Source: an uncultured Arcobacteraceae bacterium
Lineage (GTDB): Bacteria > Campylobacterota > Campylobacteria > Campylobacterales > Arcobacteraceae
NCBI GenBank assembly: GCA_964022095.1
Contig: CAXHZO010000003.1
Location: forward strand, 64,001 to 128,000
Reading direction: 5' to 3'
DNA: 64,000 bases
In this document: positions 1 through 64,000 of the stretch, in pieces
How the letters are laid out: each line of letters opens with the position of its first letter
Numbering within the stretch: the stretch's first letter is position 1
Notes under the pieces: model-generated
Told to the model about the DNA's origin: nothing
Database searches by the model: none
Seen by the model: the letters and a program-made list of their open reading frames with translations, nothing else
Made by a program: the position numbers and the translations under genes

Positions 1-210
1 CATTTTTTCATTGTGTTTTTCTAAGTGTTCTTGTAGTTTGATTAGTTCAACTTGAAGTGTTCTTAAGGCCTCTTCTTGTGATCTATATTGATACTTTTTA
101 TGTAAATCTTTTATAAACTCATCACTAGGATTGTCATTTAGAGTTTTTATAAAGTCTTCAAAATTTAATATGTCTTCTCTGTGTTTATTATAAAGTTTTT
201 CAATTTCCAT
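1..210 (-). CDS. ppk2: Polyphosphate kinase 2, N-terminal part (runs off the window edge)
   Basis: Manual translation from ATG at 210: MEIEKLYNKH...SQEEALRTLQVELIKLQEHLEKHNEKM, matching the PPK2 helix that precedes the Walker A region; AAGG RBS upstream; not in the ORF track. Confidence 0.75.
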   Translation of the reverse strand, partial: MEIEKLYNKHREDILNFEDFIKTLNDNPSDEFIKDLHKKYQYRSQEEALRTLQVELIKLQEHLEKHNEKM

Positions 211-349
211 TTAGTACCTTTTGTTTTAAATAAATTATATTATAACTTTTTTATATTTCATCTAAGTAACACTGTTTCGATGATTTTATCTGTTTTTTTG
301 TCTTTTTTTCATATAATCCCGAACAAATATATTTATTAAAGGTTAATTT

Positions 350-1450
350 ATGGGATTAGGTGTAGGAATCGTAGGACTTCCAAATGTAGGGAAATCAACA
401 ACTTTTAATGCTTTAACAAAAGCTCAAAATGCAGAGGCACAAAACTATCCGTTTTGTACAATTGAACCAAATAAGGCAATTGTACCAGTACCAGATAAAA
501 GATTAGATGAATTAGCAAAAATTGTAATTCCAGATAAAGTTCAGCACTCTACAATTGATTTTGTCGATATTGCAGGTTTAGTTAGAGGTGCTTCTAAAGG
601 TGAAGGTTTAGGGAATCAATTTTTATCTAATATTAGAGAAGTAGAAGTTATTTTACATATGGTTAGATGTTTCGATGATGGTAATATTACTCACGTTGAA
701 GGTGATGTTGATCCAATTAGAGATATTGAAATTATTGAAACAGAATTAATCTATGCAGATATTTCTCAAATTGAAAAAAAGATTGATAGACTTAAAAAAC
801 AATCTAAAGGTTCAAAAGAAGCTGCATCTCAATTAGTTGTAGCCCAAGAGTTATATGAGCATTTAGCTGAATTACAACCTGTGAAAACATTTGAAAAACT
901 TGATGATGAAATTTTTATGGCTTTAGATAAAGAGTTAAGATTCTTATCAAATAAAGATGTAATCTATGGAGCAAATGTTGATGAAGATTCTTTAGTAGAT
1001 GGTAATAACTATGTTGAAGTTTTAAAAGAACATGCAGCTAGCGTTAATGCAGATTTAATTATGTTATGTGCAAAAATTGAAGAAGAATTAGTTGGTATGG
1101 AAGATGATGAAGCAAAAGAGATGTTAAATGACTTAGGTGTACAAGAATCTGGTTTAGAAAAAATTATTCATACATCTTTTGATAAATTAGGTTTACAATC
1201 ATATTTCACAGCTGGTAAAGTTGAAGTTAGAGCTTGGACTATTCGAAAAAATACAAAAGCACCACAAGCAGCAGCTGTAATTCATAATGACTTTGAAAAA
1301 GGTTTTATTAAAGCAGAAGTAATTTCTTATGAAGATTTTGTTGCTCTTGGTGGAGAAGCTAAGTGTAAAGAAGCTGGAAAGTTAAAACTTGAAGGTAAGG
1401 ATTATGTTGTTCAAGATGGTGATGTAATGCACTTTAGATTTAATGTATAA
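350..1450 (+). CDS. ychF: Redox-regulated ATPase YchF
   Basis: GIVGLPNVGKST, NYPFCTIEPN, DIAGLVRGASKGEGLGNQFL, C-terminal TGS domain. Confidence 0.97.
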   Translation: MGLGVGIVGLPNVGKSTTFNALTKAQNAEAQNYPFCTIEPNKAIVPVPDKRLDELAKIVIPDKVQHSTIDFVDIAGLVRGASKGEGLGNQFLSNIREVEVILHMVRCFDDGNITHVEGDVDPIRDIEIIETELIYADISQIEKKIDRLKKQSKGSKEAASQLVVAQELYEHLAELQPVKTFEKLDDEIFMALDKELRFLSNKDVIYGANVDEDSLVDGNNYVEVLKEHAASVNADLIMLCAKIEEELVGMEDDEAKEMLNDLGVQESGLEKIIHTSFDKLGLQSYFTAGKVEVRAWTIRKNTKAPQAAAVIHNDFEKGFIKAEVISYEDFVALGGEAKCKEAGKLKLEGKDYVVQDGDVMHFRFNV

Positions 1451-1527
1451 TTTAATTAAATAATTTATGATTAATTGATAAACTTTTTGTTACAATAAAA
1501 AATAATAAAATTTAAGAGGAGTAACGT

Positions 1528-2352
1528 GTGTCATCTACAACTATATTAGAAAAGATTGAATCCCTTCCACCGTTACCTAAAACTATTGTTGAAATAGAAG
1601 AGTTTAGAAAAAAACAAGATAAAGAGGCTTCTGAACTTTTAGAAATAATACAAAAAGATGCTTTAATAATTTCTACTTTACTTAAAATCTCAAATTCAGC
1701 TATGTTTGGGTTTAGAAGTAAGGTAGAAACACCAAGTAGAGCAATTAATCTTTTAGGAATTAATTTCACTGTTTCTATAGCTATTGGTGGAACAGTTCAG
1801 AATATGCTTGCGTCAAATTTAGATCCTTACGGTATAAATAGTGATGATTTTATGAGAGCATCAAATATATCTTCAACATTAGTAAATCTTTGGCTTTCAA
1901 AAGTTGATTTTGATCTTAAAGAGGAGTTAGTACTTCCTGCACTTTTACAAGAAGCTGGAAAATTTGTCTTAGCAGATATTATTTTAAGTGAGAATAAACT
2001 TGATGAGTTTACTTCAAAACTATCTCAGTCAAAAGATATAGTTGCAACTGAAAAAGAAGTTATTGGTATCACAACAGCAGAAACTACAGCAAAGATATTT
2101 AATCACTGGAAACTAAGCGAAAAACTTGTTAATATTATTGAGCATGTAGATGATATCAAAAATTGTGATCCTGCATACAAAGTAAAATCTCAATACCTAG
2201 ATGTTATTAAAACTGCATGTAATGTTTCTGATCCATTAAGTGATGAGAATATTGAGCAAGCTACTAAAAAAGCTCAAGCATATGGTTTTGATACAAAAAA
2301 ACTTTTATCAGCTATTGAAAAACTCCAAGATAGACTTTTAGACGAACTATAA
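1528..2352 (+). CDS. HDOD domain signal-transduction protein
   Basis: IESLPPLP...LLKISNSAMFGF...AINLLG pattern typical of HDOD; GTG start with GAGGAG RBS. Confidence 0.85.
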   Translation: MSSTTILEKIESLPPLPKTIVEIEEFRKKQDKEASELLEIIQKDALIISTLLKISNSAMFGFRSKVETPSRAINLLGINFTVSIAIGGTVQNMLASNLDPYGINSDDFMRASNISSTLVNLWLSKVDFDLKEELVLPALLQEAGKFVLADIILSENKLDEFTSKLSQSKDIVATEKEVIGITTAETTAKIFNHWKLSEKLVNIIEHVDDIKNCDPAYKVKSQYLDVIKTACNVSDPLSDENIEQATKKAQAYGFDTKKLLSAIEKLQDRLLDEL

Positions 2353-2961
2353 GCCTTGAAGTAGGATATCCCAAAGATATTCTACTTCTTCTTTATTTAG
2401 AGTAATTAAATTTTTATTTTCAAACAATTCTTTTATTTTTTTTATTTCAAATATTTTAGAGTATGTACATTTCGCATGAACTGGTAAAAAACCTCTTACT
2501 AATGAAATTGATTCTTCAATTGTAGTTTCACATAATAAACATTCATAATCAGTATGCAATCTTCCTTCATACTCTAATAGTGTCACATATGATTGTAAAA
2601 TTGCTCTTAAGGCATTTTGTTTTTCTAGTATAAAAATTAGATTATCTAATGCATAAAAATAAAATGGATCGATTTGTTCTATATCTTTTAGGTGGGGATA
2701 AAATAGTTTTATATATCTTTGCCAACAATACATTTTTTCATTATCTAATATCCATTTAAATGGAATTTGTATTACATCTTTAAGTCTTGGAATACTTGAT
2801 CTTGTAGTTTCTAATTCGAAGTCAATTTTATATCCAACATTAATATTAGAGTGCCTTGCTCCATAAAATCTATAAGCTGTGATAACTTCATTCTCAGTAA
2901 GTAGTGATACTATAAGATCATCATCTTTTACAGGTTTTATATCAATTATATAACCTTGCAT
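2347..2961 (-). CDS. recO: Recombination protein RecO (Campylobacterota type)
   Basis: MQGYII...DDDLIV...YRFYGARHS N-terminus; CLLC...HAKC zinc site. Confidence 0.85.
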   Translation of the reverse strand: MQGYIIDIKPVKDDDLIVSLLTENEVITAYRFYGARHSNINVGYKIDFELETTRSSIPRLKDVIQIPFKWILDNEKMYCWQRYIKLFYPHLKDIEQIDPFYFYALDNLIFILEKQNALRAILQSYVTLLEYEGRLHTDYECLLCETTIEESISLVRGFLPVHAKCTYSKIFEIKKIKELFENKNLITLNKEEVEYLWDILLQGL

Positions 2962-3102
2962 TTAAATTTAGCATCCTTTTTAATTTGAATTGTTACTTTT
3001 TGGTTTCAAAGATTATATCAAAAAAGAACTACTCTTTTGCTTCAATATAATCACATGAATTTTTAGATAAAATATCATAAATAATTTAAGTAAGGAAATT
3101 AA

Positions 3103-3423
3103 ATGTCAGAATTCAATAATGTATCAATTGCAAAAGCTGCAAATGTTTTATTTGATGGAAATATTACAAGTAGAACTATAGTTTTTGAAGATGGATCTAG
3201 AAAAACATTAGGAATTATGTTACCAGGAGAGTATGAGTTAAATACTGTTCATAAAGAAGTTATGGATATTCAAAGAGGTTCATTAGAAGTTATGTTACCT
3301 GCTGAAGATTGGATGAAAATTGAAGGACCAGCTACTTTTGATATTCCAGCAAACTCAAAATTTAAATTAAGAGTGCATTCATTAGTTGATTATTGTTGTT
3401 CTTTTATAAAAAATAAAATCTAA
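3103..3423 (+). CDS. ppnP: Pyrimidine/purine nucleoside phosphorylase (DUF1255 family)
   Basis: [12 protein letters not shown]...[11 protein letters not shown]...DYCCSF family pattern. Confidence 0.85.
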
Positions 3424-3428
3424 TTCTT

Positions 3429-3470
3429 GTCATTTAATAACAATGCGAAATAATCGCATTGTATTATGAC
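3429..3470. terminator. Bidirectional intrinsic terminator candidate
   Basis: ACAATGCGA-aataa-TCGCATTGT stem between convergent genes. Confidence 0.6.
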
Positions 3471-3472
3471 TG

Positions 3473-4567
3473 TTAATATAACATCTCTTCTTTTATTTCA
3501 TTAAATTTTAAAATCTTTTTTCCAAAGTGATCATTTAAAAATTTTTGTGCTTTTTCTTTTGTTTTAAAAGGTATTAACTCTTCGCCCATTGGCCCATAAA
3601 TATTTGAACCTATTACATAAAATGCTTTTTTAGCATCCATTGAATTTAAAGTATAATAATCTGTAACTTTAATATTTTCAAAATCATTTGTTGTGTGATT
3701 ATGAGCAAATTTAGTTGGATTAAAATAGAACTTCATCATATCTTTAACCCCATCAAAATAATGCTGGTGCTTATCTTTTACAATAATAGTTGCTACCCAT
3801 TTAGGATATTTAGATACAAACATTCCACATACAGGACATTTTGCATTATCTGGTACATTTATTATTTTATTTTTATCTACTGCTAATATTGGATTATATA
3901 AGTAAATTGAAACAGATTGAAGCATTTTTGGTTTTAAGTTCTTGCAGCTTTTATTATCTATTAAATACTGCTTTGCTTCCCCAATTGAGTTAAACTCTTT
4001 AGTGACTTCTTGGCACATAGCATTATAGATTTTTTTACCTTTTTGTGCCATTTTAATTCTATTTTTGTTTATCATTTTGTCATCTTTAACAAAATCTTTT
4101 TTAGCAATTTTTAATGCCTTTTTGTAATTGTAAATCTCACCTCCAAACTTTTTTTGGAAAGTTTCTGCTTCAATTTTATTTTTAAAAGCATATTTACTTA
4201 CTGCACTCATAGTACCTTTTTTAGAACTACCAACAACATAAAATGCACTTTTAGCATCAATCAATTTTAGACTATTTGTATCAACAACTTGTACTTGTTT
4301 AATTTTAGCACTATGGGCATTGTCAATTTTTGCTTGACAATGAATTGAACAGTACTGTTCTTTGTGACCATTTTTAAACTCAGTTACATGACTTGTTTTA
4401 TAGAACTTAGTTAAATGCATCCCACATACATTACAAAAGTTTTTACTAGAGTCTTTTTTTACTAATGTTGCCTCTTTTGGGCTTACAGTTTGAAACATCT
4501 CTTGGGCATTTAAAGATGTAATTAAAGTAAATGTGAATAAAAATAGTAAGAGTTTACTTTTTAACAT
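3473..4567 (-). CDS. Exported tandem NosL-family (copper chaperone-like) protein
   Basis: Signal peptide; two NosL-like repeats with CNVCGM and CPVCGM, each followed by DAKxAFYVxGS...GxM. Confidence 0.8.
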   Translation of the reverse strand: MLKSKLLLFLFTFTLITSLNAQEMFQTVSPKEATLVKKDSSKNFCNVCGMHLTKFYKTSHVTEFKNGHKEQYCSIHCQAKIDNAHSAKIKQVQVVDTNSLKLIDAKSAFYVVGSSKKGTMSAVSKYAFKNKIEAETFQKKFGGEIYNYKKALKIAKKDFVKDDKMINKNRIKMAQKGKKIYNAMCQEVTKEFNSIGEAKQYLIDNKSCKNLKPKMLQSVSIYLYNPILAVDKNKIINVPDNAKCPVCGMFVSKYPKWVATIIVKDKHQHYFDGVKDMMKFYFNPTKFAHNHTTNDFENIKVTDYYTLNSMDAKKAFYVIGSNIYGPMGEELIPFKTKEKAQKFLNDHFGKKILKFNEIKEEMLY

Positions 4568-4645
4568 AATATTTCCTTTTTTTGATTGGAAATATTATAT
4601 TAATTAAGAGTTAATTTTGTGTTAAAAAAAGAAATTAATTCTCTT

Positions 4646-7288
4646 TTATCTCCACCATGAGAACCAACTGTTAAACCACCAGTTGATAAAACTAATTACA
4701 GGTTCAGGTTTTTTAGTAAGTTTGATATTATAAGTGTTAAAACTATTCAATGTTAATTCTACTTCACTATCACTAATTTTAGATGCATAATCTGCTCCAC
4801 TAAACTTATAGTATGAATAAGAATTTTTAAGTTTAATTCTAATTTTACCTTCACCTTTAATCGTGAAATCTAATAAATCTCCATCACCATTTAATGAAAT
4901 TAATTCAGATCTCATTGGAAGAGTTGAAATATGAGTTACATCATCAGTTGTTGTTCCAAGTTCTACATTAAATTCACCAGCATCTTTATCTAAGAAAACT
5001 TTATTATCATTATATGCATACCAATTAGTAACATTTTTGATTTTTTGATTTCCTGGAATTTCAATTGCTAATTTACCTGCATCATTTGAATCCACTATAA
5101 CTTTTACTTCACTTCCAAGGTTTTCTATAGTTATTTTACTATTCTTAAATGTTTCAATTCTTTGTGCTAAGTCAATAGCAGTAACAAACTCTGCACCACT
5201 GTTGTAAGCTAATCTAATAGTATTAGTAAACATCTCTACACTATAAGGATTAGCAAGTTGTGTAGAAGTAGTTGGACCATAATCATGCCAAGGCCAATGT
5301 GCAATTGGTGTTGATGCATGTGCTGTTATAGTTTTAAATTCATCTTCCCAATATTTAAGTGCTTCAGAAGCGCTTAATGGTTGAGGATAATATGTTTCAG
5401 TTTCTGTATTATAAACAGGAATTCCAAATTCCATCAATGTAAAATCAAAACTCATATTTGGACTTAAATATACTTTTGTATCATCAGGAGTTAAATATCC
5501 AAATGAATTAGGATAACCTCTACCTGCACCTGAATAGCCACCAGTTAAGTAATCTAAATATTGTAATATATTTTGTGCAACTTCTACATCTTCAGGAGTA
5601 CCAGGAACTGCACCACCTCTTATATTTTCACCTTGCCAAGTAGGATTTAAATAACTACCTATAATATCCATAGAATTATTGAATTCAAATTGAATATCTA
5701 CTGAAGAATCATTTGTATCATGTGGATGAGTATTTGAATGCGTACCTATTTCATTTCCTAAAGCTATAAATTGCTTATAAATTGGTTGAGAGTAAGACCA
5801 GTTTGTTTGATACTCTGGTGGATTATTACCAATATTAATATAATAGCTTCCTACAAAATTATATCTATTTTTCCAATTTTGTAATAAGCCTAATAAAGGT
5901 GTTTCTACATTTTGTACTTCTTCAATTACACTTGATTGATCCATATCATTTCTTGATACAAATAAAGATTCATTTCTACCAAGTTTTAATGATACTACTT
6001 GATCATTACCATAAACTGACCATTGAATAGCTGACCATAATAGGTTTGAATCACCCATAAATGCTAATGAACTAAAGTGTACATTTCTACCACCAGTAGT
6101 TGATGCTAAGACAGCATCATATGAAGTTGTACCATTAATTGTTTGTGTTGCTAAAGAAGTTGTTTCTTGTTTAACTGTGCCGTTAGTAGCACCTTCATAG
6201 TAGCTATACCATCTATTTGGAATAGAAGTATAATCTAAAATCGTTTCTCCTGTAGTATAACCTTTCATCGCTAGATGTGTAGTCTCACCTGCATTTAATG
6301 TAAGGGTAACTGGACCATTCCCATCAACTCTTCCAACACCTAGAATCTGTTTCATTGTAGAATAAGAATCTCCACTAGTTGCTGTACCATCTTCATAGTT
6401 AGTCATTAAATCACCAGCTGTAATAATTCCAATGTTATAGTCATATACTGCTTGCAATAGCGTTTTTTTAATTAACTGTGAGTTTTCTTGTTTGTGGTAA
6501 GCAAATGATGGAAAAATTATTGTGTCATAATTTACTAATTTAGAAATGTCAGTTAAATCATCTTCACTTAATAATTCAAATGGAACACCTGCCATCATTG
6601 ATTGATATTGCATTGTCATAAATAATTGTGAATATGCCTTTTGAATTGATAAATCTTTGTCATAGAATTGATTTTTTGTAGATTCAGAGTAAACAACAGC
6701 AACTTTTTTTGTTAAATCAGTTCTTATTGGAGATTTAAAATCTTTAGCTAATGCAGTTAAAGGTTCAGCAAAATAGTTTGAAGGAATATATGTAGAATCA
6801 TTTATATCAATAAGTAATTCTAAGTCATTTTGAACTGATCCAATAAGTGAACTAGGAATAGAAAATTCTAATACGGTTTTAGCTGAATTATAACTATGAG
6901 TTAAAGGTCCATATACAAATGTTCCATATGGTTCAGTTGAATATAAATAAGGTAATCCATCTTCTGCAATATTTATATAATATTCTGCACCTAATAATCC
7001 ACCAAAGATTTGATAACCTGTATCTTCATTTTTATCAGTATTAAGCCAAACTGTAGTGTTCGTATTGATTTGTGTATTTGTATCTTGAGTATCTAATGCA
7101 AAATAATATGTAGAATTAATACTTGAATATTCAGAATAAACAAAATCACCTGTAGCAATATTTAAAGGTAAGTTATTTGGAATATTTATTTTTTGAGAAG
7201 GTTTCCATTCTGTTAAACTTCCATCAATTGTAATTGATGCAAATGTTGAAGAAATTACTAATAAAAAACTTGCAATTATCTTTCTCAT
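4646..7288 (-). CDS. Large secreted protein with NodB/CE4 polysaccharide-deacetylase-like domain
   Basis: Signal peptide; RNDMD, GNEIGTHSNTHP and HWPWHDY motifs of the CE4 fold; Trp-rich C-terminus. Confidence 0.65.
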   Translation of the reverse strand: MRKIIASFLLVISSTFASITIDGSLTEWKPSQKINIPNNLPLNIATGDFVYSEYSSINSTYYFALDTQDTNTQINTNTTVWLNTDKNEDTGYQIFGGLLGAEYYINIAEDGLPYLYSTEPYGTFVYGPLTHSYNSAKTVLEFSIPSSLIGSVQNDLELLIDINDSTYIPSNYFAEPLTALAKDFKSPIRTDLTKKVAVVYSESTKNQFYDKDLSIQKAYSQLFMTMQYQSMMAGVPFELLSEDDLTDISKLVNYDTIIFPSFAYHKQENSQLIKKTLLQAVYDYNIGIITAGDLMTNYEDGTATSGDSYSTMKQILGVGRVDGNGPVTLTLNAGETTHLAMKGYTTGETILDYTSIPNRWYSYYEGATNGTVKQETTSLATQTINGTTSYDAVLASTTGGRNVHFSSLAFMGDSNLLWSAIQWSVYGNDQVVSLKLGRNESLFVSRNDMDQSSVIEEVQNVETPLLGLLQNWKNRYNFVGSYYINIGNNPPEYQTNWSYSQPIYKQFIALGNEIGTHSNTHPHDTNDSSVDIQFEFNNSMDIIGSYLNPTWQGENIRGGAVPGTPEDVEVAQNILQYLDYLTGGYSGAGRGYPNSFGYLTPDDTKVYLSPNMSFDFTLMEFGIPVYNTETETYYPQPLSASEALKYWEDEFKTITAHASTPIAHWPWHDYGPTTSTQLANPYSVEMFTNTIRLAYNSGAEFVTAIDLAQRIETFKNSKITIENLGSEVKVIVDSNDAGKLAIEIPGNQKIKNVTNWYAYNDNKVFLDKDAGEFNVELGTTTDDVTHISTLPMRSELISLNGDGDLLDFTIKGEGKIRIKLKNSYSYYKFSGADYASKISDSEVELTLNSFNTYNIKLTKKPEPVISFINWWFNSWFSWWR

Positions 7289-7899
7289 TTTATTTCTCCT
7301 ACAATAGTTAAGCCATCAGTAAGAAAACCACTTTCAGTTAATGTTTTATCAAAAGTTGCATCAATAGCTGTAGCTTCATCTAAATTTACATTAAATAGTT
7401 TTGCTTTTGAAAAGTTTACATAATCACAAATAGTTTGTGATAAGTCACTATTTTGAATTTTTGTTTTTGTTAGATTTGAAAAGGCTAAATCGCTTCCTTT
7501 TAAATTAACATTTTGAAGTGATGCTTTTTCTAAATTTATGTTTTGTAGATATGAAGAAGATAAATCTACATTGCTTAATTTAGCTTTTGTAAAATTTGCA
7601 TATGCAAAATCTGAATTTTTTAGATTTACATTTTTGAATTTTGAGTTTGTTAAGTTAGCACCTTGTAAATTAACACCTTCTAAGTTTATTTTTTCAAAAA
7701 CTAAATTTGATAAATCACAAGAAACGCAGCTCTTTGTTTTTAATAATTGCTCTTTTGGAGATTGTTCTGTCTCATCAATAACACTTTTTGCTTCACTTAT
7801 ATTAAATACTTGTTTATTTTGTGCAAATAGTGTAGCTGTGCCCAAAAACAAACATGTAGTTGCAAATACAATGGTTATTCTTTTTTTTGAATTGTACAT
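7285..7899 (-). CDS. Exported pentapeptide-repeat protein
   Basis: Signal-like N-terminus; CVSCDLS then repeated A(N/D)L/F-xx pentapeptides; overlaps next gene by 4 nt. Confidence 0.9.
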   Translation of the reverse strand: MYNSKKRITIVFATTCLFLGTATLFAQNKQVFNISEAKSVIDETEQSPKEQLLKTKSCVSCDLSNLVFEKINLEGVNLQGANLTNSKFKNVNLKNSDFAYANFTKAKLSNVDLSSSYLQNINLEKASLQNVNLKGSDLAFSNLTKTKIQNSDLSQTICDYVNFSKAKLFNVNLDEATAIDATFDKTLTESGFLTDGLTIVGEIK

Positions 7900-8103
7900 T
7901 TATAGTTTCCTTGATAGTTTTAATAAATCATATTTTAACATTATTATTTTATATTTTTTATAGTTATTAGTATAGAATTAAGATAATTTTTTTAATAACT
8001 TACTAAAGTTAAAAATAGCAGTATATTTAAGGTTAAATAATTAAAAATAATAGAGTAAAGTTTTATATAGAGTTAATTTGAAAATAGAATATAAAATTTT
8101 TAT

Positions 8104-8137
8104 AAAAAAAGGTAGAAGCTAAAAGCTCCTACCTTTT
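8104..8137 (-). terminator. Intrinsic terminator of the superoxide reductase-like gene
   Basis: AAAAGGTAG...CTACCTTTT stem with a poly-U tail on the minus strand. Confidence 0.7.
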
Positions 8138-8158
8138 AAACATAGCAGTGTATGTAGA

Positions 8159-8545
8159 TTATGCTTCTACAGAAACTTCAACTGGAGTTGATTCCCAGAT
8201 ACCATGTTTAGTACAGTAACCGTGAGCAACTAAGTTTAATTTTTTGCTAGTTGGAATAATAGTAAATGTAGTAGTGTTATGTGCTTTAACATTTCCTAAA
8301 GTTCCTGGAACATAAGAAGCTTTTGCTAATTGTGTTTCACCATTAAATAATGTAACAGACTCAATGAAGTGATCAAAATCATCTGGATGAGTATATTCGT
8401 TACCCATTTTAACAGTTACTTCAAATGGCTCACCTGCTTTTGCAGTCTCAGCACAGTGGATAAACGGTGAATGTCTATCAATTAAATCTTTCTTAGCTTC
8501 TCTCTCAACAGTATCAATATCAACATATTTGTTAATTTTTGGCAT
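8159..8545 (-). CDS. Class II superoxide reductase-like (neelaredoxin/SORL) protein
   Basis: Iron ligands: RHSP, HPDDFDHFI, YCTKHGIW. Confidence 0.88.
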   Translation of the reverse strand: MPKINKYVDIDTVEREAKKDLIDRHSPFIHCAETAKAGEPFEVTVKMGNEYTHPDDFDHFIESVTLFNGETQLAKASYVPGTLGNVKAHNTTTFTIIPTSKKLNLVAHGYCTKHGIWESTPVEVSVEA

Positions 8546-8714
8546 ATTATCTCCTATAAATTATTTTATCAAATGTATTATACAATAATTTTCTTAAATA
8601 AAAACAGGACAACTTGTATCCTATTTGTAAAATTATTAAATGTAGTTACTAATGGTGTCAATCTTGATGTTTTTCAAGTAAAATTAACTATGTACTATTT
8701 ATTTTGCTCTTCTT

Positions 8715-8723
8715 TGATATAAT
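8715..8723 (+). promoter_or_regulatory. Extended -10 promoter (TGnTATAAT) of thiL, probably giving a leaderless mRNA
   Basis: TGATATAAT ending 6 nt before the ATG at 8730; no SD sequence. Confidence 0.55.
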
Positions 8724-8729
8724 TTTCAA

Positions 8730-9551
8730 ATGAATAAAGAAGAGTATTTTATAAAACAATTTTCAGAAAATAAAATCATTGGTGATGACGGAGCTGTAAT
8801 TGATGATTTTGTATATTCAACTGATGCTTTTTTTGAAAATGTACATTTTAAAAAAGAGTGGATGAGTTTACAACAAATAGCATATAAGTCTATGATAGTA
8901 AATATTTCAGATGCAATTGCAATGAACGCAGTTCCAAAATATGCATTGTTAAGTGTTGCTATTCCTAAATGTTATAACAATATAGAGTTAAAAGATTTAG
9001 CAAAAGGTTTTAAAAAAGCTGCAAAAGAGTTTGATATAAAAATTATTGGTGGAGATACTATTTCAAATGAAAAACTTGATATTTCTATTACTATTATTTC
9101 AAAAACAAAAAAACCAATTTATAGAAGTGGTGTAAAAAAAGATGATTTAGTATGTTTTACTGGAACACTAGGTAATAGTAAAACAGATTTAAATAAACTT
9201 TTTAATGGTAAAAAAATTTCTAAAAAATCAAAATTTATTAAACCGAAATTAAATCCAAAGTTTTTTTATGAGGCTTCACCTTATATCAATGCTTCAATGG
9301 ATATTTCAGATGGCTTATTTTTTGAGTTAGAAAAGTTATCAAAACAAAGTAAAGTTGGCTTTGATTTCTTCACTGATATAGATAGTTTTACTGGAACATC
9401 TGGAGAAGAGTATGAAATACTATTTTCTTTTAATAAGAAGTATAAAACAAAAATAGAGAAAATCGCAAAAAAACATAAAGTTAAGCTAAATATATTTGCA
9501 AAAGCGATAAAAGGCAAATATAAAACAAAAGCTAAAAATCATCATTTTTAA
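8730..9551 (+). CDS. thiL: Thiamine-monophosphate kinase
   Basis: IGDDGAV, NISDAIAMNA, IIGGDT, MDISDGL, SGEEYEIL. Confidence 0.93.
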   Translation: MNKEEYFIKQFSENKIIGDDGAVIDDFVYSTDAFFENVHFKKEWMSLQQIAYKSMIVNISDAIAMNAVPKYALLSVAIPKCYNNIELKDLAKGFKKAAKEFDIKIIGGDTISNEKLDISITIISKTKKPIYRSGVKKDDLVCFTGTLGNSKTDLNKLFNGKKISKKSKFIKPKLNPKFFYEASPYINASMDISDGLFFELEKLSKQSKVGFDFFTDIDSFTGTSGEEYEILFSFNKKYKTKIEKIAKKHKVKLNIFAKAIKGKYKTKAKNHHF

Positions 9552-9568
9552 AAAATTAAGGAAACATA

Positions 9569-10633
9569 TTGAATCAATTACAAAGATATTTAAATCATTC
9601 TAAAATAGATGTACTATTTAAGCAAACAAAAGATGATTTTGTTGTTACTGAAGTACCTTTATATGATTTTTCAGGTGAGGGTGAACATCTAATTATAAAA
9701 ATTAGAAAGAAAGATTTAGCAACATGGGATGCCATAGAAATACTTGCAAGACATCTTAATTGTAGCACAAGAGAGTTTGGTTATGCAGGATTAAAAGATA
9801 AAAATGCAATGACTATTCAATCTTTATCTATTCATAAAAAATATGAAGCAGCACTAGAAGAGTTTGATAATCCAAACATTAAAATATTAGAGAAAACTTA
9901 TCACAATAACAAAATAAAAATAGGGCACTTAAAAGGTAATAAGTTCTTTGTTAGATTAAAAAGAGTTAATTTAATTGATGCTAAAAAAATAGAGAATGCT
10001 TTAGGGCAAATAGTTACTTTTGGTATGCCAAACTATTTTGGTTTCCAAAGATTTGGTATTGAAGGTGATAATTATAAAAAAGGTAAAGATATTATTGATG
10101 GTAAATTAAAAGAAAAAAGAAGAAACTTAAGACAAATGTATATTAATTCATATCAAAGTTTCTTGTTTAATAATTGGTTATCAAAAAGAATAGAAATATC
10201 AAAATTAATTGAAGCCTTTGAGCCTAAAGAGATTTACGAAAAATTAAACTTATCACTTGAAGTTGTAAAACAAATGAAAAAGCAGCCTCATCCTTTAAAA
10301 GTTCTTCCAGGAGATATGTTTTCACATTATCCATTTGGAAAGATTTTTACAATTGAAAATTTAGAAGAAGAATCTCAAAAGTTTTTTGATAGAGATAGAG
10401 TTCCAACAGGATTATTATGTGGTAAAAGAGTAAAGCTAAGTGTTGACTTAGCTTTTGAAATAGAAAAAGAATTCGATGAAAAAACTGGAACGGATGGTGC
10501 TAGAAGATTCGCATGGATATTCCCTGATGAAGTGGAAAGTACTTATAAAGAAGATAAAAACTGGATGGAACTTCAGTTTTATTTACCAAAAGGTTCATAT
10601 GCAACTGAACTAATTGCTGAAATAATACACTGA
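9569..10633 (+). CDS. truD: tRNA pseudouridine(13) synthase
   Basis: DFVVTE, GEGEH, YAGLKDKNA, GNKF, PNYFGFQRFG, LPKGSYAT; TTG start. Confidence 0.95.
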   Translation: MNQLQRYLNHSKIDVLFKQTKDDFVVTEVPLYDFSGEGEHLIIKIRKKDLATWDAIEILARHLNCSTREFGYAGLKDKNAMTIQSLSIHKKYEAALEEFDNPNIKILEKTYHNNKIKIGHLKGNKFFVRLKRVNLIDAKKIENALGQIVTFGMPNYFGFQRFGIEGDNYKKGKDIIDGKLKEKRRNLRQMYINSYQSFLFNNWLSKRIEISKLIEAFEPKEIYEKLNLSLEVVKQMKKQPHPLKVLPGDMFSHYPFGKIFTIENLEEESQKFFDRDRVPTGLLCGKRVKLSVDLAFEIEKEFDEKTGTDGARRFAWIFPDEVESTYKEDKNWMELQFYLPKGSYATELIAEIIH

Positions 10634-10708
10634 TAATTTTACTTTACTAGATAATAATTAAGTAAAGTTAAGTTAAACTTTATACATAATCTTTAAAAAA
10701 GGGTATGT

Positions 10709-11065
10709 ATGAAGTATGAAGAACTAATTAGTGAATTGTGTGAAGTAATTAAAGAATCAGAAAATAATGCTGAATTAATATATAATAATTGTGAAGACGT
10801 GCAAGAAATTATAAATATCTCAAATTTATCTTATAACGATAAAGAAAAAATCTCTCAAAAATTAACAGAAGTTTTTGGTTTATTACAACATCAAGATTTA
10901 CATAGGCAAAAAATAGAAAGAGTTGTAAATTTTGTTTGTGATAAAAATGATATTGATAAAGCTCAGTATAACTTAGCTCCAAGTGCAAAAAACATTGATA
11001 AGAGTGAAGATAATATGAATGATGAGGATTTAGAAGCTTTAATTAAACAAATGCAAGCTCAATAA
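10709..11065 (+). CDS. Compact CheZ-like phosphatase (epsilonproteobacterial type)
   Basis: LQHQDLHRQKIERVVN carries the DxxxQ motif of Helicobacter/Campylobacter CheZ; acidic C-terminal DEDLEALI peptide. Confidence 0.65.
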   Translation: MKYEELISELCEVIKESENNAELIYNNCEDVQEIINISNLSYNDKEKISQKLTEVFGLLQHQDLHRQKIERVVNFVCDKNDIDKAQYNLAPSAKNIDKSEDNMNDEDLEALIKQMQAQ

Positions 11066-11087
11066 AAGAAGTTTAACTTCTTTTATT
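11061..11087. terminator. Palindromic terminator between convergent genes
   Basis: AATAAAAGAAGTT-T-AACTTCTTTTATT. Confidence 0.55.
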
Positions 11088-13269
11088 TTTTACAAGCTAC
11101 TCTTTTTACATTATTTAAATTTCCAAATATTCTTAAAGCATTCACTTCAATATTTTTAGCTTTCTCATTTAGCTTTTCATTACTGTCTTTTTTTGCATTT
11201 AAATCTACTAAACTTTGAAGATCTTCATGGAATGTTTTTTGTAAACTAGATATGTCATTCATTAATGCTGAATCTATTTTTTTACCTGAGTTTGAATGCT
11301 CTACAATCCAATTATTTAATGAAGTATTTTGTTCCACTCTAAAATCTTGATAGGTACCTAATTTAGAATAAACTTTATCTTTTGTATTTAATAAATCAAC
11401 TTTTAATTGTGCAGTATCATATACTAAGTCAACATCATCGACTTTATCAAGGGCATATTCTATAAATGATGCTCTTGATGCTGCTGTTACAAGTGAATTT
11501 GACATTGTCGCAATATTTGTTGCCATATTTGAAATTTGTTCTGATACTTGTGCATTTTTCTGTGTTGCATGATCTAATGTATTAACTGCATCATTAATTT
11601 GAACAATTCCATTTTCTTGCTCTTTAGATGCTGTTGCTACATGATTAATGATTTCAATTGTATCAGATATATTTGTATTTAGCTCTTCATACCCTTTTAT
11701 CATTTCATCAGAAATTGATTTACCTTCGTTAGCTTTTGAATTAGCATCTTCAACTAAATCTTTAATCTCTTTTGCAGCTTCTGCACTTCTACTAGCTAAG
11801 TTTCTAACTTCTTGAGCAACAACTGCAAAGCCTTTTCCAGCTTCACCAGCAGTTGCAGCCTCAACTGCTGCATTAAGTGATAAAATATTTGTTTGGAATG
11901 CAATTTGATCAATAATTTCAATAGCTTCATCAATAGCAGTAACTTTTGAATTAATCTCATCCATAGAAGTTGCAGTTTGGTTTGCTAATGCTTGACCTTT
12001 ATTTGCAGATTTAGTAACACTTTGTGCAAGTTGCGACATTTTTACAGTTGCTTGTGTATTATTTTGAATATTTGATGTTATTTCTTCTAATGTTGCTGCT
12101 GTTTCTTCAAGTGATGCTGCTTGTTGATTTGAAGAAACCGATAGGTTTCGCGATGCTTCTGATAATATTTGAGTATTACTATTTAGGCTATTCCCTGTAT
12201 TCATAATCATTGCTAATATTTCAGATGTATTATTTCCTACAAGTTTTATTCCTGCTGTTAAAGAACCTAAATCCCCATAAATTCCTTCATCATTTATTTT
12301 AAAGTCATACTTAGATTCAGAATAGTATCTTAGTGTTTGATTGATTCTATCAAGTGTCTCTTTCGTACTTTCAATCATTAAGTTAAGTTTATTTTTTAAA
12401 TCTTCAACATGAGGGTTTGATGCAGTTTTAGTTACATTATAAACAAAGAAACCATTTTTTGTTTTTTCTAAAATATCACTTGCTTCTTCAATAACTAATT
12501 CATCTTGACGTAATCCATCTCTAACTTTTTTCATATATGTATTAAATAAAGTTGACACTTCACCAATCTCATCTTGAGATGTTATTTCTAAATTGATATT
12601 TGGGTCATTTGAACTTAAAAGGTTTTCAAAACCTTCTTTTAGTTTTGTTATAGGGTTTGTTGCTCTTTTTACTAAAATAAATATTAGTCCAATAGTAATC
12701 CAACCAAGAATAGTTGAAATAACTAAAATATCAACTACAAGCTCACTAATTTGAGCATCTGATTCATCAAGTGAAAATGTCAAATCCATTACACCAATCA
12801 CATCACCTTCATTTTGATTTGCATGACACATTAAACAATCTTGAGTTGCAATCATAGGTTTTACCATTCTTAAATTATGACCGTCTTCATCATTTGTTTC
12901 TAGTATTGCAGATTTTTTAGTGTCAAATACACTTATTACATCTTTATCTTCAGTAAAGGCAGTACTAGATCCATACAGTTCCATAAGTGGCTTACTTTTT
13001 GCTACTTCAAGCTTTTTTACACCCTTAATTGATTTAGCATCTTCTTCTGCTTTTTTTATTTGTGCAGGATTTCCAGTGTTCATAGCATTTCTCAAACTTT
13101 GGAACATTGCAGTGTTTAGCATCTCTAAGTTTTCTTTCGTTTTTGCAATTGAATCATCACTAACTTTTGAAGTTGTAAAATATACTACTGAGAGACTACT
13201 TATGGTCATTAAAATAAGTAGCGGAACTATTATCTTATTACTTATTTTTCTTGTTATAAAAGTTAACAT
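11083..13269 (-). CDS. Methyl-accepting chemotaxis protein with periplasmic CxxCH heme motif
   Basis: Two TM helices, HAMP (DEIGEV), [37 protein letters not shown] hairpin, CLMCH in the sensor domain; start moved to MLTFITRK. Confidence 0.92.
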
Positions 13270-13384
13270 AAGTGCACCTTTTTTCTTTAAGTACATTTAT
13301 TATATAATTAAAACTATTTATTATTTATAAAAATTAATAACTTTTTCATGAAAAGTTCAAAATTGCATAAAAAGAGAAGAAATA

Positions 13385-13948
13385 ATGATTGTAGGCCTTG
13401 TAGGTAAAATAATAAAAAAAGAACCAACCTTATTAAATGTGAACGTAAATGGAATTATTTATGAGGTTTTTGTTTCTTTAAACTGTAGCTCAAAAATTGT
13501 TACAGACGAAGTAAGTCTTGAAATCACTCACATTATTAGAGAAGATTCTCAAACCCTTTATGGCTTCTTAGATTCAAATGAAAAAAAGCTATTTGATACA
13601 GTAATAAAAATTAATGGTGTAGGCCCAAAAGTTGCCCTTGCCATTTGTTCTACATTTACTCCAAACTCTTTTGCACAAATTGTAAGTGAGAATGATGTTT
13701 CAATGCTAAAAAGAGTTCCAGGGATTGGTCCAAAAGGTGCTAGTAGAATTTTAGTTGAATTATCTGGATTTATTATTGATAGTGTTGAGGGAGATGATGC
13801 CTCATCATCTAATAGTACTTTGGAAGCTTCATTAGCTCTTGAATCTTTAGGGTTCAAAAAAGATGTTGTATCTAAAGCTTTAAAAACATGTATAAGTAAT
13901 AACACAAGTGATTTAGTAAAAGAAGCACTTAAAAAATTACAAAAATAA
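13385..13948 (+). CDS. ruvA: Holliday junction branch migration protein RuvA
   Basis: [11 protein letters not shown], HhH motifs GVGPK and VPGIGPK, ALESLGF. Confidence 0.95.
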
Positions 13949-13966
13949 CATTTAAAAAGGAAATTA

Positions 13967-15007
13967 ATGAAAATTGCTATAGTTTTTGGTGGAATAAGTT
14001 TTGAACATGAAATATCAATTGTAAGTTCAATTGCAATGAAAGATATTCTAAAAGATGAACTTGTTTATCTTTTTTTAGACTCTTCAAGAGAAATGTATCA
14101 TATTCCAACAGATCTTATAAAATCTAAACTATTTAGTTCAGGTGATTATAAAAAATTTGAAAAAGTTTATTTACAAAGAGGTGGTTTTTATAAAAAGGGT
14201 GGATTACTATCAAAAGAAAAACCCATAGATTACGATGTTGTTTTATCTTTGATGCATGGAGGTGATGGTGAAGATGGCATTTTCTCATCAGTTTTAGATT
14301 TTTATAGTATTCCTTATATTGCACCAAGAACTGAAGCTTGTGTTGTAAGTTCAAACAAGTTTTTAACAAAAGGTTATGCAAATAGTGTTGAAGTAAATAC
14401 TCTTGATTATAAATATTACACTAAAGGTGAAACTGTAGTTGTAAATGAATTTCCTGTAATTTTAAAACCTGTTAAACTTGGAAGCTCAATAGGTGTTTCA
14501 ATAGTTAAATCACAAGAAGAATTAGAATATGCACTTGATGTTGCATATGAGTTTGATAATGCAATTATTATTGAGCCTTTTATTCCTGGAGTTAAAGAGT
14601 ATAATTTAGCAGGAACAAGAGTAAATGGAGAGTTTAAATTTTCTATTATTGAAGAACCTCAAAAAGCAGAATTCTTAGATTTTGATAAAAAATATTTAGA
14701 CTTTTCTAGAACATCAAAAGCAATGGAAGTTGATTTAGGTGCTGAATTAAATGCAAAAGTAAAAGAGTCATTTAAAAGAATTTATAATAATCTTTTCGAA
14801 GGTTCAATAATTAGATGTGATTTTTTTATTGTAGATAATGAAGTATATTTAAATGAAATAAATTCGATTCCAGGTTCAATGGCTAATTACCTATTTGAAG
14901 ATTTTAGTTCACTATTTACAGATTTAGCAAAACATTTACCTAGAAAAAAACATATTCCAATTACTTATGAATATGTAAATAAAATTCACTCTTCAAAGGG
15001 AAAATAG
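13967..15007 (+). CDS. ddl: D-alanine--D-alanine ligase
   Basis: FGGISFEHEISIVS, HGGDGEDG, GSSIGVS, NEINSIPG. Confidence 0.95.
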   Translation: MKIAIVFGGISFEHEISIVSSIAMKDILKDELVYLFLDSSREMYHIPTDLIKSKLFSSGDYKKFEKVYLQRGGFYKKGGLLSKEKPIDYDVVLSLMHGGDGEDGIFSSVLDFYSIPYIAPRTEACVVSSNKFLTKGYANSVEVNTLDYKYYTKGETVVVNEFPVILKPVKLGSSIGVSIVKSQEELEYALDVAYEFDNAIIIEPFIPGVKEYNLAGTRVNGEFKFSIIEEPQKAEFLDFDKKYLDFSRTSKAMEVDLGAELNAKVKESFKRIYNNLFEGSIIRCDFFIVDNEVYLNEINSIPGSMANYLFEDFSSLFTDLAKHLPRKKHIPITYEYVNKIHSSKGK

Positions 15008-15009
15008 GC

Positions 15010-15729
15010 TTGGCATCAAAAAGTTTAACAGTATATAACAAAAGTTTTGAAATCTCTTATGATTTAGTTAATCCAGCAGGAACTAAAGATATTGTTTTTT
15101 TGCATGGTTGGGGTTCAAATAAAGAGATTATGAAAAATAGTTTTGGCTCACATTTAAAAGAGTTTAGACATATTTATATAGATATGCCTGGATTTGGAAA
15201 ATCGACAAATGATTATGAACTAACTACAAATGATTATGTGAAAATTGTTGATGAGTTTTTAAAACTATTAAATAGCTCAAAGGATATAATAGCAGGGCAC
15301 TCTTATGGTGGAAAAGTTTCAACACTTTTAAATCCTAAAAATCTAGTATTATTAAGTAGTGCGGGAATTTTAGAAGAGAAACCTTTTGATGTAAAATTAA
15401 AAATTACACTTGCAAAATTTTTTAATAAATTAGGACTAAAGTCTATTACAAAAGCTTTTAGAAGTAGTGATGTAAATACTATGAGTGAACAAATGTATGC
15501 TACTTTTAAAAATGTAGTAAATGAAGACTTTACTACTCATTTTTCAAACTTTAAAAACAATGCATTAATATTTTGGGGTGAAAAAGATGTAGCCACTTCG
15601 TTAGAATCTGGTAAAAAGATAGCCTCTTTAATAGAAAAGTCAACTTTTATATCTTATGATGGTGACCATTATTTCTTTGCACGAAATGCAAAAGATATCG
15701 CAGAAAGAATTGAGAATGGAATACTTTAA
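15010..15729 (+). CDS. Alpha/beta hydrolase
   Basis: FLHGWG, DMPGFG, GHSYGG nucleophile, WGEKD, DH; TTG start. Confidence 0.9.
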   Translation: MASKSLTVYNKSFEISYDLVNPAGTKDIVFLHGWGSNKEIMKNSFGSHLKEFRHIYIDMPGFGKSTNDYELTTNDYVKIVDEFLKLLNSSKDIIAGHSYGGKVSTLLNPKNLVLLSSAGILEEKPFDVKLKITLAKFFNKLGLKSITKAFRSSDVNTMSEQMYATFKNVVNEDFTTHFSNFKNNALIFWGEKDVATSLESGKKIASLIEKSTFISYDGDHYFFARNAKDIAERIENGIL

Positions 15730-17152
15730 TATATTTACACATATTGTACTAATTATGGCTTTAGGTTGGTACTTAATTACAAACTTACAATGGTATAACT
15801 ACAAACTGGAAAGAGTTATATTTAAACATCACAAATGGCAATGGCATATTACATATTTCGCAGCACCAATAGTACTGTTTTATTTAATACCTAGTCCTTA
15901 TTATGCAATATATTTTTATTTAATATATATGACAAGTTTTGTTTTATGGAATAAAAAACTTGATAGGCCAGTAGTTCTAACTTCAAGAGTAAAAAGATTT
16001 TTAACAATCTTATTATTTACTACTTTTGGTATGACAGCACTTTGTTTAGCAAGCCCACAATGTACTAATATGTTTATTTTTACACCTTTAATCCTTGCAT
16101 ATATTGCTTCAACGGTATTAGAAAAAATATTTTTCTTATCTTTTAAGCATAAAGGTAAACAAAGAGTTCAAAGTATTGTTGGTTTAAAAACTGTTGCAAT
16201 TACTGCTTCATATGGTAAAACTTCTATTAAAAACTACTTATATCATGTTTTAAAAAACAAATACAAAACATATAAAACTCCAAGAAGTGTAAATACAATT
16301 GGTGGTATTGTTTTAGATGTAAATAGAGATATACCTTTAGATACACAAGTATATATTGCAGAAGCAGGAGCAAGAGTAAAAGGAGATATTGAAGAGATTT
16401 CAATGTTTTTAGAACCTCAAATTTGTGTATTAGGAAGTGTTGGTGAACAACATATTGAATATTTTAAAACTTTAGATAATATTATTCATACAAAAATGGA
16501 AATTTTAAAATCTCCAAAAATGGAAATGGGATTTGTTCATGAAAGTGTTCCTATAAAAGAGTATGACACAATAACAAAGTTTCCAAACAATCTTCATATT
16601 ACTAAAAGTACATTAGATGGTATTTGGTTTGATGTAGAAATAAATGGCCAATTAGAACATTTTTATGCTCCAATTTTAGGAAGCTTCAATGCCATTAATC
16701 TAACAGCAGTAATTTTAGTGTCTCACTACTTAGGAATGAGTATTGATGAAATTAAAATTGCTTTTAAAACTTTACCTCAAGTAGAGCATAGACTTCAAAA
16801 AATTGAAGCTGGTGGAAAAATCATTGTTGATGATAGTTTTAACGGAAATCTAGAAGGTATGTTAGAAGCTGTAAATATTTGTAGTACTTATGAGGGAAGA
16901 AAGGTAATAATTACTCCAGGACTTGTAGAATCAACAGATGAAGCAAATATTTTATTAGCAGAAGCTATTAATGAAAAGTTCGATTATGTAATTTTAACTG
17001 GAAGTTTAAATACACATATATTAAGTTCAAATATAGATAGTGAAAAAGTATTTATTTTAAAAGACAAATCTTTATTAGAACAAACCTTAGCTCAAAAAAC
17101 TAAAGCAGGTGATTTGATTTTATTTGCTAATGATGCACCAAACTTTATTTAA
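15716..17152 (+). CDS. murF: Mur ligase with N-terminal membrane domain (probable MurF)
   Basis: ITASYGKTS, EAGAR, DDSFNGN; follows ddl; start taken at MEYFNIF. Confidence 0.8.
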   Translation: MEYFNIFTHIVLIMALGWYLITNLQWYNYKLERVIFKHHKWQWHITYFAAPIVLFYLIPSPYYAIYFYLIYMTSFVLWNKKLDRPVVLTSRVKRFLTILLFTTFGMTALCLASPQCTNMFIFTPLILAYIASTVLEKIFFLSFKHKGKQRVQSIVGLKTVAITASYGKTSIKNYLYHVLKNKYKTYKTPRSVNTIGGIVLDVNRDIPLDTQVYIAEAGARVKGDIEEISMFLEPQICVLGSVGEQHIEYFKTLDNIIHTKMEILKSPKMEMGFVHESVPIKEYDTITKFPNNLHITKSTLDGIWFDVEINGQLEHFYAPILGSFNAINLTAVILVSHYLGMSIDEIKIAFKTLPQVEHRLQKIEAGGKIIVDDSFNGNLEGMLEAVNICSTYEGRKVIITPGLVESTDEANILLAEAINEKFDYVILTGSLNTHILSSNIDSEKVFILKDKSLLEQTLAQKTKAGDLILFANDAPNFI

Positions 17153-17167
17153 GTAAAAGGAACATAA

Positions 17168-17656
17168 ATGGAACATTTATATGCACCTTGGAGATTTGAA
17201 TATGTTAGTGAAGAAAAAATAGAAGGTTGTGTATTTTGTCATATAGGAAAAAATATTGATGACGAAAAGTTACAAGTAGTTTTCAAGGACGAACTTTGTT
17301 ATGTGGTTATGAATAAATTTCCTTATAGTCCTGGACATATGATGGTAATTCCATGTTATCATACAGATAAAATTGAAGAACTTGATGATAAAGTATGGCA
17401 AGCTATGAGTTTGCGTGTTAAGCAAGGAGTAAAACTATTAAAAGAAGTTATGCCTTGTGAAGGTGTCAATATTGGTATGAACTTAGGAAAAGCTGCTGGT
17501 GCTGGAATTGAACAGCATGTACATTATCATTTATTACCAAGATGGATTGGTGATACAAACTTCATTTCAACTATTGGTGGAGCTAGAGTTTACCCAGCCA
17601 ACTTCAATGAAATATTTGAAAAACTTAAAAATAAAGCAAGTAAGTATTTTACTTAG
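17168..17656 (+). CDS. HIT-family nucleotide hydrolase
   Basis: LYAPWR, CVFC, NKFPYSPGH, HVHYH triad. Confidence 0.92.
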   Translation: MEHLYAPWRFEYVSEEKIEGCVFCHIGKNIDDEKLQVVFKDELCYVVMNKFPYSPGHMMVIPCYHTDKIEELDDKVWQAMSLRVKQGVKLLKEVMPCEGVNIGMNLGKAAGAGIEQHVHYHLLPRWIGDTNFISTIGGARVYPANFNEIFEKLKNKASKYFT

Positions 17657-17844
17657 TGTTCATATTAAATAATTATTTATAACAAATAAATACTACTACT
17701 CCCATAAATACTATAGCTATCAAACATAATAATATTATTTGTCTTAATCTTGTAAAATATACATTTTTATAAGTAAATAACTGTTTAATTAACTTTAAAT
17801 ATTTCTTTTTATATAGTATTTAATCTGCATATTTAGGGTATTTA

Positions 17845-18930
17845 TTGAAAGAAAAACTAGTAAGATTTTATAAAAGTAATTTTATATATAAAAATAAACA
17901 AGAATTATCTATTAAATCATTTATAATTCTTACTATACTTAATTTACTAGTATTCTTTTTAGTATTAAAAGGAATAGATAGTCAAATAAATAATTTGAAT
18001 AAACCAAATGAAAGATTTTCAAATCTATGTAGAGAGGTATTTAATAGTAAAAGTCTAACTGATATTAACAATAATTTTTATGAAAATAGATTAATGTTTA
18101 TAAAATTCAAAAATATTGATAATAGGTGTAAAGTTCTAATAGGAGAAAAGTTAAAAAATTTTATCTATGAAAACAATATAGATAATTCAAAAATAAAGAT
18201 CTCAAAACTTCAAAACGATTATAATATTATAAAAGATCAAATATCTAAAATTAAATTTACATATAATAATTTGATTAAGAAAAGGTATTATACTGATAAT
18301 GTAGGTAAATATATTTTTTTAGGAGAAGAGAATTTAAAGGATATAAAAGATCAATATGATTCACTACTTATAAAGTCTTCTAATTTACAAAAAAGTCTAA
18401 ATGATGAAACTGATAAAATTTTTTCTACTACTTCATTTAAAAAATTAAATAAATACATTTTAGAAAATAAGAAATCTATTAATTATGACTATAGTGGAAA
18501 TCTTATTGTATTTAAACTAAAGAAAATTATTGTTGCATTTTTATTTTTACTGCCACTTATTTATCTATTTTTTAGATTAATGATATATTTCAAAAAAAGA
18601 AGTTACATAAATTTTTTAGTGTTTAAAAGTTTGTTGCAAATAATATTAATTCCTATTCTAATTGCTGTACTATTTAAGTTCATATATTTTTTATATTCAA
18701 AAATTTCTTTTGATGTTTTTAAAAATATAATATATTCAAGTGAAAATTGGTTTATTGATTACTATTTAGTTATTTCTATCTTAATTGTAGTATTTACTTT
18801 TGTAATCTCAAAAATACAAGCTAAGCATGAGAGAAAAATAAAAAGATATGAAAAAGTTTCATCAAAAAACTATTATGGAGAAGTTTTTAAAACTAACAAA
18901 AAAATAAACCTAAATCAATGTGAGAATTAG
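17845..18930 (+). CDS. Hypothetical membrane protein with coiled-coil extracytoplasmic region
   Basis: One N-terminal and three C-terminal hydrophobic segments; very AT-rich; TTG start. Confidence 0.6.
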   Translation: MKEKLVRFYKSNFIYKNKQELSIKSFIILTILNLLVFFLVLKGIDSQINNLNKPNERFSNLCREVFNSKSLTDINNNFYENRLMFIKFKNIDNRCKVLIGEKLKNFIYENNIDNSKIKISKLQNDYNIIKDQISKIKFTYNNLIKKRYYTDNVGKYIFLGEENLKDIKDQYDSLLIKSSNLQKSLNDETDKIFSTTSFKKLNKYILENKKSINYDYSGNLIVFKLKKIIVAFLFLLPLIYLFFRLMIYFKKRSYINFLVFKSLLQIILIPILIAVLFKFIYFLYSKISFDVFKNIIYSSENWFIDYYLVISILIVVFTFVISKIQAKHERKIKRYEKVSSKNYYGEVFKTNKKINLNQCEN

Positions 18931-18931
18931 T

Positions 18932-18960
18932 AACTAGATTATTGAAATAAAAATCTAGTT
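18932..18960 (+). terminator. Terminator-like hairpin
   Basis: AACTAGATT...AATCTAGTT directly after the stop codon. Confidence 0.4.
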
Positions 18961-19045
18961 CATTAAATACACTATGATATAACTACAAATTAACAAAAAA
19001 ATAGTATATTATAATAACTTATTGACTTAATATTAGGAGTCTTGA

Positions 19046-20296
19046 ATGAAAAGAGATATTATAATAATTGGCGCAGGTATTATGGGTTTAACTGCTGCTT
19101 ATGAACTATTAAAAGCTGGAAAAAAAGTAACTATTATTGATGAAGGTGATATTACAAATTGTACTTCATTTGGTAATGCAGGCTTATTATCAGCTTTTGA
19201 TAAAGGACCTTTGGCAAACCCTGGAATTGTAACAGATACAATGAAACTTATGTTAAAAGGTGAATCCCCTGTTAATATACATCCTTCATTAGATACAAAA
19301 TTATTAAAATGGGTTTGGAAGTTTGTTAATAGTGCTAATGAAGAAAGATTAAAAAGAACTACAGCTTTATTTGAAAAATATGGTCATATTACAAATGAAA
19401 AATATAAACAAATGGAAAGAGAAGATGGATTAGATTTTGACTTTCATCATGATGGCATGTTATCAGTTTTTACACAGCAAGAATCATACGATAAAAAATT
19501 AAAAAAATATAATCTTACAGATGAAGATAGATTTAAAGTAATAGATAAAAACAAAATACACGATTATATCCCTTGTGCAAATGATGAAGTAAAAGGTGCA
19601 ATATTATTTAAAAAAAATGCACATTTAGATCCTAAAAGAGTAATGTTAGAGCTAAAGAGATATTTAGAAGAAAATGGTGCAGAGTTTATTTTAAATGAAA
19701 AAATTACAGATATAAAATATGATAAAGATGAAATAAAATCTATTAGTTCTAAATCAAATACCTATGAAGCACAAACATATATAATGACAACAGGTTATCA
19801 AACACTACTTGCTAATAAAGTAGGAACTGATTTAATGATGACTCCTGCAAAGGGTTATAGTATTACTTTTAATATGCCAAAGGAATTACAGCCTATTACT
19901 TCTACTTTATTTGCTGATTTATTTATTGTTTTCACTCCAAGAAGAGATGATGTAAGACTAACTTCTAAATTAGAATTAGGTTCAAGTGATCCAAAAGTAG
20001 TAAAAAAACAAATTGACAGTATAAAAGAGAACTTCAAAAAATACACTATACCTTTTGAAATGGATAATATTATTGAATGGTCAGGATTTAGACCATTAAC
20101 ACCAAATGATATGCCTTTGATTGGTAGAGATGAAAAATACAAAAACTTAATTTATGGTATGGGTTTAGGTTGGCTTGGAATGACATTTGCTCCAAGTTTA
20201 GCTGAGATATTAAAAGATATGATTATGAATGATTTAGATAATGTACAAAGTGATGACGTATTATTATTCTCAGGTTTTTACCAAGGAAAATATTAA
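19046..20296 (+). CDS. FAD-dependent D-amino acid dehydrogenase (DadA-like)
   Basis: IIGAGIMG, TSFGNAG, PAKGYSIT, WSGFRPLTPNDMPLIG. Confidence 0.88.
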   Translation: MKRDIIIIGAGIMGLTAAYELLKAGKKVTIIDEGDITNCTSFGNAGLLSAFDKGPLANPGIVTDTMKLMLKGESPVNIHPSLDTKLLKWVWKFVNSANEERLKRTTALFEKYGHITNEKYKQMEREDGLDFDFHHDGMLSVFTQQESYDKKLKKYNLTDEDRFKVIDKNKIHDYIPCANDEVKGAILFKKNAHLDPKRVMLELKRYLEENGAEFILNEKITDIKYDKDEIKSISSKSNTYEAQTYIMTTGYQTLLANKVGTDLMMTPAKGYSITFNMPKELQPITSTLFADLFIVFTPRRDDVRLTSKLELGSSDPKVVKKQIDSIKENFKKYTIPFEMDNIIEWSGFRPLTPNDMPLIGRDEKYKNLIYGMGLGWLGMTFAPSLAEILKDMIMNDLDNVQSDDVLLFSGFYQGKY

Positions 20297-20303
20297 CTTC
20301 AAA

Positions 20304-20312
20304 TGTTATAAT
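20304..20312 (+). promoter_or_regulatory. Extended -10 promoter upstream of the Rid gene
   Basis: TGTTATAAT about 22 nt before the ATG. Confidence 0.5.
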
Positions 20313-20334
20313 TCAATAAAAATCAAGGATAAAA

Positions 20335-20688
20335 ATGATTATAAGAAAAATTGTAAATGAGAAAATGAGTAGAATAGTTGAGCACAATGGAACTATTTAT
20401 CTAGCAGGTATTGTATCAGATGATAAAGAATTAGATATTAAAGTTCAAGCAAAAAGAGCTTTAGAAATTGTAGATGAAAGATTAAAAGAAGCTGGCTCAA
20501 GTAAACATAATATATTAAGAACAGAAATTTTTCTTAAAGATATTTATAGAGATTTTAATGATTTTAATGATATTTGGAAAGAATGGATTCCAAGTGATGA
20601 TAAGCCTGCAAGGTCTTGTGTTCAGGCTAATATGGCTAGTCATAATACTTTAGTAGAACTTGTTATTACTGCTGCAAAAATAGATTAA
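20335..20688 (+). CDS. RidA/YjgF family protein (Rid2-like)
   Basis: MSRIVEHNGTIYLAG, FNDIWKEW, PARSCV, LVELVITAA. Confidence 0.9.
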   Translation: MIIRKIVNEKMSRIVEHNGTIYLAGIVSDDKELDIKVQAKRALEIVDERLKEAGSSKHNILRTEIFLKDIYRDFNDFNDIWKEWIPSDDKPARSCVQANMASHNTLVELVITAAKID

Positions 20689-20689
20689 A

Positions 20690-20723
20690 TTTAAAGATAC
20701 TTATTTTTATAAGTATCTTTAAA
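20690..20723. terminator. Terminator hairpin
   Basis: TTTAAAGATACTTAT-tttt-ATAAGTATCTTTAAA perfect 15-bp stem. Confidence 0.65.
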
Positions 20724-20832
20724 AAACAATCACATAACTTTAATAATGCTTAAATATATACCTATATACTAATAGTCATCCTTTATAAAAGGAAATAAAA
20801 TTAGGTTTTTGACTAGCAAAACCCCATAATAC

Positions 20833-20868
20833 TTGACATTTAACTATAATTAAGTTATAATCCGCGTC
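20833..20868 (+). promoter_or_regulatory. Sigma70 promoter of the S10 operon
   Basis: TTGACA (20833-38), 17-nt spacer, TATAAT (20856-61), then GC-rich discriminator CCGCGTC. Confidence 0.85.
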
Positions 20869-20929
20869 CACTAAATGTGGTTAGAGTGCATTTTATGGTA
20901 CATCTAACGAGTTCTTTAAAGGAAAAAAA

Positions 20930-21244
20930 ATGGAAAAAATCAGATTAAAGCTTAAAGCTTATGATCATAGAGTTTTAGACAGAAGTGTTGCTTCAATCGT
21001 TGAAGCTGTTAAAAGAACTGGTGCTGATTTAAGAGGTCCAATCCCTCTACCAACAAAAATCAGAAGATACACAGTTTTAAAAGGTCCTCACGTAAATAAG
21101 GACGCAAGAGAGCAATTTGAAATCAGAATTCATACAAGAATGATTGATATCATTGCTGCAACTCCAGATACTGTAGATTCATTAATGAAACTTGACTTAG
21201 CTCCTGAAGTTGATGTTGAAGTTAGATCTATGGGTCAAGAATAA
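20930..21244 (+). CDS. rpsJ: 30S ribosomal protein S10
   Basis: [21 protein letters not shown]; operon position. Confidence 0.98.
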
Positions 21245-21263
21245 GAAGAAAGGGTAATACAAG

Positions 21264-21839
21264 ATGGAATTTATCGTAGAAAAAATCGGTATGAGTAGAA
21301 CAGTTTCTGTTCCTAGTACACCTGTTACACTTTTAAAGGTTCTTGAAGCAAAAGTATGTGAAGTAACTGACGGTGTAGCGCTAGTATCTTATAGCAGTGG
21401 AAAAAAATTCAACAAAGCTATTGAAGGTCAACAAAAGAAATATAACTTATCTAAAGAGTTTAACAGATTTGTAACATTAACTGTAGCAAATGCTGAAGCT
21501 GGAGATTTAGATGTTTCACCATTAACTGAAGGTGCTGTTTTAAAAACAACTTTTAAAACAAAAGGTAGAGGTTTCCAAGGTGGAGTTAAGAGATGGAATT
21601 TTGCAGGTGGTAGAGCATCACATGGACATAGAATGGGTAGAAGAACTGGTTCTATTGGTAATGCTGAGTGGCCAGGTAGAGTTCAACCAGGTAAGAAAAT
21701 GCCAGGTCAATACGGAAATACAAACGTATCTGTAAAAAATGATGTAGTTTCATTTGACGCTGAAACTGGAATCTTAGTTGTTAAAGGTTCAGTATCAGGT
21801 GCAAATGGTTCATTAGGAAAAGTAAAGGTTGCTAAATGA
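21264..21839 (+). CDS. rplC: 50S ribosomal protein L3
   Basis: [26 protein letters not shown]. Confidence 0.97.
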
Positions 21840-22447
21840 GTAAAGCAATAGTTTTAAACGAAAAATTTGAAAATAATGGTGAATTAGCTTTACCTGAAGC
21901 TTATGCTGAAATTAATTCGCATAACTTATATTTATATGTTAAGTCATATTTAACAGGTTTAAGAGCTAATACTGCTAGAGTTAAAAACAGATCTGAAGTA
22001 AGCGGTGGTGGTAAAAAACCTAAAGCTCAAAAAGGTTCTGGTGGTGCTAGATGGGGTTCTAAAAGATCTCCTTTATTCGTTGGTGGGGGTCAAGTATTTG
22101 GACCTACTAAGAGAAACTACAACCAAAAAGTAAATAAAAAGCAAAAAGCATTAGCATTAAAATATGCGTTAAATGCACAAGCTGATAATGAATCTTTATT
22201 TGTAGTTGATTCAGTGAATTTAGAATCTGGTAAAACTAAAGACGCAGTTGCAGTTTTAAGTAAAATAAACAAAAGAGATACATTAATTGTTGTTGATTCA
22301 ATTAATGAAAAAACTTATTTAGCGTTTAGAAACATTAAAAACTGTTATATGGTTGAAAAGCAAGAAGTTAACGCTTATTTAATTGCTGCATACCACTCAG
22401 TACTTATCGAAAAATCAGTACTAGATGCATTAACAAAAGAGGCTTAA
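21836..22447 (+). CDS. rplD: 50S ribosomal protein L4
   Basis: [21 protein letters not shown]. Confidence 0.97.
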
Positions 22448-22448
22448 G

Positions 22449-22730
22449 ATGGCAGATATTACAGATATTAAAGCAATATTATATACAGAAAAAACAATCG
22501 AGCTTCAAGAAAATGGTGTAATCGTTGTTCAAACTAGTCCTAGAATGACTAAAAGCGGTTTAAAAGAAGTATTTAAAGAGTATTTTGGTGTTACACCATC
22601 AAAAATTAATTCTTTAAGACAAGATGGTAAAGTTAAAAGATTTAGAGGAAGACCTGGTAAAAGACCAGATTTCAAAAAATTCTATGTTACATTACCAGAG
22701 GGCGCTGAAATAGCGAACCTATCAGCTTAA
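22449..22730 (+). CDS. rplW: 50S ribosomal protein L23
   Basis: TEKT...GKVKRF...KKFYVTL; operon position. Confidence 0.96.
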
Positions 22731-22742
22731 GGAGTATAAGAG

Positions 22743-23570
22743 ATGGCAATTAAAAAATTTAGACCAATAACTCCTGCAAGAAGATTCATGTCTGTTATGG
22801 ATACTTCTGATATTACTTCTAAACCAACAGTAAGATCTTTACTTGTAAGAGTAAAAGCTTCAGCTGGTAGAAATAATAACGGTAGAATTACATCTAGACA
22901 TAAAGAAGCAGGTGCTAAGAAATTATATAGAATCATTGATTTTAAAAGAAATAAATTTGGTGTTGAAGGAACTATATCTACTATTGAGTACGATCCGTAC
23001 AGAAACTGTAGAATTTGTTTAGTTACTTATGCTGATGGTGATAAAAGATATATCATTCAACCTTCAGGATTAAAAGTTGGAGATAAAGTACAAGCTGCTG
23101 AATCTGGACTTGATATCTTACCTGGTAATGCGATGAGATTACAATCTATCCCTGTTGGTACTATGGTTCATAACATTGAATTAAAACCTGGTAAAGGTGC
23201 TCAGTTTGCAAGATCTGCTGGATCTTATGCACAAATTATGGGTAGAGAAGACAAATACGTTATCTTAAGATTACCATCTGGTGAGATGAGAAAAATGTTA
23301 GGTGTATGTATGGCTACAGTTGGTATTGTTGGTAATGAAGATTATATCAATATGGTTGTAGGTAAAGCTGGTAGAACTAGACACATGGGTATTAGACCTC
23401 AAACTAGAGGTTCTGCAATGAACCCTATTGATCACCCACACGGTGGTGGTGAAGGTAAGACTAACTCAGGAAGACATCCAGTTACTCCATGGGGTATGCC
23501 AACTAAAGGTTACAAAACTAGAAAGAAAAAAGCTAGTGATAAATTAATCATTTCAAGAAGAAAGAAGTAA
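22743..23570 (+). CDS. rplB: 50S ribosomal protein L2
   Basis: [33 protein letters not shown]. Confidence 0.98.
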
Positions 23571-23579
23571 GGGTTTAAG

Positions 23580-23855
23580 ATGGCAAGATCAATAAAAAAA
23601 GGTCCATTTGTAGACGCACACTTAATGAAAAAAGTTATCAAAGCTACTGAAGCTAATGATAAAAAACCAATAAAAACATGGTCAAGAAGATCTATGGTTT
23701 TACCTGACATGATTGGTTTAACATTTAATGTGCACAACGGAAGAAATTTCGTTCCAGTAAATATTACTGAGAACCATGTTGGATATAAATTAGGTGAATT
23801 CGCACCAACTAGAACATTTAAGGGTCATAAAGGCTCTGTACAGAAGAAGGCGTAA
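23580..23855 (+). CDS. rpsS: 30S ribosomal protein S19
   Basis: [26 protein letters not shown]. Confidence 0.98.
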
Positions 23856-23857
23856 TA

Positions 23858-24184
23858 ATGGGTAAAGCAATATTAAGATTTATTAGAGTTTCTCCAACAA
23901 AAGCAAGACTTATTGCAAGAGAAGTTCAAGGTATGAATGCAGAGTATGCAATCGCTTCATTAGCGTTTACTCCAAACAAAGCTGCTGGAATTATTTCTAA
24001 AGTAATAGCTTCGGCTGTAGCAAATTCAGGTTTAGAGCCAGAAAATGCAGTAGTTACATCTGCTAGAGTTGATAAAGGACCTGTTCTTAAGAGATTTACT
24101 CCAAGAGCAAGAGGTAGTGCATCACCTAAACATAAACCAACTGCACATATTATGATTGAAGTAGCTGCAAAAGGAGATAAGTAA
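23858..24184 (+). CDS. rplV: 50S ribosomal protein L22
   Basis: [19 protein letters not shown]. Confidence 0.97.
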
Positions 24185-24882
24185 TGGGTCAAAAAGTTAA
24201 TCCAATAGGTTTAAGATTAGGAATTAACAGAAACTGGGAGTCAAGATGGTTCCCTAAATTTGGAAACATTCCTACTAATGTATCTGAAGATGACAAAATC
24301 AGAAAGTATGTTAAAAAAGAATTATACTATGCTGGTGTTGCTCAAACTATCGTTGAGAGAACAGCTAAAAAAGTTAGAGTTACTATCGTAGCAGCTAGAC
24401 CTGGTATCATTATTGGTAAAAAAGGTGCAGATGTTGAGAAGTTAAAAAACAACTTAGCTAAATTAGTTGGTAAAGAAATCGCTGTTAATATTAAAGAAGA
24501 GAGAAAACCTCAAGTTTCTGGACAATTAGCTGCTGAAAACGTTGCACAACAATTAGAAAGAAGAGTTGCATTTAGAAGAGCTATGAAAAGAGTTATGCAA
24601 AATGCACTTAAAGGTGGAGCAAAAGGTATTAAAGTATCTGTTTCTGGTAGACTTGGTGGAGCTGAAATGGCTAGAACTGAGTGGTACTTAGAAGGTAGAG
24701 TTCCTTTACATACACTAAGAGCTAGAATTGATTACGGTTTTGCAGAAGCTCACACTACTTATGGTTGTGTTGGTATTAAAGTTTGGATTTTTAAAGGTGA
24801 GGTTTTAGCTAAGGGTATCCCTGCTGAAAAAACTGAAGAGTCTAAACCAAAAAGAAGACCTAGTAAAAGAAGAGGTAAATAA
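24184..24882 (+). CDS. rpsC: 30S ribosomal protein S3
   Basis: [23 protein letters not shown]. Confidence 0.98.
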
Positions 24883-24884
24883 TC

Positions 24885-25310
24885 ATGTTAATGCCTAAAA
24901 GAACTAAATACAGAAAAATGATGAAAGGCCGAAATAGAGGTAAAGCTTCAAGAGGAACATCTTTAGCTTACGGAGATATCGGTTTAAAAGCTGTTGAACA
25001 CGGAAGAATTGACTCAAGACAAATCGAAGCATCAAGAATTGCGATGACTAGAAAAGTTAAGAGACAGGCAAAAGTTTGGATTATGGTATTCCCAGACAAA
25101 CCACTTACTGCTAAACCATTAGAAACAAGAATGGGTAAAGGTAAAGGTGCTGTTGATAAATGGGTAATGAACATTAAGCCTGGAAGAATTTGTTTTGAGA
25201 TGGCAGGTGTGTCTGATGAATTAGCAAGAGAAGCTTTAACTTTAGCACAACACAAATTACCATTTAAAACTAAAATTGTAACAAGAGATAGCGAAAATGA
25301 ACTATACTGA
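24885..25310 (+). CDS. rplP: 50S ribosomal protein L16
   Basis: [20 protein letters not shown]. Confidence 0.98.
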
Positions 25311-25488
25311 TTTAAAAGAAAAAAGCTTAACAGAGCTAAACGAGTTATTAAAAGAGAAAAAGGTGCTTCTTTTTGAATTAAAAGCTAAGCTAAAAACTAT
25401 GCAGTTAACTAACACATCTGAATTAAGAGTAGCGAAAAAAGAAATCGCTAAAATTCAAACAGCTATTACTGCAGCAAAAGCTAACTAA
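25297..25488 (+). CDS. rpmC: 50S ribosomal protein L29
   Basis: LFELK...KKEIAKIQT; operon position. Confidence 0.95.
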
Positions 25489-25499
25489 GGATCTAAGAT

Positions 25500-25751
25500 A
25501 TGACACATAAAAGAGAGATTCAAGGTGTTGTGGTTAAAAAATCTGGTGAAAAAACTGCGTCTGTATTAGTTACAAGATCAGTTATGCATCCAAAGTACCA
25601 CAAAACTGTAAAAAGATTTAAAAAATATTTAATTCATGATGAAAAAAATGAATTAAATGAAGGTGACACTGTAATCGCGGTTGAGTGTAGACCTTTATCA
25701 AAAACTAAATCTTTTAGATTAAAGACTATTGTAGCTACAGGAGTTAAATAA
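25500..25751 (+). CDS. rpsQ: 30S ribosomal protein S17
   Basis: [18 protein letters not shown]. Confidence 0.97.
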
Positions 25752-26119
25752 TGATTCAGAGTTTTACTAGATTAAATGTAGCTGACAACACTGGTGCAAA
25801 AGAGATCATGTGTATCAAAGTTCTTGGTGGATCTAAGAGAAGATATGCATCTGTTGGTGATGTAATTGTTGCTTCAGTTAAGAAAGCTTTACCTACTGGA
25901 AAAGTTAAAAAAGGTCAAGTTGTTAAGGCTGTAGTTGTTAGAACTCATAAAGAAGTTCAAAGAGAAAATGGTTCATTAATTAGATTTGATGACAATGCGG
26001 CAGTTATCTTAGATGCTAAGAAAGAGCCTATTGGAACAAGAATCTTTGGACCAGTTGCTAGAGAAGTTAGATATTCAGGTTTCATGAAGATCGTTTCACT
26101 TGCACCGGAGGTATTATAA
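25751..26119 (+). CDS. rplN: 50S ribosomal protein L14
   Basis: [24 protein letters not shown]. Confidence 0.98.
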
Positions 26120-26120
26120 T

Positions 26121-26357
26121 ATGGCAGTTAAATTAAAAATCAAAAAAGGTGATACTGTAAAAATCATCGCTGGTGATGACAAAGGTAAAACTGGTGAAGT
26201 TTTAGCTGTATTACCAAAAGAAAAAAAAGTAATCGTTAAAGATTGTAAAGTTGCTAAAAAAACTGTAAAACCTGATCAGGAAAAAAATCCTGAAGGTGGA
26301 TTTGTAAACAAAGAGATGCCTATTGATATCTCAAATGTAGCAAAAGTAGAAGGGTAA
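26121..26357 (+). CDS. rplX: 50S ribosomal protein L24 (short form)
   Basis: KOW motif [28 protein letters not shown]; start at MAVKLK. Confidence 0.96.
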
Positions 26358-26361
26358 TTAG

Positions 26362-26910
26362 ATGGCAGCAAGATTATTAGAAAAATATAAATCAGAAATT
26401 AAACCAGTTTTAGAAACTGAATTTCCAAAAAACAAGATGTTAACTGCTAAGTTAGAAAAAGTAGTTATCTCTGTTGGTGCTGGTGAAGCAATGAAAGATT
26501 CTAAATTAATGCAAAACATTGAAGATACTATCTCTTTAATTGCTGGTCAAAAGTCAGTAAAAGTTATTGCAAAGAAATCAGTTGCTGGTTTTAAAGTAAG
26601 AGAAGGTTATCCTGTAGGTGTTAAAGTTACACTTAGAGGTGAGCAAATGTACACTTTCTTAGACAAACTTTGTTCTGTTGCTTTACCAAGAGTAAAGGAC
26701 TTTAGAGGTTTAAACAAGAATGGTTTTGATGGTCAAGGTAACTTCAACTTCGGTTTAGATGAGCAATTAATGTTCCCAGAAGTTGTTTATGATGACATTA
26801 TTAAGACACACGGTATGAATATTTCAATTTCTACAAGTGCTAATAACGATGCAGAAGCATTTAGATTATTAGAGTTAGTAGGAATTCCATTTACAAAAGG
26901 AAGAGCGTAA
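26362..26910 (+). CDS. rplE: 50S ribosomal protein L5
   Basis: [22 protein letters not shown]. Confidence 0.98.
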
Positions 26911-27095
26911 TGGCAAAGAAATCTATGATCGCAAAACAAAAAAGAACTCCTAAGTTTGCTGTAAGAGCATACACAAGATGTTCTGTTTGTGGAAGACCTC
27001 ACTCTGTTTATAAAGATTTTGGTTTATGTAGAATTTGTTTAAGAAAAATGGCTAACGAAGGTTTATTACCTGGTGTTAGAAAAGCTAGTTGGTAG
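26910..27095 (+). CDS. rpsN: 30S ribosomal protein S14, zinc-binding type
   Basis: RCSVCGR...LCRIC, 61 aa. Confidence 0.97.
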
Positions 27096-27109
27096 GGAGA
27101 TAAAAAGCT

Positions 27110-27508
27110 ATGATGAATGATATAATCGCAGATGCTTTAACTAGAATCAGAAATGCTGCACTTAGAAAATTAGATGTTGCAACATTATTACATTCTAATA
27201 CAGTTGTAGGTATATTAAATGTATTACAACAAAAAGAATATATTACTGGTTTCAAAGTTATTGATGGTGAAAACAATAAGAAGACAATTCAAGTTGAATT
27301 AAAGTATGATGACAATGATAATTCAGTAATTAATGAGATTACAAGAGTTTCTAAACCAGGAAGAAGAGTTTATAAAAACGCTTCTGAAATCAAATCTTTT
27401 AAGAACGGGTACGGTACTATTATCGTGACAACTAACAAGGGTGTTATTGCTAATGATGAAGCATATGCAGCTAAAGTTGGTGGCGAAGTACTTTGTACAG
27501 TATGGTAG
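27110..27508 (+). CDS. rpsH: 30S ribosomal protein S8
   Basis: [25 protein letters not shown]. Confidence 0.98.
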
Positions 27509-27517
27509 GAGAGTGTA

Positions 27518-28051
27518 ATGTCTAGAATTGGAAAAAAACCTATCGCAATCCCTTCAGGGGTTGAAGTATCAGTTGATGGTACTGTAGTAAGTGTAAAAAA
27601 AGGTAACAAAACTATTCCTGTTGAAACACACGGAAGAGTTGAAGTTAAGTTAGAAAATAACGAAGTAATTTTAGAAAGAGTTGGAGAATCAAAAGAATCT
27701 TCAGCATTCTGGGGAACTTATAGAGCTTTATTAAGTAATGCAGTTATTGGTTTATCTGAAGGTTTTTCAAAATCTTTAGAAATCAACGGTGTTGGTTACA
27801 GAGCTGCTGTAAAAGGTAAAGTTTTAGAGTTACAATTAGGATACTCTCACCCAATTAATTATGATATCCCTGAGGGGTTAGACATTTCTGTTGAGAAAAA
27901 CTTAATTCACGTAAAAGGTGCAGACAAACAACAAGTTGGTCAAGCTGCTGCAATTATTAGAGGCTATAGAAAACCAGAACCTTACAAAGGTAAAGGTGTT
28001 AAATATACTGACGAGCATATCGTTAGAAAAGCCGGAAAAACTGCTAAGTAA
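27518..28051 (+). CDS. rplF: 50S ribosomal protein L6
   Basis: [20 protein letters not shown]. Confidence 0.98.
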
Positions 28052-28061
28052 GGTGTGAAAA

Positions 28062-28421
28062 ATGAGTAGAGCAAAAGATTTAGCAAAGAAAAACGCTTTA
28101 AGAGCTAGAAGAAAAAGAAGAGTTAGAGGATCAATTACTGGTACTGCTGATAGATTAAGAGTTACAGTTTTTAAATCTAACAAGTATTTAAGTGCACAAG
28201 CTATCAATGATGTTGATGGTCTTACAGTGGCTTCAATCAGTTCTCAATCTATGGGTCTTAGTGTTAGTAGAGAAAACGCAGCAAAAGTTGCAACTGAGTT
28301 TGCAGAGAAATTAAAAGCTGCTGGTGTTGAATCAGTAGTATTTGATAGAAATGGTTACCTTTATCATGGTGTTATTGCAGCTTTCGCTGATGCACTTAGA
28401 GATAATGGTATTAAATTATAA
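28062..28421 (+). CDS. rplR: 50S ribosomal protein L18
   Basis: VFDRNGYLYHG. Confidence 0.97.
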   Translation: MSRAKDLAKKNALRARRKRRVRGSITGTADRLRVTVFKSNKYLSAQAINDVDGLTVASISSQSMGLSVSRENAAKVATEFAEKLKAAGVESVVFDRNGYLYHGVIAAFADALRDNGIKL

Positions 28422-28427
28422 GGGTTA

Positions 28428-28874
28428 ATGATGGCAGCAGTAAATAGAGAAGATTTTCAAGAAGCAATCGTTAAAATCGGAAGAGTAACAAAAGTTGTAA
28501 AGGGTGGTAGAAGATTCAGATTTACAGCTTTAGTTGTTGTTGGTGATAAAAACGGTACAGTAGGGTTTGGAACTGGAAAAGCAAAAGAAGTTCCTGATGC
28601 AATTAAAAAAGCTTTAGATGATGCATTTAAATCATTAGTTAAAGTTAATATTCATGGAACTACAATTGCACATGATATTGAGCATAAATATAACGCTAGT
28701 AAAATATTATTAAAGCCAGCATCTGAGGGTACTGGACTTATCGCTGGGGGAGCTGCAAGACCTGTTCTTGAGCTTTCTGGAGTTACAGATATTATTGCTA
28801 AATCATTAGGTTCAAATAATCCTAATAACCTTGTACAAGCTACTGTTGAAGCATTAGCGAAGATTAAAGGATAA
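28428..28874 (+). CDS. rpsE: 30S ribosomal protein S5
   Basis: [22 protein letters not shown]. Confidence 0.98.
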
Positions 28875-28877
28875 TAA

Positions 28878-29276
28878 ATGGTATTAAATAACTTACAACC
28901 AGCTGCTGGTAGTACAAAAAATGTAAAAAGAGTAGGTAGAGGTCAAGGTTCAGGAATGGGTAAGACTTCTACAAGAGGTCAAAAAGGTCAAAAATCTAGA
29001 TCTGGTTACAAAAGAAAAAGAGGATTTGAAGGTGGTCAACAACCAATTTATAAAAGACTTCCTAAAATCGGATTTACTTCAAGAGTAACAAAACCTTATT
29101 CTATTAACGTAGATAAAGTTAAGCAAGTAGCAGAACTTGAAGAAATTACAGTTGAGTCAATCAAGGCTGTATATAAATTATCTAAATCAGTTGTAAAAGT
29201 TAAATTAGTTGGTGCAGCTGCAAAAGGTTTAGCTTCAAAGATTAAAGACGAAAACGTTACAACTACTGGAAACTAA
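28878..29276 (+). CDS. rplO: 50S ribosomal protein L15
   Basis: [21 protein letters not shown]. Confidence 0.97.
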
Positions 29277-29278
29277 AA

Positions 29279-30541
29279 ATGAGTAAAGATCTAATAAATA
29301 AGATTCTTATTACATTAGGTTTTATTTTTCTTTACAGGTTACTGGCATACGTGCCAGTTCCTGGAGTTAATATAGACGTAGTTAAAGAATTTTTCGATTC
29401 AAATGCAAATAATGCATTAGGTCTTGTTAACATGTTCAGTGGTAATGCAGTTGAAAGACTGTCAATTATCTCACTTGGTATTATGCCTTACATTACTGCT
29501 TCTATTATTATGGAACTTCTAGCAGCAACATTCCCAGCACTTGGTAAAATGAAAAAAGAAAGAGATGGTATGCAAAAATATATGCAAATCATCAGATATA
29601 CTACAATTGTAATTACTTTAATTCAATCTATTGGTGTATCAGTAGGTCTTAATTCTTTAACTGGTCAAAATGGGCAAGGTGCAATTTCAATTGATATGAA
29701 CACATTTATTGCAGTATCTGCAATATCAATGTTAACTGGTACTATGTTATTAATGTGGATTGGTGAGCAAATTACTCAAAAAGGTATCGGTAATGGTATC
29801 TCTTTAATTATCTTTGCAGGTATTGTTTCGGCAATTCCTAGTGCTATTGGTGGTACAATTGATCTTGTAAATAATGGTCAAATGAACTTCCTTACTGTAA
29901 TTGGTATTATTGTTGTTATTTTAGCAACAGTTGGTGCTATTATTTACGTAGAGTTAGGTGAAAGAAGAGTTCCTGTTTCATACTCAAGAAAAGTAATGAT
30001 GCAAAATCAAAACAAAAGGGTTATGAATTATATTCCTATTAAGGTTAACTTATCAGGTGTAATTCCAGCAATTTTTGCAAGTGCTATTTTAATGTTCCCA
30101 GCGACTGTTTTACAAGGTAGTCAAAATGAATATTTAGTTGCAATTGCAGATTATTTAAGCCCAGCTTCGTATACGTTTAATTTATTTATGTTCTTATTTG
30201 TAGTTTTCTTTGCATTCTTCTATGCATCAATTACATTTAATGCAAAAGATATATCTGATAACTTAAAAAGACAAGGTGGATTTATCCCAGGTGTTAGACC
30301 AGGGGAACACACTTCTGAATTTTTAAATGATGTAGCTAGTAAATTAACATTCTGGGGTGCTATTTACTTAGGTTTAGTTTCAACTTTACCATGGCTTATT
30401 GTAAAAGCTATGGGTGTACCTTTCTATTTTGGAGGGGTTGCAGTACTAATTGTTGTACAAGTTGCAATTGATACTATGAGAAAAATTGAAGCACAACAGT
30501 ATACAAACAAATATGAAACTCTAAGTGCAGTAGGCTTATAA
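29279..30541 (+). CDS. secY: Preprotein translocase subunit SecY
   Basis: LGIMPYITASII, GIGNGISLIIFAGI, FIPGVRPG. Confidence 0.98.
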   Translation: MSKDLINKILITLGFIFLYRLLAYVPVPGVNIDVVKEFFDSNANNALGLVNMFSGNAVERLSIISLGIMPYITASIIMELLAATFPALGKMKKERDGMQKYMQIIRYTTIVITLIQSIGVSVGLNSLTGQNGQGAISIDMNTFIAVSAISMLTGTMLLMWIGEQITQKGIGNGISLIIFAGIVSAIPSAIGGTIDLVNNGQMNFLTVIGIIVVILATVGAIIYVELGERRVPVSYSRKVMMQNQNKRVMNYIPIKVNLSGVIPAIFASAILMFPATVLQGSQNEYLVAIADYLSPASYTFNLFMFLFVVFFAFFYASITFNAKDISDNLKRQGGFIPGVRPGEHTSEFLNDVASKLTFWGAIYLGLVSTLPWLIVKAMGVPFYFGGVAVLIVVQVAIDTMRKIEAQQYTNKYETLSAVGL

Positions 30542-30543
30542 AA

Positions 30544-31308
30544 ATGGCTATTCCAATTAGAAAAGCTAACGAAATTGCTAAGCTAAAAGCAGCAAATAGA
30601 ATTGTTGCTCAAACGCTTAACTATCTTAGAGAAAACGTTAAACCAGGCATGACTTTATTAGAAGTTGATGCCATTGGTGACAAATTTTTAAGAGATTTAG
30701 GGGCTAGACCATCATTCAAAGGTCTTTATGGTTTCCCTAATTCAGTTTGTACTTCTTTAAATGAAGTAATTATTCATGGTATACCTGATGATACTGTTTT
30801 AAAAGAAGGTGATATATTAGGCCTTGATATTGGAACAGAACTTGACGGTTGGTATGGAGATGCTGCGATAACTATGCCAATTGGTAAAATATCAAAAGAA
30901 GATGAAGAATTAATTGCTTGTGCAAAAGATTCTTTATATCATGCTATTGATGTTATTCATGATGGTATGAGATTTAAAGAGCTATCACAAGCAATTGAAG
31001 AATTTATTGTTGCTAGAGGTTATCAACCATTAGTAAGATTTTGTGGTCATGGCATTGGAAAAAAACCACATGATGAACCTGAAATTCCAAACTACTTAGA
31101 AAACGGTAGTGCAAAATCAGGTCCAAAAATTAAAAATGGTATGGTATTTTGTTTAGAGCCAATGATTTGTCATAAAGATAGAGAACCAGTTATTTTAGAT
31201 AATAAATGGGATGTTGTATCTGCTGATGGATTAAGAGGTAGCCACTATGAGCACACAGTTGCAGTTGTAGATGGTAAAGCAGTTATTTTAAGTACAGATG
31301 AAGACTAG
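30544..31308 (+). CDS. map: Methionine aminopeptidase type I
   Basis: NEVIIHGIP, DGWYGD, GHGIG, LEPM, HYEHTV. Confidence 0.97.
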   Translation: MAIPIRKANEIAKLKAANRIVAQTLNYLRENVKPGMTLLEVDAIGDKFLRDLGARPSFKGLYGFPNSVCTSLNEVIIHGIPDDTVLKEGDILGLDIGTELDGWYGDAAITMPIGKISKEDEELIACAKDSLYHAIDVIHDGMRFKELSQAIEEFIVARGYQPLVRFCGHGIGKKPHDEPEIPNYLENGSAKSGPKIKNGMVFCLEPMICHKDREPVILDNKWDVVSADGLRGSHYEHTVAVVDGKAVILSTDED

Positions 31309-31321
31309 GGAGACATAAAAA

Positions 31322-31540
31322 GTGGCAAAAGATGATGTAATTGTAATTGATGGTAAGGTTATTGAGGCTTTACCTAATGCAATGTTTAGAGTTGAATTAG
31401 ACAATGGTCATGTGGTTTTATGCCATATCTCAGGAAAAATGAGAATGCACTATATTAAAATTTTACCAAGTGATAAGGTAAAAGTAGAGATTACACCTTA
31501 TTCATTAGATAAGGGTAGAATTACTCACAGATATAAATAA
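31322..31540 (+). CDS. infA: Translation initiation factor IF-1
   Basis: [27 protein letters not shown] start. Confidence 0.98.
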
Positions 31541-31551
31541 TATATCTATAT

Positions 31552-31579
31552 TTAAATAAGGAATTTTTTCCTTATTTAA
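31552..31579. terminator. Terminator after infA
   Basis: TTAAATAAGGAA-tttt-TTCCTTATTTAA. Confidence 0.65.
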
Positions 31580-31666
31580 TATACAAAACTATGAAGCAAT
31601 AATCAAAATACTTCGCACGCTTTAAAAAGCATTATTCTAACTATGCTCCATAGGTTTATATAAATC

Positions 31667-31876
31667 TTAATTTTTTTTACTTACAAGTTTAATTTCTTTT
31701 TCAATTATTTTTTTTTGTTCTAATAATAAGTTTAAATGCTCTTTTAATAGTTCTCTATCTTTATATGAATCTATTATAAACTCATAAAGCTTAGGTCTAT
31801 TCTTTTTCCAATTATGTAATGTTGTTTTATTTACTTCTAAATCTGTTTCTAATTTTCTTAAACTTGGTATTGTCAT
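31667..31876 (-). CDS. Small HTH-like protein with C-terminal coiled coil
   Basis: LRKLETDLEVNKTTLHNWKK resembles a helix-turn-helix; TTGACT-17-TACAAT promoter upstream on the minus strand. Confidence 0.6.
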   Translation of the reverse strand: MTIPSLRKLETDLEVNKTTLHNWKKNRPKLYEFIIDSYKDRELLKEHLNLLLEQKKIIEKEIKLVSKKN

Positions 31877-32004
31877 AGCTTGTCCATTCTTGAAAAATTA
31901 TATTATTGTACTTATTATTTGAACAAAAGTCAAATAAATTTGATATTTTGTACATATAATTGGAACAAATGAATGTAAAAGTAATGTTTTTGTACAATTT
32001 AGGC

Positions 32005-32673
32005 ATGACAAAACTAGTTAAAAATCGAATTTTAAAACAATTACACTACATGAAATCTATAGGATATAATTATCATGAAACCTTAGATCTATTCACTTCT
32101 GATATTAAAAATTTCACATTACCAAATTCTATTGATGAATTGCGTAATATTTGTGAGCATTGTCATTTGTGTGAACTTTCTAAAAGTAGAAAAAATGTCT
32201 TGTTTGGATATGGAAACAGATATTCTGATATTATGTTCATATCTGATGAACCAACTAATAGTGAAGATGAATTAGGTGAGTTTTACAGTGGAAAAGCGGG
32301 TGAGCTTTTAAAAAATATGATTGAAAATGTTTTAAAAGTTCAAAAAGAAGATGTATATTTAACAAGTTTAGTAAAATGTAAAAGTTCAACAGGTATAAAT
32401 ACTTCTAGTGTTGATACTTGTAATGACTATTTATTAAAACAAATTGAGTTAATAAAACCAAAACTTATAGTTGTTTTAGGTGATAAAGCGTATTCACATC
32501 TACTTAAAAATAGTAATGATTTTTCTCAAGTTAGAGGTAAAGAATTACTTTTTAATAATACAAAATTAATAACTACATTTTCTGCATCATTTTTATTAAG
32601 AAATCCTTCTTCAAAAAAAGATGCATATTATGATATGTTAAAAATTAAAAACATTATGGAGAATTTAGTTTGA
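32005..32673 (+). CDS. Family-4 uracil-DNA glycosylase-like protein with degenerate catalytic motifs
   Basis: CEHCHLC, KC and C ligands for Fe-S; GKAGELL; QIELIKPKLIVVLG; start taken at MTKLVK. Confidence 0.75.
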   Translation: MTKLVKNRILKQLHYMKSIGYNYHETLDLFTSDIKNFTLPNSIDELRNICEHCHLCELSKSRKNVLFGYGNRYSDIMFISDEPTNSEDELGEFYSGKAGELLKNMIENVLKVQKEDVYLTSLVKCKSSTGINTSSVDTCNDYLLKQIELIKPKLIVVLGDKAYSHLLKNSNDFSQVRGKELLFNNTKLITTFSASFLLRNPSSKKDAYYDMLKIKNIMENLV

Positions 32674-33785
32674 GATATTTATTAAGTTTTATAATTGCTG
32701 TATTTATATTTACAGGTTGTTCTCAAAAAGAACAAGTTATTGATATGAAAATTCCTAATGAAAATTTAGGTACACCTATTGAAAAACCAGAATCAAAAGT
32801 TACTGAAATTATTGAAGGTCTTGAAGAGCTTGAAATTGAAGAAGAAGTTGTTCCTTTTTTAGATTCACAAGAGAAGGTAAAGGTAGCTTTTATTTACCCT
32901 TCTAAATATGTTGCAAAATATGCAAAACGTGCTATGGCAACAATTTTAGGGTACTTGTCTTTTAAAGATGTAGATTATGATTTAAAAGTTTTAGATACTA
33001 AAGATGAATCAATAATAAATATTCAAAGTGCATTTGAGACTTTAAAGCAGCAAGAATACAATAATGTAATTGCACTTTTTACACCAAGAGTTAATGCGCA
33101 ACTACAACAGTTAGATTTAAATGATATGAGAGTGTATTTGCCATTAGTTGAAAAAAATGATTTAATTGATACTAAGAGCAATTTTATATATGGTTCTATT
33201 TCATATGATGAACAAATCAAAAAACTTATTGAGTTCTCTCCTAGTGTAAAAAATACAATGTTTTATCAAGACTCTTTTTTAGGGAAAAGACTAAAAACAA
33301 AGTTTGAGTCTTTGGGTGTGAGTATTTCTGTTGAAAAAATGATTAAGAAAAAAAGGAACTATTTTAGAGGTTTAGTTAAAGATTATAGATTAAACAACTC
33401 TACAGTATTCTTAAATACAGATATTGTAAAAACTTCACTTATTCTGTCTCAAATGACTGCATATAGGGTTAATCCTAATTTAGTAATGTCAACACAGAAC
33501 AACTATGACCCAAAATTAATTTCATTAACACAAGCTAAAGATAGAGAAAAATTTGTTGTTGCAAACTCTATTGATGATATTGATGAAAAATTAGAAGATA
33601 GTATTGAAACATTTGGTGCAAATGTAAAGTATGAATGGGTTGATTATTCAGTATTAGTTGGTATAAATTATCTATTTGATTCAAACAATAGTGGATTGAT
33701 TCTTACTAAAGTTGAAGATAATAAAGTAGTATATGAACCAAGACTATTTAAAAGTACTGCATTTGGTTTTATTGAAATTAAGTAA
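32670..33785 (+). CDS. Lipoprotein, possibly periplasmic-binding-protein type I fold
   Basis: Lipobox FTGC; KVAFIYP...VLDT pattern. Confidence 0.65.
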   Translation: MRYLLSFIIAVFIFTGCSQKEQVIDMKIPNENLGTPIEKPESKVTEIIEGLEELEIEEEVVPFLDSQEKVKVAFIYPSKYVAKYAKRAMATILGYLSFKDVDYDLKVLDTKDESIINIQSAFETLKQQEYNNVIALFTPRVNAQLQQLDLNDMRVYLPLVEKNDLIDTKSNFIYGSISYDEQIKKLIEFSPSVKNTMFYQDSFLGKRLKTKFESLGVSISVEKMIKKKRNYFRGLVKDYRLNNSTVFLNTDIVKTSLILSQMTAYRVNPNLVMSTQNNYDPKLISLTQAKDREKFVVANSIDDIDEKLEDSIETFGANVKYEWVDYSVLVGINYLFDSNNSGLILTKVEDNKVVYEPRLFKSTAFGFIEIK

Positions 33786-33829
33786 GATTTAGATAAAATC
33801 GCGAATATTTATGTAAACGGAGTTAAGAA

Positions 33830-35584
33830 TTGAGAACACATTATTGTACTGACGTAACTGAAAAAAACATTGGTGAGACTGTAACTGTTGCTGGTTGGGT
33901 AAACAGTAGAAGAGATCACGGTGGAATTATATTTATTGACTTAAGAGACAAAGGTGGTTTAGTTCAGCTAGTAGCTGATCCACAAGATAGTCAAGAAGCA
34001 TTAAACATTGCAGAGACTGTAAGAGACGAGTTTGTTTTAGTAGCAACTGGTAAAGTAAGAGCTAGAGGTGAAGGTTTAGAAAACCCTAATTTAGTAACTG
34101 GGAAAATTGAAATTATTTTAGATGAATTAGTAATTGAAAATAAATCTAAGCCTATGCCATTTGATTTAAATGATGAAAAAGTTAATGATGAAATTAAATT
34201 AAGAAATAGATTCTTAGAATTAAGATCAAGAAAATCTTATGAAATTTTTCAATTAAGATCTAAAGCAGCTATCCAAGTTAGAAATACTTTAGATGAATTA
34301 GGTTTCTTAGATGTTGAAACTCCAATATTAACTAAATCAACTCCAGAAGGTGCTAGAGATTATCTTGTACCATCAAGAGTACACCCAGGTGAATTTTACG
34401 CATTACCTCAATCACCTCAATTATTTAAACAATTATTAATGGTATCAGGATTTGATAAATATTTTCAAATAGCAAAATGTTTTAGAGATGAAGATTTAAG
34501 AGCTGATAGACAACCTGAATTTACTCAAATAGATGTTGAAATGAGTTTTTGTGATCAAGAAGATGTAATTAAAGTTGCAGAAAAATTAATTTACGATGTA
34601 TTTAAAAAATGTGGTAAAGATGTTCCTGAAACATTCCCTAGAATGAGATATTGGGATGCAATGGAAACTTATGGTAGTGATAAACCAGATACTAGATTTG
34701 AAATGCCATTAGTTGATGTAATTGATATTTTTGCTAACTCAACAAATGAAATTTTTGCTGATATTGCAAAAGATAAGAAAAACAATAGAATCAAAGCACT
34801 TAAATGTCCAAATGGAGATAATATTTTCTCAAAAAGACAAATGAAAGGTTTTGAAGATTACGTTAGAAAATTTGGAGCTAAAGGTTTAGGTTACTTCCAA
34901 ATGAAAGAAGATGGTCTTAAGGGTCCATTAACAAAATTCTTCAGTGAATCAGATTTAGAAGAGATTGTCAAAGCTACAGAACTTGAAGTAGGTGATGTTG
35001 TATTCTTTGGTGCTGGTGAGAAGAAAACTGTATGGGATTACATGGGAAGATTTAGACTTTATTTAGCTGAAACTATGGATATTATTCCTGCTGATACTTT
35101 TGAGTTTTTATGGGTAGTTGACTTCCCAATGTTTGAAACTGAAGATGGTAAAACAAAAGCACTTCACCATCCATTTACAATGCCTAAGTCATTAGAAGAT
35201 ACAAGTGATTTAGAAGCTATTGAATCAATCGCTTATGATATTGTATTAAATGGAACTGAGCTAGGTGGTGGATCAATTAGAATTCATAAAGAAGAGATTC
35301 AAGCAAAAGTATTTGAACTTATGGGAATATCTGATGAAGAAGCTAGAGAAAAGTTCGGATTCTTATTAGATGCACTTCAATATGGTGCTCCAAGTCATGG
35401 TGGATTTGCTATGGGACTTGATAGAATGATTATGTTACTTGCAGGAACTGATTCTATTAGAGATGTAATTGCTTTCCCTAAAACTCAAAAAGCACAATGT
35501 TTATTAACTCAAGCACCATCAGAGATTGATGCTGAACAATTAAAAGAGTTAAGTCTAAGAGTTAGAAAACCTATTACTGAGTAG
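33830..35584 (+). CDS. aspS: Aspartate--tRNA ligase
   Basis: [50 protein letters not shown] start. Confidence 0.98.
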
Positions 35585-35609
35585 TAGAAAATTTTTATAG
35601 GTAGGTAGT

Positions 35610-36389
35610 ATGAAAAAGATAGCTTTATTTTTACTCCTGCCTATTATATTACTTGCTAAATTTCAAGTAACTACATATTTCCCTTTAGAAACCTACATAG
35701 CTAAGTATATTGGCAAAAAACAAATTAGAGTAAAACAAATAAATAATAGATATTTAGCTGAAAAAAGAGAGATATCTGAATTTGAACTATCTAAACTAGC
35801 TGATGTAAAAACTTATATATATTTAGGGTTAGATCCTGAAAAACATTATATTGAAATTTTTAAAAAATATAATCCTTATATTAGAATTTTAGATTTATCA
35901 AAAAATGTAAAACTTATGAATGACAATCCTTACTATTGGATGGATCCTTTTAACTTAAGAGTTGTAGCAAAAAATATTTATGAAGAATTTTGTTCTATTG
36001 ATAGGTATAATTGTCATTTTTATAAAAAGAATTATGATTTATTTCTAGGTGAAATTGATAAAACATTCTTGATCATAAAGAATAAATTGCTAAATTCAGA
36101 AGTTCAAAACTTATATGTAATGGGTAATTATTGGGACTATTTTGCAAAAAGATTTAGACTAAGATTACATGATAGAAAGAAAGATCATATAAAAGCAGAT
36201 GAACTAAATAATTTTTTAAAAGAGACTCAAGAAAAAAATATTTTAAAACTCATTTATTTAATGGGTGATTCATATGAATTGGCAAGTGCAATTTCTAATA
36301 GTGTAGGAATAGGCCTTATTGAGCATGATCCTTTTGAAGAAAAAATATTTTTTAATCTTAAACTACTTTCTCAGGAAATATCTAAATAA
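35610..36389 (+). CDS. ZnuA/TroA-like solute-binding protein (orphan)
   Basis: Signal peptide; VTTYFPL, NPYYWMDP, YKKNY, YFAKRF match the cluster A-I layout. Confidence 0.65.
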   Translation: MKKIALFLLLPIILLAKFQVTTYFPLETYIAKYIGKKQIRVKQINNRYLAEKREISEFELSKLADVKTYIYLGLDPEKHYIEIFKKYNPYIRILDLSKNVKLMNDNPYYWMDPFNLRVVAKNIYEEFCSIDRYNCHFYKKNYDLFLGEIDKTFLIIKNKLLNSEVQNLYVMGNYWDYFAKRFRLRLHDRKKDHIKADELNNFLKETQEKNILKLIYLMGDSYELASAISNSVGIGLIEHDPFEEKIFFNLKLLSQEISK

Positions 36390-36493
36390 ATTATAAAATC
36401 TAATTGTTTATAAAGTAAACAGCTGTATATCTAAAAAATAACTCAAAAGTGATAATATTACTCTATATAAAATAAACACTTATAGAGGTTATT

Positions 36494-39067
36494 ATGACTA
36501 TGAATTATAAAGGTATAAATATCAAATCAGTTTTATACCCAATGATAAAATATATTGAAGATGTAGATAAATACAGAGAAGAGTTAGGAAGACTTAGCTC
36601 ATCTTGGGATATTTTAGCACTTTTAGGGCAGCTTGGTGATATCAATATTGATATTGGAAAAACAAAAGAAAACTTTTTAAACCTAACTTCTACACTATTA
36701 AATCACTTGAGTGAACAACAAGTAAATAAAGTAAAAAGTGAAATGACTTTTAAATCACAAGTTGCAATTGATATTGTAATTAGAAACTTATTTGAAAGAA
36801 CAGCTGATATTGGATTTTTAGCAACAGATGATGATATTAGAGATTTTGTAAGAAATTACAAGTCTAAGTATGATGATGAATCAAAAGAGTTAAAAAAAGT
36901 AATAATAGAAAGATTTAAAGAGTATGTAGCTAAATATTCTGTTTATTTTGATATTGTTTTATCAGACACAAAAGGAAATATTTTAGCAAGACTAAATGAG
37001 TCCTCAACAGTTGAAAAAATTGATAATAACTACATAGAAAAAGTTTTAAATACAAATGATGAGTATGTTGAAACATACAAGTATCATAATTTTTTACCAG
37101 AATATAAAAAGTCATTAGTTTATTCATATAAAGTAAGCCAATCAAATAATTCCAATTCTGAAAATATAGCTGTTTTATCTTTGTGTTTTAGATTCACTGA
37201 TGAAATGAAAGGCATATTTGAAAATCTTGTTGATACATCCAATAAAGAGTGTCTTACTATCTTAGATGAAAAAGGTTTTGTAATTGCATCAAGTGATAAA
37301 TATCATATTCCTCTTGGTGTTGAGCTGCAAATCATTGAGAATGAAGATTATAAAATTGTATCTTTTGCAGGAAGAGATTATATTGCTAAAAGTTGTAAAA
37401 CAAATGGATATCAAGGTTTTCATGGACTAAATTGGTATGGACATGTAATGATTCCTTTGGAGTATGCTTTTTTAAGTGATATGTCTTCTGAAACTATTGA
37501 TAATGAAGATATTTTACAAGCTATGATGAATAATAAAATACACTTTCCAAAAGAGCTAAAAGATGTATTTCAAAAAAGTAAATCTATACAAGATAATCTT
37601 CAAAGAGTTATTTGGAATGGTAATATTGTTCAAAGTAAGTTAAACTCAACTAATAAAGAGTTCTCTAAATCTTTATTATCAGAAATTGGAGTAACAGGAA
37701 CTAAAGCAAACTCTTCTTTAGAAAATTTAAATCAAACAATTATTAGTTCAATTTTAAATGAAAGTGAATTTTTATCTTCATTGGCAATTGATATTATGGA
37801 TAGAAATCTTTATGAAAGAGCAAATGATTGTAGATGGTGGGCATTAACTTCATATTTTAGAGAAACTTTTGATGATACTAATAGTTTAATAAGTAAAAAA
37901 AATGAAATCACATCAATTTTAAAATATATCAATGACTTATATACAGTATATACAAACCTTTTAATTTTTGATAAAAATGGAAAAGTAATTGCTGTTTCAA
38001 ATGACAGCCAAGAGTATTTAGTTGGCAAGATTCTAAATGATGAGTGGGTAGATAGAACTTTAACTTTAAATGATACTTCAAAGTATTGTGTATCAAATTT
38101 TGAAAAAACTACACTTTACAATAATGAGTCAACTTATATTTATTGTGCAGGTATTAGATCACTTAAAAATCAAAATTTAATAAATGGTGGAATAGCAATT
38201 GTTTTTGATTCTACTCCTCAATTTAGTTCAATGTTAGAAGATACACTTCCAAAAAATGAGCTATTAGAAAGAAATGATGTATTTGCAATTTTTGCAAATA
38301 GAAATAAAAAGATAATATCTTCTACTAATGATAAACTTCTTATAGATGCAACTTTAAATTTAGATGATGAATTTTTTGAAATAAAAAATGGTGAAAATAG
38401 AAGTAAAATAGTAGAACTTGGAAATAGTTATTATGCAGTTGGTGTTAAGTGCTCTTCAGGCTATAGAGAATTTAAAAGTAGTATTGATGATTATAGAAAT
38501 GATGTGCTTTCTATTGTTTTTATAAAAATAGGAAATAAGCAAGAAAAAATTACTCTTACAAGAGACGATAATCCATTTATACAAAATTTAAAAAAGAAAA
38601 AAAGTGATACTAATATCGAATTAGCAACATTTTATATTGGAAATAAATTCTTAGCAGTTAAAGCTGAAAATGTAGTTGAATCAATTGGTATTGATGAGTT
38701 AAAAGAATCAATTGATATGGATAAGAACAATCACTTCAAAGGAATGGTGTTACATAATGATAAACTAGTTGCTATTTTAGATATTAGAGATTTTATAAAT
38801 GAAGAGATTACAAATGAAGATTTAACAAATATAATACTTATGCAGTATGATAAAGATAATATTGAACACTGTGTTGGAATATTAGTTTCGTCATTGGAAA
38901 ATATATCATTGGTTGAAAAAAAATCTATTCAAAATATACAACAACACTTTTTAGGAGCAGGGACATTAGTAGAGAGTTTAGTTGATATTGATGATTATGA
39001 AAAGTCAAAACCTGCAATGCTTTTAAATATCAAAAAGATTGATGATAATTTAACTCAAAAGGTTTAA
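36494..39067 (+). CDS. Cytoplasmic protein with duplicated Cache-like sensor modules and C-terminal CheW domain
   Basis: Internal repeat RNLFERTADIGFLA / RNLYERANDCRWWA; C-terminal ELATFYIG...VVE...KGMV...LVAILDIR CheW pattern; no TM helix. Confidence 0.75.
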   Translation: MTMNYKGINIKSVLYPMIKYIEDVDKYREELGRLSSSWDILALLGQLGDINIDIGKTKENFLNLTSTLLNHLSEQQVNKVKSEMTFKSQVAIDIVIRNLFERTADIGFLATDDDIRDFVRNYKSKYDDESKELKKVIIERFKEYVAKYSVYFDIVLSDTKGNILARLNESSTVEKIDNNYIEKVLNTNDEYVETYKYHNFLPEYKKSLVYSYKVSQSNNSNSENIAVLSLCFRFTDEMKGIFENLVDTSNKECLTILDEKGFVIASSDKYHIPLGVELQIIENEDYKIVSFAGRDYIAKSCKTNGYQGFHGLNWYGHVMIPLEYAFLSDMSSETIDNEDILQAMMNNKIHFPKELKDVFQKSKSIQDNLQRVIWNGNIVQSKLNSTNKEFSKSLLSEIGVTGTKANSSLENLNQTIISSILNESEFLSSLAIDIMDRNLYERANDCRWWALTSYFRETFDDTNSLISKKNEITSILKYINDLYTVYTNLLIFDKNGKVIAVSNDSQEYLVGKILNDEWVDRTLTLNDTSKYCVSNFEKTTLYNNESTYIYCAGIRSLKNQNLINGGIAIVFDSTPQFSSMLEDTLPKNELLERNDVFAIFANRNKKIISSTNDKLLIDATLNLDDEFFEIKNGENRSKIVELGNSYYAVGVKCSSGYREFKSSIDDYRNDVLSIVFIKIGNKQEKITLTRDDNPFIQNLKKKKSDTNIELATFYIGNKFLAVKAENVVESIGIDELKESIDMDKNNHFKGMVLHNDKLVAILDIRDFINEEITNEDLTNIILMQYDKDNIEHCVGILVSSLENISLVEKKSIQNIQQHFLGAGTLVESLVDIDDYEKSKPAMLLNIKKIDDNLTQKV

Positions 39068-39158
39068 TAAATTTATTTATAGTAGTGTTAACATATATTT
39101 GGGCAAAATACGAAAAAGTATTATAGATTTTATAAATTATTAAAAAGAAGAAAATATT

Positions 39159-40931
39159 ATGAGTAATGTAAATAAACCAAATAGATTTTTACCTACTACT
39201 AGAAAAGAGATGGAAGAGCGTGGTTGGCACGAACTTGATGTTATTTTAATAACAGGTGATGCATATATTGATTCACCTTTTATGGGAATAGCAGTTGTAG
39301 GAAGAATATTAGAAGACATGGGTCTTAGGGTTGGAATAATTGGCCAACCTGATGTTGATAGTGATGTTGATGTAAAAAGATTAGGTGAGCCTAAACTATT
39401 TTGGGGAGTTAGTGGTGGAAGTATTGATTCTATGGTTTCAAACTACACTGCAACTAAAAAGTTTAGAAACTCTGATGATTATACTCCAGGTGGAAAAAAT
39501 ACTAAAAGACCAGATAGAGCTACTTTAGTATATACAAACTTAATTAGAAGATATTATAAAGATACAGTTCCTATTGTATTAGGTGGTATTGAAGCTAGTT
39601 TAAGAAGACTTACTCACTATGACTACTGGACAAATAAATTAAGAAAACCAATTTTATTTGATTCAAAAGCTGATTATATGGTTTATGGTATGGGTGAACA
39701 AGCTATTATCGATCTTGGTAATTATCTAAAAGAGGGTAAAGATCCAAGGGAGATTAGAGGACTTTGTTATATCTCAAAAGAAGCACCTCAGGGTGAAGAT
39801 TTTAAAGAGATACCATCTCACCAAGAGTGTTTAGATGATAAAGAAAAATATATAGATCTTTTCAAAGAATTTTATGATAATAATGATCCAATGTACTCAA
39901 AAGGTCTTTATCAAAAAATTGATAGTAGATATTTAGTTCAAAATCCACCAAGTCGTCATATGGAAGAAGAAGAGATGGATAATATCGCTTCATATCCATA
40001 TCAAAGAGATGCACATCCAATTCATGCAAAAGAGGGTAAGGTTAAGTGTTTAGAGACTATTAAATTCTCTATTATGACTCACCATGGATGTTGGGGAGAG
40101 TGTAACTTCTGTGCAATTGCAGCCCACCAAGGAAGAACAATTAGAACAAGAAGTGAAGATAATATCTTAAAAGAAGCAAAACACTTTACGACTATGAAAG
40201 ATTTTAAAGGAATTATTTCAGATGTTGGAGGTCCAACTGCTAATATGTATGGATATGAGTGTAAAAAGAAAATGAATCTTGGAACTTGTGTTGACAATAA
40301 AAGATGTGTTGATGCTCATAGACTTTGTAGAACAATGAAAGTTGACCATAGTAGAAACATACAACTTTTAAAAGATATTAGAGCAGTACCTGGTATTAAA
40401 AAAGCTTTTGTAGCATCAGGTGTACGGTATGATTTAATTACTGCTGATAAAAAACATGGGAAGCAGTACTTAAAAGAGATGGTTGATCATCATATCTCAG
40501 GACAGATGAAAGTAGCTCCAGAGCATACAAATGATGAGGTATTACATCACATGGGTAAACCAGGTAAGCAAACTCTAATTGATTTTAAAAAAATGTATGA
40601 TGATTTAAATAAAGAATCTGGCAAAAAACAGTTTTTAACATACTATTTAATTGCTGCACATCCAGGATGTGAAGATAAGCATATGCATGAGTTAAAACAG
40701 TTTACAACTCATGAATTAAAAATGAACCCAGAACAAGCACAAGTATTTACTCCAACTCCAGGAACTTACTCTGCTGTTATGTACTATACTGAAATGGATC
40801 CATTTACAAAGAAAAAAATCTTCGTAGAAAAAGACCAAAGAAGAAAAGAAAAACAAAAAGAGATTGTAATTGAGAAAAAAAGATTTGGTGGAAAAAATAA
40901 AAAGAGTTATAGTTCTGGAATGCAGGGTTAA
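39159..40931 (+). CDS. YgiQ (UPF0313) radical SAM protein
   Basis: GDAYIDSP, GGIEASLRR, GCWGECNFC, DVGGPTANMY, KVAPEH. Confidence 0.93.
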   Translation: MSNVNKPNRFLPTTRKEMEERGWHELDVILITGDAYIDSPFMGIAVVGRILEDMGLRVGIIGQPDVDSDVDVKRLGEPKLFWGVSGGSIDSMVSNYTATKKFRNSDDYTPGGKNTKRPDRATLVYTNLIRRYYKDTVPIVLGGIEASLRRLTHYDYWTNKLRKPILFDSKADYMVYGMGEQAIIDLGNYLKEGKDPREIRGLCYISKEAPQGEDFKEIPSHQECLDDKEKYIDLFKEFYDNNDPMYSKGLYQKIDSRYLVQNPPSRHMEEEEMDNIASYPYQRDAHPIHAKEGKVKCLETIKFSIMTHHGCWGECNFCAIAAHQGRTIRTRSEDNILKEAKHFTTMKDFKGIISDVGGPTANMYGYECKKKMNLGTCVDNKRCVDAHRLCRTMKVDHSRNIQLLKDIRAVPGIKKAFVASGVRYDLITADKKHGKQYLKEMVDHHISGQMKVAPEHTNDEVLHHMGKPGKQTLIDFKKMYDDLNKESGKKQFLTYYLIAAHPGCEDKHMHELKQFTTHELKMNPEQAQVFTPTPGTYSAVMYYTEMDPFTKKKIFVEKDQRRKEKQKEIVIEKKRFGGKNKKSYSSGMQG

Positions 40932-40945
40932 ACTTTTTTAGAAGA

Positions 40946-40989
40946 TATAAAAAAAGGGACAACTAATATTTAGTTGCCCCTTTTTTATA
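40946..40989. terminator. Bidirectional intrinsic terminator
   Basis: A-tract, GGGACAACTAA...TTAGTTGCCCC stem, T-tract, between convergent genes. Confidence 0.8.
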
Positions 40990-41003
40990 AGTAAATTTAA
41001 AAT

Positions 41004-41630
41004 TTACGATAATGAGTCAATCATATCTTTTGTAACTTCAGAAACATCTTTCGTTCCATCAAGTTCAACATATACACCCATATTTTTATAAAAATCAATA
41101 AGTGGAGTAGTTTGCTCATGGTATGCTGATAATCTTTTTGTAACAGTTTCTTCTGTATCATCAGCTCTTTGGATTAAATCTTCTTCTTTTTCATCAACTG
41201 GTGGGTTGAATTTAATATGATAAATTTTCCCAGTTTTTTTAGAAGTTCTTCTTCCTGTAATTCTCTCAACTATCATTTCATCTGGAACATTTAAAGATAT
41301 TACTTTATCTAAAGATATTTCCATATTTGCCATTAATTCACTTAAAGCTTCAGCTTGTGCTAACGTTCTTGGAAAACCATCTAAGATGAAACCTTTTTTA
41401 CAATCATCTTGAGCAAGTCTATCTTTGATAATACCAATGATAGTTGAATCAGGAACTAATTTTCCTTCATCCATAAATTTTTTTGCTTCCATACCCATAT
41501 CTGTTTTATCTGCAATTGCAGCTCTTAAGATATCTCCAGTTGAGATTTGTGGAATGTTGTATTTTTCAATTAAAAACTTTGCTTGAGTTCCTTTACCAGC
41601 ACCAGGTGCTCCAAATAGCATTAAATTCAT
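41004..41630 (-). CDS. adk: Adenylate kinase, long LID-containing form
   Basis: GAPGAGKGTQ, ISTGDILR, LDGFPRT, LID segment GRR...YH...QRADD; start at MNLMLF. Confidence 0.93.
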   Translation of the reverse strand: MNLMLFGAPGAGKGTQAKFLIEKYNIPQISTGDILRAAIADKTDMGMEAKKFMDEGKLVPDSTIIGIIKDRLAQDDCKKGFILDGFPRTLAQAEALSELMANMEISLDKVISLNVPDEMIVERITGRRTSKKTGKIYHIKFNPPVDEKEEDLIQRADDTEETVTKRLSAYHEQTTPLIDFYKNMGVYVELDGTKDVSEVTKDMIDSLS

Positions 41631-41778
41631 ATTGCGTTTCCTTAGTTTTTTCGTATTGTATTCAAAAACCATTTAATAATACATAAGTTTAAAACTATAC
41701 AAAAGTTTTTAATATTACATAAAGAATTTAAATGATTTTTGATACAATTGCGGCAAATAAATTCAACTAAGGTCATAA

Positions 41779-42363
41779 ATGAAGAAATTATTTCTAATTA
41801 TTGGAGCACCAGGAAGTGGAAAAACTACAGATGCCCAACTAATTGCCGCAAAACATAAAAATATAACTCATTATTCAACGGGAGATATGTTTAGAGCTGA
41901 GGTTGCAAGTGGTAGTGAACGAGGAGCTGTAATTGATAGTTATATTAGTAAAGGTTTGATTGTACCAATTGATATTGCTATTGAGACTATATTAGGAGCT
42001 ATTAAAAATACTTCTACAAACACAGTTATAATTGACGGTTATCCAAGAAGTAATGAACAAATGACTGAATTAGACAAATACTTATCAAAAGAAAAAGAAG
42101 TTGAATTAGTAAATGTAATTGAAGTTGAAGTTTCTCAAGATACTGCTTTTAAAAGAGTTCTAGGAAGAGCAGCAGATGCTTTAGAAGTTAGAGCTGATGA
42201 TAATGAAGAAGTATTTTTAAATAGAATGAAACTATATACCGAGCCATTAGAGGATATTAAATCATTTTACACACAAAAAGATTTATTAAAAGTAATAAGT
42301 GGAGAAGCTACTATTAAAGAAATAGTAGATGAAATGGATACATTTATTCAATCAAAAATTTAA
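41779..42363 (+). CDS. adk: Adenylate kinase, short form (Campylobacter-like)
   Basis: GAPGSGKTTD, STGDMFR, IDGYPR, short LID RVLGR...RADD. Confidence 0.9.
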   Translation: MKKLFLIIGAPGSGKTTDAQLIAAKHKNITHYSTGDMFRAEVASGSERGAVIDSYISKGLIVPIDIAIETILGAIKNTSTNTVIIDGYPRSNEQMTELDKYLSKEKEVELVNVIEVEVSQDTAFKRVLGRAADALEVRADDNEEVFLNRMKLYTEPLEDIKSFYTQKDLLKVISGEATIKEIVDEMDTFIQSKI

Positions 42364-42368
42364 ATCTA

Positions 42369-43124
42369 ATGAGTCAAAAAGTAAACTTTTATTCAGTAAT
42401 TATTGGAACTGAATTATTAAATGGGCGAAGAAAAGACGCTCATTTTTCCTTTTTAAATGAACAACTACTAAAAAGAAACTGGGAGCATAAAGCTTCATTT
42501 GTTATTGAAGATGACCCAAAACTTATGTTTGATATTTTTAATTTAATAAAATTAGATGAAAACTCAGTAATGTTTTGTTTTGGTGGAATTGGTTCAACTC
42601 CTGATGATTATACAAGACAAACAGCTGCACGTGCTTTTACAAACTATAAAATGGAATTTCATCAAGAAGCAAAAGATTTGATTTTAACTCAATTTGGTCA
42701 GGAAGCCTATCCTCATAGAGTGAATATGGCCTATCTTCCTATAAATGCAAAGCTACTTAAAAATGTAGTAAACAATGTTGCAGGGTTTTATTTAGAAGAT
42801 AGATTCTTTTTTACACCAGGATTTCCTTCTATGAGTCAATCAATGGTTATTGAAGCTTTAGAAAAGCACTATCCTATTTCAAAAGAAAAGTACAAAAGAG
42901 TAATGACTATTGATGCAAGTGAAAATGATTTAATAGAAACTATGAAAAAAATGCCAGAGCATTTGGCTTTTGCTTCACTTCCTAAAATTATTGATGATAA
43001 AAGAAAAGTAGTAATTAGTCTTGCTGGATATGACAAAGATGAGGTAGATGAGTATTTTAATTTATTTATAAAATATTGTATAGAAAATAAAAAAGAGTAT
43101 ATTTTAAAAGATATTAATTTTTAA
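42369..43124 (+). CDS. CinA-like / molybdopterin-binding domain protein
   Basis: IIGTELLNG, GGIGSTPDDYT, PGFP. Confidence 0.85.
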   Translation: MSQKVNFYSVIIGTELLNGRRKDAHFSFLNEQLLKRNWEHKASFVIEDDPKLMFDIFNLIKLDENSVMFCFGGIGSTPDDYTRQTAARAFTNYKMEFHQEAKDLILTQFGQEAYPHRVNMAYLPINAKLLKNVVNNVAGFYLEDRFFFTPGFPSMSQSMVIEALEKHYPISKEKYKRVMTIDASENDLIETMKKMPEHLAFASLPKIIDDKRKVVISLAGYDKDEVDEYFNLFIKYCIENKKEYILKDINF

Positions 43125-43715
43125 TTATTTAATAGGTTTTAAGTAGTCTCCAATTTTCCAACTATTATCCTTTGGATATTTTGCTAAATTATAATCTTTC
43201 CAAACTTTTTTGCAAAGCTTATTTCCTCTTTTGTATTCATCTTTAGCAAAAACATGGGCTCTTCCAAAGTTTGGAAAAACACCTTTGCCACTTGCATACA
43301 TATATGCTATATAACAGTTTGCCTCATATAATTTTTGTTTTGATGCCTCTTTGAAGTAATAAATCGCTTTTTCATAATCTTTATTTACAACTTTTCCATG
43401 AAGAAGAAATTTACCTAGTAAAAGCTGAGATTTATTATGGTTTTTATTTGCTGTTTTAACAATAAGATTATATGCTTCTATTTCATTGTGATATGAAGTT
43501 ATTTTTGATAAGTAGAATTTAGCTAAAACATATGAAGCTTCCAAATCTCCATTGTTTGATAAGTTTAGTAATATTTTATGTGCATTATCAAGACTTTTTT
43601 TATCTTTTATTAACTCAATTGCTTTTTTTAATTGGTCACTTATTTGAGTAGGTCTATTTAATGTTGTACTATTTACAAGACTGATAAAGAATATAATTAA
43701 AAAAACTATTTTCAT
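43125..43715 (-). CDS. Exported Sel1-repeat protein
   Basis: [19 protein letters not shown] and [11 protein letters not shown]el1 repeats; signal peptide. Confidence 0.85.
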
Positions 43716-44737
43716 TCTTCAATTACTCTTTGTATATTTGTACTTAGTGTAGTTACTATTTCATATGTAATTGTATCATGAACTTTTGCTAAAGGTTTCG
43801 CATCATCAAATATACAAACTTCTTCTTTATCAGTGTTTAAAGATAGATTATCCATAGATACCCTTCCTAAAACTTTATATCCATTTGGCGTTGTGAAGTT
43901 TTTTCTTTCATTTAGTCTTAAAAAGCCATCTCCATATCCAACATCATATGTAGAAATAATCATCTCTTCTTTTGCTTTATATGTTCCTCCATATCCGAGA
44001 CTTTGACCTGGTTTTAAAATTCTTGTTGAAATTTTATTTCCCCAAAGAGATAAAACAGGCTTTAAATTTGGAAATTTAAATACATTTGCATTGTCTAAAT
44101 ATCCATAAGTAGCTATTCCAACCCTTGCAAAATCTTCATTAAAATTTGTATGTCTAAATAGACCTGCTGAGTTGCATGAGTGAAAGCTAGGAATATCTAG
44201 TTTAAGTTGTTCACATATTTCACTTACACTTGACTTAACCCTAGAAAAAACTGACTTTTGCCAATAAAAATCGGTAGTTAGTTCATCTGCACTTTTGTAA
44301 TGAGTAAAGATACCAGTTATTTCTATATTTTTCTTATGAAGCCCTAAAATAGCCTCTTGTAGATTTTCTGGTTTAATTCCATTTCTATGCATTCCAGTAT
44401 CCACTTTGATGTGAACTTTACATCCAAGTGGCAAATAATCAATATCATCAATTGAATTTAAAGCGATGTGAAAAGTATGTGAATAAGTGTGAAAATTTTT
44501 GTGTGCAAGGATTAAGATATAGTCAAATAATTTTTCTATAGCTAAAGCTTCATCTAGTGTTCTAACTACTGCTTTTTTTATTCCAAATTCATTTGCTAAT
44601 TTTGCAATTTCTACTAAACCATGACCGTACGCATTGTCTTTTAAAACAACTGCAACTTTTTCTTTCCCACCTGCATGATTTGATATTTTTTCTAGGTTAT
44701 AAAACAAATTGTTTTTATTTAGTTTAATTAGTGCCAA
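43712..44737 (-). CDS. alr: Alanine racemase
   Basis: [10 protein letters not shown] (PLP lysine), [26 protein letters not shown] start. Confidence 0.96.
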
Positions 44738-44739
44738 AT

Positions 44740-46590
44740 CTATTCCTCTATGTTATTAAAATAATTATATATAACTATTGCATCTTTTTCATTTAAAACA
44801 TTTTTTAATTCTTCTGCTGATGCATTTTTGATTTTTTCAAACTCACCAAAGTAAAGAAGTAGTTTTTTTACTTTTGCTTCACCTATACCTTTTATTTGTA
44901 AAAGTGAAATTTGCTTGTCTTCTTTTCTTTTTTGTTTCTTATGATAGTTTATTACAAATCTATGAGACTCATCTCTTTGTCTTTGTACAAATTGTAATCT
45001 TTGATCACTAGGAAGTAATTTTAGTGATTTAAATTCACCACTTGACGTTTTATAGTGAACTATATCATTTGCTTTACCTTTAGCTCTGTGAGCTTTAGCA
45101 TCAACTTTCTCTTTTGCTATTGCAATTATATCTAAATTTACTCCGACAGATTGGACAATATCATATGCTAATTTTAATAAAGTCTCTCCCCCATCAATCA
45201 CCCATAAATCTGGTGCAGGGTTCTTTTCAAAGCTTTCAACTCTTCTCATTAGCATCTCTCTCATTTGAGAGTATTCATCTTTTGATTCTAAATTATAATG
45301 TCTAAACTGCTTTTTATCCCAACCATTTACTTGTTCATTCCAAACTACCATTGCTCCAACGGTTGCTTGTCCCATCATATGTGAGTTATCAAAACTCTCT
45401 ATTAAATATGGATTTACATTTAGATTAAATAGTTTTTTTAATTCATCATAAATTGAAGTTTGGTTTTTTGTTGAGTCGATTCTTAGAAGTTCATTACAGT
45501 TGTTTATTGCAATTTGAACAATATCTTTTTTCTTGTCTTTTTTTGGATTAGTAATTTTTATTTTTTTACTAAATCTAGCATATAAAAAATCTTCTAATTC
45601 TTCTTTATCTTCTAATTCAATTGCCGTTAAAACTTCTTTTGGAAGTAGGGGAATTTCATTATCATAATAGTTTATTATTGCTCTTTTATATGCTTCTTGG
45701 TAGTCAAAGTCACTATTGTCTTCTAGATTATCAATTCTTAAAAAATCATGGCTTGAAGAAGTTAATTTTCCATCTCTAATAAACATTCTAACTACAACTG
45801 CTTTTTTATTTGAAGTTGTAATTGCGAAGATATCGATATTTTCATTTGTAGCTAAATCCATACCTGACTTGATTTGGGACTTTTCTATAGTTTTAATTCT
45901 ATCTCTTAATTTCATGGCATCTTCAAATCTAAACTCTTCTGAGTCTTGCATCATCTTTTCATTTAGTTTTGTGATTAGTTTGGATTTGTTATAGATATAA
46001 CTTAGTGCTTCTTCAACTATTTTTGAATATTCACTAGTTGATATTTTACCTTCACAAGGAGCATGGCATCTTTTTATTTGGTGAAAAAGACAAGCTTTTT
46101 TCTCTTTTATACAAGATTTTTTTTGAACCAAAGGTACTATCTCATAAATACTATCTAACATATCTCTAGCACCAGTTGAGTATGGCCCAAAATATTTTAG
46201 ATTTTTGTTTTTATGAACACGTCTTGTTATTTCAAGTCTTGGAAATAGTTCATTATTATCTAAATAAATATATGGATATGTTTTATCATCTCTTAATAAT
46301 ATATTGTATTTTGGTTTTAATTGTTTTATCAATGAATTTTCAAGTATAAGTGCATCATGTTCATTTGGAACTACAATCCATTCTAAGGTTTGAACTTCAC
46401 TTATCATTTTATAAATTCGAGGGCTTAATTTATCTGAGGGTAAAAGTTTTGGAGTAAATTTGAAGTATGATTTAACTCTATTTTTTAATACTTTAGCTTT
46501 TCCTACATATAATAAATGCCCATCTTTATTAAAATATTGATAAACACCTGCATCATTAGGTAGTTGCTTTAACTTTTCTTCTATATTCAT
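44740..46590 (-). CDS. uvrC: Excinuclease ABC subunit C
   Basis: GIY-YIG (GVY...[15 protein letters not shown]), FDNSH, IDGG, RDESHRF, HhH. Confidence 0.97.
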
Positions 46591-46689
46591 TTTGGAATAT
46601 TACCCTAATATCTTTTAAATATAATAATATTAATAAAAAGTTGTTTATTGTAAAATGATATTTAAAATAAAATTAACTAAGAGATTTAA

Positions 46690-47376
46690 ATGCCAGGAAG
46701 ATTAGCAATATTTGATGATAAACAATTTAAACAAGATGTAGTAGAATTCATTAAGCATGATATGGTTAATGAATTGAATCCAAAATATAATATTCCTCCT
46801 ACTATGCCAATTCCAACATTACTAAATTCTGGGGATTATTTATATGCTCACTTTGGGTATTTACCTTCATGGGCAAAAGATAAAAAAAGTATGAATATAA
46901 ATGCAAGAAGTGAGTCTATTTATGAAAAAAGAACTTTTAGAGACTCTTTTAAATTTAAGCGTTGTATTATTCCCATAAATGGATTTTTTGAATGGGAAAT
47001 TGAAGATAAAGAAAAAACGCCGTATTTTATAAAAGATAGTATAAATGATTATTTAGCAGTTGGTGGAATTTGGGATGAGTATTTTGATAGTGAATTAAAT
47101 ATGAATATCGTTACTGTTGCATTAATTACATGTGATGCAAATGAAAAGTTAGGGAAAATACATCATCGTATGCCAATTGTTTTAGAAAAAAAAGATTTTA
47201 AAACATGGCTGTATAGTGATGATTTAAAAGAACTTAATTCTTTGTTTAATATTTACCCAAGTGAGAAACTTGAACTTTTTACTGTCTCATCAAATGTTAA
47301 TAAAGTTTCATTTGATGAGATTTCTTGTATTTCAAAAGTTCAAGAAGTTAAAGTTGGACAACAATCTCTTTTTTAA
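46690..47376 (+). CDS. SOS response-associated peptidase (SRAP/HMCES/YedK family) with Pro in place of Cys2
   Basis: YNIPPT, INARSE, RCIIPINGFFEW, IHHRMP, VSSNVN; N-terminus is ATG CCA GGA AGA (MPGR). Confidence 0.9.
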   Translation: MPGRLAIFDDKQFKQDVVEFIKHDMVNELNPKYNIPPTMPIPTLLNSGDYLYAHFGYLPSWAKDKKSMNINARSESIYEKRTFRDSFKFKRCIIPINGFFEWEIEDKEKTPYFIKDSINDYLAVGGIWDEYFDSELNMNIVTVALITCDANEKLGKIHHRMPIVLEKKDFKTWLYSDDLKELNSLFNIYPSEKLELFTVSSNVNKVSFDEISCISKVQEVKVGQQSLF

Positions 47377-47918
47377 TTGTTTAATAGTTTTAAAATATCA
47401 TCTTCTATTGACATAGGATTAGTTGTACTTCCAAATCTATCAACAACATTACCCTTTTTATTTATTAAAAATTTTGTAAAATTCCATTTAATATCTTCAG
47501 TACCTAAAATACCTGGTTGTTTCGTTTTTAAAAATGTATAAAGTGGCGATTCGTTTTCTCCATTTACATCAACTTTTGAAAACATATCAAAGTTTACACC
47601 ATAAGTTAGTCTACAAAACTCTTTTATTTCTTCATTTGTTCCTGGTTCTTGGTTTGCAAATTGATTTGAAGGGAAACCTAAAATCATAAACTCTTTATCT
47701 TTATGCTTTGCATAAAGATTTTCTAAATCTTTGTATTGACCAGTAAAACCACATTTACTAGCAACATTTACAATAAGCAATACTTTACCTTTATATTTAG
47801 AAAGACTTATTTCTTTTCCATCTATATCTTTTACTGAAATATCATATAAATTCATACTTTTTTCCTTTGAAATTAAAGAAGTTACTAACAGAAAAATAGA
47901 AACTATAATTTTGAACAT
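47373..47918 (-). CDS. Glutathione peroxidase family protein with signal peptide
   Basis: VNVASKCGFT, GFPSNQF..QEPG, IKWNFTKFL; AAGGA RBS before the hydrophobic N-terminus. Confidence 0.92.
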   Translation of the reverse strand: MFKIIVSIFLLVTSLISKEKSMNLYDISVKDIDGKEISLSKYKGKVLLIVNVASKCGFTGQYKDLENLYAKHKDKEFMILGFPSNQFANQEPGTNEEIKEFCRLTYGVNFDMFSKVDVNGENESPLYTFLKTKQPGILGTEDIKWNFTKFLINKKGNVVDRFGSTTNPMSIEDDILKLLNN

Positions 47919-47997
47919 ATTAATCCTTTTTTATTATAATAATTATTTTAGCTTGATATTTGATATTTTGGTAGTAAAAAAATGAATATTTAAGGTT

Positions 47998-48879
47998 TTA
48001 TATCTCTTCTGTTAGAGTATATTTTTCTATTAACTCTTGAAATCTTTCATCATCAATAATATCAAAGAAGAACTTATCTTTTTGAAGTTTTTCAACATAT
48101 TGTTCACTTAACTCAAGAGCTTTTCCTAAGTCTTCAATACAGTAATCAATTTGTGCTAAAGTATAGTGAACTTTTGCTCTTTGGTAAAATGCATTTGAGA
48201 ATTGATCATCAATTTTAATAGCTTGATTTACTAAGCTTAGTGCCCAATTCGCTTCATCTAATTTTAAAACAGCTTCTGCTTTATAAGTAAGTGCTTCAAC
48301 ATCATCAGCACTTAAATTTAAAATTTCATCATAAATTTCAATTTTACCTAGTGTTGTTGACTCTTTAGATGCTCTCATCCAAAGTGAATAAATAGTATTT
48401 GTTCGTTCAATATTTTTTTGATTTTCTACTACTTGTCTTGATCTTTTTTCTAAGTCTTCTTCAAAAAGGTTTAATCTATCTTCATAATTAGAAATAGTAT
48501 CAGATATTTTTACATCAATATCTGCTCTTACTTTTTTATTAATATCTTTGATTGAACTCCAACCCATTAAAACTAAAAAAGATGAAGCAGCTGCAATAAT
48601 ATAAAACATATTATTGATTGTTGAAGTTGCATAGTTGATTACATTATTTGACATTTCAATCTCTTTTTTTGCTAAAGTTTGATGTAATTCAACTTTTAAA
48701 TTTCTATTCTCTTCTCTTAATGTTTTTAATTCATTTAAAATGTAGTTTTCTACAAATGGGTTGTAAAGTGGTTTTTCTAAACTATTTAATTTTTTATCAA
48801 TCTTATCTTTTGTTGTTGTTTGGTTTGCAAATATAAATTGCACAGACAGGATTAATAAAATCATAAATAGTTTTTTCAT
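47998..48879 (-). CDS. Membrane-anchored TPR protein
   Basis: Signal peptide, coiled coil, one TM helix, C-terminal TPR repeats. Confidence 0.75.
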   Translation of the reverse strand: MKKLFMILLILSVQFIFANQTTTKDKIDKKLNSLEKPLYNPFVENYILNELKTLREENRNLKVELHQTLAKKEIEMSNNVINYATSTINNMFYIIAAASSFLVLMGWSSIKDINKKVRADIDVKISDTISNYEDRLNLFEEDLEKRSRQVVENQKNIERTNTIYSLWMRASKESTTLGKIEIYDEILNLSADDVEALTYKAEAVLKLDEANWALSLVNQAIKIDDQFSNAFYQRAKVHYTLAQIDYCIEDLGKALELSEQYVEKLQKDKFFFDIIDDERFQELIEKYTLTEEI

Positions 48880-48880
48880 A

Positions 48881-50236
48881 TCAAAGGAGCTCTTCTTTCA
48901 GTGTTTTTAGTGCTATATCTGAAACATTTTGAGAAACACCTATATGAAATGAAATCTTTGATGGACTCATATCAAACATTTCAAAAGGAATATTCTTTTG
49001 CTTTAGTGCAGTTATAGCATCAACAATAGCGAATGAATTTTGTTTTAATCCAATACCAACTAGTGTTAAAATTGAGATATTATAGTTAACATTTACTTCA
49101 TCGGTTTTTAATCTTCTCTCAATTTGTCTTCTAAGATTGTTAATTTTACCTTTTAAGTCCTCTTGATCAACTAATATTGCAATATCATCTTTATCCGTTG
49201 GGTAGTGATAAGTATTAATATTAAAATCTTGAAATATCTTAAGTAGTTCTGCGCTAAAGCCAACTTCTTCGCCTAACATATCTTTTTGGATATGAATTGA
49301 AGCCATATTATCAAGTTTTGCAATTCCTACTAAATCTTCCATTGGAACTCTTTCACTTAAAATTAGTGTTCCTTCATGAGCAGGATTATTTGTATTTCTA
49401 ATATTAATTGGAATTTTACTTTTTTTACAATTTAACATTGCATTAAAATGGAATACATTAAAACCTTTTGAACTAAGTAATCTTAATTCTTTAAAAGTTA
49501 GTCTTGGAATTACTTTTGAATCTTCAACAACTCTTGGATCTGTTTCATAAACACCATTTGTATCAGTCCAGTTTTCATAAATATCAGCATCAAGTGCATA
49601 AGCTAACTCTCCACCTGTTAAGTCACTTCCTCCTCTACTCATAACTGCAATTTTATCTTGTTCATTTATTCCATAAAAACCTGGAACTAAATATATTTCA
49701 TCTTTATCAAAAGTGAAGCTATTTTCAATATTTTTGTGTGTTTTATATGTTACTTTTCCATTTGTTAAACAATCACTTAAAATAAAACCAAACTCTTCAG
49801 GTAACATAAGTTTTGTTTTTAATCCAACACTATTCATGTAAGATGTAATAACTTTAGAATTAAAGTGCTCACCTCTTGATAAAAAAAATGCCACTCTTTC
49901 TTTATCTTTTAATTTACAACTTTCTAAATCTTTTTTTAAAGTCTGTACTATGTCTTTTTTATCAATATTTAAATCAGTACAAAGTTTCTCAAATTTTTTA
50001 AGTATTGCTTCTTGTGACTCTTTTGGTGAAATTAATATCTTTTGACTCTCAAAATGTTCACCATAAGTTGCAAGGTTTAATAAGTGATCTGTAATTTTTT
50101 CTTGATGTGTTTCATCTCTACCAGGAGCTGATACTACTATTACTTTTCTTTGTTCATCACTTTTTATAATGTTCACTATTTTTTTTATTTGTAAGGCATC
50201 TTTTACTGAACTTCCTCCAAATTTACATACTTTCAT
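48881..50236 (-). CDS. ask: Aspartate kinase of the ectoine cluster
   Basis: KFGGSSV, VVSAPG, SRGGSDLT, ENWTDTNGVY..DPR; located in the ect operon. Confidence 0.93.
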   Translation of the reverse strand: MKVCKFGGSSVKDALQIKKIVNIIKSDEQRKVIVVSAPGRDETHQEKITDHLLNLATYGEHFESQKILISPKESQEAILKKFEKLCTDLNIDKKDIVQTLKKDLESCKLKDKERVAFFLSRGEHFNSKVITSYMNSVGLKTKLMLPEEFGFILSDCLTNGKVTYKTHKNIENSFTFDKDEIYLVPGFYGINEQDKIAVMSRGGSDLTGGELAYALDADIYENWTDTNGVYETDPRVVEDSKVIPRLTFKELRLLSSKGFNVFHFNAMLNCKKSKIPINIRNTNNPAHEGTLILSERVPMEDLVGIAKLDNMASIHIQKDMLGEEVGFSAELLKIFQDFNINTYHYPTDKDDIAILVDQEDLKGKINNLRRQIERRLKTDEVNVNYNISILTLVGIGLKQNSFAIVDAITALKQKNIPFEMFDMSPSKISFHIGVSQNVSDIALKTLKEELL

Positions 50237-50251
50237 TTAATCTTTTCCTCT

Positions 50252-50905
50252 TTATTTGTTACTAATCTTATAACCTCTATTTCTGATAGTTGTTATAAGG
50301 TCTGTATTAAAATTCTTTTTTAATTCACTTCTAATTTGATTGATATTTACTTCAATAACATTGTGACAAATGAGCTCAGGCTCATCCCAGATGGCATTAA
50401 CCAGCTCTTCTTTTGAAATAATTGACTTATTTCTATTTTTAATTAGATAAGATAGAACTTCATAGGATTTACCTTTGATATTTAATTTATTGTCATTATT
50501 ATCTAAAATGGATTTCTCATCATTATTGATTGTTAGATAGTTTTTGAATTTTAATTTACTTGCGAAGTTTTCTCTATGAATTGATTCTATTTTTGCTAAA
50601 ATTAGTTCATAATCAAAACAATCTTTTATTACACTAATTGCTCCATTTTTTAATAAGTCAATTTCAAAATCTTTTGATTGGTTTGAAGTAAGTATTACCA
50701 CTGCACTTTTAGAATTTAATCTATTTTTTAATAACTCTTTACAAGATTTAATATCATCTTCATATATTAAAATCAAACTATAAAGTCTAACTTGTGCATG
50801 ATAAACTGCATCATTTAAATCTTCAGCTACATCACAAATATAAAGATTATTTGATTCAATTTCTTCAATAAGTTTTTTATCTATATTTAAAGCTAATAAA
50901 CGCAT
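50252..50905 (-). CDS. Atypical OmpR-family response regulator (HsrA/CosR-like)
   Basis: wHTH KGKSYEVL..L...SKEELVNAIWDEPE...NVIEVNINQIR...RNRGY; receiver lacks the acidic pocket. Confidence 0.8.
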   Translation of the reverse strand: MRLLALNIDKKLIEEIESNNLYICDVAEDLNDAVYHAQVRLYSLILIYEDDIKSCKELLKNRLNSKSAVVILTSNQSKDFEIDLLKNGAISVIKDCFDYELILAKIESIHRENFASKLKFKNYLTINNDEKSILDNNDNKLNIKGKSYEVLSYLIKNRNKSIISKEELVNAIWDEPELICHNVIEVNINQIRSELKKNFNTDLITTIRNRGYKISNK

Positions 50906-50926
50906 TTAAACTCCTTTTAGAAGACC

Positions 50927-51322
50927 TTAGTCTTCTAAAGGATAAACTCCATTTTCATCGTGATGTTCAGTTCCTTTTATGGGAGGATTAAATACACAAA
51001 TTAGTCTCATATCTTCAGTGCCACCATATAAGTTATGGTCATCATGGTTATTTAGTGCATACATAACACCGTCATATATTTCATGAGTTTCACCCGTTGC
51101 TAAATCTTCAATCTTACCATTTCCTGCTACACAATAAACAGCTTCTAAGTGATTTTGATAGTGAATGTGAGTTTTTGTATTTGCTTTAATAATTGTTTCA
51201 TGAAATGAAAATCCCATCCCTTCATCTTTTAAAAGCATTCTTCTACTAACCCATTGTCCACCCTCGGCAAAAACTTCTTTATCTGTTCCTATCACATCTT
51301 TTTTAATATCTTTTACGATCAT
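50927..51322 (-). CDS. ectC: Ectoine synthase
   Basis: WVSRRMLL..EGMGFSFHET, HYQNHLEAVYC, CVFNPP..G.E.HDENGVY. Confidence 0.97.
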   Translation of the reverse strand: MIVKDIKKDVIGTDKEVFAEGGQWVSRRMLLKDEGMGFSFHETIIKANTKTHIHYQNHLEAVYCVAGNGKIEDLATGETHEIYDGVMYALNNHDDHNLYGGTEDMRLICVFNPPIKGTEHHDENGVYPLED

Positions 51323-51325
51323 CTA

Positions 51326-52606
51326 CTAAAATTCCTCTGTTAATTTTTTCTTTTTATCTGTTGCTAGTTTTGTTATAGCTCTTTCAAATCTATTTAGACC
51401 TTCATTTAATGTCTCTTCATCTATTATTAAAGGTGGTAAAAATTTAACAACTTGACCTTCTGAACCACACGTTTCAATAATTAGTTGTTCTTCAAAAGCA
51501 TATGATGAAATTTCACCTGCAACTGTTGGGTCATTTTTTATTTCAAAACCATAAGCAAGACCTCTACCTCTAACTTCAATATCAAATACATCACTGTGTT
51601 TTTGGGCAATTTCTTCAAGTTTTTTTCTTAATACTTTTTCTTTATAGAAAACAGCATTTGTTAGATCTTCATTTTGCCAATAATTTTCTAAACTTACTTT
51701 TGAAGCAACAAATGCTAAGTTATTACCTCTAAATGTACCTGTATGTTCACCTGGTTTCCATTGGTCTAAATCAGGTTTAAATAGTAATAATGCCATTGGT
51801 AAACCACCACCAATTGATTTTGAAAGAGTTACAATATCAGGATTAATATCTGCAAATTCAAATGAGAAAAACTCACCAGTTCTACCATTACCAACTTGAA
51901 TATCATCAATAATTAATAAAATATCATACTCTCTACAAATATTTTCTAACTCTTTTAACCATTTTGCACTTGAAACATTAATTCCACCTTCACCTTGAAT
52001 CGTTTCAACAATAATTGCAGCAGGTAAATCAACACCACTACTTCCATCACTTAAAAATTTTCTTAAGTAATCTAATGTATTAAAGTCACCAAAATATCCA
52101 TCAAAAGGCATAAATGAAGCATTTAATCTACTAATATAACTCTCATCTCTATAATCATTATTACCAGTAACTGCAAGTGACCCTTGTGATAATCCATGGT
52201 ATCCATTAGTAAATGCAATAATATTACTTCTACCTTTTACTAATCTTGCAAGTTTTAATGCAGTCTCAACACAGTTTGTACCAGTTGGTCCTGTAAATTG
52301 CATTTTGTATTCTAAATTTCTAGGCTTTAAGATTAACTCTTGAAATGTTTCCATAAACTCTTTTTTAGCAGTAGTTGCCATATCAAGACCATGTACAACT
52401 CCATCATTTTGTAAGTATTCAATTAAAGCTTTTGATATTAAATCATTATTATGACCATAGTTTAATGTCCCTGCACCTGCAAAAAAATCAATATAATCAA
52501 CATCTTGCTCATCTGTTAAAATAGCACCTTTTGCGCTTTTAAAAATTGTTGGGAAACTTCTTATGTATCCTCTTACTTCTGATTCAAAATTTTCAAATAT
52601 TCTCAT
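51326..52606 (-). CDS. ectB: Diaminobutyrate--2-oxoglutarate transaminase
   Basis: ESEVRGYIRSFP, DFFAGAGTLNYGHN, LSKSIGG, PGEHTGTFRGNN. Confidence 0.97.
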   Translation of the reverse strand: MRIFENFESEVRGYIRSFPTIFKSAKGAILTDEQDVDYIDFFAGAGTLNYGHNNDLISKALIEYLQNDGVVHGLDMATTAKKEFMETFQELILKPRNLEYKMQFTGPTGTNCVETALKLARLVKGRSNIIAFTNGYHGLSQGSLAVTGNNDYRDESYISRLNASFMPFDGYFGDFNTLDYLRKFLSDGSSGVDLPAAIIVETIQGEGGINVSSAKWLKELENICREYDILLIIDDIQVGNGRTGEFFSFEFADINPDIVTLSKSIGGGLPMALLLFKPDLDQWKPGEHTGTFRGNNLAFVASKVSLENYWQNEDLTNAVFYKEKVLRKKLEEIAQKHSDVFDIEVRGRGLAYGFEIKNDPTVAGEISSYAFEEQLIIETCGSEGQVVKFLPPLIIDEETLNEGLNRFERAITKLATDKKKKLTEEF

Positions 52607-52607
52607 T

Positions 52608-53117
52608 TTATTTTTTTCCTTTTAATTTAAAAGAACCAATTGTAAACATTGGCTCATCTTCATGTGCATTAGTAAAATCTTTCATTTTTAAAAACTTAGA
52701 TTTTTTAATTTTTGTTTTTAACTCATTTGCAACTTTTTCAAATACTCTAATTGATGAAGAGTTACTTGGACTTACTGTAGTTTTTATGAAATTAATATCT
52801 CTACAGGTTTTTCTTTTTGCAATTTTTAAAATTAATTTTTGAGCTAATCCTAAACCTCTGTAATTACTGTCTACTGCAACTTGCCATATAAATAGTGTGT
52901 TTTCATTTGGAACTAAGTAACCAGAAACAAATCCAATAACCTTATTCTTTTTTTCATCAATTGCAACACAACAGTAATCTCTAAAATGAATTGATTGTAA
53001 GTAATATAGATATTCAGAATTTACATCTAAGACTTTTGTGTCTTTAACTAGTTTTATTATCTCTTTAGTATGAGATTTATTGGGTTTTACCAATTTGATT
53101 TTGGTGGCCAAAATCAC
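52608..53117 (-). CDS. ectA: Diaminobutyrate acetyltransferase
   Basis: LDVNSEYLY, FIWQVAV...RGLGLA, TTVSPSN, HEDE; GTG start with AGGA RBS. Confidence 0.95.
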   Translation of the reverse strand: MILATKIKLVKPNKSHTKEIIKLVKDTKVLDVNSEYLYYLQSIHFRDYCCVAIDEKKNKVIGFVSGYLVPNENTLFIWQVAVDSNYRGLGLAQKLILKIAKRKTCRDINFIKTTVSPSNSSSIRVFEKVANELKTKIKKSKFLKMKDFTNAHEDEPMFTIGSFKLKGKK

Positions 53118-53155
53118 TCCTTTTGTATTTTTTGTTTAATAATTTTGTTTTATAT

Positions 53156-53216
53156 ATACAATTAATTTGTATATAATTTACATTAACTATGTAAAAATAT
53201 TACATAAACTGTGTAA
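53156..53216. promoter_or_regulatory. Three phased palindromic operator candidates, (T/A)TACA-N7-TGTA(A/T), at 22-bp period
   Basis: Sites at 53156-53172, 53178-53194 and 53200-53216 in the ectA/proV divergent region. Confidence 0.6.
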
Positions 53217-53338
53217 ATATAACATATAAAAATAAGAAATAGCTTAATAATTTTATGTAATATAATAACTGAAAATAACTAACAATTTATCTAAAATTAA
53301 GAAAAGATACTATATTCTTTAATGTAACAAAATTACAC

Positions 53339-54553
53339 ATGGAGTTAAACATCAGTAACAGAAAGAAAAAACTAACAGTAAAGAATGTTTTTAAGGTTTT
53401 TGGGGATAATCCAAAAAAAGCTTTAAAAATGTTGGACGAGGGTCTTTCAAAAGAAGAGATATTTTCAAAAACTGGTATGACTATTGGAGTTCAAGATGCA
53501 AGTTTTGAAATATACGAAGGTGAAATCTTTGTAATAATGGGATTATCAGGTTCTGGAAAATCCACTCTTGTAAGGTTACTTAACAGACTTATTGAACCTA
53601 CATCAGGTGAGATATTAGTTGATGATACAGATGTAACAAATCTATCAGACAAAGAACTTATAGATATCAGAAGAAAAAAAATATCAATGGTATTTCAATC
53701 TTTTGCATTAATGCCTCATATGAATATAATTGATAACACATCTTTTGGACTTGATTTAAGTGGTGTATCAAAAGAACAAAGATATGCAGCTGCAAAAAAT
53801 GCACTAGAGCAAGTTGGATTAAAAGGTTATGAAGAGTCTTACCCAGATGAGTTAAGTGGTGGTATGCAACAAAGAGTTGGTCTTGCAAGAGCCTTAGCAA
53901 ATAATCCAGATATTATGCTTATGGATGAAGCTTTCTCTGCTCTTGACCCTTTAATTAGAACAGAAATGCAAGATGAATTAGTTGAATTACAAAGTAATGA
54001 TAAAAGAACAATTGTCTTTATTTCTCATGATTTAGATGAAGCAATTAGAATTGGTGATAGAATTGCAATTATGCAAAATGGAGAGATATCTCAAATAGGA
54101 ACTCCTGAAGATATTATCAATAATCCTGCAAATGATTATATTAGATCATTCTTTAAAGGTGTAGATGTGACTTCTGTTTTGACTGCTGGTCATATTGCAA
54201 AAAAACTTAGACCTACTATTATTAACAAAGATAGTACAGGTATAAAATCAGCATTACAATATATAGGTGATTTTGATGAGGATTACGCTTACTTTGTTGA
54301 AAAAAGTGGAAAATATCTTGGTATTTTAACTTTAGAATCTTTAAAAGAACAAAAACAAAAGGGCGGGACTTTATATGATGCAATTTATTGTAATAAATCA
54401 ATTGTTGAAGATACTCAAATAGCTGATTTTATTACAGACGTTGCAGAGTATGATTTTCCTTATCCAGTTGTAGATAATAATGGAAAGTATAAAGGAACAA
54501 TCTCAAAAAGTAGATTACTAAAAGTGTTTGATGAAGGAGTTGAAAATGAGTAA
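53339..54553 (+). CDS. proV: Glycine betaine/proline ABC transporter ATP-binding protein
   Basis: [40 protein letters not shown]-like C-terminus. Confidence 0.95.
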
Positions 54554-55568
54554 TGATCCATGGGGAAACGCTTCAACCGCACAAGAAAATAAAAGCTCTT
54601 CAGTAGATTGGACTAGTGAAGCAGCTTCTGCTCCTGTTGAAGAAACTAAATTCGATATATTAAATCCATTTCAAGATGCTATTATTCCTTTTGATGATTG
54701 GACAAATAATGGTATTGATTGGCTAGTAACAAATTTTAGAGAAGTATTTTTAGCTGCAAAAGCACCTATTGATATAGTATTAAAATCTATTGAATCTTTT
54801 TTACTATTTTTAAATCCATATGTTGTAATTGTATTTTTTATTCTTTTAGCTTTACAGTTCTCAACAAAAAAACTAGCAATTGGAACACTAATTTCATTTT
54901 TTATAATTGGATTTATTGGGGCTTGGGAAGAGTCGATGATTACACTAGCCTTAGTTCTAACAGCAGTATTATTCTCAATAATTATTGGACTTCCATTAGG
55001 TATATGGAGTGCAAAAAGTGATAGAGTAGATAAGTTTTTAAGGCCAGTTTTAGATGCAATGCAAACTACACCAGCCTTTGTTTATCTAATTCCTATTGTA
55101 ATGCTATTTGGTATTGGTAATGTTCCAGGTGTTATTGTAACAATTATATTTGCACTTCCACCATTAATTAGACTTACAAACTTAGGTATTAGACAAGTAC
55201 CTGAAGATTTAATTGAAGCTTCAAGATCCTTTGGTGCAAGTTCAAAACAGATGTTATGGAAAGTACAAATTCCAGTAGCCATGCCTACAATTATGGCAGG
55301 GATTAATCAAACACTAATGCTTGCTCTTTCAATGGTTGTAATAGCTTCAATGATCGCAGTTGGTGGATTGGGTCAAATGGTACTAAGAGGAATAGGAAGA
55401 TTAGACATTGGTCTTGCTGCAGTTGGTGGTTTAGGTATTGTTTTACTAGCAGTTATTCTTGATAGATTAACACAAGCTATGGGACAAAAAGATAAATCAG
55501 ACAAAACTAAATGGTTTCAAAAAGGGCCAATAGGTTTTGTATTAAAATTACTAGGAAAAGGAAAATAA
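54546..55568 (+). CDS. proW: Glycine betaine/proline ABC transporter permease
   Basis: [39 protein letters not shown]; start at MSNDPWG. Confidence 0.95.
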
Positions 55569-56743
55569 TGAAAAAATTACAAAAATTAAGTTTAGTTGCA
55601 TCACTTGCACTAATTTCAACACAAGCATTTGCTGCAGATACTTTAGCTGAGGCATTTTCAGAAGGTAAAGTAAGTGGTGAGATTAAATCTCAATATTATC
55701 AAAAAGAGAGTAATACTTCTAAAACAGTAAATATTTGGACAAATGGTGGAAACCTTTCTTATGAAACTGGAGCTTTTAATGGTTTAAGTGCTGGAGTAAC
55801 TTTTCAAGTTGCAAGTACAACTGCAGAAGATTTAGATGAAAATCCAACTGCATATGATTCTGACCAGAATGTTTCAGGTGCTGTTATGTCTCAATCATAT
55901 TTACAGTATACAAGAGGAAATACAACAGCAAAAGTTGGTAGACAATATATCTCAACTCCATTAGTTGCAGGATCTGGTAGTAGAATTTTTCAAGAATCAT
56001 TTGAAGCTTATACTTTAAAAAATACAGATTTACCAAATACTACAATTACAGCTGCATTAGTAACTAAGTTTCAAGGTAGAACAGATGGAAATGAAGGTCC
56101 TTCAGATTTCAATAAATTAGGTGATGGTGTATATTCTATTTATGTAACAAATAATTCAATTGAAAATTTAAGTTTAGCAGCTCAATATGTTCAAGCTACA
56201 AAATTTACAAATGATGATAAAGATATTACTCTTTATTATTTAAATGGTTCATACGATTTTGGTGCATTTAAAGTAGGTGCTCAATATTATGGTTCTGATG
56301 ATGAAAATACTACAGATACAGATTATTATCTTTCTAATAGAGATGGATACTTATATGCTTTAAATGCTTCTACTAGTATTGGTAATTTATCATTAGGGGC
56401 ATCATATAGTGAAGTTTCTGAAGATGGTGGAGTTTCTGCATACAAATTAGGAAACGGAGCTGATTATATTTATACATGGACTTGGATGTATGGTGGAGTA
56501 TATGATGCTGATACAAAAGCTTACAGTATAAATGGTTCTTATAAGTTTACTGATAAATTATCTGCAAGCTTTATTCATGCTAATTGGGAAATTGGAAATA
56601 GTGGAGATAGTAAAGAAACAGATGTTATTGTAGATTATAAATTTACAAAAGCACTTTCTGCAAGGTTATTATATGCTGATTTAAATGATAATGCAGGATT
56701 TGGTAAGTATAAATCAAGACTTTATGTATCTTATAAATTTTAA
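55568..56743 (+). CDS. OprD-like outer membrane porin
   Basis: Signal peptide, LAEAF.EGK..G, KVGRQYISTPL, C-terminal YVSYKF beta-barrel signal; start at MKKLQK. Confidence 0.85.
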   Translation: MKKLQKLSLVASLALISTQAFAADTLAEAFSEGKVSGEIKSQYYQKESNTSKTVNIWTNGGNLSYETGAFNGLSAGVTFQVASTTAEDLDENPTAYDSDQNVSGAVMSQSYLQYTRGNTTAKVGRQYISTPLVAGSGSRIFQESFEAYTLKNTDLPNTTITAALVTKFQGRTDGNEGPSDFNKLGDGVYSIYVTNNSIENLSLAAQYVQATKFTNDDKDITLYYLNGSYDFGAFKVGAQYYGSDDENTTDTDYYLSNRDGYLYALNASTSIGNLSLGASYSEVSEDGGVSAYKLGNGADYIYTWTWMYGGVYDADTKAYSINGSYKFTDKLSASFIHANWEIGNSGDSKETDVIVDYKFTKALSARLLYADLNDNAGFGKYKSRLYVSYKF

Positions 56744-56757
56744 GGAGAATTAGAATT

Positions 56758-57732
56758 ATGAATTTAAAAAAATTACTAGTAAGTGGATTAGCATCAGTTG
56801 CTGTATCAACTACATTATTTGGAGCAAATGTAACTGCTGTTAAAACAAATATTGCTGAAGAGGCATTCCAAATGGAAATTGTATCAGAAATCCTAAAGAA
56901 AATGGGACATGAAGTTACAACTACAAATGACGTAAACTATGATATTGCATATCAAGAGATTGCAAATAATGCAAAGGGTGAGAATGTTTATTTTCTAGCT
57001 TCATCTTGGGATCCATTACATAATGGTAAAATTGATGTTGTTGGAAAAGATAAGGCAGTTAAATTTGAAAATAATTTTATTGCAAATTGTGCTCAAGGTT
57101 ATTTAATTGATAAAAAAACTGCTGATAAGTATAATATTAAATACTATAATGATTTAAAAAAGCCAGAAATTGCTAAATTATTTGATTTAGATAATGATGG
57201 TAAAGCAGACTTAACTGGTTGTAATGCAGGTTGGGGATGTGAAAAAGTTATTGAACATCAATTAGATGCATATGGTATGAGAGATATTGTTGAGCATAAT
57301 CAAGGTGAGTATTCAGCACTTATTGCAGATACAATTGCTAATTATAAAACTGGTAAATCAATTCTTTACTATACATGGACTCCTTATTGGGTAAGTGGTA
57401 AATTAGTTCCAGGTAAAGATGTAACATTTTTACAAGTGACACATAGTGCTAATCCTAATACTAAGTCTACTAAATTAGGAAATGGTGCAGATTATGGATT
57501 TAATGTAAATCATCAAAAGATTGTTGCAAGTGCAAATGTAAAAGATCATAAAGATATCTCAAGATTATTTGAAATTATCAAATTAGATGTTAATGATGTA
57601 TCTGGTCAAAACATGCTTATGGCAAATGGTCAAAATAAAGAAAAAGATGTTAAAAGACATGTTCAAAAATGGTTAGAAAATAATAAAAAACAAGTTGATA
57701 CTTGGATTAAAGAAGCAAAATCTGCTAAATAG
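56758..57732 (+). CDS. proX: Glycine betaine/proline ABC transporter substrate-binding protein
   Basis: WDPLH, QGYLIDKKTADKYNI, DGKADLTGCNAGWGCE, YYTWTPYW. Confidence 0.93.
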   Translation: MNLKKLLVSGLASVAVSTTLFGANVTAVKTNIAEEAFQMEIVSEILKKMGHEVTTTNDVNYDIAYQEIANNAKGENVYFLASSWDPLHNGKIDVVGKDKAVKFENNFIANCAQGYLIDKKTADKYNIKYYNDLKKPEIAKLFDLDNDGKADLTGCNAGWGCEKVIEHQLDAYGMRDIVEHNQGEYSALIADTIANYKTGKSILYYTWTPYWVSGKLVPGKDVTFLQVTHSANPNTKSTKLGNGADYGFNVNHQKIVASANVKDHKDISRLFEIIKLDVNDVSGQNMLMANGQNKEKDVKRHVQKWLENNKKQVDTWIKEAKSAK

Positions 57733-57734
57733 GT

Positions 57735-57760
57735 TAAATAGGGGAACTTTCCCTTATTTA
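57735..57760 (+). terminator. Terminator after proX
   Basis: TAAATAGGGGAA-ct-TTCCCTTATTTA. Confidence 0.6.
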
Positions 57761-57825
57761 AAACTCTTTTAAAATATAAACTCTAAATATAAAAATAGTA
57801 TAATTGTTAAAAAGGAAATATTTAA

Positions 57826-58164
57826 TTGGCTTTATTAAATAATGACAAAGACATACTACCTTTAAGTAGTATCGCTGAATTACTTACTGCAAAAGTAAGA
57901 ACACTAAAAATGTATGAAGATAAGGGATTATTTCCTCCTAAAAAAGAAACAAAAAAACTTTACTCTATTAACGATGTAAAAATCATATCATTTGTTCACT
58001 ATTTAGCTAGTGTAAAAAAAATAAATGCAAATGGAATTAAGTATATTTTAGAAATACTGTATACAAATATGGATGAAAAAAATCGTCAAGAATTTTTAGA
58101 TATAGTTGAAATGAAAATGGAAAAGCTTTCTGGATCTGAAATTAGGGATATTGAAAGTTTTTAA
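57826..58164 (+). CDS. MerR-family (HspR-like) transcriptional regulator
   Basis: LSSIAELL...RTLKMYEDKGL.P...LYSINDV...INANGIKYIL; TTG start with AAGGA RBS. Confidence 0.8.
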   Translation: MALLNNDKDILPLSSIAELLTAKVRTLKMYEDKGLFPPKKETKKLYSINDVKIISFVHYLASVKKINANGIKYILEILYTNMDEKNRQEFLDIVEMKMEKLSGSEIRDIESF

Positions 58165-58177
58165 TTTGTGATTTAAG

Positions 58178-58255
58178 TGGTCGGGGCGAGAGGATTCGAA
58201 CCTCCGGCCCCCTGGTCCCAAACCAGGTGCGCTAACCAGACTGCGCTACGCCCCG
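58178..58255 (-). tRNA. tRNA-Pro (anticodon TGG)
   Basis: CGGGGCG acceptor stem, CCTGG-TTTGGGA-CCAGG anticodon arm, GGTTCGAATCC T-arm, encoded CCA. Confidence 0.98.
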
Positions 58256-58271
58256 AACTAAATAGGGCGCA

Positions 58272-58300
58272 ATTATATTGGATTTTTACTCATTTGTCAA
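58272..58300 (-). promoter_or_regulatory. Sigma70 promoter of tRNA-Pro
   Basis: Minus strand TTGACA (58300-58295), 17-nt spacer, TATAAT (58277-58272), then TGCGCCC. Confidence 0.85.
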
Positions 58301-58306
58301 GGATAT

Positions 58307-58777
58307 TTAGTCATTTTTTGAAATTTCTATATTATTTATATTTTCAACTAATTTAATTAGTTTTCCCTCTTTCATAATAAAGTAACCATTACTTTTTATT
58401 TTACCTTTTGAAGTATAAGTGAACTTATAATTTTTATCAAATTTTACATCTATGTATTTATCTTTCTTTAACTGAATTCTTTCATCTTTTATGTTGTTAT
58501 TTGAAGCTCTTTTCAGTATCTCTATAATTGCATATTTGTCTTTTTTGTATTTAATGTTTTCAGTATCTTTTTTTAGTGAAAAGTTTTCATCATAGAATAC
58601 AAAAGTATCTTTTCCTAACAAAAATCTTGCTATTGAATTTGTAACTTCAGCTTTTAAGTAGTTATCTTTTAATGTATCAAAGTTTTTTGCAACACCAAGT
58701 TTAATCCCTGTAAAATATACTGAATAATTAGCAAATGATACACTTATAAAAAGCATTAGTGTTATAATTAATTTCAT
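58307..58777 (-). CDS. Hypothetical exported protein
   Basis: Signal peptide ending SFA; AAGG RBS. Confidence 0.65.
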   Translation of the reverse strand: MKLIITLMLFISVSFANYSVYFTGIKLGVAKNFDTLKDNYLKAEVTNSIARFLLGKDTFVFYDENFSLKKDTENIKYKKDKYAIIEILKRASNNNIKDERIQLKKDKYIDVKFDKNYKFTYTSKGKIKSNGYFIMKEGKLIKLVENINNIEISKND

Positions 58778-58832
58778 TTGTATAAACCTTTTTTATTTTA
58801 GTCTAATTTATTAATGTGTAATTATTGTAGAT

Positions 58833-59303
58833 TTATTCAACTGTTTTAATTAAAACATCTCTAAAGTGATTAAGCTCTTTCATTTTTGTATCATTGCCTT
58901 CATTTATATCTGGATGGTACTTTCTTGCAAGCTCTTTATATCTTTTTTTTATCTCTTCTTTTGTAGGAGAATGAGTAAACCCAAAGAACTCTTTTGCTTG
59001 TTGAACTTCATCAAATCTAGGATTATTTGCAAACCCTGAAAAGTCTTGTTGATTAAAGCCTCTAAAGTCATTGAAATTAAAATTTTGGCCATTTTGAAAT
59101 GAACTGTTGTCAAATTTAAAATGAAAACCACTTGTTTTCATCTTTTTCTTAAAGTTATAAATTAAAAAGGCAATAACCGCAAAGATTACACCTAGTATCA
59201 TTAAAAATGTTCCAAAATTTGTAAAAATTAGATATAAAATAAAAAATAGTATTGCTAATCTAACTAATCTATTAAAAATATATATAAATGTATTATTTGT
59301 CAT
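58833..59303 (-). CDS. Membrane-anchored J-domain protein
   Basis: Two N-terminal TM segments, F/N-rich linker, IKKRYKELARKYHPD. Confidence 0.85.
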   Translation of the reverse strand: MTNNTFIYIFNRLVRLAILFFILYLIFTNFGTFLMILGVIFAVIAFLIYNFKKKMKTSGFHFKFDNSSFQNGQNFNFNDFRGFNQQDFSGFANNPRFDEVQQAKEFFGFTHSPTKEEIKKRYKELARKYHPDINEGNDTKMKELNHFRDVLIKTVE

Positions 59304-59497
59304 AAAAAAATAAATCCTAATTAAAATTTCACGTATTATAGTATTTTTACACTATAAGTACATTAAGCAAAAAGATTTAACCAATTCTTAACATATAAAA
59401 TATGAATTTGCTATTTTATTGCTACTTTTTACTGTTTATCATACGAATTTCATTTTTTAGTTCTAATCTTATTGTATTAAAACTAGGAGGATGTATT

Positions 59498-61186
59498 ATG
59501 AGTTTAGGCTTACAAGCATTTTATGCTGCTTTACCTATTCTTTTAGCTGGATTTTTATTAGTAGGAATGAGAATCTCAGCTAAAAAAGCAATGCCATTGG
59601 TTTATATTTCAACAGTTGTCATTGCATTATTTATTTGGGAGGTATCTCTTAATAGGGTATTTGCTTCAACAATACAAGGTTTATTAATTACTATTGCAGT
59701 GTTATGGATTATTTTTGGTGCAATATTATTACTTAATACTTTGAAGCACTCAGGAGCTATTGCAATTATTAGGCAAGGGTTTAATAATATAAGCCCAGAT
59801 AGAAGAGTTCAAGTAATTATTATTGCTTGGCTATTTGGATCATTTATTGAAGGTGCTTCAGGATTTGGAACACCTGCTGCTATTGCAGCACCACTGTTAG
59901 TTGCTATTGGATTCCCTGCAATGGCAGCAGTTATGGTTGGAATGATGATTCAAAGTACTCCTGTATCTTTTGGAGCAGTTGGAACACCAATTTTAATTGG
60001 AGTAAATAAAGGACTTGATTCTGAAGGTATTGGAGCAACTCTACAAACTATGGGTAGTTCTTGGGATGTTTATTTACAAACTATTACTTCACAAGTTGCT
60101 ATTACCCATGCAATTGTTGGAACATTAATTCCTTTATTTATGGTAATAATGCTTACAAGGTTTTTTGGTGAAAATAAATCATGGAGTGAAGGTTTAAATA
60201 TTTTACCTTTTGCAATTTTTGCAGGACTTGCATTTACTATTCCTTACGCTTTAACTGGAGTATTTTTAGGGGCAGAATTTCCATCACTAATTGGTGCACT
60301 TGTAGGATTGCCTATTGTTATATTTGCAGCTAGACATGGCTTTTTAATTCCTAAAAAATCTTGGGATTTTCCTTCAGTTGATAAATGGCCTAGTTCTTGG
60401 ATTAGTAAATTAGAGATTAAGCTTGATGCAATGAGTCCAAAAGAGCCAATGTCAATTGCAGTTGCTTGGATACCTTATATCTTAGTTGCTTTAATTTTAG
60501 TTTTAACTAGAGTTAGTTCTGACGCAAAAGCATTTGTAACTTCTATTGTAATACCATTTAAAGATATTTTAGGCGAGGGTGTTGGATATACAATTTCACC
60601 ACTTTATTTACCTGGTGGAATTTTAGTATTTGTAGTAATAATTACTTACTTTTTACATAAAATGGAGTTTAAAGAATTAAAAGAAGCCCTAAGTGAGTCT
60701 TCAAAAGTAATGATTGGTGCAGGATTTGTACTTATATTTACAATTCCTTTAGTTAGAATTTTAATTAACTCTGGAATTAATGCTTCAGGATTTGAGTCAA
60801 TGCCTGTTGCAATGGCTAATTATGTAGCTGCAAACGTTGGAGATATTTATCCTTTATTTGCTCCAATGGTTGGTGCTCTTGGAGCATTTATTGCAGGGAG
60901 TAATACTGTATCAAATATGATGTTAAGTCAATTCCAATTCGGTGTTGCTGATGCCCTTGGAATTTCAACAGCGTTTATGGTTGCACTTCAAGCAGTTGGA
61001 GCAGCAGCAGGTAATATGATTGCTATTCATAATGTAGTTGCAGCAAGTGCTACAGTTGGTTTACTTGACCAAGAAGGTGAGACTTTAAGAAAGACAATTA
61101 TTCCTACAATTTATTATTGTTTAGTAGCTGGAATTATTGGTCTTATTGGAATGTATGGTTTAAGTTTAGTTGATCCATTGATGTAA
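59498..61186 (+). CDS. lctP: L-lactate permease
   Basis: [52 protein letters not shown] before MSLGLQ. Confidence 0.92.
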
Positions 61187-61194
61187 TAGTTTAG

Positions 61195-61218
61195 ATAAAG
61201 AAGTTTATACTTCTTTAT
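61195..61218. terminator. Palindromic terminator between convergent genes
   Basis: ATAAAGAAGT-ttat-ACTTCTTTAT. Confidence 0.55.
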
Positions 61219-61826
61219 TTAACTAAATCATTAATATGATTTAACATTTCCTTACTATTGTTGTATTTTATATGAATAGGGTATAACTCTTGTTTATATT
61301 CTAAAACTAATGAAGGAAAGGCTCTAATATTTAGAGACCTTCTTAGATTTAACTCATCTTGTAAATCTTCTTCAATTTTTTCACTATTTAAATCTTTTAG
61401 AAACTTTTCTTTATTCATTCCTATTTCTTGGGCTAAAGTGGCAAGAGTCTCTTTATTACTTGGATTCATAGCTCTTTGATAATATGCATTTTGTATTGCA
61501 TTTAACATTTCATCTTCTTTATTGTCTTTTCGAGCTAATATTGTTGCTTGGCAAGAGCTATATGTAGATCTTCTTGGTTTACAAACTTTCCAAAAATCAT
61601 GATTAAATTTTGTTCCAACTTGATTTTCTATTTCGTACCAAATATTTTCAATTTTTTCTTTCATTGATTTTGGCATTATTTCATCACTGTGTTTAGCTAA
61701 TCCCCCAACTACATATTGTAGTTTTATCTTTGGGTTTAATTGTTTTCTTATTTCATCTAATGTTGGTTTAAAAGCATAACACCATGAACACATAGGATCA
61801 TGAACATAATATAGTGTATATTCCAT
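61215..61826 (-). CDS. DsbA/FrnE-like thioredoxin-fold protein
   Basis: YVHDPMCSWCYAF, GGLA, FPSLV; start at MEYTLY with AAGGA RBS. Confidence 0.88.
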   Translation of the reverse strand: MEYTLYYVHDPMCSWCYAFKPTLDEIRKQLNPKIKLQYVVGGLAKHSDEIMPKSMKEKIENIWYEIENQVGTKFNHDFWKVCKPRRSTYSSCQATILARKDNKEDEMLNAIQNAYYQRAMNPSNKETLATLAQEIGMNKEKFLKDLNSEKIEEDLQDELNLRRSLNIRAFPSLVLEYKQELYPIHIKYNNSKEMLNHINDLVK

Positions 61827-61959
61827 AACTATCCTTGGATTATTTATTGTTTCAAAATATAGCATTATTAAATTTATATTACTTTAAAACCCTATTTTAA
61901 ACAAATAAAGTAAATATTCAACATACTTAAGTAAAATAATAAAGTTATTAAGGATTATT

Positions 61960-62226
61960 ATGGATTACGAAGAGTTTGAGAAAGCAGTTGATACTTTAGG
62001 TATCTTAACTAAAACATCAAAGAAAGATTTAAAAAAAAGATATCTAAAGCTATCAAAAAAATATCATCCTGACATGCCACAAGGTAGTCAAGAGAAGTTT
62101 TTAGAGTTGAGAAAATCTTACGATATTTTAGTTTCATATATGGATTCTTATCAATATAATTTTGATAAAGATGAATTCAAAGATCAAAATCCTGTTTTTA
62201 CAAACTATAAAAATTGGAATAAATAA
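61960..62226 (+). CDS. Small J-domain protein
   Basis: LKKRYLKLSKKYHPD...F.EL..SY.IL. Confidence 0.87.
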   Translation: MDYEEFEKAVDTLGILTKTSKKDLKKRYLKLSKKYHPDMPQGSQEKFLELRKSYDILVSYMDSYQYNFDKDEFKDQNPVFTNYKNWNK

Positions 62227-62292
62227 TAGGGCATATTATATATGTTTTGGTAGAATACAAAAATTATAATTTTTTTAGTCTTGGAGAAAAAA

Positions 62293-63150
62293 ATGTTTGA
62301 TCAAAAAAAAGTAAAAGAATTAATATTAACTTCATTTGTTGCGGATTCATACTCACTTGGTAGTCATTGGGTTTATGATGAAAGTCAGTTAGCAAAAAAT
62401 ATTTTAAACTGGGAAGTTTTAAATGCACCATTAGCAATATGGCATAAAGGAAAGGTTGCAGGTGAGTTTACTCACTATGGTGATCAAACTATATGGCTAT
62501 ATGATTTTATAAAAGAAAACAATAGCTTTGATGAAAAAGAGTTTGCTAAATATTGGTACGAAAAAATGAAAACATATGATGGTTATTTAGATGGTGCATC
62601 AAGACAGAGTATGCAAAATATTGCAAATGGAATTTTCCCATCAGGTTCTTTATCAACTGATATGTCAATAGTTGGAAGAATAGCACCATTGCTAATGGTT
62701 TCAAAAGATAAAAACGACTTTTTACAAAATGTAGAGAAGTTAATAAGAACAACACATAATAACTCTAAAACAGTTAGATGTGGAAACTTTTTTGCTAAGT
62801 TATTACTTATGGTAATGGATGGTAAAAATGTAATTGAATCTATTGAGTTTTTAAAAGATGAGTTTGATACTTCAATTCAAAAAATGATTACAAGAGGTTT
62901 AGAATCAAAAGATAGTGACACATATGATTCATTACGAGATTTTGGTCCTGCTTGTGATATTGATGAAGGTTTTAGTGGAATAATTCATCTTTTATGTAAA
63001 TATAACAACTTAAAAGATTTATTAATTCAAAATGCAAAAGTAGGTGGAGATACAAGCTCAAGAGCAATGATAGCCTCAATAATTTTTATGGCAAATAACT
63101 CAATTAGTCAGATACCTCAAGAGTGGTTAGCAATAAAAGTTAAAATTTAG
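62293..63150 (+). CDS. ADP-ribosylglycohydrolase-fold protein (crystallin J1/SelJ-like)
   Basis: ADSYSLGSHWVYD, THYGDQT, RIAPL, TH, GGDTSSR; GGAG RBS before MFDQ. Confidence 0.8.
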   Translation: MFDQKKVKELILTSFVADSYSLGSHWVYDESQLAKNILNWEVLNAPLAIWHKGKVAGEFTHYGDQTIWLYDFIKENNSFDEKEFAKYWYEKMKTYDGYLDGASRQSMQNIANGIFPSGSLSTDMSIVGRIAPLLMVSKDKNDFLQNVEKLIRTTHNNSKTVRCGNFFAKLLLMVMDGKNVIESIEFLKDEFDTSIQKMITRGLESKDSDTYDSLRDFGPACDIDEGFSGIIHLLCKYNNLKDLLIQNAKVGGDTSSRAMIASIIFMANNSISQIPQEWLAIKVKI

Positions 63151-63162
63151 TTTAGGGTAATT

Positions 63163-63582
63163 ATGAAAAATACAATTATACGGTTTTTTAAAGATAAGTT
63201 TTATATTGAAATGGCAATTGCGTCAACTCTATTTCTAATTGCATTAGCTACAAATATGCTAATGGAGTTTATTATATATATGCTTTATTTCATAATCTTT
63301 TTAGAAATTGTAAGAGCAGTTGTAAATTATATAAGAGAGCAAAGAGTTACTATGAGTTTACTTGTAGATGCTTTTATTATTTTAGCATTAAGAGAGTTTA
63401 TTGTTAATGTTGTCAAAATTAATGTTGAAGAATTAAACTCAATTGAAGCAATTTTTGCAAGTTCTGTGAACTATAATTTAATGATACTATCTGGAGTGAT
63501 TTTATTTTTACTTTTAGTTAGATATTTATCTGTTAAGTCTTCTCAAAAATATCTTTTAAAAGATATCGAAAAACCTGAATAA
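63163..63582 (+). CDS. PsiE-like membrane protein
   Basis: Four TM segments; LEIVRAV..Y...LVDAFIILALRE pattern. Confidence 0.7.
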   Translation: MKNTIIRFFKDKFYIEMAIASTLFLIALATNMLMEFIIYMLYFIIFLEIVRAVVNYIREQRVTMSLLVDAFIILALREFIVNVVKINVEELNSIEAIFASSVNYNLMILSGVILFLLLVRYLSVKSSQKYLLKDIEKPE

Positions 63583-63585
63583 TAT

Positions 63586-64000
63586 ATGATTTTATATCAC
63601 GAACCTTTATATAGGCCTCCTGCTGAGGCCTATTCTGTAATAGTACAAGCAACACTAGGTTGTAGCTTTAATAAATGCACTTTTTGTACAATGTATGAAA
63701 CTAAAGAGTTTAAAGTTAAAGCTTTAGATGAAGTCTTCTTAGATATAGATAAATTATCTTCTATTGATATAAATGCAACAAAAATGTTTTTAGCCGATGG
63801 TGATGCCCTAAGTTTACAAACAACTCATTTAATAGAAATTTTAAAATATGCATACAAAAAATTTCCAAAACTAAGAAGAGTGAGTATTTATGCAAGTGCT
63901 TTTAACTTATATGATAAAACACTGGAAGAATTAACTTTACTTAAACAAAATGGTTTAAGCTTGATTTATTATGGAATAGAATCAGGTAATTATAATATTC
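63586..64000 (+). CDS. Radical SAM protein, N-terminal part (runs off the window edge)
   Basis: Manual translation MILYHEPLYRPPAEAYSVIVQATLGCSFNKCTFCTMY...FLADGDAL...YYGIESG with CxxxCxxC; not in the ORF track. Confidence 0.88.
   Translation, partial: MILYHEPLYRPPAEAYSVIVQATLGCSFNKCTFCTMYETKEFKVKALDEVFLDIDKLSSIDINATKMFLADGDALSLQTTHLIEILKYAYKKFPKLRRVSIYASAFNLYDKTLEELTLLKQNGLSLIYYGIESGNYNI

Follow-up and report, generated by a model that had tools for sequence, protein, structure and literature searches.

The window considered in this study, that is, the whole stretch of 64,000 nucleotides, comes from a marine bacterium of the Arcobacter family. A gene of the SRAP family is found on its forward strand, between two genes coded on the opposite strand, as follows:

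44740..46590, minus strand: uvrC (616 aa), divergent neighbour, with Pfam domains GIY-YIG, UVR, UvrC_RNaseH, and UvrC_RNaseH_dom
46591..46689, no strand: AT-rich intergenic region, 99 bp between the divergent start codons of uvrC and the SRAP gene
46690..47376, plus strand: SRAP-family gene, Pro2 variant (MPGRLAIF...), 228 aa, from its open reading frame, Pfam match, and AF2 model
46693..46695, plus strand: codon 2 of this gene, read from the sequence as CCA (Pro), where the family has its Cys2 nucleophile
47373..47918, minus strand: glutathione peroxidase gene (PF00255, E 1.9e-46), convergent, with a 4-base overlap with the SRAP stop codon

The link with uvrC put forward in the earlier note was only partly borne out: the two genes are indeed divergent and 99 bp apart, but the link is weaker than implied, as this arrangement was found again in only 6 of the 33 other related loci (L013, L017, L019, L023, L026, and L027). 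A glutathione peroxidase gene lies at most 1.5 kb from the SRAP gene in 8 of these 33 loci; elsewhere, the SRAP gene is flanked by histidine kinases, msrA, arginase, and GGDEF/EAL proteins, with aat directly upstream on the same strand in one genus, and xth, recO, and rmuC each encountered once near the SRAP gene in related loci. Since the neighbours vary, the context yields no firm functional partner, and uvrC was rejected as a conserved one on account of its few shared loci and of the diversity of the other neighbours. Between 46400 and 47600, the promoter-consensus scan returned 8 sites, for 9.1 expected from shuffles, and the terminator scan returned none.

Other explanations drawn from the genome at large were also set aside. 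The window genome has no match to LexA_DNA_bind, so that SOS regulation of the SRAP gene was discarded and, unlike YedK/HMCES, no SOS association can be proposed. Its repair genes comprise two HhH-GPD, three Exo_endo_phos, two UDG, and one Y-family polymerase, the latter removing a missing translesion polymerase as a rationale. Fpg/Nei (PF01149, Fapy_DNA_glyco) has no match in the window genome, nor in any of the Arcobacteraceae genomes searched (0/151); as it is missing from all 151, with or without a SRAP gene, the stand-in test is uninformative, and the idea that a Pro2 SRAP replaces a missing Fpg/Nei is unsupported, the absence of PF01149 being independent of SRAP presence.

The SRAP open reading frame starts with ATG CCA GGA AGA, i.e., the MPGR announced by the earlier note and read here directly in a full-length PF02586 protein. 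A Cys start hidden upstream is ruled out: an in-frame TAA at 46687-46689 abuts the ATG, so that no longer SRAP reading with a Cys start is possible. The product matches PF02586 (Pfam SRAP) over positions 1-214 of the 214 of the profile, with an E of 9.4e-53 and 179.3 bits for a cut-off of 27.1, and SRAP is its sole Pfam match; in NCBIfam, the YedK-type model PRK09951 stays below threshold (62.8 bits for a cut-off of 349). Among solved structures, those closest to it in sequence are BT_1218 (2f20, E 2e-25), HMCES, and YedK. The AF2 model of the Pro2 protein, obtained with a 95-sequence alignment, has a mean pLDDT of 93.9 and a pTM of 0.89, and Foldseek against the PDB gave 21 matches at E <= 0.001, the 18 listed all being SRAP structures (TM 0.65-0.85): 2f20 at 0.85, HMCES (6oov, 6oeb) at 0.79-0.80, the YedK C2A Schiff-base complex 8d2m at 0.76, and the DNA-cross-linked YedK 6nua at 0.75. 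The window genome, 99.99% complete, holds a single SRAP gene; no second, canonical paralogue was found in it, and the Pro2 form is thus not a side paralogue. The best explanation of this sequence is a presumably functional, single-copy SRAP-domain protein.

A sequencing or assembly error at codon 2 can be ruled out, the earlier note having already judged a single sequencing error unlikely: the proline is conserved in 57 genomes, and another study's contig (X4, record 6), obtained from an independent DNA run, covers 46557-47257 with 0 differences, codon 2 included. Two possible RNA runs gave contigs that lie over uvrC and over the peroxidase gene but leave the SRAP gene uncovered, from which no conclusion follows.

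The word-indexed search returned 486 relatives of the query. Among the best 120 clusters at 90% identity (67-100% identical to the query), 115 start with [M/L]PGR, far more than chance would give, the other five being calls that run longer and contain [M/V]PGRL internally (3) or N-terminally short calls (2); close relatives, which their sources name Arcobacter, Poseidonibacter, or Arcobacteraceae, are therefore without the Cys2 that, shared by all of them, the earlier note would have taken as evidence against its reading. PF02586 was detected at 60 places in 59 of 151 Arcobacteraceae genomes, from 9 of 22 genera, and all 60 places were read: 57 of the 59 SRAP-bearing genomes have an [M/L/V]-P-G-R start, and Pro is at position 2 in 57 of the 58 with a readable N-terminus. 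SRAP is seen as fragments only, all at contig ends, in G124, G095 (a C-terminal fragment), and G115, while the gene of G088 starts with MCGR, belongs to another sub-lineage, and is broken, similarity being gone after about residue 125. Start codons in the Arcobacteraceae genomes are ATG (42), TTG (14), or GTG (2), with the Pro codon always immediately next; a start codon that varies and yet always abuts the Pro codon indicates a fixed N-terminus. Pro2 is hence confirmed as a real, conserved SRAP variant, neither an error nor a one-off.

Codon 2 was counted in 29 orthologues, retained by a strict motif filter on 34 loci, and all four Pro codons are in use (CCT 14, CCA 8, CCC 5, CCG 2). The dN/dS values, computed by the Nei-Gojobori method (NG86) on the 215 of 406 pairs with a dS below 1.5, have a median of 0.23 and range from 0.07 to 0.48; they are rough figures, as dS is near saturation for many pairs, and none approaches 1. 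At least 9 genera have full-length open SRAP frames, with identities as low as 43%. These data support purifying selection on the Pro2 clade. The gene itself is dispensable, being present in only 59 of the 151 Arcobacteraceae genomes and 9 of the 22 genera. One other genome, G018, represents the genus from which the window comes; its SRAP gene has an in-frame 40-codon deletion, and His158 and Arg160 are gone.

An exhaustive search of representatives at 50% identity brought up 20,064 relatives (E <= 0.001). The best 150 of these 20,064 comprise 134 that start with [M/V]C and only two that start with Pro: P0121, with 47% identity to the query, and P0122, with 43%. The rest are 8 long calls that contain MC[GA]R or VCGR internally and 6 that are N-terminally short or unclear. 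The tree was built from 22 of 117 Pro2 proteins, for which every sixth one was taken and P0121 and P0122 were added, together with the first 70 of the 134 Cys2 proteins, alignment columns 1-3 being taken out beforehand. All 22 Pro2 rows fall on a single branch (SH-aLRT 97), nested among the Cys2 sisters P0123, P0125/P0141, and P0126; for one member of the P0125 cluster, the source gives the name Sulfurimonadaceae/Thiovulaceae. The clade under purifying selection that the earlier note had envisaged was thus recovered, by this branch and by the dN/dS median. When P0122 was searched in 301 Campylobacterales genomes, six hits were obtained outside Arcobacteraceae, from four families and all MCGR, one of them a frameshifted pseudogene; a MAG labelled “Campylobacterales bacterium” (L034) contributes a VPGR member. 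From the tree and from the MCGR of other Campylobacterales, the Cys-to-Pro change took place once, on the stem of the Arcobacter Pro2 clade, whose sequences indicate that it has diverged to about 43% identity since this single origin. The related-loci search of genome contigs, with at least 80 loci listed, returned mostly distant Cys2 relatives (68 Cys and 3 Pro by motif); among the 80 listed, one of the three Pro, that of L087, is an artefact of upstream sequence, its MCGR lying further downstream; L047 and L103, labelled S and A, likewise have MCGR downstream, 2 have cut N-termini, and 5 are without an ORF by the motif filter.

Pro2 SRAPs are also found outside this clade. We scanned metagenomes with the pattern M-P-G-R-[F/Y] followed by Y-N-[I/V]-A-P at SRAP spacing, a pattern that asks for Pro only and that leaves out the Arcobacter clade because of its Leu5. 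The scan gave 35 loci, 24 of which have full-length SRAP-like ORFs, representing 12 lineages below 85% identity; one locus without SRAP motifs (L124) and 10 cut or short reads were left out of these lineages, several of which were found again in different samples. The equivalents of N71, R73, and E101 are kept in 11 of the 12 lineages and that of H158 in 9, while the position equivalent to YedK P164, which is Pro in 136/136 Cys2 proteins, is Gly in 5 of the 12, and that equivalent to I147 is Phe or Thr in 3. A second tree was built with 11 proteins of the Arcobacter clade, the 12 metagenomic Pro2 proteins, and 60 Cys2 proteins. The Arcobacter clade stays apart from the metagenomic Pro2 lineages in it (95 and 96), and Cys/Pro changes number 8 by parsimony, a soft figure as the Cys2 rows were picked as relatives of the query and not of the metagenomic lineages, with at least 2 forced by well-supported branches alone. 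At least two origins of Pro2 SRAPs are therefore supported by the sequences compared, and the exchange has probably recurred. In viral-contig scans, residue 2 was Cys in at least 120 cases and never Pro (0) or Ala (0).

The active-site segments, with their YedK equivalents from the HMMER alignment, are as follows:

46900..46908, plus strand: N71-A72-R73, with N71 and R73 equivalent to YedK N75 and R77, making AP-site and phosphate contacts (N71 and R73 each in 117/117 of the Pro clade)
46984..46995, plus strand: F99-F100-E101-W102, equivalent to YedK W103, F104, E105, and W106, with the catalytic Glu and one pocket residue
47122..47133, plus strand: L145-I146-T147-C148, equivalent to YedK I147, V148, T149, and A150, with the changed pocket residue, the conserved Thr, and the clade-specific Cys148
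47161..47175, plus strand: H158-H159-R160-M161-P162, equivalent to YedK H160 to P164 (H158 to H160, R160 to R162, P162 to P164), with the catalytic His, the phosphate-binding Arg, and the pocket Pro

The motifs that the earlier note described as intact are so: NARSE (N71 at 46900-46902), GFFEW (E101 at 46990-46992), and HHRMP (H158 at 47161-47163). Position 2 is Pro in 117/117 proteins of the clade, in which H158, R160, and P162 are likewise found in 117/117 each; in alignment A1, N71, E101, W102, H158, R160, and P162 are invariant and R73 nearly so. Residues conserved both in the 117 Pro2 proteins and in the 134-136 Cys2 proteins are G3, R4, N34, P37, N71, A72, R73, E75, E101, W102, T147, H158, R160, M161, and P162. 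The catalytic set Asn75/Glu105/His160 of YedK is thus present as N71, E101, and H158, and the ssDNA-groove set R4, P40, R77, W106, T149, and R162 as R4, P37, R73, W102, T147, and R160. According to Wang et al. (PMC6821365), R77A, T149A, and R162A abolish ssDNA binding by YedK, mutation of R4, P40, N75, or W106 reduces it, and the thiazolidine ring is housed in a hydrophobic pocket formed by W103, I147, T149, and P164. Judging from the alignment, the ssDNA/abasic-site groove and the Glu/His/Asn catalytic set are kept whole in the Pro2 protein. Glu, His, Asn, and Arg also serve DNA binding and AP-site sensing, so that their conservation cannot separate covalent catalysis from plain binding.

The pocket, for its part, did not stay unchanged. 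Its equivalents in the query are F99 (also the common residue in Cys2 proteins), L145, T147, and P162. Position 145 is Leu in 115 of the 117 Pro-clade proteins, including the early-branching P0121 and P0122, whereas 118 of 136 Cys2 proteins have Ile, as do all six of the nearest Cys2 sisters checked; with Leu145 nearly clade-wide and Ile in these sisters, the pocket appears to have been adapted on the very branch where the nucleophile changed. Position 148 is Cys in 116/117 of the Pro clade vs. Thr in 95/136 Cys2 proteins, and C148 belongs, with L5, K14, and N69, to the further clade-specific residues, F55 being common to the Cys2 sisters. As a replacement thiol, Cys148 was rejected: its counterpart is Ala150 in YedK and Val in HMCES, and it is missing in the early-branching Pro2 member P0122.

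Compared with known systems, the query shares full-length homology and the same fold (TM 0.75-0.80) with the SRAP domains of E. coli YedK and human HMCES (6NUA, 6KBZ, 6OOV), whose groove and catalytic residues R4, P40, N75, R77, E105, W106, T149, H160, R162, and P164 all have equivalents in it; it differs from them by Leu instead of I147 in the pocket and, above all, by Pro instead of the nucleophilic Cys, which makes the thiazolidine cross-link chemically impossible. BT_1218 of Bacteroides thetaiotaomicron (2F20) is the closest solved structure both by sequence (E 2e-25) and by fold (TM 0.85), but it is an uncharacterised structural-genomics protein and was compared from its residue 23 or later onward. 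YedK C2A (8D2M, TM 0.76), a SRAP without thiol like the query, is the best experimental proxy, with the difference that it is a laboratory mutant offering the primary amine of Ala, whereas the query is a natural, selected protein offering the secondary amine of Pro in a co-adapted pocket. A last comparison is with Fpg/Nei (PF01149), in which an N-terminal Pro, exposed by Met removal, is the amine nucleophile that attacks C1'; methionine aminopeptidase cleaves off Met ahead of Pro, and the query has this feature, with its Met-Pro start and a stop codon directly upstream, provided that its Met is removed. The likeness lies in the proposed chemistry only: the substrate of Fpg/Nei is duplex DNA, from which they excise bases, and their fold is unrelated, the Fapy_DNA_glyco/H2TH fold not being found in the query. 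In Aravind et al. (2013, PMC3765255), the SRAP Cys is described as “absolutely conserved” and always the second amino acid. The query lacks Cys2, the defining feature of the YedK/HMCES functional class, and should not be filed as a thiazolidine cross-linker. Our search of freely available full texts turned up no paper that deals with SRAPs whose residue 2 is Pro or any other non-Cys amino acid.

In YedK/HMCES, both the α-amine and the thiol of Cys2 join C1' of the abasic site, in its ring-opened form, to build a thiazolidine (PMC9436759, PMC6821365). When the thiol is removed, in YedK C2A, the N-terminal amine forms a borohydride-trappable Schiff base, solved as 8D2M, and the mutant is an AP lyase that cuts DNA by beta-elimination; Glu105 is required for both the Schiff base and the lyase activity, and His160 aids ring opening (PMC9436759). 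Without a thiol, a Pro2 protein cannot close the stable cross-link. We propose instead that methionine aminopeptidase would remove Met1, leaving Pro as the mature N-terminus; that the mature protein would bind abasic ssDNA as YedK does; that the secondary amine of Pro would attack C1' to give a positively charged, Schiff-base-type iminium, as in Fpg/Nei; and that this iminium would proceed to beta-elimination with a strand cut (AP lyase) or be hydrolysed back. The proposed change of chemistry to an AP lyase or transient binder is consistent with the YedK C2A data published in PMC9436759.

We consider it an even call that the Pro2 SRAP is an AP-site processing enzyme (an iminium-forming AP lyase) or a transient holder on ssDNA rather than a long-lived shield. 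The broader statement, that Pro2 SRAPs are natural ssDNA AP lyases or reversible iminium-type handlers, which arose by several Cys-to-Pro changes with re-fitting of the thiazolidine pocket and fully replaced the canonical cross-linker in Arcobacteraceae, is a more tentative one, which we hold at somewhat less than even. The benefit of a lyase is unclear, since cutting the ssDNA template at a fork makes a break, the very outcome that canonical SRAPs are thought to prevent. The patchiness of the gene (59/151 genomes) and the G018 copy without H158 and R160 were also counted against the lyase.

Among the alternatives, the one that survives best, although rather unlikely, is a reversible covalent shield, in which the remodelled pocket would retain a Pro2-C1' adduct that undergoes no beta-elimination and that masks the AP site as in YedK, with an easier release; that this adduct would be a carbinolamine, or a ring-closed N-glycosyl-proline formed via the sugar's own 4'-OH, is a similarly slim prospect. 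The complete YedK-type groove and the retained catalytic set are in its favour, as is the pocket residue changed together with Cys-to-Pro, which suggests that the pocket still houses a ring; it would also preserve the protective logic of the SRAP family. However, a secondary amine yields an iminium that cannot be neutralised, and in Fpg/Nei the iminium on the N-terminal Pro drives elimination. SRAP cross-links are known to be reversible (PMC9436759), but YedK deprived of its thiol cuts DNA instead of shielding it (PMC9436759).

Less probable still is a non-covalent AP-site or ssDNA binder, where Pro2 would merely fill the pocket and lesions would be shielded or sensed by affinity. All the equivalents of YedK R77, T149, and R162 and of R4, P40, N75, and W106 are conserved, and YedK C2A still binds ssDNA, with a Kd of 7.9 uM vs. 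2.2 uM for the wild type; but the N-terminal amine of YedK is 3.6 A from C1', a distance at which it would hardly stay unreactive toward an aldehyde (both values from PMC6821365). A strictly kept Pro, with synonymous turnover of its codon, and the repeated Cys-to-Pro changes argue for a specific chemical role.

We regard as very unlikely another substrate or role, such as the 3'-unsaturated-aldehyde ends left by other lyases, other aldehyde lesions, or, as in tautomerase-type enzymes, a general-base function of Pro1. YedK reacts with 3'-PUA ends as well (PMC9436759), the genome encodes Nth-type HhH-GPD enzymes that would make 3'-unsaturated-aldehyde ends, and the widely varying neighbours of the SRAP gene give no constraint; however, the sequence carries no sign against internal AP sites, and the ssDNA-kinking groove residues are unchanged. 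As for an inactive relic drifting to loss, to which the patchy distribution (59/151 genomes), the lost His motif of G018, and the contig-end fragments of G124, G095, and G115 could point, it is hardly credible given the dN/dS median of 0.23, the use of all four Pro codons, the invariant catalytic residues, and the full-length frames kept down to 43% identity in at least 9 genera.

In the field, Cys2 is regarded as invariant, and the shielding of abasic sites by a stable thiazolidine as the essence of SRAP function. That a Pro2 form occurs in nature, is long-lived, and recurs suggests that the scaffold may support a second chemistry. For Pro2 genes, the labels [quoted passage not shown] should not be taken to mean “cross-linker”. 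If the AP lyase or transient iminium-forming handler proposed here is true, it would be a convergent re-invention, on an unrelated fold, of the N-terminal-proline chemistry of Fpg/Nei.

Altered copies of the SRAP gene were found both in the Arcobacteraceae and in another family of the Campylobacterales. The orthologue of genome G018 (L178:1501-2064), which belongs to the same genus as the genome of the window, has lost 40 codons in frame, from KLGKIHHRMP to YPSE, and the catalytic His158 and Arg160 fall within this deletion; the remainder of the frame is open and 60% identical, and this copy is probably inactivated or re-purposed. The only Arcobacteraceae genome with a Cys2-type SRAP (L179, G088:C33:533-1579) has a gene starting with MCGRIDFHD and resembling P0133, an SRAP relative; the similarity stops at about residue 125, and the frame runs on into a hydrophobic tail. 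Rearrangement or truncation appears to have affected this gene. In the other family, L308 (G347:C1:698828-700143) is a Cys2 SRAP pseudogene, split over two frames with in-frame stop codons.

Further GC-rich SRAP lineages starting with MPGR[F/Y] were found in metagenome contigs (L117-L151). HxRMP is replaced by HxRMG, i.e., the pocket proline by glycine, in 5 of these 12 lineages; single lineages have lost the His (to S, Y or R), the Glu (to V) or both the Asn and the Arg.

As regards gene neighbourhood, the Pro2-SRAP gene is immediately preceded, in 7 of the 12 loci of one Arcobacteraceae genus (g12), by aat in the same orientation, which codes for the leucyl/phenylalanyl-tRNA-protein transferase (PF03588):

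L003:791-1477, L006, L016, L021, L024, L009 and L008

In L003 and L021, the two genes share 16 bases at the start of the SRAP gene. This pairing of a gene for an N-terminus-modifying enzyme with an N-terminus-dependent SRAP may be a coincidence. Three DNA-repair genes adjoin the Pro2-SRAP gene, each in a single locus of the 16 for which the neighbouring genes were scanned:

L008:2520-3305, Exo_endo_phos (xth-like), 3' of the Pro2-SRAP gene
L002:2227-2880, RecO_N_2
L021:2206-3633, RmuC

In the window, two ORFs follow the convergent glutathione peroxidase gene, the first of which sits between it and the second and has no Pfam match at E <= 1e-5:

47998-48879, minus strand, 293-aa ORF with a hydrophobic N-terminus
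48881-50236, minus strand, 451-aa ORF

LexA_DNA_bind had no match in the whole genome of the window, and Fpg/Nei (PF01149) none in any of 151 Arcobacteraceae genomes. From these searches, the Arcobacteraceae seem to manage without an SOS repressor, as far as this one genome represents them, and, across the 151 genomes, without the canonical N-terminal-proline glycosylases.
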